Virus record (IMG/VR): IMGVR_UViG_2541047441_000020
Source of the DNA: a virus
Taxonomy: Duplodnaviria; Heunggongvirae; Uroviricota; Caudoviricetes
DNA length: 5,741 nucleotides
Strand: one strand, 5' to 3'
Shown: positions 1 through 5,741 of the stretch, piece after piece
Position numbering within the stretch: position 1 is the stretch's first letter
Layout: each line of letters starts with the position of its first letter
Notes under the pieces: generated by a model
Told to the model about the DNA's origin: nothing
Database searches by the model: none
What the model saw: the letters and a program-made list of their open reading frames with translations, nothing else
Program-made: the position numbers and the translations under genes

Positions 1-8
1 AGGGACGG

Positions 9-353
9 TTACTTTAATAATTTCAGTGCCTTTACATCCACTTCAACACTGCTCAGGTCTTTATCAATTTCACCCTCAATTCTTACTTTGTCTTTCGGAG
101 AAACATTCTGACCGGCCCATATGCTGTCATCGATATCCGTGACAATTGTCCCGCTATTGTCACGAAACTCATAACGTTCATCACCCACTTTTTTAACGAT
201 GCTCCCTTCAAGGATAACCCATGCATCATCCTTCAGTTCTTTTGCCTGCGCTACTGTTGAACGCTCTGCTTCAGGCCCTTGGAAACCGCCCTGCTGTGCA
301 AAAGCGCCAAAAGACACACCAGAAATAAGTGCTGCAATCAATACCTTTTTCAT
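9..353 (-). CDS. BOF (YgiW/YdeI, OB-fold) family periplasmic stress protein, 114 aa, with N-terminal signal peptide
   Basis: ATG at 353-351 preceded by AGAGGA with 6-nt spacing; TAA at 11-9. The N-terminus MKKVLIAALISGVSFGAFAQ is a typical Sec signal. QGGFQGP, DDxWVxLxG, SGTIxxDID and PKDxVxIxGExDKD match remembered YgiW/YdeI sequence. The family call is from memory. Confidence 0.85.
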   Translation of the reverse strand: MKKVLIAALISGVSFGAFAQQGGFQGPEAERSTVAQAKELKDDAWVILEGSIVKKVGDERYEFRDNSGTIVTDIDDSIWAGQNVSPKDKVRIEGEIDKDLSSVEVDVKALKLLK

Positions 354-410
354 TCATAGTCCTCTTTCAGAGATGAACATTCAAACAGCATTTTCAGTAT
401 GGTAAAGCGC

Positions 411-472
411 GGGTGCGTTGAGGATGCCTGACACATCAGAGGTGGCGGGAGATTACTCCCCCGCTTGGTCTC
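411..472 (-). promoter_or_regulatory. hok mRNA 3' UTR with fold-back inhibition (fbi)-like element and an imperfect hairpin
   Basis: Plus-strand 411-423 (gggtgcgttgagg) is the reverse complement of 786-797 except for one extra g, so the 3' end of the minus-strand transcript can pair with its 5' end. An imperfect hairpin lies at 446-465 (gcgggag / atta / ctcccccgc). Confidence 0.4.
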
Positions 473-628
473 TTACTTCTCAGATTCGTAGTCTACGAAG
501 ACAGCGACCTCCGTCTGGCCGGTTCGGACTCGTACCTCGCAGAGGTCTTTCCTCGTTACCAGTGCCGTCACTATGACGGTTAAACAGATGACGATCAGGG
601 CGATTAACATCGCCTTTTGCTGCTTCAT
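473..628 (-). CDS. hok: Hok/Gef family type I toxin, 51 aa small membrane peptide
   Basis: ATG at 628-626 preceded by AAGGAG with 9-nt spacing; TAA at 475-473. The product MKQQKAMLIALIVICLTVIVTALVTRKDLCEVRVRTGQTEVAVFVDYESEK closely matches remembered HokC/HokD: hydrophobic helix, then RKxLCE, then TGQTEVAVF. Confidence 0.85.
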   Translation of the reverse strand: MKQQKAMLIALIVICLTVIVTALVTRKDLCEVRVRTGQTEVAVFVDYESEK

Positions 629-685
629 AGCCTGCTTCTCCTTGCCTTTCGGCACGTAAGAGGCTAACCTAGATTTGCCGTTCAT
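473..685 (-). CDS. mok: mok-like in-frame upstream reading frame (70 codons) that extends hok at the N-terminus
   Basis: ATG at 685-683 with GAGG 8 nt upstream, in frame with hok. Chromosomal hok loci carry an in-frame mok of about this length. Whether it is translated is inference. Confidence 0.45.
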   Translation of the reverse strand: MNGKSRLASYVPKGKEKQAMKQQKAMLIALIVICLTVIVTALVTRKDLCEVRVRTGQTEVAVFVDYESEK

Positions 686-745
686 AGATTGAGCCTCAGA
701 TTAATGTTAGGCGTCTTGCAGGACGCGTAATGTTAACTGGGGCTT
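677..745 (+). ncRNA. sok: Putative Sok-like antisense RNA overlapping the mok start and ribosome-binding site; limits approximate
   Basis: Candidate plus-strand promoter inside the mok N-terminal codons: -35 TTGCCT (642-647), 17-nt spacer, -10 TAACCT (665-670). A transcript from about 677 would be antisense to the mok start (685-683) and its GAGG. No clean intrinsic terminator was found, so the 3' end is a guess. Confidence 0.3.
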
Positions 746-796
746 TTCTCTATCTGCCGTTGGTGTTCATGCCCGAGGCAGATAGCCTCAAGCACC
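686..796 (-). promoter_or_regulatory. hok mRNA 5' leader (tac/ucb-like region), transcription start near 796
   Basis: The minus-strand sequence from 796 reads GGGTGCTTGAGGCTATCTGCCTC..., resembling the remembered 5' end of plasmid R1 hok mRNA. It contains a 9-bp inverted repeat (750-758 with 777-785). Confidence 0.45.
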
Positions 797-803
797 CGCA
801 GCT

Positions 804-833
804 ATTCTACTTAACTTCCCATTACCTCGCCAA
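804..833 (-). promoter_or_regulatory. Candidate sigma70 promoter for hok/mok mRNA
   Basis: On the minus strand: -35 TTGGCG (833-828), 18-nt spacer, -10 TAGAAT (809-804), 7 nt to the proposed start at 796. Confidence 0.5.
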
Positions 834-999
834 TATGAAATCGGTCAGAAAGACAGACGTCCCATAAGGACAACAACGGAAAAAGAGATTTTGCTTGATG
901 CTATTTACCTCTGCACCATGAAGTTGCGCCAAAATCCCAGTGGTGATAACAGGAATTTGGTTGTTGGTGATTGGGGAAAGAAGTACGTTAGACTGTGGG

Positions 1000-2450
1000 T
1001 TAGTTCATTGACATGATAGTTACCTGCCTTCAATTTCCTAAGCAAGCGATGTAAACGATAATCAATATCAAATGTATTGACAGGTAAAATAATAACGATG
1101 TACCTTTGCTGATAACATATATCAGTCTTAAATCATAATGGAGGTAGATAAAATAACTAAACACACACAACAAATTTTTTATCAGTGACATAGCATATCT
1201 TAAGCATCCTTTAATGCTCATGGGGAGAACGCATGACTAAACATATGGACATTCATTGTCAAACACGCATATTTAACTCAATTAACCATGACACCAAATA
1301 TAAAATATGTATTTTTACTCCAAAAAACATTAAAAAAAATAATGCAACTCTTTATATACTTGATGGGAATAGTGCCAACAATTACATTTCTGATATTCTG
1401 CCTGTTATTGATGCACTACCCAATCCACCAGTGTTAGTTACACTTGGTTATGAATCTTGGAATAACCTTAGCATTCATCGCCGTGCTTACGATTATACTC
1501 CTGATGGTGAAAATGCTATTGTTGATAACTCTAAACCAGCATGGATCTACTTTACTGGTGGAGGAAGCCAGTCTTTCCGAGAATTATTACTAACTCAGAT
1601 CATGCCATGGGTTAGTACTATTGCTCCGAACAGTTCCAGAATCGGTATATGGGGACACTCGCTAGGTGCTATTTTTGTGCTTGATTGCTTAAAAAATAAT
1701 TCATGCTTTAACTATTATTATATATCTGCACCATCACTTCTATGGCAGAATGAAAGAATCATCAAGATAATTAAAGATGATATATCAGAATCAAAGCACA
1801 CTAAAAGTATATGCTTGCTTAACGGAAATCTTAGCCTTGATTACTCCGCATCTTTATATCCTGAAGCCATCAAAGCGGAATCTGTTTTGAGAAATATTTT
1901 GACAGAAAAATACAGTAATTTTTCTATTGTACAATTTCCAGAGCTCAATCATCAGGAGACTTTCTCTGCTGCACTCTGGAATAGCATTATTCATTTCAGC
2001 ATATAACAGAAAATATGTAATCACTTTATCAATCTAGCTAACATAACTGATATCAATCCTAATGGGTCTTTGAACATATTAAAAGATAACTTCTCATTTG
2101 TACATTGTTGTGTTCTTAGACCCATTTCAAAAATACTATTTTTTAGATACTAATAATTACATCCATTTAGCTATCTTCTAAATACTCCTCTCAGTTTCTT
2201 CATTGGAGCTGATTCAACTCCGGCAATGCATACTAGGATCATTTTATAAGCATACAAACAACATCCAGACTGTGAATTATTGCTATTCATTTTCTATGTA
2301 TCTGCTCTTTTCCCATCCACTGAAACACCAGAATCCAAAGGTTTCATGTTATTTTCACTATTCCATCATTACTCCTGTGTAAAATATCAAAACTCGCTGC
2401 ATCACTTCACTGTTACGGCACTCACTACAAATTATGTTCAATTGCCTGTC
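1000..2450. other. Low-GC islet (about 30-35% GC against about 50-55% flanking), probable horizontally acquired cargo; boundaries approximate
   Basis: Abrupt compositional shift judged by eye; the right boundary falls within the last ~30 codons of the 2358-2771 gene. No transposase, integrase or clear target-site duplication is visible. Confidence 0.6.
1233..2006 (+). CDS. Alpha/beta-hydrolase of the putative-esterase family (Fes/IroD/IroE siderophore-esterase-like), 257 aa, no signal peptide
   Basis: ATG at 1233 preceded by GGGGAGA; TAA at 2004-2006. GHSLG nucleophile elbow (Ser143), YILDGN (Asp44), RRAYDYTP (Arg84) and a C-terminal His240 in PELNH. Spacings Asp-Arg of 40 and Arg-Ser of 59 match what I recall for IroE (Asp90/Arg130/Ser189/His287); this is memory, not a search. 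The gene is very AT-rich. Confidence 0.75.
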   Translation: MTKHMDIHCQTRIFNSINHDTKYKICIFTPKNIKKNNATLYILDGNSANNYISDILPVIDALPNPPVLVTLGYESWNNLSIHRRAYDYTPDGENAIVDNSKPAWIYFTGGGSQSFRELLLTQIMPWVSTIAPNSSRIGIWGHSLGAIFVLDCLKNNSCFNYYYISAPSLLWQNERIIKIIKDDISESKHTKSICLLNGNLSLDYSASLYPEAIKAESVLRNILTEKYSNFSIVQFPELNHQETFSAALWNSIIHFSI

Positions 2451-2771
2451 ATAGCGGCGTATTTCTCCGTCTGGTAATGACCAGATAAGGTCAGGATCAA
2501 CCACAACCGGTTTCTTCAGTTTTGCCCTCGATAGTTTTTTGCGGGCGTTTTGCCAGTCCTTACGAGCCTGTTCAGATGGGAATAACCCGTAACCAGAGTT
2601 GTATACATCGCCACTGGCAACCAGCTCTCTGGCAAGAACGCTCATCAGATATCTTGTCGCACCTGTCTTGGCTTCCAGTTGCCGTAACGTCTCGCGCCCA
2701 CTCCGGCGTACTAGCTCAACAACCTGCCCTTTAATTTTTTCCCGCTCTTCCTGTGTAAATACTTTTGCCAT
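2358..2771 (-). CDS. Hypothetical prophage protein, 137 aa, with a winged-helix-like motif; function unknown
   Basis: The ORF track starts at TTG 2786, but ATG at 2771-2769 has GGAGG 5 nt upstream, immediately after the stop of the preceding gene (2789-2787). Motif LEAKTGATRYLMSVLARELVASGDVYNSGYGLF recurs in the neighbouring gene. The C-terminal ~28 codons lie in lower-GC DNA. Confidence 0.7.
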   Translation of the reverse strand: MAKVFTQEEREKIKGQVVELVRRSGRETLRQLEAKTGATRYLMSVLARELVASGDVYNSGYGLFPSEQARKDWQNARKKLSRAKLKKPVVVDPDLIWSLPDGEIRRYDRQLNIICSECRNSEVMQRVLIFYTGVMME

Positions 2772-2786
2772 AAGCGCCTCCGGCAA

Positions 2787-3455
2787 TCACTTTTCCGATA
2801 CAACACGGCGGGAAGAATCAGTAATCTGTCGAACAATATCCCGGTGCTTGTTCAGCTCCCGCAGCGCGGCGCAGACTCGCTCCCACTTCTGAACATCACT
2901 TTTCGCCCTGCGCAGCGCCAGGTTTGCCCTGCGAAGGGACGGAAAAATCAGCTCATCTGCTTGCGTTTCGGTAAACGATGGCAACGGCTGCACAATGTCC
3001 GCCACAGTTTCTGTTTTAATTTCTTCCTGTGTTGCGGCTTCCCGGACTGGTAACGCAGCACCTGCTGGCTGAGGAAAGGCCTTACCATCATTTTTCGTTA
3101 CCGGCGCGGCTTTCGGATCTGCTGGTAAATTACCCCCCGACATGCAGTAACGAAATTTACCGTTCTGATTAACGCGTGCCAGCCGCCCCGTTGCGGTTAC
3201 CACCGCCAGCGTGGAAGCAACCTTGCGAGTACTGACGCCGAACTTACCCGCCAGTTCCTCACACGTTTTAGCACCATCCTGACCGATAAACTCAACCATC
3301 ATGTCTGCGGTAACTTTTGGAGCGACCTCTTCGGTTACCACATCCGGCGCTTCAGGTTGTAGTGCCTGCCCTTCGGTTACCCCGGCTTCACCTTCGACAG
3401 CCAGAAACCAGGTGTGACCCGTTTTATCAACAACGCCATTTTTTTGAGTTCCCAC
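2787..3455 (-). CDS. Hypothetical prophage protein with winged-helix-like repeats; this ORF is probably the downstream part of a gene frameshifted at an A7 run
   Basis: 222-codon ORF whose frame opens only 3 codons upstream of its GTG start (3455), with no ribosome-binding site. The first in-frame ATG (codon 52) also lacks one. Contains [57 protein letters not shown]. Confidence 0.7.
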
Positions 3456-3556
3456 AGTTCGTTAAGAACTTCTTCACGGCTGATATCAAGCCGCGCCGCC
3501 AGTTCAACAGAATTGGCTTTTCCCATCGCTTTCAGTGCATGCAATACAGTTTCCAT
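3377..3556 (-). CDS. N-terminal segment (first 36-38 codons) of the same gene, in the -1 frame relative to 2787-3455; authentic start of the frameshifted gene
   Basis: ATG at 3556-3554 with GAGGT 9 nt upstream, directly after the DnaC-like stop (3584-3582). Encodes [39 protein letters not shown] up to the A7 tract (plus-strand T7 at 3439-3445), then stops at TAA 3379-3377. Confidence 0.45.
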
Positions 3557-3581
3557 CGAAAATTTACCTCGTCAAAAATTC

Positions 3582-4322
3582 TCACATACCCTGACGTCCA
3601 ACGTTTGACCGCCAGCTCTCCCAGTTAAAATTCACCCAACGACCACCATTCATGGTCATACGGTCCATCACCCGATCTCCGAGGAGTGTGCTCATCGCTG
3701 CGTGATTCAGGTTCGTCAGCATTCCGACACTACGCATCGAAGCCGTTCTGCGGTCGACTATCTGGTTCAGCGTGACCTGCTCGTTGCGCGTATCCCGCTG
3801 CATGCCAATTTCATCAAGGACCAGAAGGTCAACTCCACAAAGCTCCTGTAAAAATTTTTCCCCGGACTGGCCGTTGTCGTAGCCGTCATGCAACACGCTC
3901 ATGACATCGGACACGGTGACGATAATCACGCTTCTCCCCTTCGCCATCAGCCGATTGCCAATCGCTGCTGCCAGGTGATTTTTACCGGTACCAGGTTTAC
4001 CGCTGAACACGAAGTTTGTACATCCGGTCATCAATTCATCGGCAATGGATTTCGCCTGGCTCAGAGCATGGCGCTGACCGTCGTTCTGCACCCGGTAGTT
4101 CCCGAATGAGCACTTCCTGTGAAGCGGCTGGATGCCCGCACGGTTCAGGATTTTTTCAACCCGCACCTGATGATTCAGGCGGTTAATCTCCTCGCTGCGT
4201 TTTCGTCCTTCAGCAAGTTGCCATTCCCGCCACTCCTCCACCGTCCGGTACGGTGGAACCGCCCCCTGTGGTGCAAGTCTGCGAATACGTTCAAGAACCC
4301 CAACTGCCGCAATGTTTTTCAT
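3582..4322 (-). CDS. DnaC-like replicative helicase loader (AAA+ ATPase), 246 aa, prophage replication protein
   Basis: Walker A SGKPGTGKNHLAAAIG and Walker B LLVLDEIG; near-colinear with remembered E. coli DnaC (IINQIVDRR, GMLTNLN, GDRVMDRM, WVNFNWESWR). ATG at 4322 follows the O-like stop by 6 nt. Matches the ydaV position in Rac-type prophages. Confidence 0.9.
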   Translation of the reverse strand: MKNIAAVGVLERIRRLAPQGAVPPYRTVEEWREWQLAEGRKRSEEINRLNHQVRVEKILNRAGIQPLHRKCSFGNYRVQNDGQRHALSQAKSIADELMTGCTNFVFSGKPGTGKNHLAAAIGNRLMAKGRSVIIVTVSDVMSVLHDGYDNGQSGEKFLQELCGVDLLVLDEIGMQRDTRNEQVTLNQIVDRRTASMRSVGMLTNLNHAAMSTLLGDRVMDRMTMNGGRWVNFNWESWRSNVGRQGM

Positions 4323-4328
4323 GACACG

Positions 4329-5291
4329 TCACCCCCTGAATCCCGGCGGTATTTCAGTGTCCGGTTCAGAAATGTGATTCACGCAACGCTGCGCGGGCGA
4401 ACGCCCCAGGCGGATAACCAGTTCATCCCATTTTTCCCGGAGTTTTGCCGGACTCATGATGTTTTTTACCCAGAACGAATCCCGCTGGAGACGCCCAAAC
4501 ATTTCACAAATTTGTCTGTGAGTTCTGCCATCCAGCATCCGCATTGTCCGCACGTCATTGGCCCATGCAGTCCAGTTGGGTTCTTTCGGTCTCGTGATCT
4601 CGCCATCATCGCTGGCCGCCTGCTCGTAAAGACTCACGATTCGTCCCCAGATCCACTGTGCGCACACCAAATCTTCCTGACTTCCCCACTGGCGTTTTTT
4701 CGCACTGAACACAACCGCGTCAGGGTGTCGGGTTAAAAAATTCTGTTCAGCCGTCTGCGGGTCCGGTTGCGAAGCGTCCGGACAAGAAGATCTTTTATCT
4801 GACGGATCAGGTTTTAATACTGACGGATCGGGGTCAATCATCGCCCCCCTAATCGGCAGTTTGTTATCAACAGTTGATCCATCAAAATTTGACGGGTCAA
4901 CCGTTGAGGGGGCAATATTTGACGGGTCAACTGTTAACGGGTCATTTTTTGCCGGGCTAATTTTTCTTTTCGGTTTATATGACTCACGCGCCGCCGCAGC
5001 AGCTGCTTCGAGTTTTTCCACATTAAGCCGATAGATATTGCTTACATTACGCCCACCGACCTTACGCTCTTCCTTCGTCAGCCAGCCCTCTTTCGCCAGT
5101 TCTGCAATAGCCGATTTCACTGTGGATTCACTTCTTGCACCGATCTGACGCCGGATAGTTTCAATGGCAGGCCATGACACGCCCTCGTCATTGCTGTAGT
5201 CTGCAAGACGGGCCATAACCGCCACCCTGGATAAGATCATGCCGGTGAAGGCGCACCCTTCCCAGACAAGACCATGAAGCTTGCTGCTCAT
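4329..5291 (-). CDS. Phage replication initiator (lambda O-like): N-terminal helix-turn-helix domain, low-complexity linker encoded by iterons, C-terminal domain
   Basis: The ORF track starts at GTG 5306, but ATG at 5291-5289 with GGGGG upstream is the better start. N-terminus (ARLADYSNDEGVSWPAIETIRRQIGARSESTVKSAIAELAKEGWLTKEER...NVSNIYRLN) resembles initiator HTH domains. The linker repeats TVDPSN. It sits directly upstream of the DnaC-like gene. Confidence 0.8.
   Translation of the reverse strand: MSSKLHGLVWEGCAFTGMILSRVAVMARLADYSNDEGVSWPAIETIRRQIGARSESTVKSAIAELAKEGWLTKEERKVGGRNVSNIYRLNVEKLEAAAAAARESYKPKRKISPAKNDPLTVDPSNIAPSTVDPSNFDGSTVDNKLPIRGAMIDPDPSVLKPDPSDKRSSCPDASQPDPQTAEQNFLTRHPDAVVFSAKKRQWGSQEDLVCAQWIWGRIVSLYEQAASDDGEITRPKEPNWTAWANDVRTMRMLDGRTHRQICEMFGRLQRDSFWVKNIMSPAKLREKWDELVIRLGRSPAQRCVNHISEPDTEIPPGFRG
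4799..4944. repeat. Iteron cluster (putative prophage replication origin) inside the O-like gene, flanked by an AT-rich stretch at 4945-4980
   Basis: ctgacggatcagg (4799-4811) and ctgacggatcggg (4820-4832) are 21 bp apart. An exact 13-bp direct repeat tttgacgggtcaa occurs at 4888-4900 and 4918-4930 (30-bp period), with a partial third copy at 4862-4877. Each unit is dyad-symmetric (TTGAC-GG-GTCAA; TCAAC-N-GTTGA). Followed by ttttttgccgggctaatttttcttttcggtttatat. Confidence 0.55.
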
Positions 5292-5313
5292 AAAACCCCC
5301 GAACACCGTGCTT

Positions 5314-5739
5314 TTAGTGCATCACCACAGCATTCCCTGCCGGGCCGCCGCGATTCATCTGGTCATACAAAACAACCGCTGACGCAACAAAATCATCGAC
5401 ATCCTTCACCAGCCGATCCCTCCGTTCGACGATCTCACGGTAATATTCAGAACTGTGGCTGCGCATACGGGCCACCAGCAAAGGCGGCATCGCCTTTTCG
5501 ATCGCCGGTAACAGAGCCTGCATTTTTTCAACAGCATCAGGGGTGTCTTTATCCAGCCAACGGAAAATTTTCTGGGTATTACGGGCCAGGGCTTCCGGAT
5601 GGCTGTCGTCATACAGTTCCGGGAACGTCATTCCCAGCTCGAAATACGCTTTGGTAATTTTCGCAGCCGGTACTTTTTCGCCGTCCGGATGCGCCCAGAC
5701 ATTCATCGCCATGCGGATGTGTTCATGCTTGATTTTCAT
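5314..5739 (-). CDS. YdaT-like prophage protein, 141 aa, function uncertain; its start is 3 nt from the window edge
   Basis: ATG at 5739-5737, TAA at 5316-5314, 22 nt upstream of the O-like start. Its position (unknown gene, then O-like, then DnaC-like) matches ydaT-ydaU-ydaV of Rac-type prophages. The MKIKHEHI N-terminus is consistent with my recollection of YdaT, which is unverified. Confidence 0.7.
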   Translation of the reverse strand: MKIKHEHIRMAMNVWAHPDGEKVPAAKITKAYFELGMTFPELYDDSHPEALARNTQKIFRWLDKDTPDAVEKMQALLPAIEKAMPPLLVARMRSHSSEYYREIVERRDRLVKDVDDFVASAVVLYDQMNRGGPAGNAVVMH

Positions 5740-5741
5740 GA

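Follow-up and report, generated by a model that had tools for sequence, protein, structure and literature searches.

A prophage hok/mok/sok type I toxin-antitoxin locus of the hokW/hokD subgroup with all its parts intact

The hok/sok loci are among the best-studied antisense-controlled toxin systems. A viral DNA stretch of 5,741 nucleotides (IMG/VR record IMGVR_UViG_2541047441_000020, hereafter the window) carries a candidate member of this family, and it raises the questions of whether the copy is complete, how its toxin would be held in check, and what it does for the element that carries it. The original prediction, made by a reader of the raw sequence, had proposed an apparently intact locus. 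Indeed, the minus strand from 833 to 411 is a complete, intact hok/mok/sok type I toxin-antitoxin module: it gives a full-length match to the Rfam family RF01794 and a match to the Pfam family HOK_GEF, and both the mok and the hok frames are uninterrupted. The account that best explains the window as a whole, and that we consider very probable, is that of an intact hok/mok/sok module within a lambdoid prophage, downstream of the replication genes.

The module and its setting

The window represents a segment of a lambdoid prophage, in the orientation opposite to that of prophage transcription. On its minus strand lie a YdaT-family gene (5739-5314), a replication-initiator-like (replisome organiser) gene (5306-4329), a gene for a DnaC/IstB-like ATPase (4322-3582), a DUF1627 gene that is frameshifted (3556-2787) and a DUF977 gene (2786-2358). 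An AT-rich stretch at about 900-2400, with a G+C content of 0.29-0.39, contains an alpha/beta-hydrolase-like open reading frame on the plus strand (1233-2006), and a gene of the YgiW/YdeI (BOF) family is found on the minus strand downstream of the hok locus (353-9). The exact combination of flanks seen here was absent from every complete E. coli genome and phage record searched. Matches to four further Rfam families (ceN48, CRISPR-DR57, sR2 and speF) were set aside as chance, given that they fell far under the gathering scores, with E values of 0.1-0.4.

Upstream of the module, a terminator-like hairpin (858-872, minus strand), which occupies the same relative site in E. coli Z1323, could shield it from upstream transcription. 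The predicted hok/mok promoter follows on the minus strand, with a -35 box TTGGCG (833-828) and a -10 box TAGAAT (809-804) separated by an 18-nt spacer. With 9 of 12 consensus matches at this spacing, it is weak by consensus; across 117 related loci, conservation is seen in the -10 box but not in the -35 box. The RF01794 match covers 797-623 and all of the model (positions 1-157 of 157), at 105.6 bits versus a gathering score of 59 (E = 5e-24). Since it lies on the hok-sense strand, the match pertains to the hok leader and puts the likely transcription start (+1) at G797; taken alone, it is no proof of the antisense RNA. The first 12 nucleotides of the mRNA (797-786) would then be the translational activator element tac, GGGUGCUUGAGG.

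Further downstream, the mok frame (685-473, minus strand) comprises 70 codons, ends at the hok stop codon and is 93% identical to MokW. The same length of 70 codons was found in 117 of the 132 sampled copies; the frame differs in about 15, some of which are cut by contig ends. Shine-Dalgarno sequences were located on the minus strand for both frames, GAGG for mok (697-694) and AAGGAG for hok (643-638), the latter conserved in the alignment of relatives. The original prediction had placed the promoter and both ribosome-binding sequences at these positions. The hok gene itself (628-473, minus strand; ATG at 628, stop at 475-473) encodes a toxin of 51 amino acids with one hydrophobic helix and cysteines at positions 15 and 30. 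This peptide scores 77.6 bits against Pfam PF01848 (HOK_GEF), for a cut-off of 22 (E = 5e-22), and 53.5 bits against the NCBIfam Hok family, which is under the cut-off of 73. Every functional element is intact and, except for one short patch described below, near-invariant across 117 loci, while the flanks vary.

Predicted folding switch and antisense control

The two ends of the hok transcript had been predicted to be complementary over 12 bp with one bulge, and this pairing was borne out. The tac element (797-786) forms 12 Watson-Crick pairs with the fold-back inhibition element fbi, CCUCAACGCACCC (423-411, minus strand), leaving C417 bulged. Complementarity of at least 12 bp with at most one bulge against the first 15 nt arose in 6 of 20,000 shuffles of the 68-nt 3' untranslated region. 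Folding of the 390-nt RNA places this helix in the minimum-free-energy structure (−153.5 kcal/mol, z = −5.8), and the pair probabilities of the helix stay at 0.92-1.00 with the 3' end set at 408, 380, 354, 200 or 1.

Fold predictions for full-length and 3'-shortened RNA gave the switch expected of such a locus. In the full-length fold, the anti-Shine-Dalgarno box ucb (AAGCCCC, 745-739, minus strand) sequesters the mok Shine-Dalgarno sequence, with A744-C741 and C739 pairing across GAGG; the helix enclosing ucb has six pairs that have changed on both sides among relatives. When the RNA ends at 445 (353 nt), G797-U790 pair instead with 745-739 (tac/ucb), and GAGGCU (697-692) pairs with the dcb element AGCCUC (665-660, minus strand), which yields the predicted Sok-target hairpin. 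Both helices of the shortened fold also belong to the Rfam consensus structure. A metastable 5' hairpin (794-770, minus strand) is predicted as well, in which nucleotides 4-13 (794-785) pair with nucleotides 19-28 (779-770). It appears in the centroid of the 353-nt RNA, is missing from the minimum-free-energy structure, and corresponds to the metastable structure of plasmid R1 (PMC9841398). A G+C-rich hairpin in the 3' untranslated region (464-445, minus strand) is present in the predicted full-length and shortened folds alike; 97.2% of its cells in the alignment of relatives are paired and two of its pairs have changed on both sides. By analogy with R1, it is likely to be the protective 3' end of the processed, active mRNA.

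Taken together, these thermodynamic predictions appear to reproduce all three states of the published R1 switch. In R1, a transient 5' hairpin prevents translation during transcription, the full-length RNA is closed by tac/fbi with ucb hiding the mok Shine-Dalgarno sequence, and the 3'-shortened RNA carries tac/ucb together with the hairpin of the mok Shine-Dalgarno region and dcb that is recognised by Sok (PMC9841398).

The predicted structure was compared with the variation among relatives. Scanning one genome per species yielded 44 hok loci, of which the 30 that keep both ends were aligned; these come from Escherichia, Shigella, Kluyvera, Citrobacter, Pantoea, Photorhabdus and one further enterobacterium. 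On the structure predicted for the window, 87.7% of cells pair, versus 38-45% when the partners are slid by one to three columns, and 29 pairs have changed on both sides, a number reached by none of 500 shuffles; the structure was predicted from one of the aligned sequences, which favours it somewhat in these counts. Within the tac/fbi helix, 17 loci have U-A and 11 have C-G at pair 4, and the GAGG/CCUC block becomes GAAG/CUUC in Citrobacter and GAGA/UCUC in Photorhabdus. The bulge is missing in Photorhabdus and Pantoea, whose pairs are shifted by one column, so that column-wise counts understate the outer half of the helix. A helix search performed locus by locus resolves this undercount: at least 11 tac/fbi pairs, starting exactly at the conserved GGG, are kept in 29 of the 30 loci. 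As read from the alignment, these compensatory changes show selection on the RNA fold.

The antisense side of the locus was approached through its promoter. The original prediction had placed a Sok-type promoter antisense within mok, and a candidate is found there on the plus strand (642-670), with a -35 box TTGCCT (642-647), a 17-nt spacer and a -10 box TAACCT (665-670). The stretch that holds both boxes does not differ by a single base from the sokW promoter of the Stx phages 933W and Sp5. A consensus promoter scan of the window did not flag it, because its -10 box matches the consensus at only three of six positions; the call therefore rests on identity to an experimentally mutated promoter and not on consensus strength. 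The TAACCT box is the one that was mutated with primer YO-421 to silence sokW (Takada et al., PMC8621323), and this mutation abolished the antitoxin activity (PMC8621323). Downstream of this promoter we infer, along with the transcription start and the 3' processing of the locus, a Sok RNA of about 71 nt (677-747, plus strand), with coordinates transferred from the sokW annotation in AF125520. The predicted RNA consists of a 14-nt 5' tail, a long hairpin and a terminal UUUU, and folds at −34.5 kcal/mol (z = −6.7).

Homology and the predicted folds suggest how these parts would act together. The stable mRNA would start at G797, and its 5' end would fold on itself during transcription. Once transcribed, fbi (423-411) would clamp tac (797-786) and let ucb (745-739) hide the mok ribosome-binding site, so that the RNA would escape both translation and Sok binding. 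Gradual trimming of the 3' end as far as the hairpin at 464-445 would free tac to capture ucb, and the mok ribosome-binding site would then pair with dcb (665-660) in a hairpin that presents the presumed target of Sok in its loop. For as long as it is made, the short-lived Sok (677-747, plus strand) would pair at this loop and the duplex would be destroyed. When Sok synthesis stops, mok would be translated, hok would be translated by coupling, and the 51-residue Hok would damage the inner membrane. Given the likeness to hokW-sokW and the results published for that locus, this molecular mechanism appears well supported by homology.

One part of this scheme, the 3' end, calls for a more careful statement. 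The original prediction gave a transcript of about 386 nt; the expected fold-back was recovered in the predicted folds, while its 3' end near 411 is one that we infer with no terminator prediction behind it. No intrinsic terminator was predicted between fbi and the YgiW-family gene in the window, and no promoter was predicted for that gene. The arrangement is shared with phage 933W, which has the same downstream YgiW/BOF-family gene; no terminator-like site was found there between fbi and this gene, and the first one follows the gene. By contrast, in loci of the hokD and R1 types fbi is followed, about 10 nt on, by a terminator-like hairpin. In the absence of such a site, the primary transcript may run into the downstream gene, which makes activation by 3' trimming less certain, and the transcript of about 386 nt may be a processing product. 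In the subtype with the YgiW flank, the toxin mRNA may thus be co-transcribed with a periplasmic stress-tolerance gene, in which case activation would need an internal cut and not 3' trimming.

A variable Sok-recognition patch and a mosaic locus

The exception to the near-invariance of the module is a hypervariable patch of 21 nt (672-692), bounded by the mok Shine-Dalgarno sequence on one side and the Sok -10 box on the other. The patch takes in codons 2-5 of mok as well as the spacer that precedes its ATG, and it coincides with the 5' single-stranded tail of Sok and the loop of the target hairpin. Among 132 loci, the patch has 17 haplotypes and an entropy of up to 1.9 bits, versus mostly <0.3 in the rest of the transcript; in this sample the search pattern required constant immediate flanks and left the more distant parts free to vary. 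All major haplotypes keep the target hairpin (−12 to −13.5 kcal/mol). The Sok tails of most major types differ from one another at 4-9 of 16 positions, with two near-duplicate pairs that differ at 2-3, and the tail type of the window differs from every other major type at 6 positions or more.

The abundance of three patch types was assessed by searching 5,426 complete E. coli genomes with queries of 45 nt specific to each patch. The type carried by the window is the commonest of the three, with 1,710 places in 1,627 genomes (30% of the complete E. coli genomes), followed by the 933W type with 709 places in 610 genomes and a third type with 577 places in 536 genomes. At most four copies of one type occur per genome. 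Avoidance of the same patch type by co-resident copies was considered and set aside: the excess copies observed, compared with a simple Poisson expectation that ignores the relatedness of the genomes, were 83 versus about 243 for the window type, 99 versus about 44 for the 933W type and 41 versus about 30 for the third type, which reveals no consistent avoidance over the 5,426 genomes.

A tentative and somewhat doubtful reading, which we put forward beside that of co-transcription with the YgiW-family gene, is that the patch is a specificity cassette. If so, the Sok tail and the target loop would change together, with the hairpin and its surroundings fixed. The prophage hok/sok modules would then form several common classes without cross-neutralisation, the window belonging to the commonest, and the toxin of each prophage would be controlled by its own antitoxin alone. 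Through recombination inside hok, the classes would be reshuffled among phages.

The window itself is a mosaic. It matches the type annotated as 'hokD' in prophages from the promoter to 518 and the 933W type from 496 on, which places the switch between 518 and 496. From this pattern of sequence matches, the window is evidently a recombinant of the hokW and prophage 'hokD' types. In the 132 sampled copies the patch type, the Hok C terminus and the 3' flank occur in many combinations, and that of the window is unique there. As a side observation, there is evidence for hok as a recombination joint between prophage modules.

Biological role and comparison with known systems

What the module does for its carrier was weighed against the published work on hokW-sokW. 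In that system HokW is toxic and sokW, expressed from its own promoter, neutralises the toxin (Takada et al., PMC8621323), partly in dependence on RNase III and Hfq (PMC8621323). Treatment with mitomycin C leads to the loss of sokW and to the RecA-dependent appearance of HokW in the inner membrane (PMC8621323). Northern blots also show shorter hokW RNAs, which are unassigned (PMC8621323). HokW is made on prophage induction, advances lysis and doubles the phage yield; upon deletion of hokW-sokW, growth arrest came about 40 min later and the phage yield was halved (PMC8621323). By extension, Sok may be lost when the prophage of the window is induced, and Hok would then help lysis and phage release. 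We favour this role, at a little short of an even chance, because it is the one indicated by the only direct evidence from a near-identical locus. Two considerations bear on its reach. The Sok tail of the window is unlike that of sokW at 6 of 16 positions, so that the published neutralisation work does not cover the pairing kinetics of Sok from the window. Moreover, the frameshift in the neighbouring DUF1627 gene means that the prophage may be decaying, in which case a role in lysis would be moot.

Two other roles, both raised in the original prediction, are less supported than assistance to lysis. The module might act by addiction: loss of the prophage, or of the AT-rich islet next to it, would be lethal to the cell, which would stabilise these elements. 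The molecular parts are predicted to be all present, namely a stable, slowly activated toxin mRNA and a short antisense RNA; hok/sok of R1 works by post-segregational killing (PMC9841398; bioRxiv 10.1101/2025.08.07.668861), and the same alpha/beta-hydrolase islet lies beside hok in other E. coli prophages. However, chromosomal hok loci tested earlier gave no post-segregational killing (2026 preprint, bioRxiv 10.1101/2025.08.07.668861), and the deletion of hokW-sokW had no effect on growth, in a paper that reports nothing on stability (PMC8621323). The hok module also reassorts freely with different neighbours and flanks, which indicates that it is not tied to the AT-rich islet, and we consider stabilisation by addiction unlikely. 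Exclusion of phages, in the manner of abortive infection, would have an incoming phage stop host transcription; Sok would then decay, and the cell would die from Hok before the phage could complete its cycle. The effect known from R1 is modest and was seen only at high copy number (PMC8621323). Moreover, hok is enriched in prophages and not next to defence systems (bioRxiv 10.1101/2025.08.07.668861), and a role in exclusion seems quite unlikely.

It could also be that the locus does nothing at present, its parts being conserved by recent descent or recombination while it stays unexpressed or permanently repressed in its host. The weakness by consensus of both the hok and the Sok promoters, the frameshifted DUF1627 gene and the visible decay of several relatives would agree with such a silent relic. 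Against it stand the intact functional elements, near-invariant outside the patch across 117 loci with varying flanks, and the compensatory changes, which point to selection on the RNA fold. The near-identical hokW-sokW is, furthermore, expressed and active (PMC8621323), and all of this makes a relic very unlikely. Help in lysis upon prophage induction thus remains the role that we tentatively prefer.

With respect to known systems, the locus is an ordinary copy of the hok/sok module of lambdoid prophages, of the prophage hokW/hokD subgroup, and was already known in the sense that it is 96.6-97% identical to hokW-sokW of 933W/Sp5 and to loci present in about 72% of the complete E. coli genomes; 3,919 of 5,426 contain a copy that spans 80% or more of the query. 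The subgroup was previously annotated in phage 933W (AF125520) and was characterised experimentally in 2021. With close copies in most E. coli genomes, the locus has little value as a discovery. It is useful as a clean positive control, because a reader of the raw sequence alone positioned every regulatory element correctly. Specialists may find interest in the sharply bounded Sok-recognition patch, in hok as a joint for recombination between prophage modules, and in the absent terminator, which perhaps couples hok to the YgiW-family gene.

The closest characterised relative is hokW/mokW/sokW of the Stx phages 933W and Sp5 (AF125520; PMC8621323), with 96.6% nucleotide identity over 380-819 of the window; many Stx phages carry this locus. 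The Sok promoter, the hok Shine-Dalgarno sequence, the 3' untranslated region, tac and fbi are identical, and HokW differs from the Hok of the window only by I34V. This near-identity does not extend to the Sok recognition tail, where the window has another common type of patch and a Mok that begins MNGKS rather than MLNTC. The DNA upstream of the promoter is also different, and hok of the window follows prophage replication genes and the AT-rich islet, whereas hok of 933W lies near the right end of the genome. The lambdoid prophage loci annotated as 'hokD' (for example in E. coli Z1323HEC0399, NZ_CP148349) are 97% identical over 401-860. They share with the window the promoter, the patch and the upstream neighbours (YdaT-like, replisome organiser, DnaC-like, DUF1627, DUF977 and alpha/beta hydrolase). 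Unlike the window, their Hok ends in VFTAYEPEE, and the terminator-like hairpin right after fbi is followed by DUF968, RusA and Q genes.

The relationship with plasmid systems is more distant. The hok/sok (parB) locus of R1 and the R1-type loci of IncF plasmids have the same architecture and predicted folding pathway, with tac/fbi, ucb, dcb, mok and an antisense Sok. In one R1-type IncF locus, L167, the equivalent tac/fbi pair, read by eye from the sequences, is GGCGCUUGAGGC / GCCUGAAGCGCC; the helix picked automatically as the best for L167 was an unrelated G-U-rich one and was discarded. HokW is only about 44% identical to Hok of R1 (PMC8621323), the Sok hairpin of the window exceeds the Rfam consensus by an insertion of about 16 nt, and the R1-type loci, unlike the window, have their terminator after fbi. 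The proven plasmid-stabilising role of the R1 locus is a further point of difference from the subgroup of the window.

Finally, the original prediction had stated that many chromosomal hok loci are inactivated, and the loci resembling those of E. coli K-12 illustrate this. The Hok peptides of K-12 hokD (relF) and hokC (gef) are 90% and 78% identical to that of the window. In a K-12-like hokD locus the DNA upstream of hok is unrelated, so that the whole upstream half of the module, with tac, mok and sok, is missing; in a K-12-like hokC locus, foreign DNA stands where fbi should be. The module of the window, unlike these two, has all of its parts.

Mosaic make-up of the hok module

The hok/mok/sok module carries a hypervariable patch with sharp borders (positions 672-692), which spans the 5' tail of the predicted antisense RNA Sok, the loop of the target hairpin, and codons 2 to 5 of mok. 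The patch occurs as 17 haplotypes among 132 related loci, and the hairpin and the sequence around it are nearly invariant. Of the complete E. coli genomes, 30% carry the patch type found in the window. The 132 hok copies also show patch types, Hok C-termini, and 3' flanks in widely reassorted combinations. Within this sample, no second instance of the combination seen in the window was observed, and none was seen in complete E. coli genomes or phage records. The hok module of the window (401-860) is a recombinant of two types, prophage 'hokD' on the 5' side and 933W hokW on the 3' side, with a crossover interval at 496-518.

Surroundings and other occurrences of the locus

Just upstream of the hok promoter, on the minus strand, lies a terminator-like hairpin (858-872), formed by TGTCCTTATGGGACG followed by a T-rich tail, with a conserved counterpart at the equivalent position in E. 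coli Z1323. An AT-rich islet occupies about 900-2400, with a G+C content of 0.29 to 0.39 versus about 0.5 in the flanks. It contains a 257-amino-acid ORF on the plus strand (1233-2006) whose homologues are named alpha/beta hydrolase in RefSeq; the ORF gave a sub-threshold Pfam esterase match and no NCBIfam match. The islet with this ORF adjoins hok in several E. coli prophages too. Farther away, compared with the intact gene of E. coli Z1323, the DUF1627 gene has a 1-nucleotide deletion at 3439-3445 that leaves seven consecutive A on the minus strand and breaks the gene into two ORFs of 59 and 222 amino acids. Either the gene is a pseudogene and the prophage is decaying, or the homopolymer was misread in sequencing.

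Three hok fragments (L014, L020, and L046) with 89 to 100% identity to the Hok of the window were found on tiny contigs (275 to 2,995 bp) assigned to Acinetobacter idrijaensis, Xanthomonas pisi, and a 'Candidatus Scatousia' MAG. The fragments probably represent enterobacterial DNA contamination and not true occurrences. A Kluyvera hok locus (L024) has the same unrelated DNA upstream as the K-12-like hokD locus L011, and therefore the truncated sok-less arrangement is not limited to E. coli K-12. The Hok peptides of these two loci are quite unlike each other.

The TACGAA site at Tyr47

Within 485-491 (Tyr47 codon at 488-490), the sequence TACGAA is unchanged in all 30 aligned loci, synonymous sites included, and is located in a predicted 7-nucleotide loop (CUACGAA) on a short stem. 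TACG is the recognition motif of TadA, and the hok site looks like this A-to-I editing motif. Recoding of Tyr to Cys by TadA at the equivalent position was reported for the hokC, hokD, and hokE mRNAs in a 2026 preprint.

The 3' side of the fold-back inhibition element

Downstream of the fold-back inhibition element (fbi) lies a gene of the YgiW/YdeI (BOF) family (353-9). No terminator-like site was found in the interval between them (354-423), an observation that also draws on L001 (2848-3350) and L002 (6457-6474), and no promoter was predicted for the gene. The hok gene and this OB-fold gene may therefore be cotranscribed in the subtype of the window, which lacks the terminator hairpin that stands immediately 3' of fbi in the hokD-type and R1-type relatives.

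Follow-up and report, generated by a model that had tools for sequence, protein, structure and literature searches.

An AT-rich islet in an Escherichia coli prophage carries a gene for a leaderless, predicted siderophore esterase of the IroE type, preceded by Fur-box-like sites

The DNA analysed here (the window, 5,741 nucleotides) is, judged by sequence comparison, a variant E. coli prophage. As a whole it occurs in no complete E. coli genome (best match 93% coverage, 93.7% identity), and among the IMG/VR loci identities are 99.2-99.3% for L009 and L012 (positions 1-2923 and 1-3923) and 99% for L010 and L011 (401-5741). A mok/hok toxin gene with its sok RNA region lies at 473-797 on the minus strand (mok/hok 473-685, sok 623-797; Pfam HOK_GEF, E 5e-22; Rfam RF01794, 105.6 bits, E 5e-24) and forms the left neighbour of a cargo slot. 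On the other side of the slot, at 2358-2786 and also on the minus strand, is a DUF977/LygF/Ren-like gene (Pfam DUF977, E 4e-27; phrog_142 'Ren-like exclusion protein', E 5e-45), with which the early-right module ends ahead of the slot; its last 11-12 codons lie within islet-specific sequence. Matches to HOK_GEF, sok, IstB/DnaC-like, O-like and YdaT families bear out the hok/sok and replication-module labels of the initial annotation. In this lambdoid prophage of the Rac/Sp4 type, the slot flanked by the DUF977/Ren-like gene and hok/sok is occupied by an AT-rich cargo islet of ~1.4-1.5 kb (876-2394, no strand), delimited by its GC content of 33-34% and by homology breaks against islet-free phages.

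GC computed in sliding 200-bp windows is 0.27-0.40 over positions ~1000-2400 and 0.45-0.57 on both sides. The islet core, 980-2392, has 33.3% GC, compared with 47.5% in the left and 52.5% in the right flank, which confirms the low-GC block recognized earlier. That block had been placed at 1000-2450; the AT-rich block is real, but homology to DUF977/LygF genes picks up again at 2392-2395, so the proposed right end reaches ~60-90 bp into the DUF977 gene. On the left, hok-module homology stops at ~842-875 (873-875 against islet-free phages). The core is common to all esterase-carrying loci, of which L022-L025 share the sequence from 980 onward only; the segment 876-979 is a variable junction with a short pseudogene fragment (RefSeq annotation). 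The islet is absent from the INPHARED phages that have both flanks, and neither direct nor inverted repeats turned up at its ends. The low-GC block is a real insert, and the prophage slot that it occupies is variable.

The sole conserved gene of the islet (1233-2006, plus strand) runs antisense to the phage early operon and encodes a leaderless, 257-residue serine esterase assigned to the IroE family on homology, AF2 fold and active-site residues. Its coding sequence has 34.4% GC and 27.9% GC3, the adjoining phage genes having GC3 values of 48-62%. The non-coding DNA flanking it measures 253-357 bp upstream and 351 bp downstream, close to the ~300 bp per side first estimated. A second islet gene, a 63-residue ORF at 1030-1221 on the minus strand, was considered and rejected because it is frameshifted in the L023 clade. 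The ORFs 2203-2382 and 2280-2477 fall downstream, where conservation is poor and indels are frequent (80-83% identity, 28-32 gap positions). Rfam identified no RNA family within the islet, the sok match of the window falling outside it. The unusual GC content, presence or absence among homologous phages, opposite strand, conserved Shine-Dalgarno sequence and upstream region, and downstream hairpin mark the islet, as far as sequence can tell, as a prophage moron, a lysogenic-conversion cassette with predicted promoter activity of its own.

Searching the PDB with phmmer matched residues 8-253 of the protein to IroE (2gzr; E 5e-26, 27% identity), and the weaker matches were other siderophore esterases only (BES, 9e-13; PfeE, 1.5e-11; EstA, 1.5e-8; also EstB and 3gff). 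An AF2 model (pLDDT 91.1, pTM 0.91) was compared with the PDB using Foldseek. The best 30 matches were all siderophore esterases (E 1e-18 to 3e-15, TM 0.71-0.81), led by IroE, PfeE, BES and EstA/B (E ~1e-18, TM 0.73-0.81); Fes (E 5e-10, TMt 0.45) and generic esterases were ~8 orders of magnitude worse. These matches agree with the earlier identification of an IroE-type esterase, and the motifs on which it had drawn (GHSLG, LDGN, RxxDYTP and a C-terminal His) are all present in the 257-residue product of 1233-2006. The Pfam match to PF00756 that had been expected did not materialize at the curated threshold: with a cut-off of 22 bits, the model scored 17.0 (E 0.005, residues 81-161 only), and the family assignment is accordingly based on homology to IroE and on the fold, not on Pfam. 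NCBIfam models gave no match to the protein, and phrog_8493, of unknown function, matches it over its full length. A library of viral structures contained no close fold.

Ser143 (GHSLG), Asp44 (LDGN), Arg84 (RRAYDYTP) and His240 align with Ser189, Asp90, Arg130 and His287 of IroE. A role has reportedly been described for Asp90 and Arg130 of IroE. Their counterparts Asp44 and Arg84 are invariant in an alignment of 81 family members, in which Ser143 and His240 are at least 90% conserved; the former two are family-specific and not general features of alpha/beta-hydrolases. All four residues are kept in 8/8 intact alleles. Ser189 and His287 form the catalytic dyad of IroE, according to a published account (PMC10515146), and Ser143 and His240 thus fall on catalytic positions, as the initial annotation had proposed. 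Homology and fold support the view that the protein is a siderophore esterase of the IroE type, with predicted activity.

An in-frame stop 8 codons before the ATG makes a longer N-terminus impossible, and the N-terminus itself, MTKHMDIHCQTRIF, is not hydrophobic. A hydrophobic N-terminal segment is found in 63/81 family members, and the nearest relatives all have N-terminal extensions of at least 38 residues that include one. tblastn with the N-termini of three relatives returned noise only (E > 0.3) for a leader-coding relic upstream. The suggestion that the protein lacks a signal peptide or membrane anchor therefore holds, and we predict that the enzyme stays in the cytoplasm.

Upstream of the gene, a Shine-Dalgarno sequence (GGGGAG, 1222-1227, plus strand) lies 5 nt before the ATG in columns that are invariant across three allele clades. 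A candidate sigma-70 promoter was read from the sequence at 1077-1106 (plus strand; TTGACA at 1077-1082, an 18-bp spacer and TACCTT at 1101-1106), and a consensus scan offered an alternative, ATAACA-16-CATAAT, at 1112-1139 (plus strand). TTGACA and its surroundings are invariant across the allele clades; the best -10 element is weak. Downstream, a stable imperfect hairpin followed by a T-rich stretch (2061-2126, plus strand, arms 88% complementary) is a candidate terminator. The fold of 2004-2160 has a free energy of -26.7 kcal/mol (z -2.8), reached by 0/200 shuffles, and the consensus terminator scan left the hairpin uncalled. Because the promoter and terminator scans gave counts no higher than shuffle expectation, both assignments are to be taken as predicted.

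Two Fur-box-like sites bracket the -35 hexamer. Site 1, GTAAACGATAATCAATATC (1051-1069, plus strand), matches the Fur consensus at 15/19 positions, the best match in the window, and its 7-1-7 core (1056-1070) matches at 12/14. A score of 15/19 was reached in 8/2000 shuffles of the 253-bp upstream region. It is also the only site in the window with at most 2 mismatches to the 7-1-7 motif, any such site occurring in 7/200 shuffles. Site 2, TGATAACATATATCA (1110-1124, 11/14 to the 7-1-7 motif), coincides with a perfect 6-bp palindrome, CTGATA-N5-TATCAG (1109-1125, plus strand); the two are the only sites in the window with at most 3 mismatches to that motif. Site 1 keeps 14-15/19 in the other allele clades, and the palindrome of site 2 is invariant in all of them. 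The only other sites of at least 15/19 in 310 kb of compared loci precede a TonB-dependent receptor gene in a catecholate siderophore cluster (a positive control, scoring 15-16/19) and, by 151 bp, the gene of the closest relative, from Pantoea. Fur-like words are commoner in AT-rich DNA and overlap H-NS-type motifs, and 15/19 denotes a consensus match, not binding. The sites are present and conserved and may place the candidate promoter under Fur control; their position upstream of the gene would favour a role in iron metabolism. A further Fur-like site (14/19) was seen in prophage Sp4 between the CPBP protease and Q genes (L001:3105).

The insert is 100% identical to ECs_1077 of E. coli O157:H7 Sakai (prophage Sp4, positions 1,173,311-1,174,084 of Sakai; protein WP_000160654), a gene annotated only as 'alpha/beta hydrolase', and our literature search, which included IroE in O157 prophages and siderophore esterases in phages, found no published work on it. 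Of 5426 complete E. coli genomes, 471 carry the gene, 467 of them with a match over at least 80% of its length; the carriers listed are mostly Shiga-toxin-type strains, e.g. O157:H7, O145 and O121. GTDB species representatives gave no exact match to a 78-base junction and no match in a protein-based scan, and the esterase was found in E. coli prophages only. Among the three allele clades dN/dS is 0.16-0.25 at a dS of 0.12-0.32, which indicates purifying selection on the gene. An A8 run in the coding sequence (1332-1339, plus strand) is a site of inactivation: one IMG/VR copy (L026) has A7 and is frameshifted.

The genes around the esterase offer no siderophore context. In Sakai Sp4 there are no iro or ent genes within 6 kb of it, as the initial annotation had noted for its own surroundings, and no genes for siderophore synthesis or transport or for a TonB-dependent receptor lie within 6 kb in either Sakai Sp4 or EDL933 CP-933M. 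A gene for a SASA-family esterase lies ~6 kb from the esterase gene in Sp4. Elsewhere in the family, the gene of one relative (P0020) has genes like entE/B/A, two genes for TonB-dependent receptors and FecCD-type transport genes as its neighbours.

We lean towards an explanation in which the islet brings about lysogenic conversion through a gene that is regulated by iron and encodes a siderophore esterase of the cytoplasm. The islet would be a cassette of AT-rich DNA gained by horizontal transfer, equipped with a promoter and ribosome-binding site of its own and probably with a terminator. Since the gene is transcribed against the phage early operon, we propose that it is expressed from the lysogen and not in lytic growth, and the Fur-like sites would turn it on in iron starvation. 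Its product is predicted to be an active serine esterase of the IroE branch, cytoplasmic like Fes and BesA, whose likeliest job would be to cleave the ester bonds of enterobactin-type trilactone siderophores, either as the ferric complex after import or in the apo form before export. Promoter use, Fur control, substrate and benefit to the lysogen are inferred here. Counting against this explanation are the low identity (27-33%) to relatives outside E. coli, the score below threshold for PF00756 and the lack of an NCBIfam match, the lack of accompanying siderophore genes, the weak -10 element and the defence genes found in the same slot elsewhere. In addition, the E. coli host already has Fes, so a second cytoplasmic enterobactin esterase looks redundant. 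IroE is poor on ferric enterobactin, with a kcat/Km of 0.9 compared with > 90 for Fes (values of Lin et al., 2005, as tabulated in PMC8891985).

The enzyme might instead be an active cytoplasmic esterase that uses a long-diverged IroE fold on a small-molecule ester other than a siderophore (for instance a toxin, antibiotic or signal); we regard this as unlikely. Identity to any relative outside E. coli is 27-33%, which means that the substrate may have shifted; there is a gap without intermediates between the esterase and its relatives among 1.84 billion representative proteins, and its branch in an NJ tree is long. Both the leader and the linkage to siderophore genes have been lost, and the gene of the closest relative, from Pantoea, is likewise not in an obvious siderophore cluster. 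However, the four residues implicated in catalysis by IroE are kept, including the family-specific Asp44 and Arg84, every characterized member of the fold cluster cleaves siderophore esters, and Fur-like sites precede both the esterase gene and that of the Pantoea relative.

The contents of the slot in other phages bear on a third possibility, that the gene serves phage defence, superinfection exclusion or protection from colicins. Such an effect might arise through an altered siderophore or iron status that changes expression of TonB-dependent receptors, or through hydrolysis of an infection-related ester. In mEp460_ev081 the slot between LygF and hok contains a PD-T7-1 gene on the opposite strand (PADLOC, E 5e-157), in Tritos a PDC-S15/FRG protein (E 1e-98) and in PhiR5_2 a DUF4145 protein with HigBA. 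PD-T7-1 is a defence system validated by experiment, according to its description (bioRxiv 10.1101/2022.05.12.491691). The esterase gene is antisense like that of PD-T7-1 and adjoins the gene for the Ren-like exclusion protein, and by analogy the defence genes keep the idea alive. Further phages, on the other hand, have a methyltransferase or ordinary small genes in co-orientation at this place, which makes position by itself weak evidence for defence. PADLOC-DB defence models gave no match to the esterase at E up to 1, the family as a whole consists of siderophore esterases, and the Fur-like sites point to iron control rather than to the sensing of infection. We consider a dedicated defence function quite unlikely.

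A bolder proposal, which we rate as very doubtful, is that an IroE-type esterase, cytoplasmic and induced by iron starvation, serves the prophage to rewire the siderophore economy of its host, a trait of use in competition or protection. Enterobactin might, for instance, be linearized or destroyed in the cell, which would change the iron status, signalling through Fur and how TonB-dependent receptors are displayed. Phages such as T1, T5, phi80 and H8, as well as colicins B, D, Ia and M, enter through these receptors. If this were true, a siderophore-cleaving enzyme would be cargo of a novel kind for a lambdoid defence hotspot, acting in superinfection exclusion or colicin protection. Least of all do we expect the AT-rich DNA to be a remnant silenced by H-NS, a passenger that is silent or decaying and without current function: the 33% GC is typical of H-NS-bound foreign DNA, one copy is frameshifted and IS insertions adjoin the gene in some genomes, but the dN/dS values come from clades differing at 12-32% of synonymous sites, 8/8 intact alleles are full length with their catalytic residues, the Shine-Dalgarno sequence and promoter region are conserved, and 467 of the 471 carriers match most of the gene.

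What is new here are the Fur-box-like sites upstream of the gene and the anti-phage genes that the slot holds in other phages. If the favoured explanation of an iron-regulated cytoplasmic siderophore esterase is correct, this would be the first phage-borne member of the family found, given that the viral library contained no close fold and we found no paper on one, and an iron-acquisition or siderophore-remodelling trait would join those by which prophages add to EHEC fitness. As a cargo hotspot of Rac/Sp4-type phages, the slot from the Ren-like gene to hok should be useful for mining further cargo.

Among known systems, IroE, the salmochelin/enterobactin trilactone hydrolase of the iroA cluster (2GZR/2GZS), is the best match in both sequence and fold (TM 0.76-0.81). 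The two proteins share a one-domain alpha/beta-hydrolase architecture without a Fes-type N-terminal lid, and a Ser-His dyad with an Asp and an Arg. They differ at the N-terminus, where IroE and its nearest relatives have a hydrophobic leader or anchor followed by a 'PLGxNIADxGS' segment, both missing from the prophage esterase. At a position that is acidic in most relatives ('LMEGD'), the prophage protein has an Asn ('LLNGN'). IroE is encoded in iroBCDEN, whereas the prophage gene stands alone in a cargo slot at 34% GC.

PfeE of Pseudomonas aeruginosa (6GI0) belongs to the same family and fold (E 1.5e-11, TM ~0.75) and is reportedly a periplasmic enterobactin esterase. PfeE and Cee of Campylobacter are periplasmic ferric-enterobactin esterases of this family that are linked to TonB-dependent enterobactin receptors; the prophage esterase, in contrast, has neither a leader nor a receptor gene. 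The location predicted for it is instead that of BesA/BES, the ferri-bacillibactin esterase of Bacillus (2QM0), and of Fes of E. coli (3C87), both of which are cytoplasmic and leaderless and release iron after import. BES groups with the prophage esterase in one fold cluster (sequence E 9e-13, TM 0.80) and is more distant by sequence than IroE. Fes has ~380-400 residues with a lid domain and a Ser-His-Glu triad, compared with 257 residues in one domain here; the N-terminal position of the lid and the triad are given in PMC10515146.

The PD-T7-1 and PDC-S15 cassettes resemble the islet in using the same slot for a single gene in antisense orientation, and bear no sequence or fold relation to the esterase. 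Further likenesses are to stx1 and NanS-p, with which lambdoid prophages convert the same EHEC strains as lysogens. They encode unrelated protein families (NanS-p proteins are sialate O-acetylesterases) and are located in the late region downstream of Q, whereas the esterase gene lies on the opposite strand, with the replication region on one side and the nin/hok region on the other. stx1 is repressed by Fur, and this control is said to have been described long ago, a precedent for a Fur-controlled prophage moron.

The open reading frame at 1233-2006 (+), 257 aa long, was present as the initial annotation had described it. A phmmer search of all PDB sequences gave IroE as best match (2GZR; E 5e-26, residues 8-253), and the only other matches were BES, PfeE, the fungal EstA/EstB and an 'IroE-like' Shewanella protein. 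We built an AlphaFold2 model from an 81-sequence alignment (pLDDT 91.1, pTM 0.91). Every one of its best 30 Foldseek matches in the PDB was a siderophore esterase (E 8e-19 to 3e-15, TM up to 0.81), with Fes next at 5e-10 and then generic esterases. Sequence and fold thus agree on the proposed IroE-type enzyme. No close fold was found in the viral structure library, where the best hit was a generic alpha/beta hydrolase (E 1e-8, TM 0.54). The PF00756 match that had been expected fell below threshold (17 bits against a cut-off of 22), and PHROG phrog_8493 (function unknown) matches end to end. Public annotation goes no further than 'alpha/beta hydrolase', and a literature search turned up nothing published on the gene itself or on siderophore esterases encoded by phages.

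Asp44, Arg84, Asp87 and Gly141 do not vary in alignments of 17 and 81 relatives, in which conservation of His142, Ser143 and His240 is at least 90%. The phmmer alignment (IroE chain numbering +40) equates Asp44, Arg84, Ser143 and His240 with IroE Asp90, Arg130, Ser189 and His287. Ser143 and His240, the predicted catalytic positions, fall on Ser189 and His287, the catalytic dyad reported for IroE (PMC10515146). On homology, modelled fold and catalytic residues, we place the protein in the IroE-type family. When 1.84 billion representatives were searched exhaustively with HMMER, only an E. coli clade came back, followed by a gap down to 31-33% identity; a word-indexed search agreed. After such long divergence the enzyme might act on a non-siderophore ester; we regard this as unlikely for a protein whose closest structural matches are siderophore esterases.

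The claim that the esterase is leaderless held: an in-frame stop lies 8 codons 5' of the ATG, and no leader-coding relic was found in the upstream DNA. A strong, conserved Shine-Dalgarno sequence (GGGGAG) stands 5 nt upstream of the ATG. A hydrophobic N-terminal segment occurs in 63 of the 81 family members. Among the 12 nearest relatives, 38-58-residue extensions containing a hydrophobic 12-mer are nearly universal, the seeming exceptions being short gene calls with longer cluster mates, and the leader is present in the nearest named relatives, which are Pantoea proteins. The prophage protein starts a few residues ahead of the first beta-strand of the fold, from which we predict that it should stay in the cytoplasm, where Fes and BesA act (PMC8891985). 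We are fairly confident that it is an active cytoplasmic IroE-family esterase.

The gene lies in AT-rich DNA, as had been proposed. A 200-bp sliding profile gave GC values of 0.27-0.40 at about 1000-2400 against 0.45-0.57 on both sides, and block values were 33.3% for 980-2392 against 47.5% (left) and 52.5% (right). The esterase ORF has 34.4% GC and a GC3 of 27.9%, compared with a GC3 of 48-62% in the neighbouring phage genes. Both flanks are common to phages that lack the esterase: homology to the hok module ends at 873-875 (Tritos, mEp460_ev081) and homology to the LygF/DUF977 gene picks up again at 2392-2395, which puts the right junction inside the last dozen DUF977 codons. A divergent esterase-carrying clade (L022-L025) shares sequence from 980 onward only, so that the core cassette is 980-2392. 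Terminal repeats flanking the islet were looked for and none was found. The variable junction between hok and the core carries a short pseudogene fragment at 889-972 (-) (RefSeq 'hypothetical protein, missing C-terminus'), replaced by unrelated sequence in the divergent clade. Some genomes have insertion elements nearby, an IS481-family element between hok and the islet (L003:5300-6373) and IS1A within DUF977 (L004:7272-7968); the esterase gene is intact in both.

All surrounding genes are on the minus strand. On the left of the islet is mok/hok (473-685) together with the sok RNA region (Rfam E 5e-24); on the right are the DUF977/LygF 'Ren-like' (2358-2786), DUF1627 (2787-3455), DnaC/IstB-like (3582-4322), O-like replication (4329-5306) and YdaT-like (5314-5739) genes. 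The esterase gene is therefore antisense to the phage early-right operon. The O-like gene contains a 15-bp repeat (consensus TCAACAGTTGACGGG; 4867-4944) in five copies, which encode TVDPSN repeats and resemble ori iterons such as those in lambda O. Directly left of hok is a 114-aa BOF (YgiW/YdeI-like OB-fold) gene (9-353, minus strand; also L009:4777-5121 in an IMG/VR relative). Its product (PF04076, E 5e-33) has a signal-peptide-like N-terminus and is predicted to be secreted. Neither Sakai Sp4 nor those complete E. coli genomes in which the remainder of the window is matched have the gene at this place, and it looks like a second small cargo insertion.

The 1451-bp stretch singled out in the initial annotation (1000-2450) is 100% identical to part of two prophages: Sp4 of O157:H7 Sakai, where the esterase is ECs_1077 ('hypothetical protein'), and CP-933M of EDL933, where it is WP_000160654 ('alpha/beta hydrolase'). 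Carriers number 471 of 5426 complete E. coli genomes (identity at least 99% in 458, 90-95% in 13), and those listed are mostly O157:H7, O145, O121 and other cattle or human strains. The islet was not found in 50,697 deposited phage genomes or among GTDB species representatives. Among IMG/VR records, L009 and L012 match the left 2.9-3.9 kb of the window with 99.2-99.3% identity; 401-5741 is matched at 99% by L010 and L011. By these alignments the window is a mosaic variant of an Sp4-type prophage.

Other phages carry other genes in the same slot. In mEp460_ev081 it is occupied by a PD-T7-1 gene on the opposite strand (L008:1823-3172; PADLOC E 5e-157), an anti-phage system with experimental validation (bioRxiv 10.1101/2022.05.12.491691). 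Tritos has a PDC-S15/FRG-domain gene (L007:1877-3211; E 1e-98), PhiR5_2 a DUF4145 protein with HigBA (L006:2412-3913), and HannyBb, vB_EcoS-640R1 and PhiR42_1 small co-oriented genes with a methyltransferase. The esterase is therefore one of a number of cassettes that serve as alternative cargo here, and the contents of the LygF/DUF977-hokD slot suggest that Rac/Sp4-type lambdoid phages have a cargo and defence hotspot not described before. This location suggests that the esterase itself could be a defence or exclusion gene, which we consider improbable. No NCBIfam or PADLOC model matches the esterase. Siderophore-based exclusion seems to us quite doubtful, and only if it were true would the esterase represent a new principle.

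E. coli has nine nucleotide alleles of the gene in three clades. All eight intact alleles have 257 codons and keep the four functional residues, and pairwise comparisons between clades give dN/dS values of 0.16-0.25 (dS 0.12-0.32). These values indicate that the gene is under purifying selection and not a decaying remnant, and they contradict a silent passenger, which we think very improbable. One IMG/VR copy is frameshifted (L026:6100-6107), with A7 in place of an A8 run at 1332-1339, a site where inactivation or switching may recur. A 63-aa reverse ORF (1030-1221) was rejected as a second gene; it is frameshifted in one clade.

Because the esterase family is iron-related, we scanned for the established Fur consensus GATAATGATAATCATTATC and its 7-1-7 form TGATAATNATTATCA. 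The best consensus match in the window is at 1051-1069 (15/19; when the 253-bp upstream region was shuffled 2000 times, only 8 shuffles reached this score), and 14-15/19 is kept in all clades. The 7-1-7 motif with up to three mismatches occurs only twice in the window (1056-1070 and 1110-1124), both times upstream of the esterase, on either side of a perfect TTGACA (1077-1082); the second site lies within a perfect palindrome, CTGATA-N5-TATCAG, invariant in all clades. Over 310 kb of collected loci, much of it redundant prophage DNA, matches of at least 15/19 fell in three kinds of place only: 1051-1069; the promoter region of a gene for a TonB-dependent receptor within a catecholate siderophore cluster (L029; 15-16/19), taken as the positive control; and L028:3670-3688 (15/19), 151 bp upstream of the start codon of the closest relative outside E. 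coli, Pantoea alpha/beta hydrolase P0023, whose gene has no obvious siderophore genes beside it. Fur-like words are overrepresented in AT-rich DNA and overlap H-NS-type motifs. The best -10 is only moderate (TACCTT at 18-bp spacing, or CATAAT of a proposed promoter at 1112-1139). The Fur-like sites hint at Fur control of the esterase but do not prove it, and we judge such control about as likely as not. Downstream of the gene, a stable hairpin (2061-2126; z -2.8) runs into T-rich sequence and is a candidate terminator. In Sakai Sp4, a 14/19 match (AAGATTGATTATCAATATT; L001:3105-3123) between the CPBP protease and Q antiterminator genes is conserved in five loci and might mark a further iron-responsive site of this prophage.

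We suggest that the islet is a lysogenic-conversion cassette whose expression from the prophage would not depend on lytic development and would probably be de-repressed when iron is low, with H-NS perhaps contributing to its control. Its product would be a cytoplasmic serine esterase cutting the ester bonds of enterobactin-type siderophores. It could aid iron release after import, in the manner of Fes and BesA, with a presumed benefit to the host. Alternatively, since a table in PMC8891985 reports poor activity of IroE on the ferric complex, it might act on the apo-siderophore inside the cell. We lean slightly towards the whole of this model, that is, a prophage cassette, low-iron induction and a cytoplasmic siderophore esterase. 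O157:H7 strains and related pathogens widely carry the gene, and the proposal is directly testable. The prophage enzyme would work like IroE, BesA and Fes. Typical IroE has a periplasmic targeting sequence and is linked to siderophore genes, whereas the prophage esterase has neither feature.

Follow-up and report, generated by a model that had tools for sequence, protein, structure and literature searches.

What are the two small genes that lie between the replication genes and the cargo of this prophage, and what might their products do? The window, by which we mean the whole 5,741-nucleotide stretch of viral DNA analyzed here, contains the last part of the early rightward operon from a Rac-like lambdoid E. 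coli prophage, in which YdaT, an O-like initiator and a DnaC-like loader are followed by the two genes in question, here called gene 1 and gene 2. The initial annotation had put them between the replication module and the cargo, and this is where they lie, with the initiator and the loader before them and a low-GC cargo gene after. Its coordinates (3556 to 2787 and 2771 to 2358, both on the minus strand) were also correct. The genes had further been described as co-oriented and translationally coupled; the first part stands, but because the two do not overlap and lie 15 nt apart (TGA of gene 1 to ATG of gene 2), coupling is only possible. The same pair is annotated by RefSeq in E. coli O121 and EDL933, and some part of the region was matched in 4,233 of 5,426 complete E. 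coli genomes. Probable origin iterons lie ∼1.3 kb upstream, within the initiator gene, and the sole match in an Rfam scan was sok, outside both genes. The genes are positioned as follows.

3582 to 4322, minus strand: DnaC/IstB-like helicase loader (PF01695, E 1.5e-19), the upstream neighbor, given as context and outside the finding
2787 to 3556, minus strand: gene 1, DUF1627/YdaW family (PF07789, phrog_630), ATG at 3556, frame interrupted
2358 to 2771, minus strand: gene 2, DUF977 ("LygF"), Ren-like, 137 aa (PF06163), ATG at 2771, stop at 2360-2358

The initial annotation had left both families unplaced, and both can now be assigned to catalogued ones. By its sequence, gene 1 belongs to DUF1627 (PF07789, phrog_630), the family of YdaW from the Rac prophage of E. 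coli K-12. The reconstructed fusion had been given as 258 aa, but adding a single A to the interrupted frame yields a product of 256 aa. This repaired product matches PF07789 with 331.6 bits (E 7.5e-100, cut-off 28.1), residues 91-245 covering profile positions 1-155 of 155, and phrog_630 with E 1.6e-131 over positions 1-252 of 253, and it aligns end to end with 38 diverse homologues. Two catalogued E. coli proteins, P0001 (100% identity over 254 residues) and P0002 (98%), match it closely, and both are named "DUF1627 domain-containing protein." YdaW itself (b1361, 186 aa) occupies the same place in K-12 Rac, after ydaU-ydaV, and shares 57% identity with gene 1 over residues 1-154, a region comprising the first winged helix, the linker and the second winged helix. 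The K-12 protein lacks the conserved C-terminal domain because a deletion in Rac fuses YdaW to rzpR; it is thus shortened, whereas gene 1 of the window is complete in length but loses its frame at residue 39/40.

The architecture predicted for the repaired product with AlphaFold2 is an acidic winged helix (WH1), a disordered linker, a basic winged helix (WH2), an acidic disordered linker and a basic helical hairpin, which map to the DNA together with the site of the frame change as follows.

3393 to 3556, minus strand: WH1, residues 1-55 (helices 4-11, 16-23 and 27-39, strands 43-46 and 49-52; pLDDT 92-97)
3439 to 3445, minus strand: A7 homopolymer (T7 on the plus strand) at which the frame of gene 1 changes; intact alleles have A8
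3138 to 3311, minus strand: WH2, residues 83-140 (helices 84-94, 99-106 and 110-123, strands 127-131 and 134-138; pLDDT >90)
2790 to 2942, minus strand: C-terminal basic helical hairpin, residues 206-256 (helices 208-237 and 239-254; pLDDT >90)

The charges of these parts differ markedly, with a family mean net charge of -2.1 for WH1 (-1.6 for its helix 3) and of +3.7 for WH2, and with -6.5 in the second disordered linker followed by +6.2 in the C-terminal domain. The hairpin, which the initial annotation did not mention, is conserved across the homologue alignment and has no similarity to the winged-helix modules (hhalign controls, E 0.08-0.3).

In the window gene 1 has no intact open reading frame. 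It is split into a 59-aa ORF (3556 to 3377) and a 222-aa ORF (3455 to 2787), which overlap in different frames at the A7 run, and the frame is lost within WH1, at the junction of the third helix and the wing. The run is A7 in the window and in loci L004 and L006 and A8 in L001 and L005, and the non-O157 relatives of the A7 allele have A8 and a single intact ORF. EDL933 (O157:H7) carries an allele identical to that of the window, labeled a "frameshifted" pseudogene by NCBI PGAP, and of 60 genomes sampled evenly, 25 had the A7 form, almost all of these being named O157:H7 or O157. Gene 1 has therefore been inactivated here by an A8-to-A7 frameshift that is inherited in an O157:H7-type prophage lineage, and the pseudogene is real rather than an assembly error. 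Its loss in a successful lineage indicates that gene 1 is dispensable there, and gene 2 alone is expected to be fully functional in the window.

It could be argued that the break is instead programmed, with -1 ribosomal frameshifting or transcriptional slippage on C-AAA-AAA-A giving products of 59 and 256 aa. A -1 slip on A7 would yield precisely the protein of the A8 allele, and the A7 form is stably kept in many of the O157:H7-type genomes sampled. We consider this very unlikely, however. Besides the intact A8 relatives and the pseudogene label, the C that precedes the run leaves the heptamer without a matching first base, and the distribution of alleles is consistent with a single mutation handed down within a clonal lineage. 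Moreover, when the sequences were read directly, the long A run was confined to one allele group (6 pattern-matching copies among 82 loci and the window), and the homologue alignment shows that other family members code differently at this position, so that it is not a conserved slippery site. Programmed frameshifting was thus rejected as the main reading.

Gene 2 can likewise be placed from its profile matches. It fits PF06163 with 95.5 bits (E 3.7e-27, cut-off 22.1) over profile positions 1-131 of 134 and phrog_142, "Ren-like exclusion protein," with E 4.4e-45 over positions 1-112 of 116, and no NCBIfam family matches it. A GGAGG lies 5-6 nt 5' of its ATG, and the 142-aa version beginning at a TTG stems from mechanical ORF listing. 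Identical copies (100%) are present in L001, in L003-L007, in E. coli O121 RM8352 and in IMG/VR contigs, and gene 2 is a member of the DUF977/"LygF" group of E. coli and Salmonella prophages (PF06163) with no notable difference from it. "LygF" is the name given to DUF977 in phage records, and a literature search with it returned only unrelated matches and Salmonella genome announcements. DUF977 was called a winged helix in 2009 by Kinch et al. (PMC2686095), who also describe DUF977 domains fused to Fic, which gene 2 is not. Two parts of gene 2 recur in the comparisons below.

2577 to 2753, minus strand: winged helix, residues 7-65 (AlphaFold2 helices 7-24, 29-36 and 40-53 plus a β-hairpin; pLDDT 92-96)
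2373 to 2444, minus strand: C-terminal motif shared with lambda Ren, seen by BLASTP, by hhalign and in the invariant columns of the joint alignment

The sequence evidence makes gene 2 a DUF977 member and a longer relative of lambda Ren, standing in Ren's position after the replication genes. Lambda Ren (NP_040633, 96 aa) matches phrog_142 with E 1.6e-41 over positions 11-110, so that both proteins fall in the same PHROG, and they share an N-terminal winged helix with a T-G-A-T turn and the C-terminal motif N-x-I-x-x-EC-R-x-S-x-x-M-x-R-V-L-x-x-Y-G. Both genes directly follow the replication genes of the pR operon, in a synteny like that of lambda O-P-ren. Pairwise comparison detects the C terminus, with BLASTP giving 50% identity over the C-terminal 20 aa only and a shallow hhalign comparison aligning only the C-terminal 23 residues (probability 93%, E 2.8e-7). 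The full-length link rests on the common PHROG profile and on a MAFFT alignment, in which the winged helix and the C terminus align at ∼30% identity. In the joint alignment Asn-112, Ile-114, Glu-117, Cys-118, Ser-121, Met-124, Arg-126, Leu-128, Tyr-131 and Gly-133 are invariant. Gene 2 differs from Ren in being 41 residues longer: its N terminus is extended by 10 residues, and ∼35 more, which form a very basic helix and a low-confidence loop, are inserted between the winged helix and the C-terminal helix. Gene 2 also passes the Pfam DUF977 model, of which lambda Ren itself falls short.

The initial annotation had proposed three winged-helix modules, two in gene 1 and one in gene 2, and the AlphaFold2 models bear this out, predicting a canonical winged helix for each, with the order helix-(strand)-helix-helix-β-hairpin and pLDDT >90. 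The similarity that it had seen among the modules also holds between profiles, which align in register by hhalign with E 1.5e-7 for modules 1 and 2, 7e-7 for 2 and 3 and 1e-4 for 1 and 3. Compared as single sequences, modules 2 and 3 are significantly similar (Smith-Waterman z 5.6, BLASTP E 1e-4), modules 1 and 2 weakly so (Smith-Waterman z 2.7) and modules 1 and 3 not significantly; as only one pair reaches significance in this way, family profiles are needed to compare the modules. WH2 also matches phrog_142, the Ren-like family, with E 4.6e-6.

Among the best 50 matches of each Foldseek search there were only winged-helix-containing proteins, from the ESCRT-II, ScpB, SelB, MarR, ArsR, GntR, Zα, FeoC and AspA families, and those of gene 2 were GntR, MarR, IclR, Zα and AspA, with single-domain superpositions of 1.2-2.7 Å over 55-65 residues. 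Sequence searches of the PDB gave generic winged-helix matches and no solved relative; with its family profile, WH2 reached AspA, ArsR and Zα chains at E 5e-4 to 6e-3. PADLOC returned nothing for gene 2 and for gene 1 only weak matches to the winged-helix parts of Csa3, CasR and CARF proteins (best E 1.2e-5). The fold is a generic one and would suit a plain transcription factor just as well.

Two of these likenesses deserve comment. The best Foldseek matches of the whole gene 1 model (probability 1.0, E 8e-4 to 5e-3) are tandem winged-helix adaptors, namely ScpB, ESCRT-II subunits, the C terminus of SelB and UFL1/DDRGK1, which resemble gene 1 in carrying two winged helices per chain; one or both of these domains make contacts with protein or RNA. 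The adaptors have no sequence relationship to gene 1, however, and no counterpart of its C-terminal hairpin, and because the winged helices of gene 1 are not packed against each other but joined through a disordered linker (∼28 residues), the TM-scores are low (∼0.2). The other likeness is to the Zα domains of ADAR1, ZBP1 and PKZ, which the WH2 profile matches at E 7e-4 to 6e-3 and on which both predicted models superpose to 1.5-1.9 Å over 57-62 residues. Zα domains are defined by an asparagine and a tyrosine in helix 3 (Asn-173 and Tyr-177 of ADAR1) and by a P-P-x-W wing. WH2 has Ala-115 and Ala-119 at the equivalent positions in the alignment to 2l54, and its wing, N-Q-N-G-K-F-R-Y, lacks P-P-x-W; we therefore rejected a Zα reading of WH2. 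The chain 2l54, the best Zα-chain match by phmmer, likewise has alanine at both aligned positions. In the blocks of the homologue alignment the first position is mostly alanine and the second alanine or another small residue, with asparagine or tyrosine in none.

We surveyed the neighborhood of the genes in 69 closely related E. coli prophage loci, a check that the initial annotation had proposed, and found DUF977 always after the replication module. In 57 of these loci DUF1627 has a helicase loader on one side and DUF977 on the other. The loader immediately 5' of it is DnaC/IstB-like in 43 and of another type in 14; a lambda-P-like protein was seen in the seven of these 14 that were inspected, with Pfam confirmation for one. 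DUF1627 is missing from all 12 of the loci that have no loader. Given how closely related the surveyed loci are, it may simply be that DUF1627 and a loader occur together as co-inherited mosaic modules. A search for related loci, made from a nine-sequence alignment, gave 11. In other species and in distant relatives the gene before DUF1627 is once more a P-like or DnaC-like loader, or an initiator, and three distant loci, of which two are P2-like, have DUF1627 next to Exonuc_VIII/RecT. The pairing of DUF1627 with DUF977 is missing from the loci of E. ruysiae, Salmonella, Serratia and Enterobacter. An obligate two-gene system was rejected, since each gene is also found without the other, DUF977 in 12 loci and DUF1627 in other species. 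Rrf2-like and HTH_24-like proteins are also present in this slot in relatives.

Toothman and Herskowitz are reported to have found in 1980 that lambda phages mutant in ren are subject to exclusion by Rex. The Rex-resistance phenotype is known from lambda Ren only, the likeness of gene 2 to it being one of sequence and predicted structure. The best overall explanation, which we regard as probable, is that the locus encodes a DUF1627/YdaW protein, disabled here by an inherited frameshift, and a Ren-like DUF977 protein, with an accessory role in evading exclusion. The functional part of this explanation is tentative: by analogy, the two may be non-essential accessory early proteins that act in the manner of Ren against abortive-infection exclusion. 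Made alongside the replication proteins as accessories of a "ren slot," they would act, like Ren, on the replication or recombination machinery, on its DNA intermediates or on the sensors that watch these, and phage replication would thereby avoid tripping exclusion of the RexAB or retron type. Within gene 1, nucleic-acid contacts and oligomerization would fall to WH2 and the basic C-terminal hairpin, and contact with a protein partner to the acidic WH1. Two-hybrid work is reported to show Rex proteins in contact with O and Ren (bioRxiv 10.1101/2021.04.19.439022). In a retron screen ydaW is listed as one of the prophage "blockers" of RcaT toxicity from retron-Sen2, and recE as a trigger (bioRxiv 10.1101/2020.06.22.160242); the ydaW in question was the truncated K-12 form, overexpressed.

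Two other roles have to be weighed against this one, the three together being those that the initial annotation had suggested. The proteins could be ordinary regulators of the MarR, ArsR or GntR type that bind prophage operators and tune delayed-early (nin-region) or cargo genes, as might be expected from three winged-helix modules whose nearest solved structures are mostly MarR, ArsR, GntR and IclR proteins and from the basic character of WH2 and of helix 4 of gene 2. YdaW has also been counted as a predicted E. coli transcription factor (PMC9308461), and some sources call Ren fragments "MarR family transcriptional regulator." We nevertheless consider such a role unlikely. All Pfam and NCBIfam regulator models score below their cut-offs (for example, HTH_11 24.3 against 25 and ArsR/SmtB 25.3 against 55, with the HTH_11, ArsR and TrmB matches of WH1 all subthreshold), the recognition helix of WH1 is acidic, and gene 1, with its two winged helices, long disordered linkers and helical hairpin, is unlike the one-domain dimeric repressors. 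A scan of positions 1900-3700 found no promoter-like or terminator-like signal exceeding shuffled expectation and no obvious operator adjoining the genes. Nor is lambda Ren known to have a regulatory phenotype. Our best inference from these comparisons favors an accessory early role, perhaps against exclusion, over that of a classical repressor.

Alternatively, the proteins might work with the loader and initiator at the origin as replication accessory factors, affecting replisome loading, remodeling or timing in the way of DnaD-, DnaT- or Orc-type winged helices. The place right after the initiator and loader is kept across two unrelated loader types, DUF1627 goes missing where no loader is encoded, the probable origin iterons are near, and Thomason et al. 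term ren "likely involved in DNA replication." Against this, lambda ren is non-essential and is not needed for P-lethality or replicative killing (PMC3640518), the O157:H7-type prophage lineage carries gene 1 in frameshifted form, DUF1627 stands beside RecE, and not beside a loader, in the three distant loci, and Pfam finds no similarity to DnaD, DnaT or Rep_3 domains. We therefore think a replication accessory role quite unlikely. Returning to the anti-exclusion role, a bolder version of it, which we put forward as doubtful, is that the slot, which in temperate enterobacterial phages follows the replication or recombination genes, may be set aside for small "shield" proteins with winged helices (Ren, DUF977, DUF1627/YdaW and the Rrf2-like and HTH_24-like proteins) that would mask the loader, the initiator, RecE or DNA intermediates from sensors of the RexAB or retron-Sen2 type. 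DUF1627 would then be a two-headed adaptor traveling specifically with helicase loaders that the phage encodes, its acidic winged helix turned to a protein partner and its basic winged helix and basic hairpin to nucleic acid.

Both families are already catalogued and their winged-helix nature is in the literature, and the two genes are common and ordinary, so that they carry little weight as a discovery. For genome annotators, the O157:H7-type allele of gene 1 is a true inherited pseudogene. For the biology of these prophages, the kinship of DUF977 with Ren, the association of DUF1627, in the sampled loci, with two unrelated loader types or with RecE, and the listing of ydaW as a retron-toxin blocker in a published screen provide handles on the idea that the proteins encoded here may serve against exclusion.

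A Rac-like lambdoid prophage has its early rightward operon on the minus strand of the window, and the two genes, here called gene 1 and gene 2, lie in it. The features of the window are as follows.

5739..5314, minus strand: YdaT-like gene
5306..4329, minus strand: O-like initiator with an HTH_36 domain
4322..3582, minus strand: DnaC/IstB-like helicase loader, after which gene 1 and gene 2 come next
3556..2787, minus strand: gene 1, DUF1627/YdaW family
2771..2358, minus strand: gene 2, DUF977 family, 137 aa (ATG at 2771, stop at 2358), GGAGG upstream of the ATG
1233..2006, plus strand, opposite to the phage operon and downstream of gene 2: alpha/beta-hydrolase gene of low GC (0.32-0.36)
473-797, minus strand, downstream of both genes: hok/sok type I toxin-antitoxin locus
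9-353, minus strand, downstream of both genes: BOF-family gene

E. coli O121 RM8352 has the same gene order and is 97.7% identical over both genes, which are annotated there as 'DUF1627 domain-containing protein' and 'DUF977 family protein'. Within the initiator gene, five direct repeats of TCAAC-N-GTTGA-like units with 15-nt spacing (4867-4956) translate as the repeated peptide STVDPSN of the O-like initiator and probably form an origin iteron array within the gene, as in lambda O. The hydrolase gene resembles a moron or cargo insertion; its Pfam Esterase match is weak, in E. coli O121 it carries the RefSeq label 'alpha/beta hydrolase', and a PADLOC search returned no match for it. A sok match (Rfam RF01794, 105.6 bits) covers 623-797, with a Hok/Gef ORF at 473..685, and the BOF protein is a YgiW/YdeI-like OB-fold protein (PF04076, E 5e-33) with a signal-peptide-like N terminus.

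Each of the two genes falls into a catalogued family, with identical proteins already deposited, an ordinary finding. Gene 1 matches phrog_630 along its whole length and PF07789 (DUF1627) with an E value of 7.5e-100. The family is small: a search of 1.84 billion proteins gave only 173 representatives at E≤1e-3. All loci retrieved by name belong to Enterobacterales (Escherichia, Salmonella, Serratia, Enterobacter and Buttiauxella). The homologue in the Rac prophage of E. coli K-12, YdaW, is 57% identical over residues 1-154 and is cut off after the second winged helix by the Rac deletion; this ydaW (4753-5313 of the K-12 locus, L092) encodes a DUF1627 protein lacking its C-terminal domain. Gene 2 matches PF06163 (DUF977) with an E value of 3.7e-27. 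Its E value against phrog_142, 'Ren-like exclusion protein', is 4.4e-45, and lambda Ren itself matches that PHROG at 1.6e-41. Ren and the gene 2 product share ∼30% identity across the winged helix and a common C-terminal motif, and Ren follows O and P in lambda, a position equivalent to the slot of gene 2.

The reading frame of gene 1, which opens with an ATG at 3556, switches at a run of seven A residues (A7; T7 on the plus strand, 3439-3445), where ORFs of 59 and 222 aa overlap. Adding one A yields a 256-aa product, so that the 258-aa fusion reconstructed in the initial annotation was essentially right apart from its length. Over 254 residues the repaired product has 100% identity with a catalogued E. 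coli protein; with the full-length catalogued protein P0002 the identity is 98%. Two close relatives (L001 and L005) carry A8 and an intact 771-nt gene; A7 is present in the window and in two IMG/VR contigs. O157:H7 genomes, among them EDL933, share the 121 nt spanning the A7 run at 100% identity; NCBI PGAP calls the EDL933 copy 'frameshifted'. In an even sample of 60 from 683 matching genomes, A7 occurred in 25, nearly all named O157:H7 or O157, and A8, the 122-nt form, was carried by the sampled strains of O26, O103, O121 and O104. Among directly read sequences, a long A run occurs in this A7/A8 allele group alone, and other family members are coded differently at its position. Gene 1 in the window is most simply read as a lineage-specific pseudogene that would stem from a single inherited homopolymer deletion. 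A trace of full-length product from the A7 allele is conceivable, because a -1 slip would regenerate the whole protein. Only 15 nt separate the two genes, which share a frame, and their translation could be coupled. The gene 1 stop (TGA, 2787-2789) reads in frame into the gene 2 ATG (...VVSEK*LPEALMAKVF...), and in P0034, a metagenome-derived protein of 403 aa and a single member, GGA replaces TGA to place all three winged helices in one chain.

An AlphaFold2 model of gene 1, built on P0002 with 38 diverse homologues (mean pLDDT 78.8), has confident winged helices at residues 4-52 (WH1) and 84-138 (WH2) and a confident C-terminal helical hairpin (208-254), with disordered linkers at 55-80 and 140-205. 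Foldseek against the PDB matched the tandem to ESCRT-II, ScpB, SelB and UFL1/DDRGK1 and single domains to MarR, ArsR, Zα, FeoC and AspA, the latter superposing at 1.2-2.7 Å. For gene 2, modelled from 26 sequences with Ren relatives among them, the winged helix and a fourth helix are confident (residues 7-83, pLDDT 88-96) and the C-terminal helix is less certain; the Foldseek matches are GntR, MarR, IclR, Zα and AspA. Profile-profile comparison related the three modules pairwise, all in register, at E values of 1.5e-7, 7e-7 and 1e-4, against 0.08-0.3 for controls. The proposal, made from sequence alone, of three similar winged-helix-like modules across the two genes is therefore upheld by both approaches; for DUF977 the winged-helix nature had already been published (Kinch et al. 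2009, PMC2686095). WH2 is Zα-like in sequence and shape, and its assignment as a Zα domain was rejected on the alanine at both Z-DNA-contacting positions.

We surveyed 69 E. coli prophage loci from IMG/VR with enough upstream sequence (within L003-L082). DUF977 lies downstream of the replication module in all 69, and in 57 of them DUF1627 sits between the helicase loader and DUF977 with a fixed spacer. Of these loci, 43 have a DnaC-like loader and 14 a loader of a different type; all seven inspected of the latter encode a lambda-P-like protein (one Pfam-confirmed). In the remaining 12 loci, which have no loader, DUF977 directly follows the initiator and DUF1627 is absent. No DnaC-like loader without DUF1627 was found among the surveyed loci. 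Since these are closely related and phylogenetically non-independent, the split (57/57 loader-encoding versus 0/12 loader-less loci) can be taken as suggestive, not as statistical. In other species and distant relatives DUF1627 follows a loader of the P-like or DnaC-like type (called by eye on sequence similarity), follows the initiator, or precedes the replication genes, often near a second small winged-helix protein (DUF977, Rrf2-like or HTH_24-like). In two P2-like prophages (L084 and L085; 6001-6011) it overlaps the 3' end of an Exonuc_VIII gene, and in L091 it lies two genes downstream of Exonuc_VIII-RecT, in the order Exonuc_VIII-RecT-DUF977-NinX-DUF1627. The overlap in the P2-like pair places the DUF1627 start 11 nt inside the end of a RecE-like gene of 661-744 aa, and these relatives are 28-37% identical. 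Given such varied contexts, DUF1627 and DUF977 are separable modules in one slot and not an obligate pair.

WH1 is acidic throughout the family, its third helix included (mean charge -2.1), whereas WH2 (+3.7), the C-terminal hairpin (+6.2) and especially helix 4 of gene 2 (+7) are basic, a distribution that suggests one protein-contacting head and nucleic-acid-contacting parts. Lambda ren is non-essential, and genetically it is known for allowing lambda to escape Rex exclusion. It is dispensable for P-lethality and replicative killing (PMC3640518), and two-hybrid work reports contacts of Rex proteins with O and with Ren (bioRxiv 10.1101/2021.04.19.439022). A retron-Sen2 study names ydaW as one of the prophage genes blocking RcaT toxicity and, in the same screen, recE as trigger of the toxin (bioRxiv 10.1101/2020.06.22.160242).

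From the module charges together with the ren, Rex and retron hints, we tentatively infer that the two proteins might shield a replication or recombination stage of the phage from abortive-infection sensors. That they are plain regulators is somewhat less likely, and a role as replication accessory factors a little less likely still.

Follow-up and report, generated by a model that had tools for sequence, protein, structure and literature searches.

A split DUF1627/YdaW-family gene in a mosaic lambdoid prophage: probable decay through loss of one A from an in-frame A8 tract

Reading frames that are split at a run of A residues have been met in several well-described systems. Sites of -1 frameshifting of the dnaX and IS3 type combine a conserved two-frame arrangement with a slippery heptamer of the form X_XXY_YYZ and a stimulator, either a hairpin or pseudoknot at 5-9 nt on the downstream side or a Shine-Dalgarno-like element on the upstream side, while programmed transcriptional slippage sites have an A/T run of about 9 nt (sometimes 8) and ORFs that are conserved in the out-of-frame state. 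In many bacteria, A/T runs come under evident counter-selection from about 9 nt (Baranov et al. 2005, PMC1088944). The frequency of transcriptional insertions grows exponentially as runs lengthen, and E. coli showed no rescue of pseudogenes by this route (PMC5574713). In the same organism, 1-bp deletions are suppressed in a non-programmed way at about 1% in aggregate (PMC10861913). Finally, pseudogenes frameshifted at A/T homopolymers, among them the "pseudo-pseudogenes" of Salmonella (PMC9122581), may be rescued in part by polymerase or ribosome slippage. The locus analysed here resembles such slippage-rescued pseudogenes in that it likewise involves a 1-bp deletion in an A run, which a -1 slip or an extra transcribed A would correct exactly. 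However, the documented productive cases have runs of 8-9 or more, or heptamers like A_AAA_AAG, whereas here the run is 7 and the heptamer is imperfect.

The locus lies in a 5,741-nt stretch of tailed-phage DNA (IMG/VR record IMGVR_UViG_2541047441_000020), which we refer to in its entirety as the window. Its closest described relatives are of two kinds, both belonging to the DUF1627/YdaW family; the literature on DUF1627 was found to consist of incidental mentions only. First, intact DUF1627 proteins (WP_000450876.1 of O157:H7 PV15-279, WP_021523363.1, and the database proteins P0001 and P0002) are 98-100% identical to the window product apart from the frameshift, and their genes share its synteny, start codon and ribosome-binding site; unlike the window gene, they have A8 or an interrupted 8-base tract and encode one 256-aa chain. 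Second, EDL933_RS12290 and its O157:H7 equivalents are frameshifted DUF1627 pseudogenes with the same A7 as the window gene and only 0-1 nt of difference over 770 nt. The lambdoid prophage that carries EDL933_RS12290 is marked by PaaA2/ParE, and we take it to be CP-933P / Sp12. Its module from YdaT to the O-like and DnaC-like genes is also that of the window, the two being 99.7% identical over window positions 2739-5741. Below about 2738 the two differ, in that the window has an Sp4-like module with a DUF977 gene (137 aa), a low-GC alpha/beta hydrolase gene and hokD.

The window is thus a mosaic. The segment 401-2738 is about 94-95% identical to a Sakai Sp4-type prophage, the junction with the PaaA2/ParE-type segment falls at about 2738/2739, and positions 1-400, which hold a BOF/YgiW-like OB-fold gene (9-353, minus strand), match neither prophage. 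No complete E. coli genome contains the whole window at 99% identity or above; the best match has 93% coverage and 93.7% identity and carries an IS insertion. The genes follow the order of a lambdoid replication module, with a YdaT-like toxin, an O-like HTH_36 protein, a DnaC/IstB-like ATPase, DUF1627 and DUF977, and this order is the same in every related locus examined. The upstream neighbour of the split gene encodes the DnaC/IstB-like helicase-loader ATPase (3582..4322, minus strand; Pfam IstB_IS21, E 1.5e-19), and the downstream neighbour is the DUF977 gene (2358..2771, minus strand; Pfam DUF977, E 3.8e-27), with its own GGAGG and an ATG at 2771. O157:H7-type genomes also carry intact DUF1627 paralogues in other prophages.

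The split gene as a whole occupies 2787..3556 on the minus strand, a length of 770 nt, compared to 771 nt (256 codons plus stop) in intact orthologues. The original prediction, made from the sequence of the window, placed an ATG with a good ribosome-binding site at 3556, and this is borne out by a minus-strand GAGG at 3567..3570, separated from the ATG by a 10-nt spacer and unchanged in intact orthologues. From this ATG (3556-3554), the 59-codon ORF1 (3377..3556, minus strand) begins METVLH and, beyond ELKK, runs into an out-of-frame tail, such that its first 39 residues, which form helices 1-3 of winged helix 1, are authentic and its last 20 are in the wrong frame. The prediction had this frame meeting an A7 run after 36-38 codons and ending 20 codons later, and reading of the sequence agrees on both points: the run (minus strand, 3439..3445, plus-strand T7) makes up codons 38-39 (AAA AAA) and the A of an ATG. 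A second frame, 222 aa in the mechanical ORF listing, extends on the same strand from GTG 3455 to the TGA at 2789-2787, and opens after a TAA that lies two codons upstream of GTG 3455. Its authentic coding part is 2787..3438 (minus strand), which corresponds to ancestral residues 40-256 and encodes the wing of winged helix 1, a linker, winged helix 2, another linker and a C-terminal long helix.

At the tract, the zero frame reads CTC AAA AAA ATG GCG. A -1 shift, in which one A is read again, or one extra A in the mRNA converts this to CTC AAA AAA AAT GGC, that is, LKKNG, as in the orthologues. The direction of the shift by which the 222-codon frame was proposed to be reached is therefore right, as are all of the coordinates given with that proposal. 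The A7 by itself is unremarkable, with 3 A7 matches in the window where 2.8 are expected; the non-random element is the join of two frames into a full-length family member, not the A7.

When one A is added, the two frames join into a conceptual fusion of 256 aa that belongs to the DUF1627/YdaW family (Pfam PF07789, E 7.5e-100, 331.6 bits). A PF07789 score of 331.6-332 bits, against a cut-off of 28.1, is obtained for the fusion and also for the 222-aa frame, so this match is shared by the two. Over residues 3-52, the fusion alone gives weak matches to HTH_11, DeoR and Crp, and the 59-aa ORF alone has no Pfam match; this supports the earlier claim that the first winged-helix motif is complete only in the shifted fusion. 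Across the junction, the fusion matches P0001 with 100% identity (phmmer E 1.3e-160). This protein ranked first among 2240 relatives of the fusion retrieved from 5.8 billion proteins; of the 120 listed, most have a length of 256 aa. Only 173 clusters were matched in a full scan of 1.84 billion cluster representatives, and the DUF1627 family is therefore small. In a phage collection, 29 records were matched, only one of which spans 80% or more of the query, and the matches listed carry the labels hypothetical, YdaW-family or DUF1627.

Relatives of 27-50% identity that are full-length can be aligned with the fusion from residue 1 through about residue 246, and the N-terminal domain is conserved family-wide, down to 19-30% identity. 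In a 38-sequence alignment, L34 and W50 are the two invariant residues of positions 1-55, and the break lies between them. Moreover, codons 1-55 in the fused frame have a dN far below dS (for example, 0.008 vs 0.083-0.18). That the two frames are one gene, as originally proposed, is further supported by the orthologues, which are contiguous ORFs of 249-278 aa with 8 bases at the tract. The family feature of a single ORF of about 250 aa, with an N-terminal winged helix and a DUF1627 region, is broken in the window gene as encoded, at codon 39/40, and is recovered only after one A is added; the locus is therefore best described as a pseudogene member of DUF1627/YdaW.

The number of A residues in orthologues had been suggested as a check, with 6, 7 or 8 as the possible states. 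Intact orthologues carry 8 bases at this position, in the form of A8, AAAAGAAA, AAAGAAAA or AAAATAAA, the last being found in Sp4-type copies. Direct alignment gives A8 in strain 20AR0300 and AAAAGAAA in strain 20.1, both with intact genes of 771 nt, and A7 in Z1323HEC0494. In a census of 113 IMG/VR viral and prophage contigs, which required exact flanks and left 6-10 bases between them free, A8 was found in 78, A7 in 16, AAAAGAAA in 13, AAAGAAAA in 5 and another octamer in 1; none of the 113 contigs had A6, A9 or A10. Among all of the loci compared, every A7 allele is truncated at 59-81 aa, and the 8-base alleles whose frame was read to completion give 249-278 aa, the exceptions being two that give 142 aa and a single non-A octamer that gives 38 aa. 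One contig (L014, GCA_044609145.1) is identical over 1382 nt to window 2796-4176 save for A8, and encodes the intact P0001. A degenerate-pattern scan of one genome per species returned only an E. albertii copy with AAAAGAAA and a chance match in a Dysgonomonas MAG, and so was informative for Escherichia alone. Intact genes are also present in O55:H7 RM12579 and in the sorbitol-fermenting O157 strain 493/89; these copies lie in different mosaic prophages, so that their orthology, and therefore any dating of the deletion, is insecure.

How widespread is the A7 allele? The exact A7 80-mer occurs in 287 of 5426 complete E. coli genomes, and the sampled A7 entries with a serotype label are all O157:H7. 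The A8 form, flanked identically, is present in 164 genomes, O121 and others included. Over its 770 nt, A7 included, the window gene is 100% identical to the copy in the complete genome of Z1323HEC0494 (L002), and it is 1 SNP away from the EDL933-type copy. The NCBI pipeline labels both of these copies, in Z1323HEC0494 and in EDL933 (EDL933_RS12290), as "DUF1627 domain-containing protein, frameshifted". The frameshifted state is thus on record in the annotation of public reference genomes. The exact 59-aa product is found in 1580 blocks of an assembly collection, and the 10 places listed are all prophage contexts.

The consequence of the break for the protein can be approached with a structural model, which was built with AlphaFold2 on P0002 (98% identical), using the 38-sequence alignment. 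The mean pLDDT is 78.8, with values above 90 in the folded parts. Winged helix 1 is modelled with helices at 4-11, 16-23 and 27-39 and strands at 43-46 and 49-52 (pLDDT above 92), and is followed by a disordered linker, winged helix 2 at 84-138, another linker and a long C-terminal helix at 208-254. The H1-(b1)-H2-H3-b2-b3 topology is therefore present twice, at 4-52 and 84-138, with pLDDT above 90, in what is a prediction and not a solved structure. Foldseek comparison with the PDB returned tandem winged-helix proteins (ScpB, ESCRT-II Vps25, SelB and DDRGK1/UFL1) as well as single winged-helix proteins (Z-alpha, MarR/ArsR and FeoC), with a probability of 0.93-1.00 among the 50 matches listed and a target TM-score of up to 0.87 for single domains. 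The folds of ScpB, Vps25, the C-terminal domains of SelB, Z-alpha, MarR/ArsR and FeoC match both N-terminal domains of the model; with identities of 9-23% and E-values of 1e-3 to 1e-2, this is a resemblance of fold only. The label "winged-helix-like" in the original prediction, and its comparison of the first motif with that of domain 2, hold in the model and in these matches.

DUF1627 proteins are thus predicted to consist of tandem winged helices and a C-terminal long helix. This is the only new biological hint for DUF1627, which is encoded directly after the phage helicase-loader gene, and it concerns the family rather than the frameshift. With helix 3 at 27-39 and the wing hairpin at 43-52, the break in the window gene lies precisely where the recognition helix of domain 1 gives way to its wing. 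A separate peculiarity was seen in one relative, P0005 (277 aa, from a 1.3-Mb contig), in which a stretch of about 38 residues, covering the wing of winged helix 2, is duplicated in tandem within the protein.

We consider it likely, with a probability of roughly 85%, that the locus is a DUF1627/YdaW pseudogene that lost one A from an in-frame A8, that the loss is fixed in the O157:H7 lineage, and that the gene is at most slightly leaky. The ancestor was a contiguous 256-codon ORF in which the A8 encoded Lys38-Lys39-Asn40 (AAA AAA AAT), and homopolymer slippage at replication is the likely cause of the loss of the A. The site would then be a deletion hotspot and not a regulatory device. The A7 allele is inherited through the O157:H7 lineage, and is met here in a mosaic prophage. 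Because the deletion falls where the recognition helix of domain 1 ends, translation from the usual start gives a 59-aa peptide without the wing, to which the family-invariant Trp50 belongs, or anything downstream of it. The remaining 650 nt would be essentially untranslated, since no convincing internal start is present, and traces of full-length protein, probably on the order of 1% or less, would arise only by non-programmed -1 ribosomal slippage or by rare transcriptional insertion of an A. Tolerance of such a loss would be explained by the cryptic nature of the prophage and by the intact paralogues that are often present in co-resident prophages.

A point against decay is that the 217 codons beyond the break form an open frame free of damage; this says little, because O157:H7-type copies differ from the window by only 0-3 nt in the gene. 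The broken copy is present in hundreds of O157:H7 genomes and already annotated as frameshifted, and so the locus looks like a case of ordinary gene decay. The original prediction had offered a decaying pseudogene, a homopolymer sequencing error and a slippage-based switch as alternatives: the first is the best supported, the second is opposed by the 287 genomes, and the third found no positive support. What appear to be two small ORFs would accordingly be one dead gene, and would illustrate cleanly how a deletion in a homopolymer can become fixed in the lineage of a pathogen. Within O157:H7 and its relatives, whether the tract is A7 or A8 might be of minor use for marking lineages; the importance of the frameshift finding is otherwise small.

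The allele distribution bears on the proposal that the tract is a contingency (phase-variable) locus, at which replication slippage would toggle between A7 and A8 and thereby turn the winged-helix protein off and on in the population. At least 4 haplotype backgrounds include an A7 allele, and for each there is an A8 twin with zero differences; one of these is 107 nt away from the window allele, and several of the cases are drafts or singletons. In addition, the complete genome of O157:H7 PV15-279 departs from the sampled O157:H7 genomes by having A8, in an orthologous prophage with 99.94% identity over 11 kb, and a further independent A7 is present in a different prophage of the complete genome 2014C-3338. 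The occurrence of A7 on several backgrounds makes the run a hotspot either of deletion or of miscalls. The A7/A8 instability fits a replication-slippage hotspot, and miscalls in drafts and singletons could explain part of it. A switch would nonetheless have to be reconciled with the near-uniformity of A7 among sampled O157:H7 genomes, the opposite of rapid switching, and with the occurrence of only two lengths, 7 and 8. Furthermore, the run is interrupted by G or T in many orthologues in which the ORF is kept, and it is absent from the distant relatives in the 38-sequence alignment. Eight A is short for such a switch in mismatch-repair-proficient E. coli, and the gene also decays by many other routes, which fits neutrality. 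Considering these points, we regard phase variation as improbable.

A more elaborate version of this idea is slightly harder still to credit. Here the A8/A7 run would act reversibly as an ON/OFF switch, or be leaky by design, and would thereby control how much is made of a tandem winged-helix protein whose gene adjoins those for prophage replication; O157:H7 would be locked largely in the OFF state, from which strains like PV15-279 have occasionally reverted to ON, and prophage replication, induction or interference among co-resident lambdoid prophages would depend on the state.

Could the two frames be joined by programmed recoding, with -1 ribosomal frameshifting or transcriptional slippage on A7 yielding a set ratio of 59-aa and 256-aa products? 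Lysine-encoding A runs are slippery, and re-pairing of the P-site tRNA-Lys from AAA to the overlapping AAA would be perfect and would give LKKNG. Non-programmed suppression of 1-bp deletions in E. coli can exceed the value of about 1% at A_AAA_AAG (PMC10861913), and this general level of suppression makes trace full-length protein from the A7 allele plausible. Several points speak against a programmed event: the split arrangement is not conserved, the orthologues for which the full sequence was read are in frame, and the flanks are identical in in-frame A8 alleles, so that they have not been selected for shifting. The zero-frame heptamer, C_AAA_AAA followed by ATG, does not conform to X_XXY_YYZ, and only the single P-site re-pairing is perfect. 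No stimulatory structure is found at 5-9 nt; the RNA that follows the tract is no more stably folded than shuffled sequences (z -0.77), and about 20 nt separate the tract from the start of the main hairpin in this RNA. The only upstream Shine-Dalgarno-like candidate is a GGGA located 4 nt from the A run, which is not dnaX-type spacing. None of the three attributes of the dnaX and IS3-type sites is therefore present. With regard to transcription, a run of 7 is below productive slippage lengths (PMC1088944; PMC5574713). Programmed recoding of either kind is, in our judgement, very unlikely.

About equally unlikely is an error of sequencing or assembly, in which case the sampled DNA would truly have A8 and an intact gene. 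Homopolymers are a classic site of miscalls, and the L014 contig is A8 even though it is identical over 1382 nt; the singleton A7 alleles on other backgrounds, which come from draft contigs or from one complete assembly (2014C-3338), could be miscalls as well. The allele in the window, however, is the one found in a complete genome (L002) without a single difference across the gene, and is 1 SNP from the allele that the examined O157:H7 genomes carry. Given that the 287 complete genomes with the exact A7 80-mer come from many laboratories, that the NCBI label reads frameshifted, and that the 59-aa product recurs in 1580 blocks, an error in the window is improbable. Random miscalls would also be expected in both directions, and neither A9 nor A6 was seen in the 113 contigs.

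One assembly (L012, GCA_051590825.1) has A7 together with further frame breaks nearby, in which the O-like, DUF551 and Q genes are split. It looks homopolymer-error-prone, and calls for caution in counting independent A7 events.

Least probable of all is that ORF1 and an internally initiated protein of 171-222 aa (from GTG 3455, GTG 3341 or ATG 3302, with winged helix 2 and the C-terminal helix) are two functional genes: automatic gene callers do predict ORFs of this kind, and ATG 3302 immediately precedes domain 2, a part that the model folds with confidence, but a Shine-Dalgarno sequence is absent at all three starts, the callers disagree on the start (222, 184 or 171 aa), no orthologue family begins at any of them, the short database fragments being heterogeneous truncations, and no promoter-like or terminator-like internal site was found in 2300-3800.

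Several other features of the family and of the window were recorded. Short N-terminal family fragments (P0194, P0203, P0228, P0238, P0250 and others) break at different points: P0194 has another frameshift, after DK, P0203 is an A7 allele with a different tail, and the rest are deletions or recombination junctions. Inactivation of the DUF1627 gene in prophages therefore takes several forms. Two other relatives, P0034 (403 aa) and P0080 (372 aa), contain both the DUF1627 and the DUF977 Pfam domains, and the adjacent genes are therefore fused in some contigs, possibly through loss of the stop codon or a frameshift.

At the other end of the window, a complete hok/sok type I toxin-antitoxin locus occupies 473-797 on the minus strand. 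It comprises a Hok/Gef ORF (473-685, minus strand; Pfam E 5.2e-22) and the sok antisense RNA (623-797; Rfam RF01794, 105.6 bits against a gathering score of 59), and sok was the only Rfam match in the window. Next to this locus is a low-GC island at 801-2400, with 31-37% GC compared to about 50-55% around it. On the opposite strand, 1233-2006 (plus) holds a 257-aa alpha/beta-hydrolase-like gene with a weak Pfam Esterase match only; the exact protein is found in 11661 collection blocks, and the gene includes an in-frame A8 at 1332-1339.

Follow-up and report, generated by a model that had tools for sequence, protein, structure and literature searches.

In bacteriophage lambda the replication origin lies within gene O, an initiator gene whose middle part encodes a linker and holds the elements of the origin. 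Along the gene the N-domain is followed by dyad-symmetric repeats, then by an AT-rich element and finally by the C-domain. The C-domain of O contacts the helicase-delivery protein P, whose gene follows directly downstream. Iterons of plasmids are roughly 22 bp long. The four iterons of lambda measure 18 bp, with start-to-start distances of 20-24 bp (NC_001416), while Stx-phage variants of the lambda-type ori have six; the number varies between relatives, adding residues to the protein (PMC7466680). Lambda O has been placed in the HTH_36 family by HHpred (Brezellec et al. 2017, PMC5509034). The DopC/O-like proteins of the same study combine an HTH_36 N-domain with a DnaT C-terminal motif; DopC itself is a chromosomal gene that has been domesticated, and the authors detected nothing iteron-like in its sequence.

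Here we describe a locus of related design in a virus of the Caudoviricetes (IMG/VR record IMGVR_UViG_2541047441_000020). The window, that is the whole stretch of DNA analysed, has 5,741 nucleotides, and its positions 4784-4952 are probably the replication origin of a lambdoid prophage, placed inside the linker-coding part of its own initiator gene. The host element resembles a cryptic CP-933P-type prophage. The features considered below are as follows.

3582-4322, minus strand: DnaC-like helicase loader gene, directly downstream of the initiator gene (Pfam, NCBIfam, PHROG).
4329-5291, minus strand: O-like initiator gene, 320 aa, ATG at 5291 (ORF list).
4332-4394, minus strand: tail of 21 aa (VNHISEPDTEIPPGFRG) at the C-terminus, similar to the C-terminal end of DnaT, a primosomal protein of the host (phmmer).
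4392-4835, minus strand: C-terminal domain, with homology to that of lambda O (BLASTP).
4784-4832, no strand assigned: GATC-box element, the proposed unwinding-side element and positional counterpart of the lambda AT-rich tract; two GATCCGTCAG boxes, at 4799-4808 and 4820-4829 of the plus strand, enclose an A/T-rich spacer, and ATAAAAGATCT comes next in gene orientation.
4834-4844, no strand assigned: seventh repeat unit, decayed, closest to the GATC boxes (sequence comparison).
4867-4952, no strand assigned: six in-phase 15-bp units, proposed iterons, starting on the plus strand at 4867, 4882, 4897, 4912, 4927 and 4942.
4945-4980, no strand assigned: upstream AT block, encoding the basic patch KPKRKISPAKN and adjoining the array upstream in gene orientation.
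5007-5291, minus strand: N-terminal DNA-binding domain of winged-helix/HTH_36 type, about aa 1-95, the presumed reader of the repeats.

Over its full length the initiator matches PHROG 391, "replication initiation O-like" (E 7e-115). An in-frame GTG at 5306, upstream of the ATG at 5291, is the mechanical start of the ORF (325 aa); the homologues begin with MSSKL or MSTKL. In RefSeq the identical 963-nt CDS of E. coli O157:H7 is named "helix-turn-helix domain-containing protein". The N-domain matches Pfam HTH_36 (E 2.2e-6; score 27.8 bits, cut-off 25) at aa 30-76 of the 325-aa ORF, and a profile of seven homologues gave weak matches to winged-helix regulators of the MarR, GntR and FadR types over the same stretch. 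We infer that this domain reads the repeats. Residues 158-305 of the window protein align with residues 145-277 of lambda O at 34% identity over 148 positions (BLASTP, E 2e-25). The last 21 residues, and only these, matched the PDB chains 2ru8_A, 6aep_A and 9zbt_D in phmmer (E 0.01-0.03); the DnaT-like tail was also found in relatives. In this respect and in its HTH_36 N-domain the initiator is like the DopC/O-like proteins. In contrast to DopC, with no iteron-like sequences, the window has a repeat array, and the array is conserved. The loader gene matches Pfam IstB_IS21 (E 1.5e-19), NCBIfam PRK12377 (500 bits) and PHROG 50, "DnaC-like helicase loader"; its match to the NCBIfam DnaC model (E 1.8e-92) nevertheless stays under the cut-off of that model. 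The original prediction, which had named an O-like and a DnaC-like gene, was right about both.

The likeness to lambda is limited to certain parts of the protein. The C-domains are homologous and the helicase-delivery gene is directly downstream in both, but the partner is P in lambda and a DnaC-like protein here, where the initiator bears the DnaT-like tail. No similarity between the N-domain and residues 1-118 of lambda O was detected by hhalign with a shallow 7-sequence profile (Neff 1.6, probability 0.1%), nor did the initiator match Pfam Phage_rep_O. A search for a solved structure of lambda O found none, and a single-sequence AlphaFold2 model of the initiator was unusable (mean pLDDT 36.9). 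The order of genes, YdaS-like, YdaT-like, initiator and DnaC-like loader, is the same as in ydaS-ydaT-ydaU-ydaV of the Rac prophage (oriJ region). The Rac YdaU belongs to DUF1376, another initiator family, and for this reason identity with oriJ/YdaU was rejected and the window origin is not oriJ. A scan of 4300-5741 found no promoters or terminators.

Each unit of the array consists of an 11-bp dyad of the TCAA-N3-TTGA type and a 4-bp G/C spacer. Two flavours, TCAAC-N-GTTGA and TCAAAT-N-TTGA, alternate, and hence TRF reports a 30-bp period (2.3 copies, 79% match, 4867-4935) along with the basic period of 15 bp (5.2 copies, 4867-4944, consensus TCAACAGTTGACGGG). Both the dyad symmetry that had been predicted for the repeats (TCAAC-N-GTTGA, TCAAA-N-TTTGA) and their 30-bp period are real, the latter as a multiple of the shorter unit. 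Allowing at most one mismatch, TCAANNNTTGA has five matches at exact 15-bp steps, at 4867, 4882, 4897, 4912 and 4927; the sixth unit (4942-4952) is weaker and was read from the sequence. Across the whole window the count of this motif is not significant (7 against 3.9 expected), and it is the phased clustering, not the window-wide number of motifs, that makes the array significant: when the window was simulated 3000 times with a first-order Markov model, four or more TCAANNNTTGA-type sites within 75 bp never arose, nor did three or more chained at 15 bp. Iteron-type origins have at least three similarly spaced direct repeats beside an unwinding element, and here there are six at exact 15-bp spacing. 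Counting the decayed copy, the window has 6-7 units of 15 bp with dyads of 9-11 bp, which differs from the four longer iterons of lambda. With a period of 15 bp each site faces almost the opposite side of the helix from its neighbour, in contrast to the 20-24 bp between starts in lambda or the roughly 22 bp of plasmid iterons.

The decayed seventh unit reads GCGATGATTGA on the gene strand, whereas in relatives from other genera the dyad at this place is perfect (GGGGTCAATGGTTGACCCC). The decay is common to the four close relatives that were aligned, three of them E. coli-type IMG/VR loci and one a complete E. coli genome. One more unit of the window is mutated (TTGC for TTGA). Given these two damaged units, the window copy of the array may be weakened.

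Symmetric repeats of this kind could also act as hairpins in mRNA or single-stranded DNA, causing translational pausing between the domains or serving as a primosome assembly site, rather than as duplex sites. A strand of 201 nt folds better than 200 of 200 shuffles (z = -3.5), and a DnaT-like tail on the initiator would suit such a role. However, any array of palindromes folds well automatically, the stems have only 4-5 bp, and what is conserved is a specific sequence (CAA...TTG or CAGAATCTG), beyond the requirements of pairing. We find it hardly credible that the dyads are hairpins.

How much of this array has been kept in the related genes, and is it kept as DNA or as peptide? An in-phase array was found in all 80 homologous genes from many genera of Enterobacterales, with 4-10 units in each, so that iteron number does vary among relatives; close relatives differ by clean unit deletions of 15, 30 and 21 bp. 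In 81 non-identical homologues, the linker has 13.6 sites of the form TCA-N5-TGA per kb and the remainder of the gene 0.54; almost all of the sites share one reading phase and are spaced by 15 or 30 bp. The array encodes DPLTV DPSNI APSTV DPSNF DGSTV, a linker of the TVDPSN type that connects the HTH_36 domain with the lambda-O-like C-domain, as had been predicted; conservation and co-variation point to its units as binding sites.

The simplest alternative is a mere low-complexity pentapeptide linker, made by slippage, with selection, if any, on the protein and with incidental symmetry of the DNA. Indeed, the stretch encoded between the two domains is rich in Pro, Ser, Asp and Gly, the peptide has a 5-aa period in all homologues, and in-frame indels of unit size are seen. 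Yet it is the peptide that varies and the DNA that stays constant. In the first position of the unit Ser, Pro and Leu replace one another (TCA, CCA, TTA) and in the third Ile, Val and Phe (xTT), while the dyad is unchanged. The bias among synonymous codons is strong and position-specific. Serine is encoded by TCA in 50% and by TCT in 35% of cases in the array zone, against 21% and 12% elsewhere (Fisher 5e-54); DPS motifs end with TCA in 213 of 220 cases; Phe ahead of Asp or Glu is TTT in 77/84 against 15/31 elsewhere, and Ile is ATT in 20/20 against 46/101. Where the residue is the same as in the window, the codon is identical in 78% of cases in the linker and in 39% in the N-domain. These codon statistics overstate independence because the homologues share phylogeny. 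Recent duplication, in its turn, cannot account for conservation among genera whose N-domains are just 54-77% identical. All this indicates that the repeats are constrained as DNA and not solely as peptide. Constraint at the protein level only, which the original prediction had named as evidence against itself, is not what the synonymous codons reveal, and this favours the origin; a simple linker seems to us extremely improbable.

If the repeats are read by the N-domain, they should follow this domain across different lineages. Two subtypes of the N-domain are accompanied by different dyad cores, CAA-N3-TTG and CARAATCTG. Min27, ZF40 and a Vibrio phage, with more distant N-domains, have unrelated repeats at the same location. 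In HannyBb O an unrelated N-domain is joined to the C-domain of the window, and five copies of GGTCAAAATG are followed there by an AT-rich tract. The sequence of the repeats thus co-varies with the N-domain of the initiator and not with its C-domain. The occurrence of other repeats with other N-domains at the same place supports an origin of the iteron type.

Beyond the array lies the GATC-box element. It contains two 13-mers, CTGACGGATCAGG at 4799-4811 and CTGACGGATCGGG at 4820-4832, identical in 12 of 13 positions and 21 bp apart. Their core GATCCGTCAG has exactly two occurrences in the window, where 0.23 would be expected, and two matches were reached in 7 of 200 shuffles. Three GATC sites (4789, 4805, 4826) fall within 41 bp. 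No 40-mer of the gene is less stable than the one located here at 4784-4823 (-46.9 kcal/mol, gene mean -56.5), and across the family A+T content peaks at this element, by +17 to +22 points. It aligns with codons 145-158 of lambda O, which is the AT-rich tract of lambda. Compared with that tract the element of the window is shorter, less AT-rich and framed by two conserved GATC boxes; it is short and merely about 60-65% A+T. We infer that the GATC-box element is the unwinding side of the origin.

The block on the other side of the array, 4945-4980, had been taken for the AT-rich element in the original prediction, with an order reversed relative to lambda. The block exists, with GC 0.35 (4940-4979) against 0.52 for the module 2358-5741, but is not exceptional: its 40-mer (-48.7 kcal/mol) is one of four similarly unstable ones in the gene. 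In five relatives that belong to other genera but share the subtype of the window, the AT content of the block is 0.39-0.47 against gene means of 0.41-0.49, as measured on rows L008-L014, with the window, L001 and L007 left out since spurious early motif hits had shifted their anchor; the family average is raised by just +5 to +7 points. The reversed order does not hold, as most relatives are not AT-rich upstream and the conserved AT-rich patch lies downstream, at the GATC boxes. Since this is as in lambda, the two 13-mers, although present where predicted, are probably not further iterons of the cluster but part of the unwinding-side element. GATCCGTCA was considered as a DnaA box and rejected by inspection, as it does not fit TTATCCACA.

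The position of the boxes relative to the array is also fixed. In 75 of 80 homologues an intact copy of the last dyad ends 5 bp ahead of the first GATCC box, and the window is one of three among the 80 without an intact dyad beside this box. The codon for Asp is GAT in 149 of 156 DPS motifs of the GATC boxes, a choice by which GATC is retained, and GAC in 87 of 91 such motifs of the array.

Conserved DNA at this place may have another source. The junction of the N- and C-domains could be a module boundary held similar by homologous recombination among mosaic phages, with no functional site. Nucleotide similarity to phages with other N-domains extends no further than the border of the GATC-box element (query 470, window 4798), CCGGA.GCTTCGCAACCGGACCCGCAG just downstream is common to HannyBb and the window, and C-domains are swapped among relatives. 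Such recombination leaves several facts unexplained: the phased array of dyads that co-varies with the N-domain, the constant gap of 5 bp between the last dyad and the first GATC box, and the opposite choice of Asp codons in array and boxes. The two ideas are in fact compatible, because the origin of lambda is itself at a module junction. As an explanation of the locus without any functional site, the boundary is very unlikely. The DNA conservation around 4770-4832 could partly stem from recombination at the module boundary.

Taken along the gene, the order appears to be the same as in lambda: N-domain, iterons, AT-rich element, C-domain. The annotated iterons and AT-rich tract of lambda fall at an equivalent place relative to the C-domain. 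The idea of an iteron-type origin in an O-like gene has passed the comparative tests, with the exception of the reversed order and of the 13-mers as iterons. A mechanism can be proposed for such an origin. Dimers of the winged-helix N-domain would attach to the 15-bp units of the array by way of their CAA-N3-TTG dyads of 9-11 bp, and the resulting nucleoprotein complex would destabilise the adjoining GATC-box, A+T-rich element at 4784-4832. The lambda-O-like C-domain and the DnaT-like tail might then recruit the host helicase DnaB through the neighbouring phage DnaC-like loader.

The same repeats could bind the initiator or some other protein for regulation only (autorepression, a transcription roadblock or copy control), with the origin elsewhere in the prophage. 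Plasmid iterons are generally known to serve control as well, the array lies inside a transcribed gene, and our repeat scan covered the 5.7-kb window only. But the array is located where lambda has its ori, an AT-rich element of low stability adjoins it, the layout of N-domain, repeats, AT-rich element and C-domain recurs with unrelated repeats, and TRF reported no other repeat cluster in the window. We regard a purely regulatory function as unlikely, and an origin as the preferred reading.

It can be asked whether the origin is also sensitive to methylation. Conserved GATC sites in or near an A+T-rich element by the initiator repeats are found, as in the window, in oriC, P1 oriR and oriII of Vibrio cholerae, whose opening or firing depends on GATC, Dam or SeqA. 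In oriII, iterons occur together with a high density of GATC (PMC2865523), and P1 needs methylated DNA, according to the statement in PMC2865523 that cites Abeles and Austin (1987). The clustered conserved GATC sites typical of a Dam/SeqA-type origin are present here as well (4789, 4805, 4826), with the difference that the family of the window has just 2-3 of them. A role of methylation at these sites is purely conjectural. The pair of GATCCGTCAG boxes with its A+T-rich spacer, whose GATC is kept by synonymous codons throughout the family, might form a methylation-sensitive unwinding element that ties firing to Dam/SeqA, a suggestion that we make tentatively and with considerable doubt. If it is true, a very common group of enterobacterial prophages couples the firing of its origin to the Dam/SeqA state, like oriC and P1 oriR. 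Together with the 15-bp array of alternating faces and the recruiting DnaT-like tail, this would imply an initiation complex unlike the lambda O-some in build.

The placing of an origin inside the initiator gene is already a well-known design, and most likely this is another case of it, in an initiator family that is common and for whose origin no description was found. Literature searches on iterons or an origin in this O-like family, on oriJ and on the repeat sequences returned nothing relevant, the string hits being unrelated primers. Of the 5426 complete E. coli genomes, 1519 have the repeat region, among them O157:H7, and the initiator family also occurs in prophages of many genera of Enterobacterales. 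In genome records the gene is named "helix-turn-helix domain-containing protein" or "primosomal protein", with no annotated origin. The origin with its likely iteron consensus would aid the annotation of prophage replication modules, and its placement would aid the design of phage-derived replicons and guide the choice of sites at which the induction of prophages is studied experimentally in pathogenic E. coli. It would also help to judge which cryptic prophages still replicate. The swapped pairs of N-domain and iterons on one C-domain form a natural series that is useful for studies of initiator specificity. These results would extend a textbook design to this family and overturn nothing in it.

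Within the linker-coding part of the O-like initiator gene lies an array of short dyads, which we consider as putative iterons. TRF over 4867-4944 finds the 30-bp periodicity of the original prediction, with 2.3 copies at 79% match, on an underlying 15-bp period (5.2 copies). A unit of 15 bp consists of an 11-bp palindrome of the type TCAA-N3-TTGA and a 4-bp G/C spacer. The better score of the 30-bp period comes from the alternation of two flavours, TCAAC-N-GTTGA and TCAAAT-N-TTGA. Five units follow at exact 15-bp steps with at most one mismatch to the pattern; none of 3000 first-order Markov simulations gave at least four such sites in 75 bp, or even a chain of three. Two further units were read in the window sequence:

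4942-4952: sixth unit, weaker
4834-4844: seventh unit, decayed

The palindromic array also gives rise to an antisense ORF of 57 aa (4861-5034, plus strand), unlikely to be a gene, whose product (STVDPSKFDGSTV...) nearly mirrors the linker peptide.

How general is this arrangement? We compared six phage homologues, including SfII, phiNP, YeP1, phiP27 and Kp4866-6; 80 loci from genomes of different species across Enterobacterales; and 80 viral contigs with an N-domain identical to that of the window. Every full-length homologue has a stretch of 5-residue/15-bp periodicity directly after the N-domain. In-phase TCA-N5-TGA occurs 13.6 times per kb in the linker versus 0.54 in the rest of the genes, and the relaxed in-phase core CA-N5-TG gives a median of 5 units per gene (6 in the window).

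A repeat constrained only at the peptide level is excluded by the codon data, which favour constraint at the DNA level; constraint on the protein alone was one of the outcomes that the original prediction had named as refuting it. The unit peptides vary by unit and lineage (SKSD, SKFD, SKIE, SEFE, SNYD, STVD, SNID, PTVE, LTVD, PMID), whereas the dyad nucleotides are constant across units and lineages whose peptides differ. At the first position Ser, Pro and Leu are encoded as TCA, CCA and TTA; codon three is invariably of the form xTT or xCT and precedes GAx. Among Ser codons of the array zone, TCA makes up 50% and TCT 35%; outside the zone these genes have 21% and 12% (Fisher 5e-54, although kinship among the sequences inflates their apparent independence, here and in the other codon-bias P-values). 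Among these related sequences, Phe before Asp/Glu is TTT in 77/84 versus 15/31 elsewhere, and Ile is ATT in 20/20 versus 46/101. The last codon of the DPS motif is TCA in 213 of 220 cases, while TCA accounts for 11% of N-domain Ser codons. Where the amino acid equals that of the window, the same codon is used at 78% of linker positions versus 39% of N-domain positions; the N-domains of the homologues share only 54-77% identity, with synonymous sites that appear close to saturated.

The repeats also change together with the DNA-binding domain. The dyad core is CAA-N3-TTG in the N-domain subtype of the window and CARAATCTG, itself palindromic (CAGA-A-TCTG), in the SfII-like majority subtype. N-domains of about 38% identity or less are accompanied by unrelated repeats in the same location, after the N-domain, and the phage HannyBb initiator, which shares the C-domain of the window (86% nucleotide identity up to 4798) and has an unrelated N-domain, is by sequence a natural domain swap:

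L169, 1736-1801: Min27 O, GGGGTGGGGCAGGAGCTGCCC three times
L171, 1723-1832: ZF40 gp14, a 44-mer twice
L172, 1823-1876: Vibrio phage protein, GGTCAAATTCCGACC three times
L173, about 2010-2120, minus strand: HannyBb O, GGTCAAAATG five times with 21-25 bp spacing, followed by an AT-rich tract and the shared C-domain sequence

Therefore the repeats travel with the N-domain, as is expected of iterons and their reader protein.

On the C-domain side of the array, the two predicted 13-mers were found, CTGACGGATCAGG at 4799 and CTGACGGATCGGG at 4820, 21 bp apart, but they are probably better read as part of an unwinding-side element (4784-4832) than as extra iterons. They contain two GATC boxes, GATCCGTCAG. 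The box spacing is 21 bp in the window; most relatives have 24 bp and some 18 bp. In 75/80 genes an intact dyad ends exactly 5 bp ahead of the first box. Among homologues L001-L086 the Asp codon of DPS is GAT in 149/156 box positions and GAC in 87/91 array motifs, and this choice keeps GATC in the boxes. The window has three GATC sites in 41 bp (4789, 4805, 4826). Conserved GATC beside an A+T-rich element is reminiscent of oriC, of P1 oriR and of oriII of V. cholerae (PMC2865523, with the work cited there); a role of methylation is no more than a lead.

The AT-rich block at 4945-4980, from which an element order reverse to that of lambda had been proposed, is present (GC 0.35), but three other stretches of the initiator gene are comparably unstable, the least stable of the four being 4784-4823 on the opposite side of the array. 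Across 76 homologues, AT content rises consistently at one place alone, at and just past the second GATC box, by 17 to 22 points above the gene mean; upstream of the array the excess is no more than 5 to 7 points. This upstream stretch has 0.39-0.47 AT in five relatives of the window's subtype, versus gene means of 0.41-0.49, and encodes there a Lys/Arg-rich patch rather than a conserved AT tract. Residues 158-305 of the window protein align to lambda O residues 145-277 (34% identity, E 2e-25), and the lambda record has four iterons annotated at codons about 117-144, with the AT-rich tract next, at codons about 145-158. By this alignment the lambda tract stands opposite the GATC-box element and the lambda iterons opposite the 15-bp array. 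Together with the family-wide peak position, this gives the same order as in lambda, and the reversal is not borne out.

The proposed origin appears, from its sequence, to be of the textbook lambda design, while several details are unlike lambda. The unit measures 15 bp and its dyad 9-11 bp, so that adjacent sites face almost opposite sides of the helix, and the 30-bp super-period comes near to three turns. There are 6-7 units, GATC boxes frame the short AT element, the partner protein is DnaC-like, and the initiator ends in a DnaT-like tail. A shallow profile comparison detected no sequence similarity between the N-domain and lambda O; the N-domain weakly resembles MarR/GntR winged-helix domains, and the literature assigns both it and lambda O to HTH_36 (PMC5509034). 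Part of the conservation around 4770-4832 may come from recombination at a module boundary, but such recombination does not account for the phased dyads. It is possible that the array consists of purely regulatory binding sites, or that the dyads act as hairpins, as the strand folds with z = -3.5; however, any palindrome array is expected to score so, and both explanations fit the positional match with the lambda ori less well than an origin does.

Unit number varies among relatives, the variation asked about in the original prediction, from 4 to 10 per gene. In the 80 contigs with identical N-domain the array is almost fixed, with one locus lacking exactly one 15-bp unit and another one 21-bp box-plus-spacer unit; one complete E. 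coli genome lacks 30 bp here. Two of seven units are degraded in the window copy and kept as perfect dyads in relatives from other genera. Unit 3 in gene order (4912-4922) has TTGC versus the majority TTGA, and the box-adjacent unit (4834-4844) has decayed to GCGATGATTGA in the window and four aligned close relatives; in relatives from Erwinia, Mixta and Edwardsiella it forms a perfect palindrome of 19 bp. According to a statement quoted in PMC7466680, the iterons needed in vitro for lambda are those closest to its AT-rich tract; by analogy, the window copy may be a weakened origin. The degradation may reflect decay of the origin within a lineage of cryptic prophages.

The right half of the window is the early-right module of a lambdoid prophage, with every gene on the minus strand:

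5739-5314, minus strand: YdaT-like gene (ORF list and domain search)
5291/5306-4329, minus strand: initiator (PHROG 391 and Pfam HTH_36)
4322-3582, minus strand: DnaC/IstB-like ATPase (DnaC-like loader models)
beyond this ATPase, minus strand: DUF1627 and DUF977 genes (ORF list and domain search)

Over its full length the initiator hits PHROG 391, "replication initiation O-like" (E 7e-115), and its N-terminal part hits HTH_36; the adjacent gene matches DnaC-like loader models. E. coli O157:H7 has the same module, with a repeat region 100% identical to the window, beside a RelB/ParE-type toxin-antitoxin pair in what looks like a CP-933P-type prophage; an "o gene homologue" of this prophage type is mentioned in PMC8630535. 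RefSeq labels the gene only "helix-turn-helix domain-containing protein", and in the literature searched we found no description of an origin or iterons for this initiator family, which are unannotated in the genome records.

The DUF1627 gene is split (ORFs 3556-3377 and 3455-2787) by a 1-nt deletion in a homopolymer at 3439, T7 versus T8 in the O157:H7 reference with 99.7% identity otherwise, and represents either a pseudogene or a sequencing error. A low-GC island at 1020-2350 (33% GC versus 52% in the replication module) looks like inserted cargo (moron) and contains, opposite in orientation to the phage genes:

1233-2006, plus strand: alpha/beta-hydrolase/esterase-like ORF

Genes for a Hok/Gef-family toxin (473-685) and a BOF protein (YgiW-like OB-fold, signal peptide; 9-353) lie on the minus strand at the left end. 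The gene order recurs in the Rac prophage of E. coli K-12 (L167), ydaS-ydaT-ydaU-ydaV, where the initiator, YdaU, is a DUF1376 protein unrelated to that of the window, so the YdaS/YdaT plus DnaC-like frame accepts different initiator cassettes.

In the mechanism we propose, N-domain dimers would bind the dyad array, the nucleoprotein complex would strain and open the GATC-box/A+T element, and the lambda-O-like C-domain with the tail would recruit DnaB via the DnaC-like protein. The last 21 residues of the initiator, VNHISEPDTEIPPGFRG (4332-4394, minus strand), match the very C-terminal end of DnaT, a primosomal protein of the host (PDB 2ru8, 6aep, 9zbt), and the order of initiator and DnaC-like gene mirrors the host dnaT-dnaC operon. 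SfII, phiNP, YeP1 and 733R5 are among many relatives which have no loader gene after the initiator and keep a similar tail, which suggests that they use host DnaC. Directly after the initiator, several relatives, these four, encode a DNA adenine methylase. The tail and the gene order hint at the mode of helicase recruitment, and also at shared ancestry of host dnaT-dnaC and such phage modules. The distant and unrelated initiators with repeats of their own offer a ready-made series of putative initiator/iteron pairs.
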